Source of the DNA: Cyanophora paradoxa CCMP329
Lineage: Eukaryota; Plantae; Glaucophyta
Length of the DNA stretch: 64,000 nucleotides
Direction: 5' to 3'
Assembly: GCA_004431415.1 (NCBI GenBank)
Contig: QPMI01000066.1
Location: 62,001-126,000, forward strand
Under the pieces are notes generated by a model that did not search any database, was not told the DNA's origin, and saw only the letters and a list, made by a program, of their open reading frames with translations. Shown here piece by piece: positions 1 to 64,000 of the stretch; position 1 is the first letter of the stretch; each line of letters opens with the position of its first letter. The position numbers and the translations under genes were made by a program.

Positions 1-34
1 CCCCCGACCCCGTGAGAACCCTGTACCCCCGCAG

Positions 35-162
35 GCGGATGCGGCGGCGTCGGAGCACGGCGATGAGGAGCTCGACGTATCCCTCTGGGTTCGCTGTACC
101 CCACCCTTTCTCTGTAATCCCCTCTTCTGCCCCGTGACGTGAGCTTCGCGCCTCAGATCTGA
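35..162 (+). CDS. Probable last exons of a gene starting upstream of the window
   Basis: Acceptor ccgcag|35, exon ADAAASEHGDEELDVSLW (35-88), GT donor at 89, acceptor cctcag|157, then ATC TGA. Confidence 0.3.
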
Positions 163-415
163 GCAGCGCGCTGCCCGGGCCCGGGGCCCAAGAGTGTATT
201 CAGCTTATTGCATGCAGTATAAATTGTCTTTTCCGTAGCCTCGCAAGTATTTGTATTTCAATTCTATTGCAACAATGTGGCAGCCTCCTTCAAATTTGCG
301 CCTCGGATCTGAGCAGCACGCTGCCGGGGCCCGAGAGTGGTATTCAACTTATTGCACGCAATATCGACATGTACACTAGTACTTGTTCTGCAGCTTCGCA
401 AGTATTCGAAATTAA
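148..415. repeat. Diverged direct repeat, two copies of ~115 bp about 150 bp apart
   Basis: cgcctcRgatctgagcagcRcgctgcc...tattcaRcttattgca...tcgcaagtatt occurs at ~148-265 and ~298-415. Confidence 0.75.
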
Positions 416-1125
416 AAAGTGTGGCCATGGCGCATATATAATGATCTGGCATGCACAGCCTTCGAAATTCTTGATCATGCGCCGCAGGGCTGGTAATTGC
501 AATTGTGAGCTAATTAATTATAACGTTTAACGTACGGAGTATACGTGTGCAGCATATGGCAGGGACGCGCGATATCCGATGATCGATATCCGATGATCCG
601 ATCGTGATCCTGGCGGAACGCGCCGCGGCGCGATGCGGTGATCATGATGGGCATGCGCAAGCCCCATGCATATGTCGAGGCCCGGCGGCCCTGATCATGA
701 TCATGATCATGATGTTCGAAAAAATTCGCAAGTCACTGCGGCCAGGTCCGACGGTCGTCGTTGGCACGTGCGTGAATTCTTGGCCCATGGTCCCGTATGC
801 TCATCTCTCGACTTGACACAGACCGACACTCTATCTCTAGATCTATCCCCAGCCGTTTGTCTTGGTGTGTGCGAATTCATATTTCTTCCACGTGCATTAA
901 TTCAACTAGTACTGGCAGTTCAAAACAATTTCAATTCAAGGCTAAAGCTAGAGGCTACAGTTGATGAATGCAGCTACTTCATTGGCAGTGAAATATTGAT
1001 GCAAATTGATGGGATATCGCTGTATGAATGGAATAGCAGCGGCACTAGTACTAGTACTACGGAATGGAAAAGCAGCGGCACTAGTACTAGGGTTCATTGA
1101 TTCATTCACTCGGGGTCGGCTGCGG

Positions 1126-2560
1126 TCAGGCGAGCGCGTCGGGCGCGGGGTCGGCGGCGGCGGCGGCGAGCTGGGCCGCCCCGGCCTCGGCGGAAATGTC
1201 GGCCAGCTCGGCGTCGACTTCCTCCTCGAAATCCGCGAGCGCCGCCTCTCCTCCGTCCAGCTCCGGCGCCGCCTGGCGGAGGGCGTTCAAGAATGTGCAT
1301 CGAGCAAAGAAGAATTGTTTCTAGGGGGCCCAGCTATTCATGATATATATAAATATATTCATGATCATCATCGCCGAGTCGGGGCGGCTGATATTTGATC
1401 CGCGTCAAATTGTTTTCAGGTGGCCGATAGCTAGCTTTCCATGATCATCACTGGGGCGTCTGAACGTCCAGCGGACCTGCGTGTGGGCGACGAGCTCGTG
1501 ATCCTCGTCTACCCCGGCGTCCGCGGCCGGCTGGGTCGAGGTCGACGCGGGCGTCGGCGCCGACTGGTACCACTTGACCCCGTCGGCCCTGCGCGGGCGG
1601 ACAAGCGCGTCAGATCTGACCTCCGCCGATCGCGAGTCGCGAGGCCTAGGGCCGTGATCGGCGGTGCGCGTGCTTACATGTCGCGGAGCTGCGTGCAGAT
1701 GCGGGCGAAGAGGAACCGAGATCAGCGGGCCCCGGTTGGATGGGGGCGAGGGGAGCAGGGGGGAGAGGGGGGAGGAGGGGGGGGGGGGAGGGGAGGCGGA
1801 GGGGGGGGGGGGATTAAAAACTGCGCACCCCGCCCCTGTCGGCTCCCCAGAGGCCCCAGCACTGCCACTTTGCGGTGGCATCGGCCGCCGCGAAGGCCTC
1901 AACGGCGCCGCCCCCCCAGCAGTCGCCGCCCGGCGCCGACTCCCCGCCGTCGCAGACCTCTGCGGAACACCCTCGGGTAAGAATTTTTTAAGTTGTTTCG
2001 TTCATAATAAGGATCCTAGGCCCGGTCGTGCAGGGCGCGCGCGCGGCGGCGCACCGGCGGTGTACCCGGCCCTTACGCACAGGACCTTCGCCTGGTCCCT
2101 GATGTTGGTCCCGCCGCAGTCCTCGAGGTTGGCTGCCCCCGCGGAAAGGATAGCGTGCGAGCCCAAGTAAGAATATTAATGCCGTGGATTACAAATGAAA
2201 GCGGCGCAAGCAAGCAAGCAAACGCTGCGCGCCTGAGCCAGACTCTCCTTTTAACGTGCAGCTCTTCCCAGCGCCATCGCAGGTTTCCGTGTCGAAGAGC
2301 TGCGAATGCATGTGGAGTGAATATTCAACACTGCCTTATAAATTACGGCGGGCCGGGCCGGGGCCGGCCAGGTTGGGCCCCGGTCGGGTGTCGCCTCGGG
2401 CTGATGAAAAGGCTCTAGATTTAAAGCTAGCCTAGTAGACTCTGAGATCTCATCTGGCCCGCGGGCTGCACCTTGACGCGGTCATTCTTGTGGTACTTGA
2501 TCGTGCAGGCAACGAGGCTCGCGTCTGGTGCCATGTGGACGTGCACGTGAGCCTAAACCA
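1126..2560 (-). pseudogene. Degenerate intron-containing tyrosine-recombinase-like gene (possible Crypton-type relic)
   Basis: Minus-strand exon fragments appear in YR motif order: VACTIKYHKNDRVK (~2450-2550; resembles I..SKTD), IRDQAKVLCVRAGYTA (~2055-2160) and GGESAPGG...GGAVEAFAAADATAKWQCWGLW (~1830-1960; resembles HSxRRGGA...GRW). Next comes LRDM-TAA where the catalytic Tyr is expected, then an acidic terminal exon (1126-1290). Motif match by eye only. Confidence 0.35.
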
Positions 2561-3651
2561 CGGAAGGAACTGCGCGCGAGCCCGGATCATGATCATGATC
2601 ATGCATATGCATATGATCAGAGCTCGAGTCCAAGATGAAGGGAAGCGCACGCACGCGTCCTATCAGATGTGGGCCTCGATGTGCACCAATGTTCACCGGC
2701 GAGTCGCCGCGCGCAGCCCCGGCCCGCGAACGAGCGGCTGAACTCGCTTCGAATTCCGCGATCCGCCGACGCGCACGATGAACCAGCCGTACTACGTATA
2801 TATATACGCAGCCACGGGCTCGAGCTCAGCGCTCGCCGGTCGCCGTCGCAGCTGCAGAGTCAGTGCAGACTCACCGCGCCGACGCGACGTGTGAATTCGC
2901 AGCAGAATTCGAATTCGAAAGACGAGCTAGCGCTGCGCTCAGCTGCAGCTAGGAAGCGCTTGATGCGCTGGCTGCAAGCCTAGGCCTGCGCGTCCGACCG
3001 GACCGCGAACGCTTCGAGCCAATGCTCACGGTACAAGGAGTCCTCTGTGACTCAGCAAGCGCTGAATGCTAGCGCTACGAATTCGAGCTCAGCGCGGCTC
3101 GCCGGGAGCGCTAGCGCGCGGCGCGCGGCAGGCCGCCTAGCGCCTGTGCAGGGAGCAGCCTGAGGGAGCAGCGCTGGTGCGCCCGCCGTGCGCAGCGGTG
3201 TCTGCGGTGCGCTTCATGATCATCAGACGCGCATGCGGCTCGAGAAAGAGGCTTGAAGCGAGCAGCCGGGAGGCTAAAAAAAAGAGCGGTACCAAGTGCC
3301 CCTACTTCTAGCCTTCCGGCGGGTACCGTAGTTACATCCGGCGTGTCAGCGCGCGCTATAAATAGCTAAGCAGCCTAGGCGTGATCATCGGATGCATATA
3401 TCGATGGCGCCGGCGCCGCCTCGCGGCCGGCGGTGTCGCCAGCGGCGCCGGCGGGCGGCTGCGGCGGGCCGGAATGCATTGGTCTTGATATTTCGCTGAT
3501 CTCGCTCACCCGCTACCGCCTCCGCCTTAAGCTTAAGCTTCGCCGCGGACACGCCGGCGAGCTCGAGGCCAGCTAGCAGCAGGGGGCTGCGGGCGGGGCA
3601 GGGCGGGGCGGGGAAGGGGCCACGCTAGCCCTGCTACAGCCGCCCGGTCCC

Positions 3652-6600
3652 TCACTTCTTCTTCTTCTCGAAGAAGTTGAGGACGTTCACCCAGCCACCG
3701 AAGTACTGCGCGCGCGCCCCGCAGCCTCAGGCAGGGCAGGGCAGAGCAGGGGAGGGACGGGAAGGGAGGGCGCCGGGGCCCACCTCGGCCGGGTCCGGAC
3801 CAGCGTCCACCTGCGAGCGAAGAAGAAGAGCTCAGATCAGAGAGGGCAGTCGCGGCTGCTCGCGGCCGGCCGGCCCGGCGCACCTTCTCGAGGCCGCGGA
3901 TGGGCGCCAGCTTCGTTCGCACCGCGTTGATGGCGGCGTTGAGGATGCGCTGCGGGGCCGGGCGGGGCCGTCAGCGCCGCGGCCCCCCCCCGCGCGCGCG
4001 CGGCCGCCCCCGCTTTGGGCGCGCCTTCTCGCCCTTCCGGAGGACTGCCGACGTCCGCGCGTTGCCCTTGCACTCGGGGTCGTTCAGTATCAGGATCTCG
4101 TCCTGCGGGGTACCGCATTCGCTCGCTCGCTCGCTCGTTCGCGGGGGCGCCGGGGAGCAGCGCGGTACCCCCCGCGCACCTCCTCGGTGTTGCGGTACTC
4201 CTGGATCGTCAGCCGAAGCAGCTCCATGAGTGCCTAGGGGGTACGGGTGCGGCGCAAGATCAGGAAAAGGAAGTCCGCGGGGTACGCGGAATTTAGGGGG
4301 GTACCTGCAGGGCCTCGTACTCGTTCGCGGGGCTGACGATCTTCTGCATGGAGGTGAAGATCTGCGCGGGGGGGGGGGGGGTACGGGACGGTTCGGGCCA
4401 GGAAAAGAAGGGACTCAGGAAAAAACAAGGGAGGGAGGGGGGTACGGCACCTCGTCGCTGAAGCGGTCGAGCTCGTCGGCCTTGAGCTTCGCGAGGCGCT
4501 GGAAGGCGTACATCTGGTCCGGCATGCGGTCGGCGTACACGGGGAACGCCTGGACGCTGTGTTGTACCCCCCGCCAGCGTCGTCGCCCCCAATCAGCCTC
4601 GCGCCAGCCCCGACGAACGAGCGAACGAAGGAATCGCGCACCCGTTGAGGCCGTACTTCTGGAGGACCTTGATCTGCGCGCGGGGGGAGAGGGGGGGCGC
4701 CGGCGCTCAACACCTCCCCCCCTAACCACCCCCTACCCCCCCCCTTCCCCCCCCCCCTACCTTGGCTTCGGCGAGGGCGTCGAAGCCGACGGAGAGGGTG
4801 ATCTCGAGGCAGTCGAGCGGGTTCTCGGGATCGCGAACCCGTAGTTCAGCATCAGCTCTGCAGGGCGGAGCAGATCAGAGGAATAGTCAGCGGAGTAGTC
4901 AGCGGGGCCGGCCGGTGAGCGGAGGGCGGAGGGCGGATTTGGGCTATCTATCTAAGGCTAGTTCTCTTGCTAGCGGGGGCGGCCGGCCGGCGGAGCGAGG
5001 CCCCTTAGGGAGTCTTAAGGAGCCGGCTCTTTCTAGATACTGTAGTTCAGCGTCACCTCTGCCCCCGCCTCTAGAGTAGTAGTAGTCAGCGGGGGCGGCC
5101 GGCCGGCGGACGGAGGGCAGAGGGCGGAGTCGGGCCATCTCTCTCAGCCTAGTTCTCTAGCTAGCCCCCCCCCCGCCCCGGTTCTCTGCCTGCCCCGGTG
5201 TAGGCACGGGCATGGGCGGTAGGAGGCGGCTAGCCCCCCTCCACCTCCAACCCCTCGCGCCCATCGCCGCGCACCCGAGTTGGAGAGCTCGCCGTAGTTG
5301 ACGTGCACCGGCTGGCCCTTCTTGTACGGCCGGTCCGCCACCAGCACGACTGCGCCGAAAAAGCAGGGTCGGCCCAGCGGCGAACCGGGCGGAGCGAGCG
5401 TTTTTTTTCGGCGCACTGGACTCGGTCTCCTCGTCGTACTGCAGCTGCGCCCGCGCGTCCTGCTCGCCCCGCCGGCCCCCGCGCCCGATCAGCGCGCGGG
5501 CGCCTCAGGAGCGGGTTGAGGGGTGTACAGGGTCGCGCCTGGCGGTGGTTGGCGCAGTCGCCGACGGGTACGAGGGCGAGCTGGCCCGCCCCGCCCGCAG
5601 CTCCGGGAAGAAGGTGAACCTGCCGTCAATTAGAGCCCGATCAGCAGCTAGTTCCCTAGTATTGAGCTGAGGGTCCCTCTTTCAAGCGGCAGGAGGCTAG
5701 ATCAAGGCTCCTCTTTGAAGCTAGGAAGCGAGCCCGATTAGCTTGAGGTTCCTACTGGAAAGATCAAAGAATCTTCTAAGCGGAAGCAAGCTCAAGGCTC
5801 CTTGCGCCGAATAGAGCCCGAGGAGCATCAGGAAGCCCAAGGGTCCTTCCCGAACGCTAATCCCAGCTTGGGCCAAGTCAAGTCACCTGGAGAGCATGAT
5901 GGAGAACGCCCACGCGAAGTTGGCGCGCGTGAACGCCTCCTTAGGGAACAGCTTCGGGTACTCCTGCGGGGGGGGTGAAGGGGAGGGGGGTACTCGGAAC
6001 GGAGAAAGAAGGCGGGGGGAGGGAGCGGGGGTACATCCGCACCGCGAAGAGGGTCTCCTGGAGCACTGCGAACTCGTTGTCGATGGCGGTGGTGCGCTCC
6101 CTGCGCCGAAAATCGATCGGGGGGAAGGGAGGGGGGTACGCAGGCGGGGCGGACCGGGTGCGCATGAGGACGGGCGAGCCGCGGAGTTGCTCCTTGAGCT
6201 CGTCCTCGGACCAGGTGATGGTGGACGGGACGCGCGCGGGCAGCATGCGTGCGGCGGCGCGGCACGGTCAAGGGCGGCGGCGGCGGCGGCGGCGGAGGCG
6301 GAGGCGGAGGCGTGGGGAGTGCGTGCGGGCGGGGCGGGGCGGAGGATATGAATGTAGGGCGCCCACTCGGAGCCCGGGTTGCAGAAGCGCTCGTGGATGA
6401 GGAAGAGGGCGAGGGCGGTCCACTCGGAGACGTTCTGCAGCGCGTCGCCGAGCTTCGAGCTCATCGCGGTCTCGTACGTGATGATGTTCTCGTACGGGAT
6501 CGAGATGAGCGTGCCGCCCTCGGGCACGTCCTTGGCGGCGGCGCAGCCGAGGCCGTCGAGCTCCGTCTGGACGATGCGGACGCTCTGCTGCGGCACGCCG

Positions 6601-6926
6601 CGCGAGCGGAGCCAGTCGTCGAACTCCGGCAGCGCGGCGAGCCGCTCCTCGTCGTCGCTCCTCTCCGCCGCCTTCTTGTCGCCCTTGGCCATGCAGCTCG
6701 GGCCTGCCGGCGGCGCCGGGGCGATCCCACGGGCGCGAGCGCTCGCGCGGAAGTGGATCGGAGCGCCGAGGAACTCCGAGTGCGGCGGCACGGTCGGCGA
6801 GAGCCGGCTGGCGCCGGTCGACCTCGCCGCCCGCCCGCGCGCTGCAGGGTGCGAAGCTACGGCATCGCTCGTCGCTACGGCGCCTCGGGCCGCCGCCGGC
6901 ACGGCCGGAGTGACGAAGGCGTTCAT
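3652..6926 (-). CDS. Plastid-targeted SET-domain protein lysine methyltransferase, Rubisco LSMT family (multi-exon)
   Basis: Transit-peptide-like N-terminus MNAFVTPAVPAAAR. SET motifs GLGCAAAKDVPEGGTLISIP, SEWAPYIHILP, FAWAFSIMLSR, LALVPVGDCANH, QPVHVNYGELSNS-ELMLNYGF..ENPLD. Substrate-binding region VSPANEYEALQ...EYRNTEEQD. Ends FFEKKKK-TGA at 3652. Confidence 0.88.
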
Positions 6927-7049
6927 GATTTTATATCCCCCGGGGAACGAGCCGGGCCCGGGTACGGCCGCGTTGTCAACTTCGGCGTGGGTCGCGCAGC
7001 AAGGCTCCGAGCTTTGTCGCTGTCTGTAGAGTTGCAGGCATCGCAGCAT

Positions 7050-7198
7050 CAGGCGCCCTTAGGGGCTGCCTCGCCGTCTCCTGCAGAACTTCGCCCCTGT
7101 GCAGAAGCGCTTAGCCGAGCGCCAGGCGCCCTTAGGGGCTGCCTCGTCGTGCCCTCCAGAACTTCGCTGATCTCCGGAAGCGCTCAGCCGAGCGCCAG
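7050..7198. repeat. Tandem duplication (2 x ~74 bp) in the divergent intergenic/promoter region
   Basis: caggcgcccttaggggctgcctcg...cagaacttcgc...gaagcgctYagccgagcgc at 7050-7122 and 7123-7198, between ATGs at 6926(-) and 7340(+). Confidence 0.85.
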
Positions 7199-7339
7199 TC
7201 CAATCAGATGCAGGCACCGCGCTCTCCAGGGCGCTCGCCGCCCCGCTCCAGGCGCGGCAGCCGCCAGGACGGCGAGCACGCCGCCGTCGACCACACAGCG
7301 TGGGTCTCGGGCGTCGCGGCAGCGTATGCGACTCCTGTG

Positions 7340-9530
7340 ATGAGCGAGCGGACTGCCAAGGTCTGGGAGAAGGTGGTGGAGGTCCGCTCGGCCCGCAACC
7401 TCTGTCGCGCTTTGCCGACCCGCCGGCGCCGCAGCGGGAGGTGCAGCATGCGAGCGAACAGGGGTCCGAGGCGCAGGAGCGCGTCTCGGAGGCGATGGCG
7501 GCGTCCGCTCCCGTCTCGCAGCTCATGAAGAGCATCGAGTGCGCCCAGAGCCTCCACGGCCGCTCGCGTCGCTTCTGAGCCGCCCGCCGCAGCCGGAGCG
7601 TGGCGCCGAGCGCGCGTCGTCCCTCCGTACCCATTTCGCCGGCCGCGCAGCGCATCGGTGCGTTGCGGGGCGCTCGCGGCTCCGCCTCGGCCCGCGGCCG
7701 GCGCTGAGCGCCCGGCAGTCCACGTGCAGCGCGGCAAGTCTCCCACGAGGCGTGCCTCCATCGGAATCGCGGCCTCGGACGCTGCGGACCACCCCTTCGG
7801 AGCCGGGTGCGCCGCGCCGCCGCCTCCGCCCGGCCCGCCCGCCCCTAAGCTTCCCCGGCGCAGGGTCGCGGACTGGGGCCAGCTGCGTGCCGGCGGGGAC
7901 TCCTCGAAACTTCTTGCGCAGTGGTCCCAGGACGGGGTGGACGCGGAGGGGAACTTCGAGGGGGAAACGGGGCCGGAGCCGGACCCGGGCGCGGGGGCGG
8001 GGGCGGGGCTGCCCCCGGCGGGGGTACAGCCCCGCGAGGACGACGCCTCGCGCCCCCTGTCGGCCCCCGCGCACGCGGCGCGGAGGCGGAGCGTGGGGGC
8101 CCCCGGCCAGCGGGCGGCGCCCTCGAGCTCCCCCCGGGGTGAGCCGCCGTCGGGGGCGTGGGGTACGCCGAAGCAGGACCCGGGGCTCCCGGACCCCGCG
8201 GAGGCCATGGCCGCCCCCGCGGCGGGCTTCGTAAAGCAGCACCCGGCCAGGCCCGCCGCCCCGCCTCCTCCAACTCTCTCGCCCCGGCCTCCTTCGGCTC
8301 TCTCGCCCCGACCCCCGCCCCGACCCCGCACCGGCCCCTCTGCCCCGCCCCGCCCCGCCCCGCCGAGCCTCCCCCGCCCCCGCCCGTCCCGTCCCTGCCG
8401 GTCCCGCTCCTCCCGGGCCCCTCCGCCACCATCGAGTTCGAGCCGCTGCATACCCCCCAACGGGGCCCCGGCGGATCCCCGTCGCCCCCCCGGGCCCCTC
8501 CACCCCTGGAGGCCGCCTTGACCCCGGCTCCCCCCGGGCGCATTCGTACCCGTCCAGCTCGTCGCGAAAACGACCGTCGAGGCGAGCCGCTACCCCCACC
8601 CCCTCCCCCCCCCCCCCCCCGGGTACTGACCCGGGCACAGATCACGACCGACTTGTTCGCGCTTGGGGGCCCCTCGGACGATCCCACCAGCGGCGAGGAG
8701 GGCAAGCCCCGCCGAATTGCCCGTGCGCCCGTGCCCACGTACCCCTGCAACTCCATCCTCCCTTAATCCTCTACCCCTTCAGAGAACACGACGACCTTCA
8801 CGACGACCACGAGCGGCGTGGGCATCCTCCCGCAGGCCTCCGAGGGGGGTACGCCCCACTCCTTCGAGATCCAGACCGCCGTGAGGGCCTCGGCGGCCGC
8901 GGGGCCCGTGCCGCCCTCGGACCGGCCCCCGGGCGCTGCCGTCGCCCTGGCGGCGGCCTCCGCCTCCGCCTCCGCCTCCGCCTCCGCCTCCGCCTCTGCG
9001 CTGGACGCCCCCCGGCGCCCCTCGCCGGCCTCGGCCGGGCCGCCGGGGCCCGTGGCCGTGGCGCTCGCCGTGGGCGGCCTGCCCTCCGCCTTCGCCGTGG
9101 CGGCCCCGCCGCCCACGAGAAGCCCCACCACAAGGCCGTCTCCTCCCCCGCCCTCTCCGTCTCGACGGCCCCCGCCTCGCCCGCCCGCCCGCCCCGCCCC
9201 CGCCCCGATCCGTGCGCCCCGGCCCGTCTCTTCCCCCTCTTCCTTCCTTGCGTCTCCAAACCTTCCCCCCCGCAGCCCCCTCCGGCCCCGTCTTCGTACC
9301 CCTCATCGGCGACGACGAATCCCGTGCGAACGCCCGGTACCCCCTTTGAAAGACTCTAGACGACGCCCCTCAGCAGAGCTCGTGACGGAGCGGGTGGAGG
9401 AGGGGGAGAAGCCGGAGAAGGGTACCGGGTCGGACGTCCGGGCGATCCTGGCGCACGCGGCGACGGCGCCGTCCCCGCGCCTGCTCGCCCCCCTCAACAG
9501 CCTCGACGACGGTTCTACCCCTTCTCTCCG

Positions 9531-9561
<31 letters not shown>

Positions 9562-10503
9562 AGCCTTGCCTTGACGCGGTACTCCCGCAGCGCGGCCCTC
9601 GATCTCGTGGACCACAAGGAGTTCGAGGGGGCGCTCTCAGTCCCCGTAGCCCCCCTGAACCGCGCCTCGTCCCGGGCCGGCTCCCTGCCGGGCCCAGGCT
9701 CCGCCTCGCCCCCCGCTTCCCCCTTGCCGCCCGACGCGGCGGCGGGCGGCGCCGGGGGCCACCTCGATGTACCCCCCGAGGCGGCACACGGGTACGAGAC
9801 GACGTACGAGACGACGGACGCCGAAGAGGCATTCCACGCCGAGAAACCCGACGCCGAGAAGCCCGACAAGTCCCGCCGCCGGCGCCGCAAGAAGGTCCGT
9901 GCCTGGCGCCCCGCCCCGCCCCGACCCGACCCCGCCCCCGCCCCCGCCCCCGCCCCCGCCCCCGCCCGGCCGAGCGGGGCCGAACGCCGAACGCGGGCCC
10001 GCAGGTCGCGCGTTTCGCGGGGGAGGAGGCGATGGCGGCCGAGGCGAAGCGAAGAGAGCTCGAGGAGAGGCACACCGACCACATCCTCTGCGACGTGCGC
10101 GCGTACCCCTCCCTCCATCCCCCCGCCTTGCGTTCGTTCCCCCGCCGTGGATGATCCGGCCGGGCCCCGCGCAGCTCCCGCTGCCCATCAAGCGCATCGT
10201 CTTCGCCGACGCGTACCCCGTGCGCCGTTCGCGGCACCCCTGCGCGCCGTGTCGAACTCGCCACCCCGCTTACATTGCCGCCTTGCCGCCAGGTCGTCGT
10301 GCAGATCGCGAGCATGTACCGGCAGCAGCTCGGCGGGAACAACCCGATCACAAAGAAGGCCATCGCTCAGGTGAGAGGCCCAGCGTCGCGCCTGCAGCTG
10401 AGTCGGCCCTAGCGCGGCCGTCGCGGCCCTAGCAGGAGCCCTGACACGAAAGCGGCAGGTCCGGCGCCTGGCGGCGCAGATCGGCGTCTCGCCCGACTTT
10501 TAG
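7340..10503 (+). CDS. Unknown low-complexity Pro/Ala-rich protein with a small helical C-terminal region (multi-exon)
   Basis: ATG 7340 MSERTAKVWEKVVE|REVQHASEQ..., a series of GT/GC-AG-bounded exons, and a C-terminus ...LPIKRIVFADAY|VVVQIASMYRQQLGGNNPITKKAIAQ|VRRLAAQIGVSPDF-TAG. No recognisable domain. Confidence 0.55.
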
Positions 10504-10831
10504 TACTCAGAGAAACTTTCTGTCTCGAAATCTGCTGCCTGCCTGCCTTGCCAGCTTGAAGGCTCGAAGACTAACATTTGATCGCGGTTTGGGCCCCCAA
10601 CTTTGGGGGAGGGGGGGGTACGTACGCGTTGTTCACGCGAGAGGCGAGGGTTCGAGCTCGCGGCTTCCCGGAAGAGCCAGCCCGCCAGTAGCCGCGAGTT
10701 CCAGCAGTGCAGGAGGAGAGCTTTGTTACACTCGACCCTCGTCCCCATTCCGCGCCCGTCAATCATCTTGACGGACGCGCACGCGCCAGTCACCGAGTCT
10801 CGGCGGCGCTAGCGAACACTTATCGAGCAAC

Positions 10832-13800
10832 ATGGGGCTCGCAGGCTCGCCTCGCGCGGAGAGGCTTGCGCGCTGCCAGCAGCCGCCCCTGAAGAAACTT
10901 GCCCTCTTCGGCGCCCTAGCTCTTCTCGCGCTGGCATGCAGAGTCGAAGCACATGGAGACCACGGAGCATATGCGCATATTCGGGGGAAGCCGCCCAGCA
11001 TAGGGCGGTCGCTTCTCGCAACAGCGGAATCGGCCACGGGCGCGGCGACCAAGACCTACGAGGCGATCCGTGCGCCATCTTTCCGATTTCGATGTTTCTG
11101 CACGCTGGTACTGATGCTGGGGCCGCGCCGGTGCGCGGTGCGCGGATCAGGTCCCGCCTCGAGGTGCCGCGCACCGAGCGAGCTCATGATCGTGCGCGCG
11201 GCGGCCGGGAACAGCACGAACAAGCCCTTCAACCTCGATACGATACAGGTATACTGGTCTCGCTCCGCCCCGACCCCGGGGCCAGTGCGACGGTCGCCCC
11301 TCGCAGGTCTCCTCGCTGATCAAGGCGGCGAACGCGACCTTCGTCGACACGCGCTTCGCGACGCACTACTGCATCGACGGGCGGCACACGCACGCCTCGG
11401 TGCACACGCCCGGCGGCGACATCTCCGAGTTCCTGCTCGCCCTCGCCGCCTTCCAGCGCGTCGTGCTCGGCGGCGCGAACATCTCCGAGGAAGCCGTGTA
11501 CGCTGCGATGACCGCCTTCATCGACGCGTACGCCGTGCCGAACGAGCGGCCGTTCTACATGCACACGGACCACCACTCGGAGGAGCACCTGCGCAACATC
11601 ACGGGCGTGAACGCGACGTATAGCTTTGAGAAGCCGCCCGCCGCCGACCGCGACGGACTTCTCCGCGACAAGCTCGTCGAGCCCGACACGCTCGGTCCGC
11701 GGCGCTTCCGCGCCTCTGCGCCTCCGCATCGCACCGGGACCGACGCGCCGCTGCCGCCGCCGCCGCAGGCTGCGGGCACCTGAAGCGGACGCTGAAGAAC
11801 CCCGACATCTACCAGACGCCGGAGGCCCTCACGAAGGCCGTCATCCGCGCCTTCTTCCGCGCCCTCTGGCGCGACCACGACGCCGGGACCCACGCGGTCG
11901 AGTACATGGTTCGTTCCCGATCCCCCCCGCCCGCCTCACCGATTCTGCTTTCCTCGAAATTCGCAATCGACGGCGCTTCCCGCAGGTTCTACCCGGGGAG
12001 CACATGGAGGGCTCGCTGGTGGTGATGAAGGGCGCCGCCTGCGGGGACTCTGTCCTCACGTTCGTGCCCAACGTCCCGAGCCACGGCCAGGCCCGCCCGC
12101 CCCCGTCGACCGGCTCCTCGGCTCCGCCCTGACCGGCTGCGCCTCGCAGGTCTTCCTGTACCACCCGGAGGCGCTGGGGCACATCCGCCAGACCCTCGCC
12201 CGCTTCCTCTGCGACCGCAAGTGCGCCCGGGCGCCCCGGCGCCGCCCCGCGGCGGAGCCTGACCCGGCCCCGCCGCAGGACAGACCTGGGCGCCGCCGCC
12301 TCGGCCGCGTGCCACCCCAGCGCCATCCTCGCCGCCGCCTCTACCATCTTCGACGCGGGTCTCGCTAGCACCGCCGACGCGCTCGCCAAGGACCGCCCCC
12401 AGGACGTCATCCACGCGGGCGTCACCTCGGGCTGGGCCGGCGTCAGCACCGCCCAGCCGGCGGCCATCGACTCTGCGGCGGCGGGCAAGGCCGAGGCGGA
12501 GGCGGAGAAGACGCGCTCGAAGGACGCGTGCCCCGTTGTGGACGTCACCGCGCAGCTCGTGCAGGCGAGCCCGCCCACCACGCCGCTCCAGCCCGCCCAC
12601 TCCGCGCCGGCCGCCTTACCTCCCCGTGCGGCGCGCAGGCCGCCAACGTGTCGGACTCTGCCAAGCTCTGGCGCATCCTCTCGCAGGACCACGCCAAGGC
12701 CATGCTGGGCAAGCCCCCCATGGTCGACGTCGCCAACCACACGTGGTCCTGCATCGGTCCGCGCCTGTCCCGCGGCGCCCGCTGCCGCAGTTGCGCGCGT
12801 CGTCGCTGAGCTCGAGCAGACGGGCGCTCGGAGCACCACATTCTCGGCACCCCTGGCGGCACCATCTCCGAGTTCCTGCTCGCCCTCTCCGCCTTCCAGC
12901 GCCTCGGGGTCCGCCGCCCGCCCCACCGGGCCCATCGCTCCCCCTCTGACCGCTCCGGCGCAGTTCACCGTCGACAGCGAGGACACCGTGCAGGCGCTGC
13001 TCGACGCGTACGCGCAGGAGTACACCATCCCGTTCAAGCGCCAGTTCTACATGGTTCGATCCCGCTCCTGCGAGCTCCGAAGCCGTGGGGTTTGCGCCCT
13101 GCTGACGGGTCGGTGTCGGCGCGCAGCACACGGACTCGCACTCGCACGAGGCGATCGCCGCAGCTCTCGGGGTCGAGCCCGAGAAGCTGGACCTGAGCGC
13201 CCCGCCCGCGAAGCTGCGCCCCGCCGTCCTCACCATGTCGGCGGACCCGAAGTACATGGGATGCGGGCACGTGAAGCTGACGATCCAGAACCCATCCACG
13301 TACATGACCAACTCAACTGTCGCCGTGTGGGCGGTGCGGTCGTTCATGCGGGCGCTGTGGGCGGACAAGGCGCGCGGCGGGGGCCGCTTTGTCTTGGAGG
13401 TATTGGAGGGCGACCACCTGGAGGGCGGCATTCTCCTGATCCAGTCCGCCGGCTGCGCGGGCAAGGCGCGTGCCACGCCGTCCTCCACGCCGTCCTCCCG
13501 CCTCTTCCCCGTTGAGAATCTCGCCGCAGAGCGCCGAGGTGGCCCCCCTGGTCGGGCCCCTGACCCCCAACACGCCGCCCCCGCTCGGCAAGGGCGAGGT
13601 GCGCGCCGCGCCGCGCCGCCCCGCTGCTGCCCCGCCGCCCGACGCCGCCCGCCCGACGCCGGCGCAGGCGTTTGTGTTCCACTACGCCGACGTGCACGTC
13701 CTCCGCGAGTGGAACGCCCAGTTCTTCGCATCCGTAGCGACGACGCCCGGCATCTCCCCGGCCCCGCTCGCCCTCGCCCTGCTCCACAGCGCCGACGAGG

Positions 13801-16800
13801 CGTTCGTGCCCCAGGTGCCGCCGGATTCCCGTCTTGTTGCTATTCTATCTCTGAGCTGCTCGGGCGCGCGCCGCGCAGCTGGGCTACACGGTCGCGCAGC
13901 TGGCGAGCGGGCTGCCCATCTTCAACGACCTCGTCACGGGCTCGGCCAAGCTCGATCTCGTCGCCGCCGTCGCCGCCGCCAACGCCACCGTCGGCAGTGC
14001 GCGCGTCCCGCGGCCCTCCGCGCGTATCCATCCACCGGCGCCCATCGATGCCGCTCCGCAGACCGACGAATGGCGGACCGCACGCGCTTCACCTTCGAGC
14101 TCGCGCTGCCGACGCTCCCCTGCAGCGGTGTCACGCTCGCCCGCGTCAACAGCATCCGAGCCAACCTCGCCGCGTGCGCCGGCCCCCGCCCGCCCAGGCC
14201 GCTCTTCCGTCGCCGATCGAAGCCGGCGCGTGCCCTCCGCAGGAAGCTGGGCGCTGCGCAGCAGCGCGTGCTGGTCACGGCGATGCGCTGCGAGATCTCG
14301 GGCACCGCGCGCCGGCGCCTCGCCAGCGCCCTGAGCGGCTTCCGGCGCGGCGCCCGCGCTGAGGCGGCGATCGAGAAGGACGGGACGCAGACGGTCCTCA
14401 CCGTCGACCTCGTCGGCCCCGCCGCCGGTGCGCCGAACCGGCCCGTCCGCCCGCGGGCGACCGCCCGACATCGCCCGACATCGTCCGACGCGCCGCGCAG
14501 GCTCGAGCGACTCCCTCACGCTGGACGCGCTCGTGGCGCGCCTACGCAACACCGTCAAGTACTCGACGCTCTCCATCCTGTGCGCGCCCGCCCGCCGGGT
14601 CCCGTCGCGTGACTCCCGCGGCGTCTCTCTTACGCGCCCCCGGCTCGCTCGCGATCAGCGGCTACGGCAACCCGACCGTCCGCCTGCCGCCCGCGAGTTC
14701 CTTCCCCGAGCTCCCCGGCGCGAACAAGACCGCGTACCCCGCCGTCGGTTCGCCCGCCTCGAGCTCGGCGCCCCGCCCCGCCCCGCCGCCGTCGGTGACC
14801 GGCCCGCCCCGCCCCACGTGCAGCCCCGCAGCCGCGCTGCTCGCTCCTCGACAACATCGCCGTCAACCGCGCCGTTCCCGCCGGGAAGCACCCGGCCAAC
14901 CTCAGCCCCGATCAGGCGCGTCCGCCCGCCCGCCCGCCCGCCCGCCCGCCCTGCCCCGTCCGAGGCGAACGGGCTCTGCGCAGGTGGCTGCTCTCGTGAA
15001 GGCCGGCCGCCCCACCTTCGTCGACACGCGCTTCGCGACGCACTACTGCATCGACGGGCGGCACACGCGCGGCTCGGTGCACACGCCCGGCGGCGACATC
15101 TCCGAGTTCCTGCTCGCCCTCGCCGCCTTCCAGCGCGTCGTGCTCGGCGGGGCCGCCATCTCCGAGGACACCGTCTTCGCGATCATGACGGCCTTCATCG
15201 ACACGTACGCCGTGCCGAACGAGCGGCCGTTCTACCTCCACACGGACGAGCACTCGGAGGAGCACCTGCGGGGCGTCCTGGGGAAAGACGCCTCGTTCGA
15301 CGTCGCGAACCCGCCCACGGCCGCCGAGCGCGCCGCCGTCCTCGACGCCGTCATCGATCCCGAGTCCCTCGGCTGCGGGCACCTGAAGCGGACGCTCAAG
15401 AACCCCGACATCTACCAGACGCCGGAGGCCCTCACGAAGGCCGTCATCCGCGCCTTCTTCCGCGCCCTCTGGCGCGACCGCGACGCCGGCACCGGTGCCG
15501 TGGTGTACATGGTGCGCGGCGCACGCGGGCGGGCCTGCAGGCAGCCGGCGGCGGCGCCGCCGCCGATGCGGCCGGGCTCGGAATTTCTGAAATTCGGAAT
15601 TTCAGGTTCTGCCGGGCGACCACATGGAGGGATCCGTCCTCGTCGTCTCGGGCGCCCCCTGCGGCGACTCGGTGATGACGTTCGCCCCGAACGTGCCGAA
15701 CCAGGGCCAGGTCTTCCTGTACCACCCGGAGGCCCTGGGCCACATCCGCCAGACCCTCGCCCGCTTCCTCTGCGACCGCAAGTGCGCCCGGGCGCCCCGG
15801 CGCCGCCCCGCGGCGCAGCCTGACACGGCCCCCGCCGCAGGACCGACCTGGGCGCAGCCGCCTCGGCCGCGTGCCTGCCGAGCCGCGTGCGGGCCGCGGC
15901 GGGCCCGATCTTCAGCGCCGGCTTCGCCAGCACGGCGGCGGCGCTGGCGGCCAACCGGCCGCAGGACATCCTGACCCTCGCCGCGGTCAACGTGGCCGGC
16001 CTCCCCGGCGCCGACTCGTCGGTCCCCGACCCGGCGGACGCCGCGCCGGCAGCGACGGAGACGGCGGTGGCGGCGGCGACGGCCCACGGGGACGCGCACT
16101 CGGGCGGCGAGCAGTGCGCCGTCATGGACGTCACCGCCCAACTCGCCCAGGCGAGCGAGCCCCCAACGATCCGGCCCGCGCCGATTCATTTTCGTCGCAG
16201 GCGTCCAAGGAGAGCGACCCGGCCAAGCTCTGGCGCATCCTCTCGCAGGACCACGCCAAGGCCATGCTGGGCAAGCCCCCCATGGTCGACGTCTCCGGCC
16301 ACACGTGGTCCTGCATCGGTCCGGACCCGCTCCACACCGCTGCTTGCCTCTTTCTGACGCGTCTCCCAGACGGGCGCTCGGAGGAGCACATCCTCGGCAC
16401 GCCCGGCGGCACCATCTCCGAGTTCCTGCTCGCCCTCTCCGCCTTCCAGCGCCTCGGGGTCCGCCGCCCGCCCCGCCGGCATCGTCCTTCTCTGACCGCT
16501 CCGGCGCAGTTCACCATCGACAGCGAGGACACCGTGCAGGCGCTGCTCGACGCGTACGCGCAGGAGTACACCATCCCGTTCAAGCGCCAGTTCTACATGG
16601 TTCGATAACGCCCCTGTTAGCAACGAAGAAGCTTGCGCCCTGCTGACGTGCGCGCAGCACACGGACTCGCACGCGCACGAGGCGATGGCCGCGGCTCTGG
16701 GCGTCGAGCCCGCGAAGCTGGACCTGAGCGCCCCGCCCGCGAAGCTGCGCCCCGCGGTCCTCACCATGTCGGCGGACCCGAAGTACATCGGATGCGGGCA

Positions 16801-18740
16801 CGTGAAGCTGACGATCCAGAACCCGTCCACATACATGACCGACTCGACGGTCGCCGTGTGGGCGGTGCGGTCGTTCATGCGGGCGCTGTGGGCGGACAAG
16901 GCGCGCGGCGGGGGCCGCTTCGTGCTGGAGGTGCTGGAGGGCGAGCATCTGGAGGGCGCCGTCATCCTCGTCCAGTCCGCCGGCTGCCCCGGCTACGTGC
17001 GCCCTCTCTGCACCCAAACCGTCCGTCCGGCGCGTCCGCTGTGCCATCTGAACCGTCCGCAGGCGCCGATCGTCGAGCCGATGGTGGGACCTCTTAAGCC
17101 GGGCGAGAAGCCCGCACTTGGCAAGGGCGAGGTGCGCGCCGCGCCGCCCCGCTGCTGCCCCGCCGACCGGCGCCGCCCGCCCGACGCCGGCGCAGGCGTT
17201 TGTGTTCCACTACGCCGATGTGCACGTCCTGCGCGAGTGGAACGCCCAGTTCTTCGGGGGGCCGGCGGTGGCCGCCGTGGCGGCCGGCCTCCCCTCGCGG
17301 AAGCCGCAGCTGGCCAACGTGACGCGGGCGGCGCTGCTGAGCGCAATGGACGCCGCCTTCCGGCCGCAGCTGAACGCCACCGTCGGCGCCCTCGCCTCTA
17401 CCCTCCCGCAGTAGTCCGCCCGCCCCCTCCCCCCGCCTTCCTCGACTTCGTTCGCCGCTCAGCGACTCGCCTTCGCGCAGCGTCGACACGGTGACGGGCG
17501 AGGGCGACGCGGAGCTGCTGCACCTGCTGGAGACGGCGCAGAAGCAGACGGCCAACCTGACGCAGGCGCGGGGCGAGAAATACACTTTCGGCGTGCGCCT
17601 CGAGCTGCTCCCATGCACGCGCGTCGACGCCTGGACCGTCACCGACGTCCGCGCCAAGCTCGCCGCGTGCGCCCCCTGTCTGCTCGCTTGTTAGCGCGTA
17701 CGTACGTTTTCTTCGGCCTTCCGAGCGATCGGCCGTCTCTGTCTCGCAGGGCCGTCGGCATCCCCGCCGGGCGTGTGTGGGCGACGGGCATCAGCTGCAG
17801 CCTGGGGCCCGCCGCCGCCCGCCACCGCCAGCGCCGCCGGCTGAGCAACGAGGGCGGCTCCAGCACAGCCGCGGCCAAGTGCGCTCCCCCTCCCACCCGA
17901 GTCGAATCGCCCCTGACTCCTCCCCCCTCCCTCCCCCCTCCCTCCCCCGCAGGACGCCTGCGCCGACTCCCTCGCCGCTGCCGCCCGGGCCCTCCGTCAC
18001 CCTCGGCATGGACATCACGGGGCCCACCAGTGCGCCGCCACACCCGCCCGCCCGCCCGGCCTCATCCCCCCCCTCCCCCCCCCCCCCCCCCCCCCCCCCC
18101 TGCAGCCAAGGAGGACCGCGTCTCCATCGACGACGTCATCGCGACCCTGCGGGCCACCTCCAATCTCAACCTGCCGTGCGCCCGCTCTATAAATGGATGC
18201 TCAAATCGGCCGGCGTCCGTTAGGATCGTTTCGCCGCTCAAGCAATAGCCCCAGGGGGTACCACGCGCGCACGGTCGTCCCGGCGGCCTCGGCGTACCGC
18301 TCGAGCGAGCCCAAGTCGGAGGGCTCGGGCGGCGTGAACCCCGCCGCGATCGCCGTCCCCGTCGTCCTCGGCACCGTCCTCATCGCCGCCGTCGCCTTCG
18401 GCGTCTGGCGCTACAAGTCCCGCCGCAACGTCTCCTTCAAGGTACCCCCTTCTCCCCCCCCCCCCCCCTCCAAAAAAAAGAAACTCGAACTCGAAATCTG
18501 ATCGCCCGGTAGGATAACAAGAAGGGGGGGGAGGAGGCCCGGGGAGCGACCCCGGCGCCCGGCCCCAAGATCGCCTTCGCGGGCGGCGCTGGCCCCGCGC
18601 GGGCCGCCTTTCCCGCGGCCGCCGGGGATGGCGGCTCGGCGGCAGGCGCGGCGGGGACGGCGGTCAGCAGCGGCCTCGGCCTGCCGACCCTGGAGATGCC
18701 CCCGCTCGCGGCGCCAGCCGCCCTCCCGAACTCGATGTAG
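10832..18740 (+). CDS. Type I membrane protein with four tandem zeta-class (CDCA)/beta-like carbonic anhydrase-like domains
   Basis: Signal-peptide-like KKLALFGALALLALACRVEA. Four domains each have CIDGR (11370; 12750 split by intron; 15047; 16312 split by intron), TPGG-ISEFLLAL, HTD and GCGH (11694/11769, 13259, 15371, 16790). Two stalk domains carry RRRL. TM helix AAIAVPVVLGTVLIAAVAFGVW (~18343-18408) is followed by RYKSRR. Stop TAG at 18738-18740. Confidence 0.8.
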
Positions 18741-19331
18741 CGGCCGGACCTGGGGAAGACGCCCCTGCGGCCGGCCGCCCCTCCAGCGGCGGCCACGGTA
18801 ATGCTTTCGAGCATCCAGGTTCGATGCCTCATGCCTCATGCGTATTGTATTGCAACAGGTAAGACGTAGTATATCGCGACCGGGTGATCGAATTGTGAAA
18901 GTAGATGTATGCCGTGGTGGCCGGCAGCGCCGGCGCGCGGCCCGCCGGCGCGGCGCGGTGCGGACCCTGGCCCAAGGGTCCTTGGCGGCCGCAGCCCTGG
19001 CCATGGCCATGGCCAGGCCGGGGTCAAGCTTAAGAGGCCCATGCCAAGCTCTCCGATGCAAGCTAGCTCTCCGAGGCTCGAAGGCTCACGACCAGAATCG
19101 AAGCTGATGGTCGTGGTCGAAGGGGGGGCCGGGGCCTTCAGCTTAAGCTTCAAGGGGCCCAATTGCAAGCTTCAACTTGACTCTGCTTGATCTGGATCGA
19201 GAAATACTAGATTCGAGATTGTAGAGAACTTAACCTTGTCGTCGAGTTGTCGATCGAAATCGGCCGGCAAATTCGAATTTGAATTAAAGCACTACTACTA
19301 GTACTAGTAATATAGTCTAGTATACGTACTA

Positions 19332-19567
19332 CCGTAGACGACTTATATACCGCGCTGACTTAAATACCGCGGCCGCGCTGCCAAATTACCGCGCTCAAAA
19401 TTTTTAGAACGCAGTAATTTGGTAGCGCAGTATTACCCCCTTTGCTAACAAATAATACATTTTCGAAGACGATGGAACGCGGTAATTTGGTAGCGCGGTA
19501 AAGCGCATACCGGCGCCGAAATTTTAGAACGCGGTAATATGTGGCGCGGTATTTAAGTCGTCTACGG
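19332..19567. mobile_element. Non-autonomous Tc1/mariner(pogo)-like MITE, ~236 bp
   Basis: TIRs CCGTAGACGACTTATATACCGCGC / GCGCGGTATTTAAGTCGTCTACGG (one mismatch), TA on both sides (19330-31, 19568-69), AT-rich interior with repeated taccgcgc/gcgcggta motifs. Confidence 0.75.
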
Positions 19568-20628
19568 TAGTATATACGTAGTAGTAGTGCTGCTAGTGCA
19601 TGGTAGAGCTGTGCTCGCTGGGGGGGGCCGGGCCCAGCGGCCGCTATAGCGCCGCGAGCGGCACCCGTCGCTGGCCCGTCGCTCAGCTGGGGGTACCGCC
19701 AAAACCTGACGAAAAAATGCTGAAAACCGATCGAAAACCTATCTGTTCCGCTAAGTTTGTTCGTACAAGCTCTTAAGCCGCAAACTCAGGTTTAATGCAT
19801 GGTTTTGCGAGCCATGCGCGCGTCGATTTCAGCGAGATTGAGGCCAGCCGCAGGCGGCTTGCAGGCTGCTTTAATAATTTTGGGCGAAACGGGGCGCCCG
19901 CCGCCTGCCAGGCTGGATGCTTGAAAACAGTCGGAATTTAGCAAGATTGATCGGCTACGCCGACCTACGTCGACCTTCAGATGAGAAAAAAGCGGGGCGG
20001 GGCTTTTTTTGGCGCCTGTCGGCCACAAAAAACGCCGAGCGAGGAGGCGTCGCTGGCGGAAAACGCCGAGCGTAGCGGCCGCTAGCGCTGGGACCTCGCG
20101 AGCGAAGCGACCACCAGCTACCACAGCCCTAGTGCATGGTACGGTTGGTACCGGTACCGTGCGCAGATGGCTCCGAGGAGCCCACCGTGCGAGATACCAT
20201 TGTACCAACTCCTCTTGTACCCAATTTGCGACGCGACTCAAAAGAGTCCGAAATTTCTGTACAAGCCGTGATGCGCCCGCCGGGACTTCGAACCGGCATT
20301 GGCTTTGTTCGTGTGTCACTCCCCCAACCCGGCGGTCGCAGCAGCTGCAGGTTGCAGCCTTAACTTGCAGGCGCCGCGAGCTCCCAAATTGCACTGGCAA
20401 AGCGCTAACAGTCGCATGCAAGCGTGCTAGCGCATGCGCAGCACCGTGGCACTCGGAGGGGTCGAAGCAAGCATCGGAGCTCGAGGGATCGACCCGAGGC
20501 CAGAGTGACGTGGGCGGCTCCTGCAGCTGCTCCTGGCTGCACAGCGGAAAGCGGCGAAAGGCATGCAAAGGCGCGACGTCGGCGGCTTGGTGCACGTGGG
20601 CCTCGCGCCTCTCGCGGAAAGCCTGCGG

Positions 20629-23600
20629 ATGGCAGCGGAGACTGGGCCTCATCTCTTCTCGCTGGAGACAACCCCGACGACATCCGACTCCGAGGACGTC
20701 GGCTCGTCGGCCAGCGCTGCATCGGATCCCGGAGAATGCTACGCGCCCGCGGTCCCGGCTTCTGATTCTGCGGACCTCGCCGGCGAAACGACGAGCGCTT
20801 TGCCTCCTCATGATCAGCTGCAGATGCAGCAGAGCGAACGTCGGAATCAGGCGGTGGGTGAGCTCCTCCATGCCGGCAGCAGCTCCATGAGGCGAGGGCG
20901 ATACGAAGTGGCCGCGGGGGCCTTCGGCGCAGCGCTCTCTGCGCTCCCCGAAGGCGCCGCACGGGCACCAATTCACGCCAAAAGGTCGGAGTTTGAAAGG
21001 ATTCTACGCATGTGTATGCGATCTCTCTAATGCTCGTGCATGCAGGTCGCGCGCGCTTCTCCGCGCGGGCAGGCTCAGCGAGGCCGAAAGCGAAGCGCGG
21101 GCAGCGCTGCACATGTGCCCGGCGTCTCCGCAAGCGCACTGGCGCTTGGCGAAGTGCTGGTTTGCCCTGCGGCGGTTCCGGGAGGCCGCAGACGCGTGCA
21201 AGAGTGCTGCTCGGCTCGCGCCCGATGCCAGACTCAAGGAGACGTACGAGGCAGGGCACGAAGCGGCGCTCAGCGCCGCATCGCGGGCCGAGGCCGCGCG
21301 GGCGCTTCTCCTGTCTGGCAAGTCCATCGCGGTGCGACGTTTCGGAGTTCGAATTCGACTCCTCATTTCGCGATCGTTGAGTGGCCGCCCGCAGGACGGC
21401 CGCCCCGAGGAAGCGGCGGCGCTCTTCCGGCGGGCGCTCGCCGAGGACGCCGGAGACGTCGAGGCGCGCGCGCGGCTCGCGGAGGGGTGCTACGCGCTCG
21501 GGAGGGACGCGGAGGCAGCGGAGGCGGCGCTCATGGTCCGATCGATTCGAATTTGATCCGCGCTTACGTGCGAGATTTGATCGCCCCCGCGCGCAGGGCC
21601 CGACGCGGCCCTCGCTGGTCGCGCCGGAGGCACGCCCCGCCGCCGCCGAGCTCTTCGTCTCCGCCGGCCGCGCGCTTCGGCGGCTCGGCCGCCCCGCCGA
21701 CGCCGCCGCGTCGCTTCGCCTGGCGCTGGACCTCGCGCCGGATCACGCGGCGGCGGCGGAGGCGCTCGCGGAGGCCGAGCGGGAGCAGGCGGCGCGCCCC
21801 GCCGGGCAGGCGGAGGCCCCGGGCCCGCTGGACCCGGCGGCGTCGCGCGTGCCGCGGCTCCCGACGGGCGGCGCGCTGCTCTCGCGCCACGTCAACGTCC
21901 AGAACCACTACCTCCAGGTGCGCTGTACCCGGGCCTCAGGCTCCAGCTTGAGCTGATCGCGATCGCGGGCCGCGCCGCGCCGCGCCGCAGTACCCGTTCG
22001 GCAACACGGCGGCGCGGCCGGCGGCGGCGCGGGCGGAGCTGGAGCGGGCGTGCGCGGGCGCCGCGGGCCCGGCGCGGCTGCTGTACATTGGGGTCGGAGA
22101 CGTGCGGAACGTGCTGCGGACCTGCGAGGAGGCCTCGGGCTCCGGGGGCGGGGGCGGCCCGGCCCTCCCCCTCGAGTTCCACCTCTGCGACATGGACCGC
22201 TGCGTCCTCGCCCGGTGCGCCCGCGGCCCGTTCTAGAGAAGGAACCTAAAAGAAAGCTTAAGAGAAGGCTCTCTACAGAGATCTCTAGACCGCTGCTGAA
22301 GCTTCTCGGGCTCGGGATGCGCCGGCCTCGACTCACACGCGGGGCGGCACCGGGCCGGGCAGGGACGCGGCGGTGCTGCTGGCGGCCTCGCGGATGGGGG
22401 ACCCGGCGCCCGAGGACGCGCTCTTCCTCTGGCGCCTCTGGTTCTGCCTCGACATGCGCCCCGCCCAGCGCCGCCGCCTCGGCGCGCTGCTGGCCGAGCT
22501 CGCCGGCGCCGCCGCGAGCCCCGAGGCCTGGGCAGCCTCGCCCTTCGGCGCCTGGCTCCGCGTCCCCTGCCCCGGCGACCTCGCCATCCTCCGCGAGGTG
22601 CGTGCGAGATCAAATTCGAGTGAATTCGATCCGCGAGATCAAATTCGAATTCGATCCGCAGGTCTGGCTCTACTGGCTCTCCCCCGGCCTTCCCAGCCTC
22701 GCCGAGGTCCGCGTCCAGCGCCACGGGCACGACCTCCGCTGCGGATCCGCCCTCGCCGCCTCCGGCCCGGGCCGCGAGCCGCCCCGCCTCCGCACGAACG
22801 ACGCGGGGCTCGGGGGCCGCCGCGGCGAGGCGGCGCGCTTCGCGGCCGGCTGCCCGGCCTCAGGGGCCCTTCCGGACGCCCCGCGCGAGCTCGCCGATTG
22901 GTTCCGCGCCCTCTCCGCCTCCCCGGACGACGACAAGCCCGATCATGAGCCCGAGCCGCTCGAGCTAAACCCGACCCTCGTCACGCCCCCGAACGGCCTC
23001 TGCCTCGTCCACTACGGTCAGTCCAAAGCCGCCGGCGTCGAAGCCGACCCGTCTGACGCGCGCGGCGCCGTGCAGGGCTGCACCCCTTCCGGGTCTTCCC
23101 TACGGACGAACTCGCCGCGCACTCGGACGGCGCAGCGCCCGCGCCCCTCCTCGCCCTCGTGCCCCCAGAAAACGTCAAAGAGGCCGGCGCCGACGAGGAG
23201 GAGGAAGGGGGCGCCATCGGGGAGCTCGAGCGGCCGCCGCGGGCCCTCTCCCGCGCCGCCTGCCGCCGCCTCGCCGCCGCCGCCGCCGCCTTCGCCGCCG
23301 CCGTCGCCGGCAACCGCGCCTCCGTCCGGTGCGTCCGAATTCGAACCGCCACCGCGCCCGCCCGCCTGACGGGTCTGGCAGGCTGTACCCCGGGGACGGG
23401 CTGCAGCTTTGCTGGGAGGGCGCGAGCGGCGGGGGCGCGGGGGCGCTGCCCTCGGACGCCCGCTTCGACTTCATCGACACGTCCAACGTCGTCGACAACG
23501 TCGGCGCGCCCTCTATCCGTCTCGGCCCGCCCCTAGCCATAGGATCCTACTAAACTGCCGGGCAGGGCTCTGGGCGCTGCTGGTGGCGTGCGGGTGGCGC

Positions 23601-26292
23601 CTGGTGGAGGCCTCCCACTCGGCCCTTACCACCACCTCCATGAAGGCACGCCCCGCCCCGCTCCGCTCGGCTCTGCTCCGCTGAGCTCTGCTTGGCTCCG
23701 CTTGGCTCCGCTTCGCAGTGGGTGGCCGAGCACGCGGAGCCGGAGGAGTACCTCGCGGGGGAGCTGGGCGTGCACCCCGCCCTCCTCCCGACCCTCGCCG
23801 GCCTCCGCCTCGCCACCGTGCGCGCCGCCCGAACGCGAACGAAGGCGAGCGAGCGGGGCCTAAGGGACTGCGGCAGGATCTGGAGGCGCTTCGGGTGCTC
23901 GAGCGGCCGCCGCCGCGCCCCGAGCTCCAGCCCAACAACGGCGCGCTCGAGGTCTCCGTCCGCTGGGGCCGCCTCGCCCCGTCGGGGCCGGAGGCGCCGC
24001 TGGCGATGCCGGAGGGGTGCCCCCTGCTGGCGGCCCTCCCGGCCCTCGCGGAGCGGTGCTGCTGGCCCCGTCGTGGCACGCCGTACCTCTTCGCCCTCCT
24101 CGCCCGGGACCTCGCCTCCCGCGCCGCCGACCCCGCCGCCCTCCTCCGCGCCGCCGACGCCGCCATCGCCCCCGCCTCGCCGGCGGCGGCGCCCTCCGCC
24201 CCTCGGGCGCCGCCCAGTGGCGCGTCGCGCGCGCCCTCGCCGGCATCGATCCCGCCGAGCCGCTCGTCTACGTGCAGGCCTCGGGCCTGCCCCCGCCGCG
24301 CCCGTCGGCGGCGCTCCCGTGCCCCTCCGTGCGCGCCGTCGTGGCGCTCGGGGCGGGGTACGCCTCCTCTGAGGACGTGGCGGCCGGCCCGCCCCCGGAG
24401 GCCTTCGACCTGATCGACGCCGACGACGCCGGCGGCTCGGCCGCCTTCCTCGTCCCCGCCGGCCTCGACGCCACCGCCGCGCGCCCAGACACCGTCTTCG
24501 CCCTCCTCGCCGCCGAGTCCGGCGCGCCCCTCGCCCCCCGCGGCGCCCTCCCGTACCCCTCCCTCCGCCGCCTCCCGTCCCCGCCCGTGCCCCGCTCGGC
24601 CCTCGTCCTCCGCGCGCCCCTGGGCGCCGCCCCCGCTCCGCCGACAGGGGTTGCCTCCGTCGAAGAGTCCGAGTCGGGGTACGCCGTTCGGCTCGCCGCC
24701 GACGGGCCGGGCCCCCTCTCTGTCCACATGGAGTCCGACCGCGTGGCCCTCATCCGCCTCGGTGCGCGCTGCGCCCGCCCCTCCGGCAGCTCCCTCCTCT
24801 GACGCCCGCGGGCGCAGGCGCGGGCGGGGCCGCAGCCCGCGTCGCCTTTTCCCACCCCGTCGAGCCCGAGCAAGGATTCGAGCCGGGCAGCAGCGAGGCC
24901 GGTCCCGGCGCTGGCGCCCCGCGCGCCCCGTCGCCGCCCCTCTCCCTGTCCGCCCGCCGCTCCCCGCGCTCCGCGCCCCCCCTCGGCGCCCGCTGCGCCT
25001 CCTGCGGCGCCTCCGATGGGCTCAGCTGCTGCGCGCGGTCCGTGCCTCCCGTCCTCTTCTCCGTCTTGTTCGCCGCACGCGTCCCGTGCTGAACGGCCGC
25101 GGCCGGCGCGCGCAGGTGCAAGGGGGTCTGGTACTGCGGCGCGGCGTGCCAGCGGGCGGACTGGGCCCAGGGTCACCGCCCCGTCTGCCGCGCCCCGGCC
25201 GAGCAGCCGGCGCAGCCGGCCCCCGCGGACCCCGCGGGCCCCGCCGTGCTACGCTTCCGGAAGGCGCCGGCGGCGGACCGCGTGCGGCTCGACCTGGCCG
25301 CCCTTCCGGAGTGGGGCTCCGATCCCGAGTCTGAGGCGAGTGTACCCGTCCCGCCCTCGTCCCCGCCTTCCGGCTCGCTGAGGCGCCCGCCTTCGGGCCC
25401 CGCAGAGCGTCGACGAGCACCTGGCGGCGATGTACCCCTCCGGGCCCGGCGAGGCTGGCGGGTTCGGGTCCGGGACGGACCTCAGGGATACCCTCTTCTT
25501 CCTCTTCGCCCAGTTCGCGGGGGTGCGCGCGCGTACCCCCGCCCGCCTCGCCCTTTTCCGCCATCTGAGGCGACATCCTCCCCGTGCAGGAGGGGGTACG
25601 GAGCCACGCGGTGCTGGCGAGGGGGGGCAGGAAGGCGAAGCCGACCCTGGTAGCCGTCGTGCACGCCCGCGCCCTGCGGCGGGCCCCAGGCGGTGCCCCG
25701 CTCCTCCACGTGGGGTACGCGGACGCCTCCGACCCGCGCTGGAGCCACGACAAGGCGCGCCCGGCCTCCACCCCCCCCCCCTTTCTTTGCCCTCCCGGGT
25801 ACCGGCGGCCTTACCTCTGCGGCAGCTCGAGGCGCTGGCGGCGGCCGCGGCCGCCGCGGAGGGCTCCCGCGGCCTTCGCACCTTCGAGGTACGATTTGAA
25901 CGCCGTACCCCCTCCCTCCTCCATCCCCCCGGTGCTCAGTCATGCGCTCAGGTGAGCGACGGGGAGCTGGGGGCGCTGCGGGGCCTCCTCGCGGGGAACG
26001 GTCGCCTGGTGGACCCCGCCGGCAGCGCCGTCGAGCTCGCCGGCGTACCCCTCCGCCCCAGGTCCGCCCCTCCCTTCGTGCGCGCAGCTGTAGCTGGCTG
26101 AGCGAACGCGCGCGCGGCAGCTTCCTCGCGCCGCTCTACCACCGCGCGAGCCTGCGGCAATGGGACGCGGCCGGGTCCCGGCCCCGGCCCCGGCCCCGCC
26201 CCCGCGTCGCCCCCGCCCCCCGCCGCCCCGGCTCGAGCTCCGGGCCGCGGCATTCCGGGCCCGCAGCCGCGGCTCCGGTTGCGAGCAGCTAG
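20629..26292 (+). CDS. TPR + DUF4470-like + MYND zinc-finger protein (multi-exon)
   Basis: TPR helices (GRYEVAAGAFGAAL, AHWRLAKCWFALRRFREAADAC, AAALFRRALAEDAGDVEARARLA). DUF4470-type YPFGNTAA...LLYIGVGDVRNVLRT...FHLCDMDRCVLAR and FDFIDTSNVVDNVG-LWALLVA. MYND CASCGASDGLSCCAR|CKGVWYCGAACQRADWAQGHRPVC at 24994-25188. Confidence 0.82.
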
Positions 26293-26985
26293 GGGCCTAG
26301 CTGCCCACTGGCATGCGCAGGCCCAGCCCCTGCGGGCCTCAGCAGTTGGCCGTGAGAAGCCAATCGCGCTCTTTTTTTGGACGTCGACGTCGGTGCTATA
26401 GTGCTTGCATTCAGCTGCAGTGACTGGTCTTAGGATCTGGACCACCAATCGATCTCCGTGCAGTCTATTGTGATCTTGATATATTGAATCATCTCTTTTT
26501 GCTTTTTCGCCTCCACGTCTAGGTGTTTTCGCCGTAGAGCCCGAGGTCTCCATTTTTAATTTCGGTCTGGGGCCGTGCTGCGGCTACACATCTGTGCTTG
26601 CTGCCTTTCGATTGATCGGATTCCGCGAGATTTAGCAGGAATATTTAGATATCATGATCAGTTCAATTTGAATAGATCCATGCAGTGAGTTCTCGTCGAG
26701 TGCCAGACATTTTTCTCATCGTGCCAATTTGGTACAGTGATCGGGAATACCATAGCAGTGATTTAAAAGTAGATCAAAGTAGCTGGAATTGGAAGCAGAT
26801 TCGAAATCATCGTCTGCTGTGTTGTTGATTTTGATCATGCTCCTGATCCGCGGCACTGGTACGCGCATGCGGTCTTCGAATTTCAGCATGCGCAGGCGCC
26901 GCAGCCGTACGCGTCGACGTCGCGATCACCCAACATACCCAGGCGGAGACTGCTGGCTTCAAATTAAAGCTTCAGGCTTAAGAAT

Positions 26986-29600
26986 CTAGACGGCTTCGAA
27001 TTCATCGATATAGTCATCGTCGTCCGAATCGATATCGTCGTCGTCCGAATCATCGTCGTCGTCCGAGTCATCCGGGTCGAGGGCGGAGGGGGCCGCGGCG
27101 ACCCGCTCCAGGAACGCGAGCGCCTCGGGCGGCAGGCGGCGCCGCATCGTCGGCTCGATCGCGATCGACGCCGGGGCCGCGCGCCACGGCCACTGCGAGA
27201 GTCACATTAATTGTGAATTTGATATTAAAATCAGGTAGTGTCTTAAAAGACTATTTCATAATTTGTGCATGATCTAAGGCATGCGCATGCGCGTATGTAC
27301 GCGTGCGCGCTCTCGCGAATGGCTCTCGCGTTGACGGCGAGGGCGGGGCGGGGCGGGGCGGGGCGGGGCGGGCCCGGGGCGGGGGGCCCAAGCTTGAGGG
27401 CGGGCGCACGGGTACTATTAGCCAAGCTTAAGCTGAAAGACTAGTAGTACTATTTCATAATTTGTACATGACCTAAGGCACGTTGACGGCGAGGCCTAAA
27501 TCAGATAGTGTCTTAAAAGACTATTTCATGTCTATGCATATGGCACGTGTTCGTGCGGGTCAACGTTGACGGCGAGGGCGGGGCGGGGCGGGGAGGGGCG
27601 GGGCGGGGCGGGGGGCCCAGGGGGCGGGCGCACGGGACCCTTGGAGAGGGCGTAGGTGCGCAGGAGGGCGGCCGCCTCGAGCACGGAGAAGCGGTCCGTT
27701 CCTGCGCCGCATATAAGATCAGATATTAAAATCAGACGTCCGTCCCATCGGGTGGGGGGGGGGGGGCCGAATGAGCAATTTACACCGTGGGGGCGATGCC
27801 CTCACCCCTCCTGAAAAGAAATAAGATAGTGTCTTATATAAGACTATGTCATTATTTGAAGCTTAAGCGATCCCTTTCTGCGCCGTCGACGCGCGCGCGT
27901 ACGTCGACGTCGACGACGACGTCCGCACGGGGGGCGGCGTCCGAATTCGAACGTTGAACTCTGCTAGTAATTCGGATCCCGGAGGCCCAGGGTCGCACCC
28001 TTTGAGAGCAAAAAGTACTAGTGACCTCTTGTGAACTCCGCGTGCACCGTGTCGCCCTAATTATATAAAGCCGGGCGCGGCGTCACTGAGGCAGAGAAAG
28101 TATGTAAACATATTCTAGATCGATATCTATGGCTTAGAATTAATCGCAATCCTCGCTCGAGCTCGCGCACGTAACGATCGGTGAAGGAGAGGCGGATCTC
28201 CGCGGAGAGCTCGTTCTGCTCGCCGATGCGGCGCGCCCGGGTGAAGAGCCCGCCGATCTCCTCCTCGAGGCTCGGGGGCAAGACGCGGAGGAGTGACGGG
28301 GCCTTAGGCCTAGGCCTAGGCCTAGGCTTCTTGCCCGCCCCCGCCTTCGATTTCGAACTCGTCCGCGGCGCCTCGCGGGGCGCGAGGCTGGCCTCGCGCG
28401 CGAGCAGTTCGACGGCGGTCTCCACGAGCTCGGAGATGGGCCAGTAGCCCAGCGAGACCAGATCGAACTTTAGGGCGAACAATTTGCTGCCTGCGTATAC
28501 ATAGCCATGGATCCGGACCATGGCCAGTGCACGTGGGTGCCGTGGCCAGGGAAAGGAAGCCGAGATCGAATAATCAATCCAATCGCAAGCACTTGCTCAC
28601 CGGCTACAGATTTAAGGTTCTCTCCCTCAATTTCATAATCATACGTGTTGAAGCGCCAGCCTGGGAAACTAACGCCCTGTCCGAGGATCGGGAAGAGTTA
28701 ATATTCGAACGAGATATTCCTTTATTGATCGCGATCGCAAGGAAATTTACCGCGGCGTCGTCCGTCGTCCGCGCGTCCCCTGAGTGCACGCAAAAAAGCG
28801 CAATTAGACTGCTAAACGAGGCAGACGCGCTAGCTCGAGAAATTATGGACTGATGTGCGCACGGTTCTTTCTCTTGCACGCTTCGATTCCTTTCTCGATC
28901 CGCTCAGCGAGCGCCGCTTTCGTCACGCGGCGCAGGAGCCCCGCAACCGCGTCCCTCGAAAAGACCCTGCGCGCGCGCGCGCGTTCGCTCGTTTTAATTT
29001 GAGTGAGCAGGTTGAACTGCGTGAGCAGCTGCAGGGACGGACCGGTCGGGATCCGCGCCCACGTCCTCTGCCTCCGAAAACGACGACAACGATTTCAAGA
29101 AACCCTGAACGTCTTTTCCTGTCGCCGCTTCGATATCGATCGCGCTGCCCTCCATTTCAGAATTTGCAATTGGCTCGCCCGCGGCGCCGATCGCGACGAT
29201 GTCGATCGTCCGAAAATCCAAGCTGCCACCAGCATTCGGCTGCGACCTTTTCCATGGCCATGCATATGTCCACGGGCTGCACTTTGCGCTGAACTGCAGC
29301 TTTAAATTTCGGACCGGGAGACGACGCTCGCACGGCACATGTACATGTGCATGCGCGCAGACGTCAATAGAAAATGGCTTCCCCGGCGACCGCGCGCCGA
29401 CCGTATACGTAGGCGATCCGGCGCACGTGCCGGCGATGAACGCGAGATCCTGGCCCGGCATCTCTTGCAATTGACCCCGTCTCGTTTCGACTCTAGATCG
29501 ATATCTAGATCTAGATCTAGATCTCCTCTAGATCTCCCTCAAGCTCGATGTATTCTCGCCTGGCGCCGAGCTGCCTCGCCTGGCCGCATTCTTCGCCCAT
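26986..29600 (-). pseudogene. Unknown multi-exon gene or pseudogene with Asp-rich C-terminus (copy 1)
   Basis: Exon-like segments VFSRDAVAGLLRRVTKAALAERIEKG, FDLVSLGYWPISELVETAVELLARE...EIRLSFTDRYVRELERG, TDRFSVLEAAALLRTYALSKG and terminal ...ALAFLERVAAAPSALDPDDSDDDDDSDD...EFEAV-TAG. Start uncertain. Confidence 0.45.
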
Positions 29601-30198
29601 CGCGAGAAAGGTCATCTTTGCTTTAACTTCCCACCCCCGCGCTGCAGCTGGGATCTTCTAGATCTAAGCGGTAGTACGCCGGTCCTCGCATTGCCGGCCG
29701 CTGCGACGGTCAAACACAACAAAGCTGCGACGGCCGCCTCCGCGCGGCCGGGCGCGGCGTGTTCTGGTTCGCTTCGCCCGCGCGCGCCGCCCCGCGCACG
29801 TAAACGTGCACGTGCTCGCGTGCTGAAGGGTGATCCGCGCACGTGCTCGCGTGCTCTTCTCCTTTTTATTTCCCCCTTGAATTCACGGAATTACAACCCC
29901 CCCCCCCCCCCCTTCCTCGAATTCTCCTTTTATTTCCCCCTTTTTTAAGCACTTCTACGTCTGCGAATCGAATCCCATTCCTTGATATCCCCTCTCTTCG
30001 TCGGTCCCCTCTAAAATCATGCTTAGCTCCACCTCGGCCCCCTTGCATGTTTCGTCGTGATTCGACCTTTCAAGCTGACGGCGAGTCAAACTTCGGCGAC
30101 CAAAGCACGAAATCGTGATCACCAGAAGAAATCAATATTAATGCGCGTGCGCAGAGTTCGGCAGACTGATCCTAACTGCTCTCCGACGTCGATCGCAG

Positions 30199-30405
30199 AC
30201 ACGGCGCGCGCCGGCGAGGCTGGACGAGGAGGAGGGCCAGGTGGCGCTGGCGGGCGTCGTGGACTCGGAGGGCGACCTCGCCGTCGCCGCGGAGGAGGCG
30301 GCCCCCGCGGCCGCCGCCGATCGCGACTGCGCCGAGGACTTCGAGCTCGCCGACCTCTACGGCGACTTTGCCGAGGAGGTCGACGCGTACGTCGCGTTCC
30401 TGTAG
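30199..30405 (+). other. Orphan acidic terminal exon (paralog at 47475-47663)
   Basis: Branch/acceptor ctaac...cgcag| then TRRAPARLDEEEG...FELADLYGDFAEEVDAYVAFL-TAG. Both copies end with a stop at the same position. Confidence 0.35.
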
Positions 30406-31397
30406 ATCTAGATCAAGATCTAGATCTAGATGAAAGCGCGCGGTTGCAAGTTGCCCAGATAATCACGCGTGTCGACGTCGAAGCTTCTAATAATAGTAAT
30501 ACATATGTGAGGTAGCAGCGGTTGTACGGTTCGAAAACGGTTTGAGATCCCGTCTGAAATTAAATCAAGCACGTGCACTGCATGCACAGTAACGTTTTTA
30601 ACAGCTCACGAAAATGCGTATGAGCGCTAATCCTGATACTTTTCAAGCAACGCCTGCACTGAGATCTACAGCGAAGGTCGGGAATGGTCCGAAGAAGATG
30701 TATACGTAGCCGTCAGGAGGTGCTGAATGCATTGAAACGCACATACGCACACGAGGCCCGGATCCATCAACCGGTACCGGTACTACATCCTGCAGCTAGC
30801 ACTGTAACGGATTCGAGCTCGCACCGAAATCGGAATGCCTACCGAAACCGAAACCGAAACCGAATTGCGAGCCCCTCCGTCTCCCCCAAACACCCCCCAC
30901 CCCCCCTCCCCCCCCACTTCGCTTTCGCTTTTCCCATCCTCCTGCTCCTACCCCGCCCCGGCCCCCCTCCCCCTCCTTCCCCCCCCCCTCCTCCCCCTCC
31001 GGATCCTTCCCCACTTCAGTTACTTTATCGTATGCACTACCCGTAGCTATAGCGGCGCATGGCAGCTGCAGCTTAGCATTGATAGGTAAATTAGTGCAGG
31101 GGGGTCTACGGTGCAGATCTGGTGAACCTAGGCCTGCACCGGCAAAGCCTGGCCTCTGCTTCGAATTCTCAAAAAAAACGCACGATCTTTGATTTTGCAA
31201 GAATGTACACAATGCATCGTCTGCTATATCTTTGACTCTGTTATCTTAAAATATTACTACCTACGGGGGGCTCACCCCACCGTAGTCTTTCAAAAACAAT
31301 TCAGTTGACCACTATTCTGAACTTTACAAAGCTGTGCAGCTGTGCAGATCTAGACTTACACTTTGCAGTCTGGCGGACTCGCGAATTCCAGTGAACT

Positions 31398-34300
31398 TTA
31401 CATTTCGCCGGCGGCATCGATATCGAACTGCGACTGGCCGTGCAGGTGCGTTGTGCAGACCAGCATATGCATTTCGCAGCGCTTCAGCGCAGCGACCAGG
31501 GCGTCCATTCGCACTGGCTCTGCGATACCGGTGGGCGCCAACGGTTAGCAGGACTCGAGTTTTGCAACGTTAACGTTCATGAAACGAGCTGCCGCACTGG
31601 AGAGATAATCGGACATGCCACACTCGAGGCACTGCTCTCTGTCCCCCGCCATCGCGTTCGCCGTCTGCGGGGGTGCGTCACTTATTTGAATTTGAATTCG
31701 AAAGTTGAATTCGAATGTTCGTGGTTGGGCGCATGCGCACGAGGACGATGATGTAGGGGCGGCGCTCGGCGGGCAGCTCCGCTCTGATGCGGCGCGCCGC
31801 CGTGAGGCCGTCCATCACTGCCTCGCTCACTCAGCGGCGCAGCGAAAGGCGGCGGGGCGGGCGGCGCCGGCGCACCTGGCATCATGACGTCGAGGAGGAG
31901 GCAATGGAACTGGCGCCCGTTGGCGGCCGCCGCGTGCACCGCCGCGAGCGCCTCGGCGCCGTTGCTGACCGCCTGCACCCGCGTGTAGCCCCCCTTCTTC
32001 AGCAGGAGCAGCAGTATCTTCGTGTTCACCTGCGCAGCCGTCAGAGCACAAAACTAATTCAAAATCAAGCTCCGAAAGTCTAGTTCGGACCTCGACGTCT
32101 TCAGCGACCAAAATGCGGAGCTCCGAGGCCGCGGCCGGGGGCGTGGCGCCGGTGGCGGCGGGGGATCCGGAGAACGAGGGGGGCGGCGTGTCCACGCTTT
32201 CCAGCGAGACGGGGCGGGGGCGGGCGCGGGGGCGGGGCGCCGGCTGCGGGCGCTGCGGGCCGTCGGGGGATCCGCATCTCCCGTCCCGGGCACCAATCGC
32301 CGCGTTGACGGCCTCCACAACGGCGCGGGGCTTGACCGGCTTGGGCACCGCCTGCGCGCACGCCTGCGCGGAAGCATTTGCACACACAGCGCTTCGAATT
32401 CGAAGGGCGCTTTCCCAGAAAGAGTTCATGGGCATCGTATTAGGTCTATACTCTGAGATCCCTCTGTGCGTCTTTAAGTAAATTTGCACCTGTACGGTCG
32501 TGCCGAGGCCGGCGGATCCCCGGGCGACGAGGGCGACGCGCGGCACGCCGGCGAGGCGGCGCCAGGCGGGGGAGCTCGAGGGGGAGGCGCCCTCATCCGG
32601 GAGCTGCGGGGGGCGGGCTCAGCGTCCGGTCCGGTCCGGCGGAGTCGGTGGGCCGGGGACGGGGACGGGGACGTACAGCGAAGCCGACGCCGGATCCGGA
32701 GGCGGGCTGCGCCGTGTCGAGAACGCAGCAGTCGAGCGGTCCCGACCCGCCGCCGCCGGCCCCCGCCTCCAGCCCCGGCGCTTCCGCGTCGTCGGCCGCG
32801 GGCGGGGGCAGCTGGAGGTCCTCGACGGCGGCGCCGGCGTCCTCCAGGGCGTCCCGCACCAGAGCCTGCCGCCCGCCCCGCCCCGCCCCGTCTCGCAAAG
32901 CACCGCTCAGCGGCTCAGCAGCTTCGCGCACCCGCGTGACCGGCGAGGGACTCCACACCGCGACGCGGCGGCCGGAGAGGGTGCCGCCGGTCCCGTCGCT
33001 CGGGAGCGGCGGCGGAGAGGGGACGAGCGACGCCCCTTCTTCTGCCAACGCCCGCACCGGGAAAATGACGTTGAACGCAGAGCCCTGCCCCAGCTCGCTC
33101 TCCACTCGCAGGTCCCCGCCCAGCAGCACGGCCAGCTTCCTCGAGATGAAGAGGCCCAGCCTGTCGACGGGTTGGGGCGGACGGCGGACCGGGCTGGGCC
33201 GCAGGCAGTCGAAGCGTGCGTGCCGCACCCCGTGCCGCCGTACTCGCGGGAGTGGGAGGAGTCGACCTGGTAGAACCAGGAGAAGAGCTTCTCCTGGTCC
33301 TCCGCCGAGATACCGATCCCCGTGTCGCGCACCGTGATGCACAGCTGCTCGCCCTCCATCATCCGCGCCGTCAGCGAGACCTCGCCCCGGCTCGTGAACT
33401 TGATCCCTGCGTCGAAATAAAATTAGAGATGATCTGGACTGGAGTTTCGAGCTGGACGCGGGGCGGACCGTTGCCGAGGGTGTTGACGAGGATCTGGTTG
33501 AGGCGGGCGCCGTCGGTGTGGAGGACGGCCGGGCACTCCCGCGCCACGTGCCACGCGAGGTCGATCCCTTTCTGGGCCGCCGACGGGAACATCAGCTCTG
33601 CCGCCTGCGGATCCCGGATCCCGGAGAGGAGGCGTCAGCGGGCAGCGCGCGTAGAAGAGCGGCCGGCCGCAATTGCAACTGCGAGCCGGCGGCGGGTCGC
33701 TCGCGCCTGCTGGAAGAGCTCGCGGAGGACGACGGGGGCGCGCCGGATCTCGACCTTGTTGAACTCGAGGCGGCTCGTGTCCAGGATGTCGTTCAGGATG
33801 TTCAGCAGCGCCAGCGACGAGGTCTGAGGGTGCGAGGGCGCGAGGGTGCGAGGGTGTGAGGGTGCGAGGGTGAGCCGGTCGGCCGACCGCCGACCCGCCC
33901 CGAGCTCCCTCGCCCTCTCGCCCCGCGCGCACCTGAATGACGGTGCAGAACTCGCGCTGCTGCGGGGAGAGCTCCGTGTCGAGCAGGAACTCGCTCATGT
34001 TGCACAGCGCGTTCATTCTTGGGGGGAAATCAACGAGGAGGGTGCGGCGGGGCGCGGGGCGGGGCGCACGGGGTGCGGATCTCGTGGGAGACCATGGCGA
34101 GGAACTGGCTCTTGGCGGCGCTCGCCGCATCCGCCTCCCGCCGCGCCTCCTCCAGCGCCACATTCTGCGCACCGCCCCCGCCCCCGCCGCCTCGGCCCAA
34201 GCCACCGACGAAGAAAGGAGGGGAGGCCTGAGCCGCGGGACGGGCCTGGCGGGCGAGCAGCTCGCGCTGCTCCGTCTCGTTCCGCAGCAGAAGCGACTGG

Positions 34301-37300
34301 CTGATGGCGGCCCCGATCTGCCCGCTCCGATTTAATTTCAGAATGGCGGCATTCGAGTCCGAATCGGTGCACGGGCCTGCTCCGAGACGGTGTCGAGGAG
34401 GCGGATATCCTCCGGCTTCCACTGATCGCGCGCGCACAGGACGAATTCGAATTCGACGCGAATCCGAAGTCGCGGGAGTGCGGGAAACGAGTACGGCCCA
34501 CCTCTCGGACCCGGTCGAGCTGGGCGACAGAGACCAGGGAGTTCGGCCTGAATTCGATGCCAACATTAGCGAACGCGTGCGGGGTTCAGCTTGGGGTCTT
34601 CAGCCATCTGCACAAAAGCGCTCACACTCCTCTGAAGATCGTAGAAACGAACAGAACACTCTTCACGCTCTGCCCGGAATTGACCCGTAACGTTAACGCA
34701 CGGCTTCCAAACACGGAACTCAAGCTTAAGACTTTGGCCCTGGAAAGGCGCACCTGCATCTCGAAGAAGAGTTTTGCAGCGCGGAGGTGCGCCTCTTCGA
34801 AGCCGTTCCGCGCGAGTTCTTCTTCCTGGGGTACGCCGCGCCGGCGCCGGCCGCGGGGTCAGATGGCATCCAGCCGCGCATGTGCATCCGCACACGCGCG
34901 GGTTCGATTTGCGATTGCACGCACGCTGCTGCAGTCTGAAATCGCGATCAGACGCCGGCCACCTGCGCGGCGGTGGAGCGATGAGCGGAGTGACTGGACT
35001 TTACGCTTAGCAGTTTGGGCGCACCGGCGGCAAGACCTTCGAAGATAGGCTTGAAGATCTCGCCAGGGTTGAAGCCGATGCGCGCTTCCGCAGCCAACGC
35101 TGATGCGCGCGCGGTCGCTTAGCCCAATTGCAAGGCGTTGGCCGTGGTTGCGTGGCGGCCGCGACGCACCGATTTCCCTGCCGTCCATGTAGGCGGTGTC
35201 CGGGAGGCCCGGCGCGGCGTCCACGGCAGATCTCGAGAGGTCGGTCCCGTCGAGGCTCCAGACGCGCACGCGGGAGGCGCCGAAGGCCTCGCGGAGGAGG
35301 CGGGCGGAGAGCTGGTACACCTCCCGCACGCCCAGCACCTGGTGAATCTCCCGCGTCATCTGCGGCCGAGGGGGATCGGAGGCGGCGCCGCGCCGGTCAG
35401 CTCGTACCGGCTCGGGGCGGCGGCGGCGGCGGCGGGGGCCGGGGCGGCACCGTCTCGAGGAGGCCCGAGTGGATGAGCTGCTGCTCGAGCTGCGCGGCGT
35501 GCGTCCGCTGCTGCTCCAGCAGCCGCCCGTGCGCGATCGCCTGGATCCGAAATTTGTGGCGAAGTTCGGGAAACAAGAAAACGTGAAGCAATATGCATGC
35601 GCGCACCACGCCGATGTGCTCTGCCACTTGGCGAAGCAGGAGACGGTCCTCGGGGCTCCACACGCACCTTTCACGGCACATAACGACTGCAGTAATATTA
35701 TGTTTCGATCGGGGGTTCATCATGAGAACGATAACGCGAAAACAACATACCACCAATGATTCTGCGAGCGTTGCAATTGGAAGCAATTCAGCGGGATTCG
35801 TATCGGATATTAAAAAAGCCATCAAAAGCCCGCAATGCACCCTTGGATCTGGCCGCGGAAGACCACCTTGGTGGACATGCTGGGGCGCGACACGCAGTGA
35901 GGAGGGCGCAAGGGCGAGGCGCGTTTAACATATACAAACAAGTTTAACGTATATGACCTGGAGCGGGACGCGAAACTGGACGCCGCCTTCAGCAGCTCGG
36001 CGTCCTCGTTGGGGCGAGCCGGCCGCTCGTCCGTCCCCCTCACGTCCGGGAGATGGAGCACGCCGTCTACAGCCGGAATCGAGGTCAGAGAGGGGGCCGG
36101 GCGTGAGGCGCTGGGCGCGCGTGGCTGACCGGGCGAGCCGTGCAGCAGATCCCACCAGGCAGAGCTCGTGGCCGCATCGTATCCGTGGACATCCTAAAAG
36201 AAAGGATCTGTATCGCCGGGACGCGAATCGGAGAAGGGACAGGAGTCATATATACCTTCGGAATTCCGTCGTGTGCGACCCACACCACCTGCGGCAGACT
36301 TCCCATCAGACACGGGGGCGCTGGCCTTCAAATCAAATGGAGAGCAAGTCTGGCGGACGTGCGGGTCCGTAATGGGCTCCTGGTACGTGTTGTCGAAGTA
36401 CTGCCAGAGGGAGCAGCGGTCGACGTTGAACGCCTTTCCCACCAGCTCCGCCCTAGAGAGGAGGAGAGGTTGGCAGGGGTACGCGGGGTGGCGGAAGCCG
36501 CGGCGCGCGCGCACGAGCGGTGGAAGATGTGCTCGATCGATTCGTCGACCTGCGCGGCGCGGCGGTCGGCGCGGCGGTCGGCGCGGGCGCGATGGCGGGC
36601 TCCGGGCGGGGCGGGGCGGGCCTCCTGCGAGATCTCCCGCACGATCCCGGCCAGCAGCGCCGAGTTGCGCACCTGCGTCCACCCGCGTCGGCGGTGGCGG
36701 CGGGCGGCGGGCGGGCGGGCGGGCGGGGCGCGGTGCGGGGGCGGGGGCGGGCCTCGCGCTGCAGGTCGCGGTTCTGGACGGCGACCTGCTCCCGCAGCGC
36801 CGACTGCGCCAGCGCGATCCCGATCTGGTCGGCGACGAGGCGAAGGAAGCGGGAGTCGTCCGGCCCCCAGTTGGCAATCTCGTCCGCCTTCTCGATGACC
36901 AGCACCGCTGAGGAGGAGGAGGAGCTGTCCTTGCCAGACAGAGCGCACACGCAGCTCAGCGTTGTCGCGAATTTCCTGCGACAGCCGCAGGCGCAGGCAC
37001 GTTGGAGCGTGTTCCGCCAAGGCACCTCTCGCATCGGATTCGAATTCGGAGCGCACTGGAAATCGGGCGGCAGCTGCTCGACGCCATTGCGCACGAAGAC
37101 GCCGTCTGCCCGCGGCCCCTCGCATCAGCCCCATGCCAGGTGGGGCGATCCCGACTCGAACGGGTCGCACCGCGGCTGCTGTTGCACAATCCGATGACCC
37201 CCTCGATGAGATCATCGCTCATAGTTACGTCGGAATCCCCGTAGGGAGAGCCCGGGACGGCATACTTTGCGCTGCGCACGCGCCCCGCGCGTCGGCGAAC

Positions 37301-38970
37301 GAGCGAAGCGGGCCCGGCCACGCGCACCGGGGAATCCCGCGGGCTTCCGACGAGAGGTCGAAAAGGTAGGCTCGGGTCGCGTCGAACAGCTGGCAGAGGA
37401 GCTCCGCGCAGCCGTCGAAGGCCTGCGCGGCGGTCGCCGGACTGGAGGGGAGAGGAGGGAGGGGGGGGGGGGAGGGGGGGGGGGGGGGGGGCGGCGGCGC
37501 ACCGCCTGCACGCCCGAGCACGCGTTGATCTCGTTTGCGAGGCGCCGGATCAGGCCGTTCTCCCGCAGTTGCCTCTGCAGGATCCGAGTTCATAATAACA
37601 TCGCATGAATATCTACAAGTGACACTTAAGATAAGTTAACGTTCAAGATTCATCGATATCGGTCATGATCAATGTCGGCCGCATCGACATCACGTCGCAC
37701 ACTCATCCTATCTGAAGGACGAACCTGCAGGGCCCGGTTCTGGGCCTCGATCTCCGCCTTCGCCGCCGCCAGCCGCGCGCAAGCCGCCGCCTCGCTCGCC
37801 TGCACCCGCGTCACGGCGAAGCACGACGCGCGGCCCGGCCGCACCCTGCGCCCCCGCTGCACCAGCGCCGGGCCGAGGGTCCAGGCACAACACGCGGCCG
37901 CCTCCGCCTCCTCCGCGCTCCAGTCGGCGCCGCCGCTGCCGGCGCTGCCGCCGTCGCGGGCGGCGACGAGGGCACCGACGAGCCGCCCTCCGACGGCGAT
38001 TGGCTGCGCGAGCAGCGGCGCCTCCGGCGTGCCTCCCGCCCGCAGCACGGCCCGCCCCGCCGCCAGCTCCCCCACGCCTGCCTCCGCGTCAGCCCGCCCT
38101 CGCGAAGCCCACGGGCCCCGCGGGCGCACCCCCTCCGGCAGCGGGGGCGCGCCCGGTGTGTCCGCGGGGGCGGCGCCCCGCCTCTCAGGCGCTGCGCTCC
38201 CCGACGGAGCCTCCAGGATCCAGCACCTGCACCCCTGTCAGCACAGCGCCCCCCCGCCGCGGGTGTCTCCGCGGCGCACCAGTCCGCGTGGAGGGCGGCG
38301 CGGGCGGCCTCTGCGGCGACGCCGAGGGCCGCCGGGTCCGCCGACCGCCGCACGGCGCGTGCGATGGCCTCCACGGGGCACGAGCAGTGCGCTGCGGCCG
38401 CGTCGGCGGCGCCTGCGGCCCGCGGCGGGCGGGCGGGGGCGCACCCTCGAGGCCGAGCGCCACCAGCGCCGCCGCCCGCACCAGCAGCGCCCGCTCCTCC
38501 GCGGGGAGCCCCCCCTCGCCGCTCTCGAACGCAACCTGCCCGCCCCGCGCCCTCAGCGGCCCGCCGGGCGGCGCCCGCGGCGGAGCACGCACAGACACGA
38601 CGGCGCTGGCGCCGGCAGCGCTAGCGGCGGCCTCCTCGTCGGTCGTCCGCACATGTACAGCGTACCGCGGCGCCTCGCCCGCCGCTCCAATCGACACCGG
38701 CTCGCGCGACGCCAGGACCGCGGGGAGCCAGGGCGCCAGCTCGGCCGCGGAGTTCCGCGCCGCCGCGGCTGCCAAACGGGTGCACGTGCCGTGCGCCGCG
38801 AGGAGGCCCCGCAGCCGCCCCCGCTCGACGCTGTACAGCTCCACGAGCGTCGCGCCGAAAGCCGTCGCCAGGAGCTCCGCGGCCGTCTCCGGGAAGGCCG
38901 CCGGCCGCGCGAGAGCCTTCACCAAAGAATCCAGGCGGTCTCGAGCTCCTGCAGCGCCGCGCCCGCTCAT
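31398..38970 (-). CDS. Hybrid sensor histidine kinase: ~5 GAF domains + HisKA + HATPase + degenerate REC + REC (multi-exon)
   Basis: H-box AKSQFLAMVSHEIRTP-MN, N-box RLNQILVNTLGN-GIKFT, G1 VRDTGIGI, F/G2 FYQVDSSHSREYGGTG-LGLFIS. Receiver ILVAEDVE...LLDVMMP-VMDG...[28 protein letters not shown] C-terminal helices e.g. WGPDDSRFLRLVADQIGIAL, WSPEDRLLLRQVAEHIGVAI, WSAEEAEAAACCAWTLG. Stop TAA at 31398. Confidence 0.9.
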
Positions 38971-39719
38971 GACGCCTCTTCTCGAGCTCGGAGCCAACTC
39001 GCAGCATGCGGGCATCGGAGTTGCCCGCGGAACGCCTATAGCTACCGGTAATCCTCGCTGATGAGTGGAAAAGAAGTGGAAAGCTGCCTCTTAGCTGAGT
39101 GCGGCTAGCTCATCAACTTGAAGTGCGTATACGCCTGCGCGCGCCGCTTTCAAGGCTTTGCAATTGCGGCCCAATTTGCGGGCCGAACCGGCCCGAATGG
39201 CCCGAACGGTCCGAAGTTCTCCGAACCGTGCGGCCGCTGCGCATGCGGGCCTGCGGCGTCGCCGGCGCGCGTGCGGCGTGCCACGGCCCACGGTGCGCCG
39301 TGCGTCGCCAATGGCCCCAGACTCCCCCAGTGGTGAATCACACTACTGGTGATTCCACTGGTGAGTCAGTGGTGACGGAGCGCCGTGCGCTGCGGTGCGC
39401 CGCCGTGCGGCGCCGCGCCGGCTCTGCGCGCATATACGGTGATATACCCGTCTGGCCCGAACACTCATGATGACAGTTCCGAAGTTTAACGGTTGCAATT
39501 GCAGTTGCTGGCAACTTGCAATGTCTTGCATGCTATAGGCTATAGCGCTGCGCATGTATGCTCGCCGCCCGGATTGCGAATTCGAACCCAATTCAAATTT
39601 TTGCATTGCCCCCCCCGGGGGGGTGGCCCCGCCGACTCGACCTGTACCCGGGACTCGGGCCATATATGTATATGCATATGCACATGAATTAAAAATACTT
39701 TGTGGTACCCCAACCACCG

Positions 39720-40995
39720 CAACCTTTTGCGTACCCCTCCCTCCGGAACTCACAAAGCAGGCACTGCAGCGCCTGCCGCTCACCAGAGATCGCACCAGGA
39801 GCGCGTAGAGGGCCAGCGGCACAGGACGAGACCCCCGGCTGGGCGAGCGCTGTTCTTAGACGGGCCTCCAGGCGTGGCGCGGCAGCACGTAGACATGCAA
39901 CAGCGATGAGCAAGGCGGCCAAGCGCACTCCGTAGCGCACAGCGGCGCTCCAGGCCTGGGCTGCGCCTGCCGGCGGCAGAATGAAGGCGGTGCGGAAGCT
40001 GCGCGGCAAGCAGAACGACGGGAGCAGGAGCACGCCGGAGCTGGCGCCGCTGTCGAGGAACCTGCAGGTTCTCGCCAGCGTGAGCGTGAGCTCCGCGTCG
40101 AGTCTGCCGGACGTGCCGCCGTCGTTCGGACAGCTGAAGTCCATCAAGCCGTCCGCCATCGCCGCCGCCGAGCTCGTGCGTTCCTTTGCCCTCTGCCTGC
40201 GCTCCCCCGCCCTCTGCCGCGCGCGTTCCCAGCGCCCCGCGCCCGCGCGCCGGCGCCGCAGGCGAACGACGAGGTCGAGGCGATCCTCGACGCAGGCCCG
40301 CGCACGGCCCGTCGAGGGCGCTCGCGGCGGCGGCGAGGCCCGCGGCCGTGCCGGAGGGCCCCGGGGGCGGCAGCTCCGGCGAGGAGGAGGAGGACGGATA
40401 CAGCCGGCGGGTGGAGGAGCTGCGGCAGCAGATCCTGAGCATCCGGCCCCGTACCCCTGCAACTCTTCCCCCCCCCCCCCCCCCCCGAGCCGGGGCCCGC
40501 AGGTGGACCGCTGGCTTCGAAAGGGCCTCCGACGCCTTCGCCGCCCGCCTCGGCGGGTGCGCCCCCTCCCCCCCGCCTCGAAACCCTGTACCCCTCCCGA
40601 GCCGAGCCTGCGTACCCCCGCAGGAGCGTGGACGAGCTCGAGAAGGCGAGCGTCTTCGTATCCCCCGGACCGCTGCAGAGACCCTCCGGTGCGGCTATTA
40701 TCCCCCCCCCCATCCCCCCCCCCCACCGCCCCCCAAGCTGACGCGCCCGTACCCCGCAGGCAGTCGGACCTGTACCGAATGGCGGCGTTCGACTTGATCC
40801 CGGCCTCCCAGGTGCTGCACTTGTCCGCGTACCCGGGGCCCGCGGTGACGTCACGGACAGCCGGGGAAGGCGGCGGCTGCGGCGCCGGCGGCGGCACCGC
40901 CGCAGCGGTCGCCGGGACCGGCCCGCGGGGCCGACGGCAGCGTTACCGCTCGGCGGGCGGCGGTGCCCCCGCCCCGCTTCTCGGATGCCGTCGGC
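39720..40995. repeat. Duplicate of the promoter and 5' exons of the NACHT-WD40 gene (paralogous to ~51850-53248)
   Basis: MKAVRKLRGKQND...PELAPLSRNLQVLAS and the upstream gcgagcgctgttcttagacgggcctcc are shared. This copy lacks ~110 bp that include a splice donor. Confidence 0.92.
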
Positions 40996-42273
40996 ACGGT
41001 CCGTGCCGCCTCCCGTCTTCTACTTCATCTTTTTCGTCCCACGCGTCCCGTGCTGAACGGCCTAGCACGCGTCCCGGGCGCAAGTGCAAGGGGGTCTGGT
41101 ACTGCGGCGCGGCGTGCCAGCGCGCGGACTGGGCCCAGTGCCACCGCCCCGTATGCCGCGCCCCCGCCGAGCAGCCGGAGCAGCCGGCATCGGCCCCGGC
41201 GGGCCCCGCCGTGCTTCGCTTCCGGAAGGTGCCGGCGGCGGACCGCGTGCGGCTCGACCTGGCCGCCCTTCCGGAGTGGCGCTCCGACCCCGAGTCCGAG
41301 GCGAGTGTACCCGTCCCGCCCTCGTCCCCATCCCCCCCCCCTCCCCCCCCGCTGAGGCGCCCGACCCCGCAGAGCGTCGACGAGCACCTGGCGGCGATGT
41401 ACCCCTCCGGTCCCGGCGCGGCCGGCGGGTTCGGGTCCGGGGACCTGAGGATACCCTCTTCTTCCTCTTCGCCCAGTTCGCGGGGGTGCGAACGCGTACC
41501 CCCGCCCGCCTTGCCCCCGTTCGCCATCTGAGGCGCCGCCCTCGCCGTCCAGGAGGGGGTATGGAGCCACGCGGTGCTGGCGGGGGGAGGCGGGAAGGAG
41601 GGCCGGGCCCTGGTGGCCGTCCTGCACGCCCGCGCCCTGCGGCGGGCCCCAGGCGGGGCTCTACTCCTCCACGTGGGGTACGCGGACGCCTCCGACCCGC
41701 GCTGGAGCCAAGACAAGGCGCGCCCGACTTCCCCCCCCCCCCCCGTTTTTGCCCTCCCGGGTACCGGCGGATTAGGCCTTACGTCTACGGCAGCTCGAGG
41801 CGCTGGCGGCGGCCGCCGCCGCAGCGGAGGGCTCCCGCGGCCTCCGCACTTTCGAGGTACGATTTTAACGCCGTACCCCTTCCCCCCTCCATCCCTCCGG
41901 CTCAGGCGTGCGCTCAGGTGAGCGACGGGGAGCTGGGGGCGATGCGGGGCCTCCTCGCGGGGAACGGTCGCCTGGTGGACCCCGCCGGCAGCGCCGTCGA
42001 GCTCGCCGGCGTACCCCTCCGCCCCAGGTCCGCCCCTCCCTTCGTGCGCGCAGCTGTAGCTGGCTGAGCGAACGCGCGCGGGGCAGCTTCCTCGCGCCGC
42101 TCTACCACCGCGCGAGCCTGCGGCAGTGGGACGCGGCCGGGCCCCGGCCCCGGCCCCGGCCCCGCCCCCGCCTCGCCGCCGCCCCCCGCCGCCCGCCGCC
42201 CCGGCTCGAGCTCCGGGCCGCGGCATTCCGGGCCCGCAGCCGCGGCTCCGGTTGCGAGCAGCTAGGGGCCTAG
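39981..42273 (+). pseudogene. Chimeric gene/pseudogene: 5' part of the NACHT-WD40 gene fused to the 3' part (half MYND onward) of the TPR-DUF4470-MYND gene
   Basis: Junction at 40995/40996 joins an intron of one gene to an exon/intron boundary of the other. Lesions include a deleted donor near 40450, a -2 nt change near 40830-40840 and an acceptor changed CAG->CAA near 41083. Confidence 0.7.
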
Positions 42274-42955
42274 CTGCCCACTGGCATGCGCAGGCCCAGC
42301 CCCTGCGGGCCTCAGCAGTTGGCCGTGAGAAGCCAATCGCGCTCTTTTTTTGGACGTCGACGTCGGTGCTATAGTGCTTGCATTCAGCTGCAGTGACTGG
42401 TCTTAGGATCTGGACCACCAATCGATCTCCGTGCAGTCTATTGTGATCTTGATATATTGAATCATCTCTTTTTGCTTTTTCGCCTCCACGTCTAGGTGTT
42501 TTCGCCGTAGAGCCCGAGGTCTCCATTTTTAATTTCGGTCTGGGGCCGTGCTGCGGCTACACATCTGTGCTTGCTGCCTTTCGATTGATCGGATTCCGCG
42601 AGATTTAGCAGGAATATTTAGATATCATGATCAGTTCAATTTGAATAGATCCATGCAGTGAGTTCTCGTCGAGTGCCAGACATTTTTCTCATCGTGCCAA
42701 TTTGGTACAGTGATCGGGAATACCATAGCAGTGATTTAAAAGTAGATCAAAGTAGCTGGAATTGGAAGCAGATTCGGAATCTACATCGTCTGCTGTGTTG
42801 TTGATTTTGATCGTGCTCCTGATCCGCGGAACTGGTACGCGCTCGCGGTCTTCGAATTTCAGCTTTCGCCGCAGCCGTCGACGTCGCGATCGCCCAGCAT
42901 ACCCAGGCGGAGCTCGAGACTGCTGGCTTCATATTAAAGCTTCAGGCTTAAGAAT

Positions 42956-45296
42956 CTAGACGTCTTCGAATTCATCGATATCGTCATCGTCGTCCGAATC
43001 GTCGTCGTCCGAGTCATCGTCGTCGTCAGAGTCATCCGGGTCGAGTGCGGAGGGGGCCGCGGCGACCCGCTCCAGGAACGCGAGCGCCTCGGGCGGCAGG
43101 CGGCGCCGCATCGTCGGCTCGATCGCGATCGACGCCGGGGCCGCGCGCCACGGCCACTGCGAGAGTCACATTGTGATTTTGATATTGAAATCAAATCAGA
43201 TAGTGTCTTAAAAGACTATTGACGCGTTGACGGCGAGGGCGAGGCCTAGGGCGCGGGCGAGGGCGCGGCGGGCCGGGGCGGGGCGGGGCGCCCAGGGGGC
43301 GGGCGCACGGGGCCCTTGGAGAGGGCGTAGGTGCGCAGCAGGGCGGCCACCTCGAGCACGGAGAAGCGGTCCCTTGCTGCGCCGCATATATATATAAGAT
43401 CAGATATTAAAATCAGATGTCCGGATCCGTCCCATCGGGCGGGGGCCCGGGGGGCCGAATTCGAATGAGCAATTTACATCGTGCGGGCGATGCCCTCACC
43501 CCTCCTGAAAAGAAATAAGATAGTGTCTTATATAAGACTATAGCTATGTCATTATTTGAAGCTTAAGCGATCCCTTTCTGCGCCGTCGACGCGCGTACGT
43601 CGACGTCGACGACGACGTCCGCACGGGGGGCGGCGTCCGAATTCGAACGTTGAACACTGCTAGTAATTCGGATCCCGGATCCGGAGGCCTAGGGTCGCAC
43701 CCTTTGAGAGCAAAAAGTGCCCTCTCGTGAACTCCGCGTGCACCGTGTCGCCCTAATTATATAAAGCCGGGCGCGGCGTCACTGAGGCAGAGAAAGTTTG
43801 TATACATATTCTAGATCGATATCTATGGCTTAGAATGAATCGGAATCCTCGCTCGAGCTCGCGCACGTAACGATCGGTGAAGGAGAGGCGGATCTCCTCG
43901 GAGAGCTCGTTCTGCTCGCCGATGCGGCGCGCCCGGGTGAAGAGCCCGCCGATCTCCTCCTCGAGGCTCGGGGGTACGACGCGGAGGAGCGGGGGGGCCC
44001 TAGGCCTAGGCCTAGGCCTCTTGCCCGCCCCCGGCTTCGAATTCGATTTCGAACTCGTCCGCGGCGCCTCGCGGGGCGCGAGGCTGGCCTCGCGCGCGAG
44101 CAGTTCGACGGCGGTCTCCACGAGCTCGGAGATGGGCCAGTAGCCCAGTGAGACCAGATCGAACCCCAGGGCGAACAATTTGCTGCCTGCGTATACATGG
44201 ATCCGGACCAGTGGGTGCCGTGGCCAGGGAAAAGAAGCCGAGATCGAATAATCAATCCAATTAATATTGCAAGCACTTGCTCACCGGCCACAGATTTAAG
44301 GTTCTCTCCCTCAATTTCATATTCATACGTGTTGAAGCGCCAGCCTGGGAAACTAACGCCCTGTCCGAGGATCGGGAAGAGTTAATATTCGAACGAGATA
44401 TTCCGGATCCGTTATTGATCGCGATCGCAAGGAAATTTACCGCGGCGTCGTCCGTCGTCCGCGCGTCCCCTGAGTGCACGCAAAAAAGCGCAATTAGACT
44501 GCTAATTATATAAACGAGGCAGACGCGCTAGCTCGAGAAATTATGGACTGATGTGCGCACGGTTCTTTCTCTTGCACGCTTCGATTCCTTTCTCGATCCG
44601 CTCAGCGAGCGCCGCTTTCGTCACGCGGCGCAGGAGCCTCGCAACCGCGTCCCTCGAAAAGACCATGCACGCGCGCGCGCGTTCCCTTTTTTTAATTTGA
44701 GTGAGCAGGTTGAACTGCGTGAGCAGGGACGGACCGGTCGGGATCCGCGCCCACGTCCTCTGCCTCCGAAAACGACGACAACGATTTCAAGAATTCGAAA
44801 CCCTAGGCCTGAACGTCTTTTCCTGTCGCCGCTTCGATCGCGCTGCCCTCCATTTCAGAATTTGCAATTGGCTCGCCCGCGGCGCCGACGATGTCGATCG
44901 TCCGAAAATCCAAGCTGCCACCAGCATTCGGCTGCGACCTTTTCCATGGCCATGGCCATGCATATGTCCACGAGCTGCACTTTGCGCTGAACTGCAGCTT
45001 TAAATTTCGGACCGGGAGACGACGCTCGCACGGCACATGTGCATGCGCGCAGACGTCAATAGAAAATGGCTTCCCCGGCGACCGCGCGCCGACCGTAGGC
45101 GATCCGGCGCACGCGCCGGCGATGAACGCGAGATCCTGGCCCGGCATCTCTTGCAACTGACCCCTTCTTCTCTGTCGAGCTTTGATTTCGACTCTATAGC
45201 TAGATCGATATCTAGATCTAGATCTCCTCTAGATCTCCCTCAAGCTCGATGTATAAAAAGGCCGAGCTGCCTCGCCTGGCCGCATTCTTCGCCCAT
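42956..45296 (-). pseudogene. Unknown multi-exon gene or pseudogene with Asp-rich C-terminus (copy 2)
   Basis: Paralog of 26986-29600. Same exon-like blocks, differing largely by 6-bp in-frame indels and substitutions. Confidence 0.45.
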
Positions 45297-45915
45297 CGCG
45301 AGAAAGGTCATCTTGATCTTTGCTTAACTTCCCAGCGGTAGTACGCCGGTCCTCGCATTCGCAGGTCAAACAAAACAAAGCTGCGACGGCCGCCTCCGCG
45401 CGGCCGGGCGCGGCGTGTTCTGGTCCGCTTCGCCCGCGCCGTGCCGGCGCCGCCCCGCCTCGCGCCGGCGCCGAATTAAGGGTGATCATGCATATGATTC
45501 TCGCGCGCCCTGACTCCGGAAAATTCGGCTCCGCGCGGGGCGCTCCCTCCTAGGGGATTTGCGCTTCGACCGGCGGCCCACTGCTAGCCAAACAGCTACT
45601 AGGGCTAGTCCAGATGCCGTTGGTCGTGTGTGAAATGCAACTGACCCCGCGCAAATTCTCCTTTCCCCCTTGAATTTACGAATTTACCCCCCTCCCCCCC
45701 TCCTCTTCTCCTTTTTATTTCCCCCTTGAATTTACGAATTTACCCCCCCCCCCCTCGAATTCTCCTTTTTATTTCCCCCTTTTTTAAGCACTTCTACGTC
45801 TGCGAATCGAATCCCATTCCTTGATATCCCCTCTCTTCGTCGGTCCCCTCTAAAATCATGCTTAGCTCCACCTCGAGCTCGGCCCCCTTGCATGTTTCGT
45901 CGTGATTCGACCTTT

Positions 45916-47340
45916 TGATCATGCCATGATGGTCAACATAATCGTCAGATCATGCCATGATCATGATGGTCAACATAATGGTCACATATGCATGATGGTT
46001 AAAGCGGCTTTGAATTCGAATTCGAGTTCATCGTCGTTATCTGATCCCCGTCGAGGGTACCGGTGGAGGCAACCTCAGGCCTGCCCCGCGGCGACCGGTA
46101 CCGCGGCCGTCGGACCCGCCGCGGCTCTCTAGAAAGGCGATCGCGAGCCCCCGGCGACCTCGGGCGGCAGCTGCAGGCGGCCTCGCCAGTGTTTGCTCCC
46201 CTAGGCCTTACTCTATATTCAAACTAAAACTAGTGGCCCGGCCGCGTTTTGGCGCGCCGGGGGTGCAAGGGGGGAATCGGGATCTAATGAAAGAGTAGTA
46301 GTGGCACGAACATGCACGGGGCAGATGTAGATCGACCCCGGCCCAGCGCGCGCGGCAGGTTGAAGTAGTAAAGATAGACACAGATTATATATGATTGAAA
46401 AGAGTAGAAAAGGGCTGATATGCAGACGCTGCGATCTAACCGAATAAAGAAAAGCCTGAATGAAAGGCCAGATTCAGCGCACTGTATATGAAAGATTGGT
46501 CTGGAGCGGAAAAACGCTGCGCATCATTTAAAATTTGTGTTCGCGCGGCCTACCCCTAACCCTGAACAGCTGGCTAAAAGATGATGGTGTTGTTTCCAGA
46601 GGGCTCGCCGTAAACATAGGCGATCCAGGCCTTCTGGAGGGGGTCGAGGCGGAAGTCGCCCATGGGGGTGAGCGGCAGCCAGCGGCGGCGGTCCTGAAGA
46701 GAGCCGTCTTGCGAGAGCATGGTGAGGCGGTTCGCCGCTTCGAGCGCCCGCAGAGCCACGCGGCTGGCGCGCTGCTCGCTCCCGCAGGCAGCAACGCAAG
46801 CAGTTTGCAGGCGGAAATCTAGAGGAGACGTTGACAGGTAGAGAGAAGTGGTTCCATGCAGAACCGCGCAACGAAGAGCAAGGCGTACGCGACGCACTGC
46901 GAAGAAGCCGAAATCTAGAGGAGACAGCTAGGGAGAACTGGTTCCATGCAGAACTTTGCAAGGAATTTGCAAGAGAGAAGGTAGTTTTCCCCTCGAAAAC
47001 CACTTTTTCCCCTCGAATTCGACGCTCGAAAGTCGAGAGCTGACCGGTCCACCGAGCCAATCCGAACGCGAATAACCATCATTTTTGTTGCAAACTGGAC
47101 CTCGAAAACGGCCTATTTTGGCTGAAGCGAGGGAACGGGAAGCCAGGGGGGGAAGACCTTCGGTCTTCTTTCCCCCCTTGCAACTTGGCTTAGTAGCTTT
47201 CCGAAGTTCAGGGGCTTGGAAAGCGTGCGATCGGTTTCGATTCATGTCCCTTCATTTGACATTTTGATTATGATCATTACACTTCAGAAGAGTATCACGA
47301 TCAGACCACTGGGATTCCCTTGTACGAGATCAAACGAGAT
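45916..47340. other. 1.4-kb segment present only in duplicate copy 2 (insertion here or deletion in copy 1), possibly TE-derived
   Basis: Copy 1 reads ...gattcgaccttt|caagctgacggcgag...; copy 2 has 1425 nt between these. The segment contains a 13-bp inverted repeat tgcaaggggggaa (46264-46276)/ttccccccttgca (47170-47182) and a direct repeat tggttccatgcagaac x2. Confidence 0.6.
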
Positions 47341-48267
47341 CAAGCCGACGGCGAGCCAAACTTCGGCGGCCAGAGCACGAAATCGTGATCATCAGAAGAA
47401 ATCAATATTAATGCGCGTGCGCAGAGTTCGGCAGACTGATCCTAACTGCTCTCCGACGTCGATCGCGATCGCAGACACGGCGCGCGCCGGCGAGGCTGGA
47501 CGAGGTGGCGCTGGCGGGCGTCGTGGACTCGGAGGGCGACTTCGACTTCGCCGTCGCCGCGGAGGCGGCGGCCCCCGCGGCAGCCGCCGACTGCGCCGAG
47601 GACTTCGAGCTCGCCGAACTCTACGGCGACTGCGCCGAGGAAGCCGACCTCGCGTTCCTCTAGATCTCGATCTAGATTTATATCTAGATTTAGATCTCGG
47701 CCAAAGCGCGCGGTCGCCAAGTTGATCGCGCGCGTCGACGTCGAAGCTTCTAATTATATTAATGTGAGGCACTGCAGCTAGCTATCATAGTATGGCGCAG
47801 CGCTAGCAGCAGCGGTTGTAGTGTTCGAGAGCTCGTGTAAAAAATCAAGCACGTGCACTGAGGTAATAGCTCACGAATATGAGAGCTATTTCTGAAATTT
47901 GTAGGGAGCGATCGTTATACTCAGATATAGATCTAGATCTAGAGCGAAAGCTGGACATGTCCCGAATAAAATGTAGCTATCAGGAAGCGCTAAGAGGAAC
48001 GCACATACGGACGTCGACTAATCAACAAGCGCAACAACTCATACACGAGGTCCATCAACCGGTACCACGTCCTGCAGGTACCGAAATCGAAATGCCCACG
48101 AGAACCGGTACCGAAATCGAAACCAAACGTTTATTGTAATCAAATTCGATTTCATTTCTAAAAGCAAGTGTGCGTCTCGCACATGTCCTATATAGAGAAA
48201 CTGGCCATCATGGCATGGGTTCCGATAAAAAGAAACTGGGTTCCAATAAAAAGAAGAAACTGTCCGA

Positions 48268-51200
48268 TCAAGAGCGCGGATTCGAATTGGACGGCCCGGC
48301 GCCGGCGCCGGCGCCAGGGGGCGACGTCGACGGATCCGGAGCCTCTCCCCCGGACCCGGGTCCGGGTGCGGAGGGGCCGGGGCTGCCGGCGACGGCGACG
48401 CGGCTGGCCGGGTCGCAGGCGCCCTCGAGCCAGGAGCGGACGTCCCGGGCGCGGGGGCCGGCCAGCGAGCGCACGGGCGCCAGCGCCAGGGCCGCGACGA
48501 CCGGGGGGCCCTCCTCTGCGAACGGGAACAGGGCCAGCACCTGCGCGCGCGCGGTCGCGGTCGCGAATTCGAAGCCGCCGATCATCGGATCGTGAGCCCT
48601 TGAGATATATATCGATTCCTAGATCTTTTCAGTTGTAATCAAGCTCGCCAGCGCCAGCGCTAGCGGCTTGATCGTGAGCTCTCCTCCTTACATATATTAG
48701 AGAGGAGGAGGGCCTCCTCATAGCTATATATAGTGGCCCTCCTCCTCCTTATCAAGCTTCTTAAGCTTATCATTATAATCGAGCCTGTCAGCGCTAGCGG
48801 CCTCATGAAACCAATATGCTAATCACCTCGCGGAGGCGGGCCCTCTCCTCCTGAAGCATGCCGGGCTTCGGGAGGACGCGCACCCGGAGGAGCGTCCGGA
48901 AGCGGTCCTGGGGCGGTCCGATCCGAATCAATGCACGAGCACATGCACAACCGATATCGATTATAATTATGAGTTCGTGGCTAAAGAGCGATTTGAGGTT
49001 TTAGAGAAACGTCCAGGGCTTGCAATTGGACCAAAGTGTATGCGCAGATTCGTTTATGATTAATATTAATGTTAGAGGGCGGCGCGGGCGAAGGTGGGCG
49101 AGGGGGCGGGTCCCGGACCTGGACGAGGGGGGCGAAGGGGAGGAGGAAATCGAGGGCGGCCTCGTGGGAGGGGGCCTCGGCCGCCACGTCCACGCGGGCG
49201 AGCCGCGGGCCGGCGGCCGCAGCCAGCGCCTCCGCCAGCAGCGCGGGGGGCGCCGGGCAGAGCTCGGCGATCGCGAGGGCGGAGGCGGAGGAGGCGGCGG
49301 CGAATGCGGCTGGGCGGCGGGCGTGGCAGCTGTGCCAGGAGGCGAGGCAGCCGCGGGTCGCGCAGAGGCGGACGAGGCTCGCCATCTCGAGCTCCGCCTG
49401 GCCGCCCGGCGCCGGCGGCAGATCGCAACCAAAGTCCACGTGCAGCTGACGCCAAATGTTAGATCTGAATTCGATTGCGATCCGCGTAAATATTAATTCA
49501 AATCACCTCTTCGATGCCGGTGGAGACTAAAGGGGTGCCGCGGACCACGCGGGAGAGGGCGCGGAGGAAGCGCGTCGCCGCCGGGACCGCCGCCTCCGCC
49601 ACGCTCGGGCCGCCCCCCGCCCCGACGGCCGCGGCCGCGCTCGAGGAGCTCGACTCCCGATTGCGGTCGAAGTCCTCTCGGAAATCCGCCCGGACCTGGG
49701 TGCGGTCGCGTCGCAATTAAAATCGCAAAAGCGATATCGATCGTGTGCGAGTTAATCGCGCCGAAATCGAATCGGAGTGGTGTTTATACATTTTACATTC
49801 ATCATGATTAATAATAATAACGTTCAGTATCGTAGAATTACCCGGAGCACGCGGAGGGATTTCAGGTTCGTCAGAAAATTGAGATTCGTGATCGCGGACT
49901 CGTCAACCTGCGCACCAGACCGGACGAGACGCATGAGTGCAAATGAAGAATGTCGATCGCGACGATCGCGATTAGATCTGAGCCGGGGCCGGGGCGAGCA
50001 AGGCCGGGCCTGGAGGGAGAGCTCCTGGAGCGAGGAGATAAAAGAGACGCAGGCGATCTCGCCCGAGATGAGGGGCGAGGAGCTGCGTCCGCCCAGGCGG
50101 AGGACGCGCATGAGCGGCCCGCGACCGGCCGCGGGGCCGCGCACGCCCTCGGGCTCGGGCTCGAGCTCGGCGTCGCCGCCGACGTCCGGATCCGGTTGCA
50201 TGGCGAAGGAAGAGAGGAGGCGCAGGCCGGGCGCGAAGTCCCGCACGACCACCGCGAAGGCTGAAGGCGGGGCGCCGGTCACGGCCGCGGCGCCGGCGCC
50301 GGCGCCCGCCTCGCGCAGGAGGCGGCAGCGGAGCTCGGCGAGCGAGGGCAGCTTCGCGATCTCGAGGAAGCCGGCGGGGCGCGCCGCGCAGCGGAGGGCG
50401 CGGAGGCGGGGCGCCTCGCGGGCGAGGGCCGACCCTTCCTCCGCGTCCAGGGCGTGGCCGGGGATGGAGAGGACCTCCAGCGAGCCGAGGAAGGCACACT
50501 CGCCCCACCGGAAGGCGCCGGCGCCGGCGCCGGCGCCGAGGGCGGCGGTCGCGAACGGCTCGTCGAAATCCAGCTCGGCGATGGTGGGGGCGGCCTGCAG
50601 GGCGCGCAGCAGCGGCAGCGCCCGCGCCGGACCCTGCTCGCCCGCCACCCACGACGGGAGCAGCTCCGGCCACAGGAGCCGCGCCTCCACGCGACGGAGG
50701 GCCGGCGAAGACTCCCGCACCACCGCGACGAGCTCCGACAGCGCCTGCCAGGAATTCGATCTCAGTGCAAATTAAATGCGCGGCGGCGGCGAAGGCCTAG
50801 GGCAGATCTAGATCTAGATGCAGTACCTCGGCGTGGCCCGCCCCTGCCACCGAGACGCTAAGTGTCCGCACGCTGCGGACGCGGCCGGCACTTGCCCAGA
50901 GGAACAGGCGGCGGGCGGCGGAGAGGAGCGTCAACATCGCGTCGACGGCGCGGGCCTGGGCGTCCGCGCCCGCAGAGGACGGCCGGGGCGCGCGGGGCAC
51001 GAGATCCAGGTGGCCGCCAGGCCCTGGCCACTCCACCGCCTCCCACACCACGCGCCGGAAGCGCCGCGAGACCCCGTCGAGTCTGCCCGGCGGAGAGGCG
51101 TCGATGCGTACGTCAGAGACGGTCAAGCGACGGCCGCGGAGGCACGCGAATCCTCAAGCACGAAAAACGGAGAGCTCGAGCGCACGGACCTGCAGGTGCC

Positions 51201-51634
51201 GGCGGCTTCGAGAGCGCCAACGAAGAGGAAGATGCGCCGCAGCACACCGTCAGAGAGGTCGGAGAGCGAGGGGCCAGCGGGATGGGCGGCCTGATTATGG
51301 GCGCGCGCGGGCTTCACATCAGCGACGATAAACAAGCTTAGAAAAAGTTTTATTGGGGGCGCACGAGTGTGCCAGCGCCGTTAGCGTTCGTGCGGGGGCT
51401 ATCTAGATCGAAATCTCTGATTGCGTATGCGAGCTCCGGATCCGCCATGGCCAGTTCCCTCCAAGTCGGCGCGTCCGAGCCATCGCTCTCCTCAACCGCT
51501 GACAGGTTCGGGAGCCATTCATCGCCGTCGCGATCGGAGCCGTTCCCCTGCGGCGCGAGGATCTCAACACCGCGCACGCGCGCGGTGGCTTCAAAAAATA
51601 ACCGCGGCGTTTCTCCGGCAGCGAGATCTCTCAT
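48268..51634 (-). CDS. F-box / leucine-rich-repeat-like protein (multi-exon, 3' part uncertain)
   Basis: F-box-like LSDLSDGVLRRIFLFVGALEAAGTCR (~51190-51270). LRR-like segments SPALRRVEARL, APTIAELDF, LGSLEVLSIPG, APRLRALRC, LPSLAELRC, ISSLQELSLQ, LTNLKSLRVL, LQALDVS. Confidence 0.65.
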
Positions 51635-52120
51635 TACACGGCTATGGCGCCAGAGAGGTGCTCACCGCATCTCCTCGCGACGATCGGCCCGGCGAAGGCG
51701 CGGCGGCGGCGTCGGACCTGGCCGACATCGCGGGAGCCGGGAGCGCGAGTCCAGCTGGCTCTGCCGCGCGTTGAGTGCGCACCGACTCCACCGCCGACTC
51801 GCCCGCGAGCCTCCTTCCGTCGAGCTTGAGGTGGCGCAGCCTTCCTGCGACTTTGCCGTACCCCTAACATCCGCAGCAACTTGCCTGCAAGCACGTAAAA
51901 GTGCGCACTGTAGAGCCTGCCGCTTGCCATAGATTGCACCAGAAGCGCGTAGAAAGCCAATTGCATAGGAAGGCCCCGTCGAGCGAGCGCTGTTCTTAGA
52001 CGGGCCTCCAGGCGTGGCGCGGCAGCACGTAGACATGCAACAGCGATGAGCAAGGCGGCCAAGCGCACTCGGTAGCGCAAAGCGACGCTCCAGGCCTGGG
52101 CTGCGCCTGTCGGCGGCAGG

Positions 52121-55100
52121 ATGAAGGCGGTGCGGAAGCTGCGCGGCAAGCAGAACGACGTGAGCAAAAGCACGCCGGAGCTGGCGCCGCTGTCGAGGAA
52201 CCTGCAGGTTCTCGCCAGCGTGAGCTCCGCGTCGAGTCTGCCGGACGTGCCGCCGTCGTTCGGACAGCTGAAGTCCATCAAGTCTTCCGTCATCGCCGCT
52301 GAGCTCGTGCGTTCCTCTGCCCTCTGCCTGCGCTCCCCTGCCCTCTGCCGCACGCGTTCCGAGCGCCCCGCGCTCACGCGCCGGCGCCGCAGGCCAACGA
52401 CGAGGTCGAGGCGATCCTCAATGCGCCGCACAGAACCTCGCACGGCCCGTCGAGGGCGCTCGCGTCGGCCAGGCCCGCGGCCGTGCCGGAGGGCCCCGGG
52501 GGCGGCAGTTCGGGCGAGGAGGAGGAGGAGGACGGCTACAACCGGCGGGTGGAGGAGCTGCGGCAGCAGATCCTGAGCATCCGGCCCCCCGGGGACATGG
52601 CGCTCTTGAGGCTGGCGCGGCGGCACCGCCGCGTCGCGCAGGGCGCCCTCCGCAGCCCGCTCCCCGACGACGACCCCCGCGAGGACGAGTGCGCCGTACC
52701 CCTGCAACTCTTCCTCCCCCCCTCCCCGCCCCCCGAGCCGGGGCCCGCAGGTGGACCGCTGGCTTCGAAAGGGCCTCTGACGCCTTCGCCGCCCGCCTCG
52801 GCGGGTGCGCCCCCTCCCCCCCGCCTCGAAACCCTGTACCCCTCCCGAGCCGAGTCTGCGTACCACCGCAGGAGCGTGGACGAGCTCGAGAAGGCGAGCG
52901 TCTTCGTATCCCCCCGGACCGCTGCAGAGACCCTGCGGTGCGACTACCCCCCCCCCCCCCCCACACACCCCCCCGCCGCCCCCCCAAGCTGACGCGCCCG
53001 TAACCCCGCAGGCAGTCGGACCTGTACCGAATGGCGGCGCTCGACTTGATCCCGGCCTCCCAGGTGCTGCACTTGTCCGCGTATCCCGGGGCCCCGCGGT
53101 GACGTCACGGGCAGCCGGGGAAGGCGGCGGCTGCGGCGCCGGCGGCGGCACCGCCGCAGCGGTCGCCGGGAGCGGCCCGCGGGGCCGACGGCAGCGTTAC
53201 CGCTCGGCGGGCGGCGGTGCCCCGCCCCGCTTCTCGGATGCCGTCGGCCCGTCCTTGACTTCGATCCCGCGCAGGGAGCGACGACGGCGCGCGGGGCCCA
53301 CAGGGCGGCGCCCTGACGTCCCGGGGCCCCGCCGCCGCCGCCTCCTCCTCCTCTTCCGGAGCTATGACTGCGCGCGGCGCCTCGCCGCCGCCCCCGTCGG
53401 CCGCCCCGCCGGCCGCCCCCGGCGCGCCCGAGAAGCCGTGGGCCCCAGAGCCGCCCGCCGAGCTCGGCTTCCGCCGCGGTCCGCCGCCCCCTCCTTCCTT
53501 CCTTCCTTAAGGGGCGGAAACAGGCCCGAATGAACCCTTCTTCGTTCGCAGAGGCGTGCGTGGAGGCGCTGGTGCGCCTGCTGTTCGCGGAGGGCGTACC
53601 CGGCGAGGGCGGCCTCCCCCTGCGCGATTTCGAGACCGAGCCCGTCGACGAGGCGCGCCGGGCACCCCTCCACCGTCCCTTCCACCCTCCCCCTCTCAGG
53701 GGTACGGCGCGCAGGAGGCGGAGCTGGCGCGCGAGTCGCAGCAGACGTCGCTCCTCGACCTTCTCGACCCGTCGGCCCCGCCCGAGGGCGCGGGCGGGTC
53801 GCCGGCGCGGCGGGGCCCGCCCGCTGCCAGCAGCGCCATCGACGAGGCGGGGCCCACGTTCAAGCACTTCTACCTGGGTGCTGTACCCCCCCTCTCCTCC
53901 TCCCCGTTCCTTCCGCCCGGCGCGGATCTAATTTCGTTTCGGCGCAGCGGTGTACCGGATGCTGGTGGCGTGGGAGGCGAACGTGCGGGAGGCGGCGGCG
54001 CGGCCCTCGACCGTGCCCATCCAGCCCCTCACCTGGTACCCCCGCCCGCCCCATCCGATCGGATGCAGTCGGGCGCGGTCGGGCGCGGTCTGAGCGGGCG
54101 GGCGGCCGGCCGGGCGGTCCGGCAGGCTGCGGGCGTACCTCTTCGCGCACTCGGCGGAGCTGGAGAGCGTGGCGCTGCGGGAGTGGCCGCCCCTCGCGCC
54201 CCTCCCCGAGGCCGCCCGCACCCTCGCCGCCTTCACCCTCCAGTGCGCCCGCCCCGCCCTTTAAGAGGGATGGAAGGAAGGCAGCCTCGTCCCCAACCGG
54301 CCGCCCGCAGGCGGGTGGCGGGGGAGAGGGCGGACCGGGACCTCGCCGTCGCCCGCACGCGCTACGTGGCGGGGCGCGCCGCGCTCGCCGCCGCGCACGT
54401 CCCGCCCCGCGCCCCCGGCGCCTGGGCCCCCGTCCGCATCTACGTCGCCAGTACCCCCGACGACATGGCCGCCGAGCGCTCCCTCATACGGTACCCCCCC
54501 CCTCGCCGGCACCTTCCCCGCTGCATCCTTCATCGATGTACCCCCAGGCACGTCGTGGCCCCCGAGCTGGAGAAGCTCTGCGCGAAGCGGCGCGTGTACC
54601 CCGTCTTCGTCGACCTGCGCTACGGTGCGCCCGTACCCCCCTCCTCTCCCCCCCCCTCGTCCGAGCCTCGGGGGTAGGCCTCTCGGGGTCCGCGGCGCTG
54701 GACGAGGGGAGCGTCGCGACGCTCCTGGAGGAGGTCGAGCGCTGCCGCCCCTTCTTCGTCTGCTTCGCCGGCCAGCGGCGCGCCGTACCCCTACCCCGCA
54801 CCACCCTGCCCCCTTCGCTCGAAGCTGTACCCCTTGACTCGCCCCCCCCCCCGCAGGGCCGGGGAGCTGATCGACATGCTCTCGCTCCCCTCGGGGGACT
54901 ACTTCGCGTGGGCCGTCGACTTCGCCGGCCGCTCCCTGCTCGAGGCGCGCCGTACCCCCCGCCGCTTCCCCCCCCCCGCGCCTTATATTCGGGTGCAGCT
55001 GGAGTCCGCGCTGGCGGCGGCGACGGGCCCCCCGTGGACCTTCAAGCTGCCGCCGGCGCCGCCGCCCAAGGAGGAGCGCCGCGGACGGATCCATAAGGCG

Positions 55101-58100
55101 GCCGAGAGGCCGGCGCCGCACGCCCGCCGCGCCTCGTCCCCGGGGCCCGATGCCTCACCCGAGCTCGCCGGGGCCGCCGGCCCCGCGGGGGGCGCCCCGC
55201 CGCCGCCGCCCCAGCCCCTGCCGCCCCTCAACGGGATCCTGGCGGGCGGCGGCCGCCCGCGGGCCCTCGCGGCGCCCCGCCCGCCCGATACGTTCGCTTT
55301 GGCGTACCTGCGCGACCCAAAGATCCTCAAGGCCCGCCGCCCCGCCCCCCGCCGCCCTCGCCTCCTGCCCCCCGGCTCCTGATTCATTTTCGCCGCAGGG
55401 GATGGCGGAGGGGAGCGAGGCGGCGATGCTCTACGGCGCCGGCCACGCAGAGGAGGTCCGTCCCCCCCCCCCCCCCCGCGGGGCTAAAAATAGCTCGGCT
55501 GAGCTCCGGGCAGGCGCGGCGGGCGGAGGCTGCGCGGGAGCACCTGCGGCGGCACTGCTTCGTCTTCGCCAACTACCCCGCCAGGTCCGCCCGCCCGCCC
55601 GCCCGCCAGCCCGCCCGTCCGCCTGGGAGGGGCCGCCCGGCAGTGCAGTGCCCCGCGCGCCTCACATCCTCACCTATCATATCACATCTTATCTTAGGTG
55701 GTCGGGGCCGGCGGGGGCGGCGGGGGGCGGGGGCCACGTCGTGGGCCTCGAGGCCCTCGCAGGGCGCCTCGTCGACGATCTCTGGCGCTGCGTCTCCAAG
55801 GTAAGAATGAATAAGAGTAGAAGGAACAAGAACAAGGAAGGAGAGAAAGCACGGCACACTTCTCGTTGTCTCTCTCCGCTCTGTACCCTTTGCTTCTCTC
55901 ACGCCGCCTCGCCTCAGCTGTTCCCGGCGGAGGAGGCGGGCGCCGAGGCGGGCGGCGGCGGCGGCGCCGGCTCCGACGCCGGCCCCGCCCTCGCCCGCAG
56001 CACGACGGCGGCGGCGGCGCGGGGCCGCGCGCTCCCCGCCCCGCCGGCGCTGGCGGGGCCGGGGCCGCCGCGGCTGAGGAGGACCCTCTGGGGCTAGCGG
56101 AGTTTGCGGCGTGGGACGCCGCCGAGTCGCACCCCGGGGTGCGGTTCCTGAACTACTACCAGACGGCCGAGCTCGAGGCCCGCGCCCGCTCCTTCGCGGG
56201 GCGCGCGGAGCTGACGGCCGCGCTCCTCGCGCTCGCGACGGCGCCTGGGCCGGCCCCGCCCGCCGTCCTCGTCGGCGAGCCGGGCTCGGGCCGCGCCTCT
56301 CTCCTCGCCCGCCTCGTCACCGCGTTCCGCCGCGCCGCTCTGGAGGCCCCGGCGGCGGCGGCGGCGGCGGGGCCGGCCGCCTTGGCATCCCCCTCCGCCT
56401 CGCCCGGCACGCAGCGGGGCGGCCTGACGCACCGGGGCTTCCCCGGGGACGACCCCCCGTTCGCCGTGCACCACTTCGTGTCGGCGAGCCTCGGCGCCGG
56501 CGACGCCCGCCGCGCCGTCCACCGCCTCTGCCGCCAGATTGCACTTCGCTACGACCTCATCGACCGGCGCGGCCCTTCCTTAAGCTTACTGCCTCGATTC
56601 GAGATTCTGAACTCCGCTGTACCCCCCCCTTTCTCCTGATCGAGGCGAGCGCAGGATGGCGGTGCCCGAGGACGCGGAGGAGCTGGCGCACTTCTTCCCC
56701 TCCCTCCTCGATACGGTACCCCCGTTCCGTTTCTTCGGCGATCTGAGTCAGTGCAAGATTTGATCAAGATTTGATCCGGGTCGGCCCAGGTCTCGCGGCG
56801 GGGCGGGCAGCTGCTCGTGGCGATCGCCGACGCGGACCGCATCCACACGTGCGCTATTTTTAGAGCGGAGCTCGCTTTGGCTCTCGGACTGACTGGGCGG
56901 TCCGCACGCTCAGATCGTTTCATATGAGCGACCTCCGCTGGCTCCCCGTCTGCCTGCCCCCCGGCGTCAAGGCCCGCCTCAGATCTCATATGAGCCTCGA
57001 ACTTCCTTTTGACCCGAGATCAGGTGATCGTGAGCATGGCGGAGGGACCGGCGCTGGAGGCGCTGCGGGCGCGGGCGCCCTACTGCCCCCCCGCGGAGCT
57101 CCGCTGCGGGCCGCTGGGGGCCTCCGCTGAGGAGCGGACCGCCGTCCTCCAGCGCTGCATGGACCGACAGGAGCCCGGCGCCCGCCTCTCCGAGGTAGAA
57201 ATCTCGTACCCCTCTTCGCCGTCGGTTCCGCACCGTACCCCTCTAACTGCCACGCAGGTCCACGGGGACTATCAGGTCGACGTCGTCTTGGTACCTGCGG
57301 CTTCTATCGTACCCCCCATCCGCCGGGAGCGCCCTTGCCGACGGGTGCGGGCGGGGCGGGGCGCTGCAGGCTAAGCCGGAGGCGTGGCGGCCGGGGTACC
57401 TGGACGCGGCGGCGGCCGAGGCTCGGCTTCTAGCCGGCCACGAGCCGTCCGAGCGGCTTGGCAACCTCGACCAGGCCAGCCCCCAAGACGAGGTCCGCCA
57501 GTCCCGTGTACCCCCCCTTTCTTCCCTTCCTCACGTTCGGTGCAGCCGTTCCCGGGGACGCTCGCGGAGCTCCTCGAGAGGGGCCTCGACCGCCTCGAGG
57601 ACGCGGTACCCCCCTCCCCCTTCCCCCCCTATTCCTTCTTTTCCTAAGTTCGCTCAGGCGTCGGCGGGCCCGCCGGGGCACCTCGCGGAGGGGATGCGCT
57701 CCGGGCCCGAGCTCGCCCGCGAGGTGCCCCGTACCCCCTCTCTTCCCCCCCCCCCGCTCCGCCGGCCCGCCCACCGCTTCGTTTGCAGGCGGCCCTCCTG
57801 ATCGCGCTCTCGCGGGGTGGCCTGCTGGAGCCGGAGCTTCTGGAGCTTCTCCGGCCGGTGGCGCCCCTCACGTGGGCGCGCCTGCTGCGGCCCCTCGAGT
57901 TCTACCTCCGCCCGCCGGCCCTCCGCGAGGACGGCGCGCTGGCCTTCGCCTCAGAGAGCGCCCGCCGCGCCGTCCTCGAGCGCTACCTCGGGCCCCGCCC
58001 CGACGACGTCCGCCCCCTTCCTTCCTTCCTTCCTTGCTTCCTTCTGCTTTGAGCGGTGTGCGCAGGCGCGGCGGGCGGTGTACCGCAAGCTGGCGCGCTA

Positions 58101-61100
58101 CTACTTCGGCAAGGCCGATCCCGCCGGTCTGGACGAGTGGACGGGCCCGCCCCGCGCCCTCCGGTGCTCCCGCTCCGCCTCGCCTCAGCTCTGCCGCCTC
58201 GCCCCGCCCCGTCCTTCTAACCGCAGCGGCGAAGGGACGCGGTGTGGTACGCGGTGCGGGCGGGGATGTGGGCTTCCGTCGGGCGCGCCCTCTGCAGCCT
58301 GCGGTACATCGAGCGGCGGGCCGCCGACGGCGCCACCGACGACCTCGTCGCCGTCGACTTCGTCTGTGCGTCCCGAAGAATTAAGGCAGAGAAACAAACG
58401 AACAAACAAACAATTACAAGTTAGAGGCGCTCTATCGAACAGACAGCTGACGATGCCCTTGCGCAGCGGCGCTGGCGACGCTTCGGGAGCAGTGGCCGGC
58501 GCTGCGGGCGCGCCTCGGGGGGCCCTACCGCGTCCGCCTCCAGCAGCGGCAGCGCCCCGCGGGGGCCCCCGGCGAGGCAGCGGCGCCGCCGCCCTCGCTC
58601 GGCCTCATCCACCCGGACAGCGTCGCATCCATGAGCGAGAGCGATGCGCCCCCGCCCCCGCCCCCGGCGCGGGGCCGCGCCCCGCAGCGGCGCGCTTCGA
58701 TCGCCGACGGCGGCGCCGCCGCGCAGTCGCGCGCGGGCGGGCTGGCCGGCCTCGTCCCCAGCGGCTCGGCGCACGCATCCCGCGCCGGCTCGGCTGCGGG
58801 GGCCGGCGCGCGCCCGCCCGGCCTCGGCGCCCTGGACCTGGGGCCCTCGCGGGGGCCGGCGACGACGAGGAGGGCGCGGCGGCGCCCCCGGGAGCCCCCT
58901 CTACCAGACCCTAGAGGCAGTGCGCTCTTCCGCCCCGCCTTTCCGATCCGACCCGACCCGCGCGCAGTCGGCGGCGGCCGCGGCTGCGGGAGAGGCCCCA
59001 GCGCCGTCCGCGCCGTCCGCGCTGCCGACGGGCCGCTCCGACGGCGGCGGCGGCGGCGGCGGCCTCCCGGCGGCGCGCGAGTCCGGCGCCCTCTCCCCCT
59101 CCCCGGAGGCCCGGAGGCGCTCCCTGCAGCCCGCCGCGTCGTCCTCCCAGCCCCAGCCCCAGTCCCAGCCGCAGTGGCACTCCCTGCCCGCCCGCCGCGC
59201 CCTCGCCATGCCCGAGTCGGTCACCCGCCGCCAGTCCGTCATCGCCTCCGGTCCGCCTCGCTTCCGCACGCCGAGCCCGGGCCCCGGCGACGCGCCCGCG
59301 CCCCGCCGGGTGATCGGCCCGGAAGAGCCGCCCCCGCCCCGCTCGCCCTCCCCGGCCGCGTCCGGCAAGAAGCGCCTGGGGGTGACTCTGCCGGGCGAGC
59401 CCTCCTCGCCCTCCCCGGCAGCGGCCCCGCCGCCGGCGCGGCCGCAGGTGCCGTCATCGCTGCAGCGGATGGTGGCGCGCGGGGCGGCGGCGGACGACGA
59501 GGAGGAGGACAGGCACGACGAGGCGGCAGAGGCGGTCAAGCGCCGGCGCCTCCTCAACTCGCGCATCGCGGACGAGGCCCGCCCCCGCCCCCGCCCCCCC
59601 CCCCCCCCCGCCCCCGCCACTGTCTCGAGTTCGTCTCGAGTTCGTCTCGAGTTCGTCTCGAGCGCATAGAGGGTTTTTTCTCATCAACCTAAGCGCATCT
59701 AGAGAACGGGGATGCTATAGAATTCTCATCCATCCGTCGACGTCTCCCTCTGTGTGTCTTCCCCCGCCCTCTCATCTCCGCGGATCAGATCACGGGGTCG
59801 GCGACGAGCCTGACGGTGCCGGACTACCGCCACTGCGCCCTCCTGCAGCGCCTCGTCGAGTTCGCCCGCTTCGCAAAGGTACCCCCCCCCCCCCCCAAAC
59901 ACACACACACACACACATCCCTCCCCGCCCGCCCCGCCCCCCGCCTCCTCCGGCTCCCCAGAGCCAATTGCTCTTGTTGTTGCTAGCAACTAGGCTGCTA
60001 GTCAACTTGCGAGTCTCCTATTCACCTAAAGGGTTTGCGTTCGAGCGCTAGAGAAGGGGCGTTAAGAAGGGAGCGGAATCGATCACAGAGTGAACGACGA
60101 CTGACCCCGCGCGCGCGCACCGGCACAGGAGCACATGGCGGAGCTGCGGGAGCACCCGACGAGCGTCTTCCAACTTGCCGCCAACCAGGCGAGCCCCGCG
60201 ATCCTTAGTTCTTTAGTACTGAGAGCGCCGCTCCTAATCTCGATCCGAGGGCGTTGATGGGCCCCTCGCGCACCTGACGTGCGGGGCCGCAGGCGGGGGA
60301 CACGGCGCCGGCGGTGGCGGCGCGCCTCTCGTGGGCCGGGGACTGGGACCGGCCCATGACCGCCGGGCCGCCGCCGCCGCCGCTGGCGGCTCCGCCGCCC
60401 TCACCCCGGCGGCCTCGCGCGGGGGTCGCCCCTGCCTCCCGCGCCAACCTGGGCTCGCTCCTCGCGGGCGGCGGCGTCAGCTTCTCGCAGCACGCCGCAC
60501 AGTCGCGCCCGGGGACGTCGGCCGGCGAGGGGGCCGGCCCGGGGCGGCGCGGCGGCCGCCGCCTGGAGGCGCGCGCCTGGCTCCGCTGGCTGAACCGCGG
60601 CTCGACGGCGCGGCGCTCGGCGCTGCTGATGACGCTGCGCGGGTCGGTGGAGGGCATCCACGGCTGCGCCGTCTCGCCGGACGGCGGGGCGGTCGCGAGC
60701 TGCGGGGACGACCGGCGCGTGCGGCTCTGGGACGCGCGCACGGGGGCGAGGCTGGCGGAGCTCGCGGGCCACACGGACCGCGTCCGCGGCGTCGCTTTCG
60801 GCTGCGAGGGCGCCTGGCTCGTCTCCGCCTCCGCCGACCGCTCCCTAAAGGCGCGCCCGCCCGCCCTTATGAAGTCCGCCCGCCCTCCTAACGTCCCCCG
60901 CGCGCAGATCTGGGAGGCTGTGGAGGGCTCCCAAGCGCCCGGCGCCCCCGCACCGACGGCGCCCGACGGCGTAGGCGGAGGCGGCGCTAGGCCGGGGCCG
61001 GCGCCGCCCTCGCCGGCGGAGGGCGCCGAGCGGCCCGAGGCGCGCGCCGAGTCGCCGGGGCCCGAGGGCGCCGGGCGGCGGCCCAGCCTCTCCGCGAGCG

Positions 61101-64000
61101 AGGCCGGCGCCCCCGCGGCGAGCGCCCGCAGCGGGCCGGCCTCGGCGCGCCCCTCGCCCCCCGGGTCCCCCGGCCCAGGCGACGCCGCCGCGCCGGCCCC
61201 CTCTCCCCAGCCGACCACCACTCCCCCGAGCCGCTGGCGGCACAAGATGGACCTCCATGGGCACTCGAACGACGTGCTCTGCGTCGCCGCCTCGCAGCGC
61301 GGCGCCTCCTCCCGCTACATCGCCTCGGGCTCCGAGGACTGCACCGTCAAGGTGCCGTTTCAGCTCTTCTAAGCTCTACCTTCTAAGCTGATCCCCGGCT
61401 CAGCTGTGGGACGCGCGGCGGATCCTGCGGGGCGGGCAGCTGGAGGAGGCGCACGTCCGCACCCTCGCCGCCCATACGGGCGCCGTCACCTCCGTCGCCT
61501 TCCCCAGGCGCGCGAAAAAGCTAAAAAAGCTAATATAAAAAAAAGGAAAGCCGCCCGCCGCCTTATAGACAGCGCGCAGCGCAGCCCGCCGCTTTAATTT
61601 GTCAGGGGTCTGTGCAGTCCAGGCCGGCCTAGGCCGGCGCGGCGCGGCCGTCTAAGTAATAGAAAGCTAAAAAAGCTGACAGAAAGCAGGCAGCCGTATA
61701 AGCTTTAGAAAGCTAATAAAGCTCATAGAAAGCCAAGAAAGCCGTCCGTCGCCTTATAGAAAGCTAAAAAGCACCGCCACCTCCGTCGCATTCCTCAGGC
61801 GCGCAGCGCAGCCCGCCGCTTCGATTTGTCAGGCCTAGGCCGGCGCGGCGCGGGCCTGTCTAACCTAGTCTAGATCTAATCCGGGCTGCCCCTTCTCTGT
61901 CGCGGGTCTGGTCCAGGCTGAGGCGGCGAGCGCAGGGCGACGGACGCCATGCTGGCCTCGGGGAGCGCCGACGAGACCGTCCGGGTCCGCTTTCTCCTAT
62001 TTATTTCTCTTATTCTCTTGTTGGTTTGCGACCCGTTTTGCGTGCAGATCTGGGCGCTGCCGCCCGAGGCGGGGGGCCCCCGGTCGCCCTACTCGCGCCC
62101 CTCGTCGTTCGCGGCGGTGCCGCCGCGCAGGGGCGGCGCCCGCCTCGCCCTCTGGCGGGAGGTGCACGTCCTAAGGGGCCACCGCGGCGCCGTCCTCGGC
62201 GTCGCTTTTAGGTGAGCCCGCGAGCAGTTAGGAAAGCTCTCATTTAAGTACTTGAAACTGGTACTGCTAGAACTAGGCGTACTTGCGCCAAGCCTTCCTT
62301 CCGCTCATTGTACTGCGGCGGCTCACTCTGACTCGCGCGCGGCAGCGACGACGGGAGCCTCCTCGTCTCCGCCTCCGCCGACAAGACCCTCAAGGCGCGC
62401 CGGCGCCGGCGCCGCCGCCGCCGCCGCGCCCGCCCGGCTGTTGCGGCTGACCGCTGCGCAGATCTGGCGGACGGACCGCGGCCTCTCCCGCACCGCCCTA
62501 CTGGTGCGCCCGCATTACATTAGAGAACGCGGCCCGGCCGATTAGATTCGATGACCGCGGGATACATTCGAGCCTAAACTGTTTACACATAGACAGTCGG
62601 GGTCGCGAAATAGGAGCAGCGCCCGTGCCCGCCCCAGAATCGAAGCGCCGGCGCCGGCGCCGTTGCTCACTCGCGCCGGGGGCGGGCGGGCGGGGGGTAG
62701 GGCCACACGGACGAGGTGTGCGCCTGCGCCTTCAACGGCGACGCCTCCCGCGCCTTCAGGTGATCTCAGCCGCCTCCTCACCTGAGCCGGGCTCGGCTGA
62801 GCTCACCTGAGCCCCGCTGAACGTACCCCCGGCAGCGCGGCGCGGGACAACACCGTCCGCGTCTGGAGCACCGTCTCCGGCGCCTGCCTCTCCGTCCTCC
62901 GCGGTGACTGCTGTCCCTCTCTCTCCTTCTCGCCCCAGAAAGCTTTTCCTTGAATAAAGAGTTGTTGAGGCTTAAGCTTCCCTCCCTCCCTCCCCGTCTT
63001 CTGAGCCCGACCACATGGGCACGGACAGGCCACCTGGACGCGGTGCGGTGCCTCGCGATCTCCCTCGACCAGTCCTTCCTCGTCACAGGCTCCCTCGACC
63101 GCGACCTCAAGGCCCGCCCGCCCCGCCCCGCCCCGCCCCGATTTCCGTTCGATTTCCGCTCCGATTTCCGTTCGTTCGAATTCCGGGGCGGGGGAAGAGG
63201 CGGGCCCGCGGCCGGCCGAGGATCGCGCGCGGCGACGCGGCTTTGTCGCTCCATTCCGCTCTAGATTCGCTCTTGTTCGCTGTGATACTTCGATTTTCGA
63301 TTCGCACATAGATTCCATCCCATTCCACGTTGTTGGAGAGGGGGCGCTTTCCTGACGAGGGGGCGCAGGTGTGGCGGGCGGCGGTGCGGGAGGAGGACGC
63401 GCGGGGCGGCGCCGGCGCGGAGGAGGCCTACGGCGCCACCGCCGTCGCCGTCTCCCCCGACGGGCCCGCCCACGCCGCCGACGTGCGCCCTCCGAATCAA
63501 ATCTCTCGAATACTCGCTCTCTCTCTCTCTCTCCCTCTTCCCTCTTTATTCTGATTCTCGGCGGCGGCGGGGGCCTCCCTCGCTTCGTTCGCAGGCGGCG
63601 GAGGCGGCGCTGCAGCTGCTGCCGTACCACACGGCGCCCGTCTACGCCGTCGCCCTCTCCCCGGACCGCTCCCGCTGCGCCACCGGCGGCGCCGACCGCG
63701 CCGCCAAGGCCCGCCCCGCCCCGCCCAGCCCCGCCCCGCCCCGCCCCTAGCCTAGCCTTTGGCCTTGCCCCGGGGCCTGAGCGCCGCCTAGTCTGCTCTC
63801 GTTGGTCTAGATCTGCTCTCGTTGGTCTAGATCTGACGCCGACGCCGACTCTGTCCGCCGCGCAGCTGTGGGACGTGGCGACGGGCGAGTGCACAGCGAC
63901 GCTCGTCGGGCACGCCGGGTGCGCCCGCCCGCCCCGCGGCCTCCGAGCTGCTCGGCCTTCCTAGCCTCCGAGCCGCTCGGCCCTCTAAGCCTCTGAGCGC
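52121..64000 (+). CDS. DUF4062 + NACHT-like NTPase + WD40-repeat protein (TEP1/NWD-like, no TROVE domain seen); runs past window end
   Basis: DUF4062 VRIYVASTPDDMAAERSLIR-HVVAPEL...FVDLRYG...LEEVERCRPFFVCFAGQR. NACHT FAGRAEL...LVGEPGSGRASLLARL, FAVHHFVSAS, LRWLPVCLPPGVK-VIVS. WD40 repeats from ~60620: GHTDRVRGVAF, SASADRSLK-IWE, GHSNDVLCV, SGSEDCTVK-LWD, GHLDAVRCLAIS. Confidence 0.88.

What the first reader, a model, noticed from the sequence alone, without database searches (positions are those of the whole stretch)
11308..17260. Membrane-anchored four-domain zeta-like carbonic anhydrase, hidden by introns
Seen: after splicing, four homologous domains each keep C-I-D-G-R, T-P-G-G, (M/L)-H-T-D and G-C-G-H. 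Several of these motifs are split by introns (CI-D at 12757-12819 and 16319-16369; LG-CGH at 11695-11768), so the ORF track misses them. The protein has a signal peptide and one C-terminal TM helix. Established: diatom zeta-class cadmium CA (CDCA1) uses CxDGR...PGG...HGD...GCG, with Cys-His-Cys metal ligands and an Asp-Arg dyad, and occurs as tandem repeats. Difference seen here: His-to-Cys spacing is ~45 aa in domain 1, much longer than the ~10 aa of CDCA, and the enzyme appears surface-tethered. Inference: a candidate uncharacterised subfamily of extracellular, possibly Zn/Cd-cambialistic CA acting in inorganic carbon uptake in a non-diatom alga.
Basis: partly seen in the sequence, partly recalled or inferred. 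Interest (0 to 1): 0.85.

Follow-up and report, generated by a model that had tools for sequence, protein, structure and literature searches.

The report
Membrane-anchored zeta-fold carbonic anhydrase candidate
A real, spliced gene of the freshwater alga Cyanophora paradoxa encodes a membrane-anchored protein with four domains that fold like the diatom cadmium carbonic anhydrase but belong to a separate, unnamed family found across protists and bacteria, making it an untested candidate for a CO2/bicarbonate-converting enzyme on the cell surface or inside secretory vacuoles.

Summary
The gene is larger than reported: 10832-18740 (+), 34 exons, 1889 aa. It matches the public Cyanophora paradoxa model tig00000254_g22470.t1, whose best published hit is a hypothetical protein. 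RNA contigs confirm 11 introns. Layout: signal peptide, [domain A, domain B, SEA-like spacer] twice, one TM helix, tail. All four domains keep Cys/Asp/Arg, His, Cys-Gly; His-to-Cys spacing is 45 (CDCA1: 10). An AlphaFold model (pLDDT 96) matches only diatom CDCA1 (Z about 12, next 3.3). No Pfam, NCBIfam or PDB sequence model recognises any of 143 aligned family domains. The family (637 clusters) includes non-photosynthetic amoebozoa, alveolates, a euglenid and myxobacteria. Members are fused to H+-pyrophosphatase or rhodanese, or lie beside bestrophin or SulP genes. Best reading: a zinc carbonic anhydrase of the zeta fold facing outside or a lumen; not a sequence member of the CDCA family. Activity, metal and location are untested; cadmium use has no support; ligand geometry could not be measured. 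Rivals: contractile-vacuole enzyme, COS/CS2 hydrolase. First readers noted paralogs elsewhere in this genome.

The parts
10832..18740 (+). Whole gene, ATG to stop; 34 exons, 33 introns, 1889-aa type I membrane protein (public model tig00000254_g22470.t1)
   Evidence: model; 1886/1890 columns identical to P0002; 11 introns seen as joints
10895..10951 (+). Hydrophobic core of predicted signal peptide (aa 22-40)
   Evidence: hydropathy; similar stretch in P0003, P0004, P0152; no dedicated predictor run
11307..12432 (+). Catalytic-like domain 1 (type A; aa 113-398); Cys at 11370, His at 11562, Cys at 11771
11695..11768 (+). Intron splitting the Gly codon before Cys-Gly-His of domain 1; absent from domain 3
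   Evidence: GT..AG; one RNA contig piece ends at 11695, joint itself not displayed
12687..13956 (+). Catalytic-like domain 2 (type B; aa 459-752); Cys at 12750, His at 13127, Cys at 13262
12757..12819 (+). Intron splitting the Asp codon of CIDGR in domain 2
   Evidence: GT..AG; agrees with P0002; not among displayed joints
14067..14671 (+). SEA-like (ferredoxin-fold) spacer 1 (aa 768-895), two conserved Cys and a basic RRRL loop
   Evidence: introns confirmed by RNA joints
14984..16000 (+). Catalytic-like domain 3 (type A; aa 952-1239); Cys at 15047, His at 15239, Cys at 15374; core in one exon 14984-15511
   Evidence: folded and matched to CDCA1
16249..17517 (+). Catalytic-like domain 4 (type B; aa 1306-1608); Cys at 16312, His at 16658, Cys at 16793
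16319..16369 (+). Intron splitting the Asp codon of CIDGR in domain 4
   Evidence: joint in three RNA-like runs, none in the DNA-like run
17563..18258 (+). SEA-like spacer 2 (aa 1624-1753) with basic RQRRRL loop
   Evidence: homologous to spacer 1, E 1.7e-9; alignment
18340..18408 (+). Single transmembrane helix (aa 1781-1803) followed by basic residues
18409..18740 (+). Low-complexity cytoplasmic tail (aa 1804-1889) and stop

Best explanation
A type I membrane carbonic anhydrase of the zeta (CDCA-like) fold that works at the cell surface. The protein enters the secretory pathway by its signal peptide and is held by one C-terminal helix, so that four catalytic domains on two SEA-like stalks face outward. 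In each domain Cys, His and Cys would bind Zn2+, and the Asp-Arg pair would orient the metal-bound water that attacks CO2. This speeds CO2/HCO3- exchange outside the membrane, supplying CO2 for uptake and buffering surface pH. Shown: gene, splicing (in part), residue conservation, fold match. Inferred: metal binding, catalysis, plasma-membrane location, role in carbon supply. My estimate that it is a CA of any location is about 0.7; the confidence below is for CA plus cell surface.
For: Only CDCA1 matches the fold: Foldseek ranks 1-6, best E 9e-4; Z 11.8-12.3, rmsd 3.3-3.7, about 182 residues aligned, next unrelated row Z 3.3. C, D, R, H, C are all present in 126 of 143 family domains, first Cys in 143/143, and in all four domains here. 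Same order as CDCA1 Cys473/Asp475/His525/Cys535/Gly536. Context points to bicarbonate/proton chemistry: a bestrophin gene within 5 kb in 15 and SulP in 6 of 80 bacterial loci, and fusion to H+-pyrophosphatase. Spacers resemble SEA domains of surface proteins. The family is expanded in a photosynthetic alga: at least 7 Cyanophora gene models, plus a two-domain signal+TM version in Gloeochaete.
Against: No activity, metal or localisation data. Model coordinates were not returned, so the Cys-His-Cys distances could not be measured. TM-score to CDCA1 is only 0.45 by query and 0.58 by target. An invariant His follows Cys-Gly where CDCA1 has pocket residue Phe537. Most relatives are non-photosynthetic. 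No CO2-response data could be read from contigs. A shared fold does not show function: CDCA1 itself also hydrolyses CS2.
Confidence: 0.45

Rival explanations
1. Same enzyme chemistry, but facing the lumen of an endomembrane compartment (contractile vacuole, acidic vacuole or mucocyst). There it couples pumped protons and bicarbonate to CO2 and water for osmoregulation or pH control, not carbon uptake.
For: Type I topology fits a lumen equally well. Amoebozoan-side relatives fuse the domain, behind a signal peptide, to an H+-pyrophosphatase-like protein (P0012, P0021 Planoprotostelium, P0048; one clade). H+-PPase and V-ATPase are contractile-vacuole pumps, and a bicarbonate osmotic gradient has been proposed (PMC3060929). 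C. paradoxa has a contractile vacuole (PMC6704402). Relatives occur in heterotrophic protists.
Against: Multi-domain expansion with stalk domains was seen here mainly in glaucophytes. The PPase fusion is one clade apart from the glaucophyte group. No sorting signal is conserved between the P0002 and P0003 tails.
Confidence: 0.25
2. A zeta-fold hydrolase for another small substrate (COS or CS2, releasing H2S), with CO2 hydration weak or secondary.
For: Bacterial members are mostly fused to rhodanese. 12 of 80 loci also hold a metallo-beta-lactamase/rhodanese (persulfide dioxygenase-like) or DUF6691 (YeeE-like, my reading) gene. CDCA1 hydrolyses CS2, and the beta-CA-fold CS2 hydrolase of Acidianus has no CA activity (PMC8217695). 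The pocket differs (invariant His).
Against: Many fused rhodanese domains appear to lack the catalytic Cys (rough pattern match). Bestrophin or SulP neighbours are more frequent (21 of 80 loci). Bacteria form a separate clade, so their context need not apply to the alga. Neighbour counts are not phylogenetically independent.
Confidence: 0.15
3. A non-catalytic or closed metal site: the invariant His after Cys-Gly is a fourth ligand, and the protein is a surface metal-binding, sensing or adhesion molecule built from a CA scaffold.
For: That His is invariant in 143/143 rows, more conserved than the presumed ligands His (128) and second Cys (131). An alveolate-side clade swaps His to Cys and Cys to Asp together, and some members lose the motifs. 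SEA-like stalks and basic putative cleavage loops are typical of surface receptors.
Against: The Asp-Arg dyad is kept in 142/143 rows and all four domains are intact. Soluble single-domain members without signal or TM are common.
Confidence: 0.1
4. One reading: a true zeta-class, Cd/Zn-cambialistic enzyme. This is orthogonal to location, and the confidence is for Cd use being physiologically real.
For: Fold and ligand set match CDCA1.
Against: Metal exchange in CDCA1 depends on a short flexible linker between metal-binding residues (PMC4413181); here the His-Cys linker is 45 residues with two helices. No match to the Pfam CDCA model or to CDCA1 sequences. C. paradoxa is a freshwater alga (own knowledge), outside the Zn-starved ocean setting invoked for CDCA1.
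Confidence: 0.1

Closest known systems
Zeta-class carbonic anhydrase CDCA1 of Thalassiosira weissflogii (PDB 3BOH, 3BOB, 3UK8, 7BEZ; Pfam PF18484)
   Same: Fold (Z about 12, rmsd about 3.5 over about 182 residues, 19-23% identity); order Cys-x-Asp-x-Arg ... His ... Cys-Gly; tandem repeats in one chain.
   Different: Domain of about 285 aa against 210; Cys-to-His 62-64 against 52; His-to-Cys 45 (38-75 across the family) against 10; His instead of Phe after Cys-Gly; no HMM or sequence match; two alternating domain types only 34-38% identical (CDCA1 repeats 80-82%); SEA-like spacers and TM anchor; wide non-diatom range.
Beta-class carbonic anhydrases and the beta-fold CS2/COS hydrolases
   Same: Cys-His-Cys zinc ligands and Asp-Arg dyad (PMC8217695); weak structural match to Porphyridium beta-CA 1DDZ (Z 3.2).
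   Different: No H-x-x-C motif; no Pfam Pro_CA match; fold match at noise level.
Theta-class CA / LCIB family (Pfam PF18599)
   Same: Cys/His/Cys-type site with a lengthened His-Cys linker (own knowledge); present in the same genome according to unchecked notes of this scan.
   Different: No Pfam match and no structural hit.
SEA domains of mucins and surface receptors (MUC16, TMPRSS6, CELSR1)
   Same: The spacer model has a ferredoxin-like fold whose best match is a MUC16-type SEA domain (Z 8.6, rmsd 3.2, 96 residues), in the same extracellular, membrane-proximal position.
   Different: Z is tied with other ferredoxin folds; no Pfam hit for the spacer exons or P0002; model pLDDT 72 from 7 sequences.

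Membership tests
zeta-CA (CDCA) | Two Cys and one His ligands with Asp-Arg dyad, in the order C-x-D-x-R ... H ... C-G | tested here: met
   All four domains; 126/143 family rows; CDCA1 residues from PMC8217695. Equivalence is by motif order, not by a residue-level superposition.
zeta-CA (CDCA) | CDCA1 fold | tested here: met
   Foldseek top six all CDCA1; Z 11.8-12.3 against 3.3 for the next row. Domain 3 only was modelled.
zeta-CA (CDCA) | Match to Pfam PF18484 or to CDCA1 by sequence profile | tested here: not met
   No hit for exons, for 143 members, or for three profiles against PDB sequences at E up to 10.
zeta-CA (CDCA) | Short His-to-Cys linker (10 residues) and Phe after Cys-Gly in the CO2 pocket | tested here: not met
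   Spacing 45; invariant His at that position.
zeta-CA (CDCA) | The three ligands converge on one metal site in 3D | tested here: inconclusive
   Aligned ranges and secondary structure are compatible, but the tools return no coordinates.
zeta-CA (CDCA) | CO2 hydration activity | not testable with these tools
   Needs an assay.
zeta-CA (CDCA) | Cd/Zn exchange with activity on both metals | not testable with these tools
   Needs metal reconstitution; no indirect support found.
beta-CA | H-x-x-C motif, Pfam PF00484, beta-CA fold | tested here: not met
   Spacing 45; no Pfam hit; Z 3.2.
theta-CA / LCIB | Pfam PF18599 or LCIB-like structure | tested here: not met
   No hit.
SEA domain (spacers) | Ferredoxin-like SEA fold in an ectodomain | tested here: inconclusive
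   Best rows are SEA domains at Z 7.8-8.6, tied with unrelated ferredoxin folds; no Pfam hit.
CS2/COS hydrolase | H2S release from CS2 or COS; hydrophobic entry tunnel | not testable with these tools
   No coordinates or assay; only bacterial gene context.

The most novel reading that the evidence does not exclude
The domain defines an undescribed, ancient carbonic anhydrase family, sister to the zeta class, with its own active-site design (long His-Cys insert, invariant extra His, a Cys/Cys/Asp variant). It is spread over several eukaryotic supergroups and bacteria, is coupled to proton pumps and bicarbonate channels, and supplies the so far unidentified external CA of the glaucophyte CO2-concentrating mechanism.
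Probability: 0.35. Interest if true: 0.8.

Novelty: new variant of a known kind. Interest (0 to 1): 0.6.

Why it matters
The reviews read here list zeta-CA as a diatom enzyme (PMC4413181, PMC7215798), and CA inventories rely on Pfam models (PMC8119650), which miss this family completely. If active, hundreds of 'hypothetical' or 'rhodanese-like' proteins in glaucophytes, amoebae, alveolates, euglenids and myxobacteria are unrecognised CAs. The origin of the diatom cadmium enzyme would gain an outgroup for studying how metal exchange evolved, and glaucophyte carbon uptake would gain a concrete, testable surface component. The PPase fusion gives a handle on the bicarbonate model of contractile-vacuole filling. 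A single 285-aa domain or a soluble bacterial homolog makes the test cheap.

Tried and rejected
No hits: Pfam and NCBIfam, exon by exon and for 143 members; PDB sequence searches (the LHCI, capping-protein and IF1 rows are noise); ESM Atlas by features and by shape; viral structures; phage and plasmid records; papers carrying the motif words. Literature searches found no description of this family; most subscription papers are not searched. The search for related loci with the broad alignment failed and was rerun with a bacterial alignment, so the genome scan is biased to one motif. The IQ-TREE run did not finish; only a FastTree tree is used and no root or transfer is claimed. Two papers on CA in the contractile vacuole could not be fetched, and the Heuser 1993 text was not held in full. 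Rejected: two separate genes (one open frame, one public model, RNA contigs spanning spacer 1 into domain 3); pseudogene or chance motifs; a recent bacterial gene (glaucophyte domains fall outside the bacterial clade). Searches were by exon reference, and whole-domain tests used parts of the public protein P0002 by id. Reads were laid on 6000 letters only (10830-16829), so 16830-18740, including the TM exon, has no RNA test here.
Full report
Observation. I rebuilt the gene from the sequence. It runs from ATG 10832 to the stop at 18740 on the + strand, with 34 exons and 33 introns of 50-94 nt (28 GT-AG, 5 GC-AG), giving one open frame of 1889 aa. The motifs CIDGR, TPGG, (M/L)HTD and GCGH each occur four times in order, and nowhere else in the window. 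A search with one exon (14984-15511) returned P0002, which is identical to my model in 1886 of 1890 columns and is Cyanophora paradoxa tig00000254_g22470.t1. The genome paper's supplement gives its best hit as a hypothetical protein of Candidatus Falkowbacteria, and that of paralog g17585 as an Acanthamoeba hypothetical protein (PMC6704402). Three RNA-like runs from three studies show joints at 11 of my introns, among them 16319-16369 and four of the six between domain 2 and domain 3. The DNA-like run shows none and covers these places unspliced. One contig runs from spacer 1 into domain 3. As the operators required, the joined model was not sent to any search tool; whole-domain tests used parts of P0002 by id.

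Anatomy. Signal-like hydrophobic stretch (aa 22-40); domain 1 (113-398); domain 2 (459-752); spacer 1 (768-895); domain 3 (952-1239); domain 4 (1306-1608); spacer 2 (1624-1753); TM helix (1781-1803) with basic residues behind it; tail. Domains 1 and 3 are 75% identical, 2 and 4 are 79%, and the two types are 34-38%. The unit A-B-spacer occurs once in paralog P0004 and twice here and in P0003; Gloeochaete P0152 has signal, two domains and TM. Some intron pairs between the halves are 87-95% identical and others are at background, which suggests gene conversion. The spacer folds as a ferredoxin-like domain whose best matches are SEA domains (inconclusive as to family).

What the domain is. No Pfam or NCBIfam model and no PDB sequence recognises it. 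An AlphaFold model of domain 3 from a 143-row alignment is confident (pLDDT 96, pTM 0.94). Foldseek ranks the six CDCA1 entries first (best E 9e-4, TM 0.45 by query and 0.58 by target). An independent all-against-one structural search gives CDCA1 Z 11.8 (rmsd 3.7, 183 residues, 23% identity), with the next row at 3.3 and red-algal beta-CA at 3.2; a second look gives Z 11.8-12.3 for five CDCA1 chains. In CDCA1-R3 the metal is bound by Cys473, His525 and Cys535, the water contacts Asp475 and Gly536, and Phe537 lines the CO2 pocket (PMC8217695). Here the order is the same, with Cys-to-His 62-64 and His-to-Cys 45 residues in all four domains. The insert holds two helices and ranges from 38 to 75 residues across the family. 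The position after Cys-Gly is an invariant His (143/143).

The family. The exon alone finds 637 clusters at 50% identity. Named members: at least seven Cyanophora models, Gloeochaete, the amoebozoans Synstelium, Luapelamoeba and Planoprotostelium, the alveolates Vitrella and Colponema, the euglenid Ploeotia, and 153 matches in bacterial genomes, mostly Myxococcota among the 80 shown. In a FastTree tree the bacterial rows lie on one side of a branch with support 100, and the glaucophyte domains group apart from them (support 93). This argues for a long eukaryotic history, but no root or transfer is claimed. Database names are 'hypothetical' or 'rhodanese-like'. A TM helix after the domain occurs only on the non-bacterial side (14 of 58 proteins, against 0 of 76). 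Three proteins carry an H+-pyrophosphatase-like region behind the domain. Bacterial neighbours include bestrophin (15 of 80 loci, usually adjacent), SulP (6), DUF6691 (10) and MBL-rhodanese (10); these loci are related, so the counts are not independent.

How it most likely works. Shown: an expressed, spliced gene for a type I membrane protein with four intact zeta-fold domains. Inferred from the CDCA1 and beta-CA mechanism: Zn bound by Cys-His-Cys, Asp-Arg positioning the hydroxide, CO2/HCO3- interconversion on the non-cytosolic side. I put CA activity at about 0.7, split into cell surface (0.45) and endomembrane lumen (0.25). The lumen reading rests on the PPase fusion, the heterotrophic relatives, the contractile vacuole of C. 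paradoxa and the proposed bicarbonate gradient in such vacuoles (PMC3060929). A COS/CS2 hydrolase (0.15) is suggested by the sulfur-related bacterial context and by CDCA1's own CS2 activity. A closed four-ligand or non-catalytic site gets 0.1. Cadmium use has no support: the exchange in CDCA1 depends on a short linker between ligands (PMC4413181) that is replaced here by a long insert.

Comparison and novelty. It works, most likely, like a zeta-CA. It is not a member of the CDCA sequence family: profile match, linker length and pocket residue were tested and not met. It is not beta or theta by the same tests. The reviews read restrict zeta-CA to diatoms; from my own knowledge, the Pfam CDCA model also hits some non-diatom sequences, so 'zeta outside diatoms' alone is not new. 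What appears undescribed is this separate family and its membrane-anchored, PPase-fused and rhodanese-fused forms. Ten literature searches found no account, with the caveat that most subscription papers are not covered. First readers of this scan noted similar genes on four other pieces of this genome. I saw paralogous proteins with such layouts but could not match them to those notes, and they are not independent support.

Verdict. Observation confirmed; interpretation partly supported; new variant of a known kind; interest 0.6. The fold assignment is solid, the enzyme activity and location are untested, and a single-domain assay would settle the main question.

Noticed in passing
proteins P0012, P0021, P0048, P0106 (loci L002, L003): Signal peptide + this CA-like domain + H+-pyrophosphatase-like membrane protein in one chain (Planoprotostelium fungivorum PRP75325.1 and metagenomic relatives; no Pfam PPase hit for the shorter P0106). 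They form one clade. I found no description of such a fusion.
   Followed up: partly
proteins P0114, P0040, P0049, P0063, P0076 and others in alignment A1: A clade with Vitrella and Colponema members replaces the ligand His by Cys (15 rows) and often the second Cys by Asp (10 rows) while keeping the extra His: a possible alternative metal site.
   Followed up: partly
window 12221-12278 vs 15782-15840; 12909-12963 vs 16459-16509; 13599-13667 vs 17132-17195: Three intron pairs of the two halves are 87-95% identical, while the other nine pairs are at background (47-64%; mean 54, sd 6.5). This suggests patchy gene conversion between the halves. Domain 1 also has two introns that domain 3 lacks.
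   Followed up: partly
window about 14310-14325 and 17820-17845: Both SEA-like spacers carry a basic RRRL loop, conserved in paralogs; possible proprotein-convertase site that would cut the ectodomain.
   Followed up: no
loci L004-L083: In myxobacteria and some Planctomycetota the domain is mostly fused to rhodanese and annotated only as such. Neighbours: bestrophin 15, DUF6691 10, MBL-rhodanese 10, porin 9, SulP 6 of 80 loci.
   Followed up: partly
window 19327-19572: Short A+T-richer element with 29-nt, 97% inverted ends and internal repeats, just downstream of the gene; looks like a MITE.
   Followed up: no
proteins P0007, P0008, P0157, P0067: P0007 is a Cyanophora paralog without signal or TM (possibly cytosolic or a truncated model). 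P0008 has one degenerate and one near-intact domain. P0157 and P0067 lack catalytic residues.
   Followed up: no
window 10832-18740: PMC6704402 supplement lists this gene among transcripts with a long antisense ORF; probably a by-product of high G+C and codon bias, not tested.
   Followed up: no
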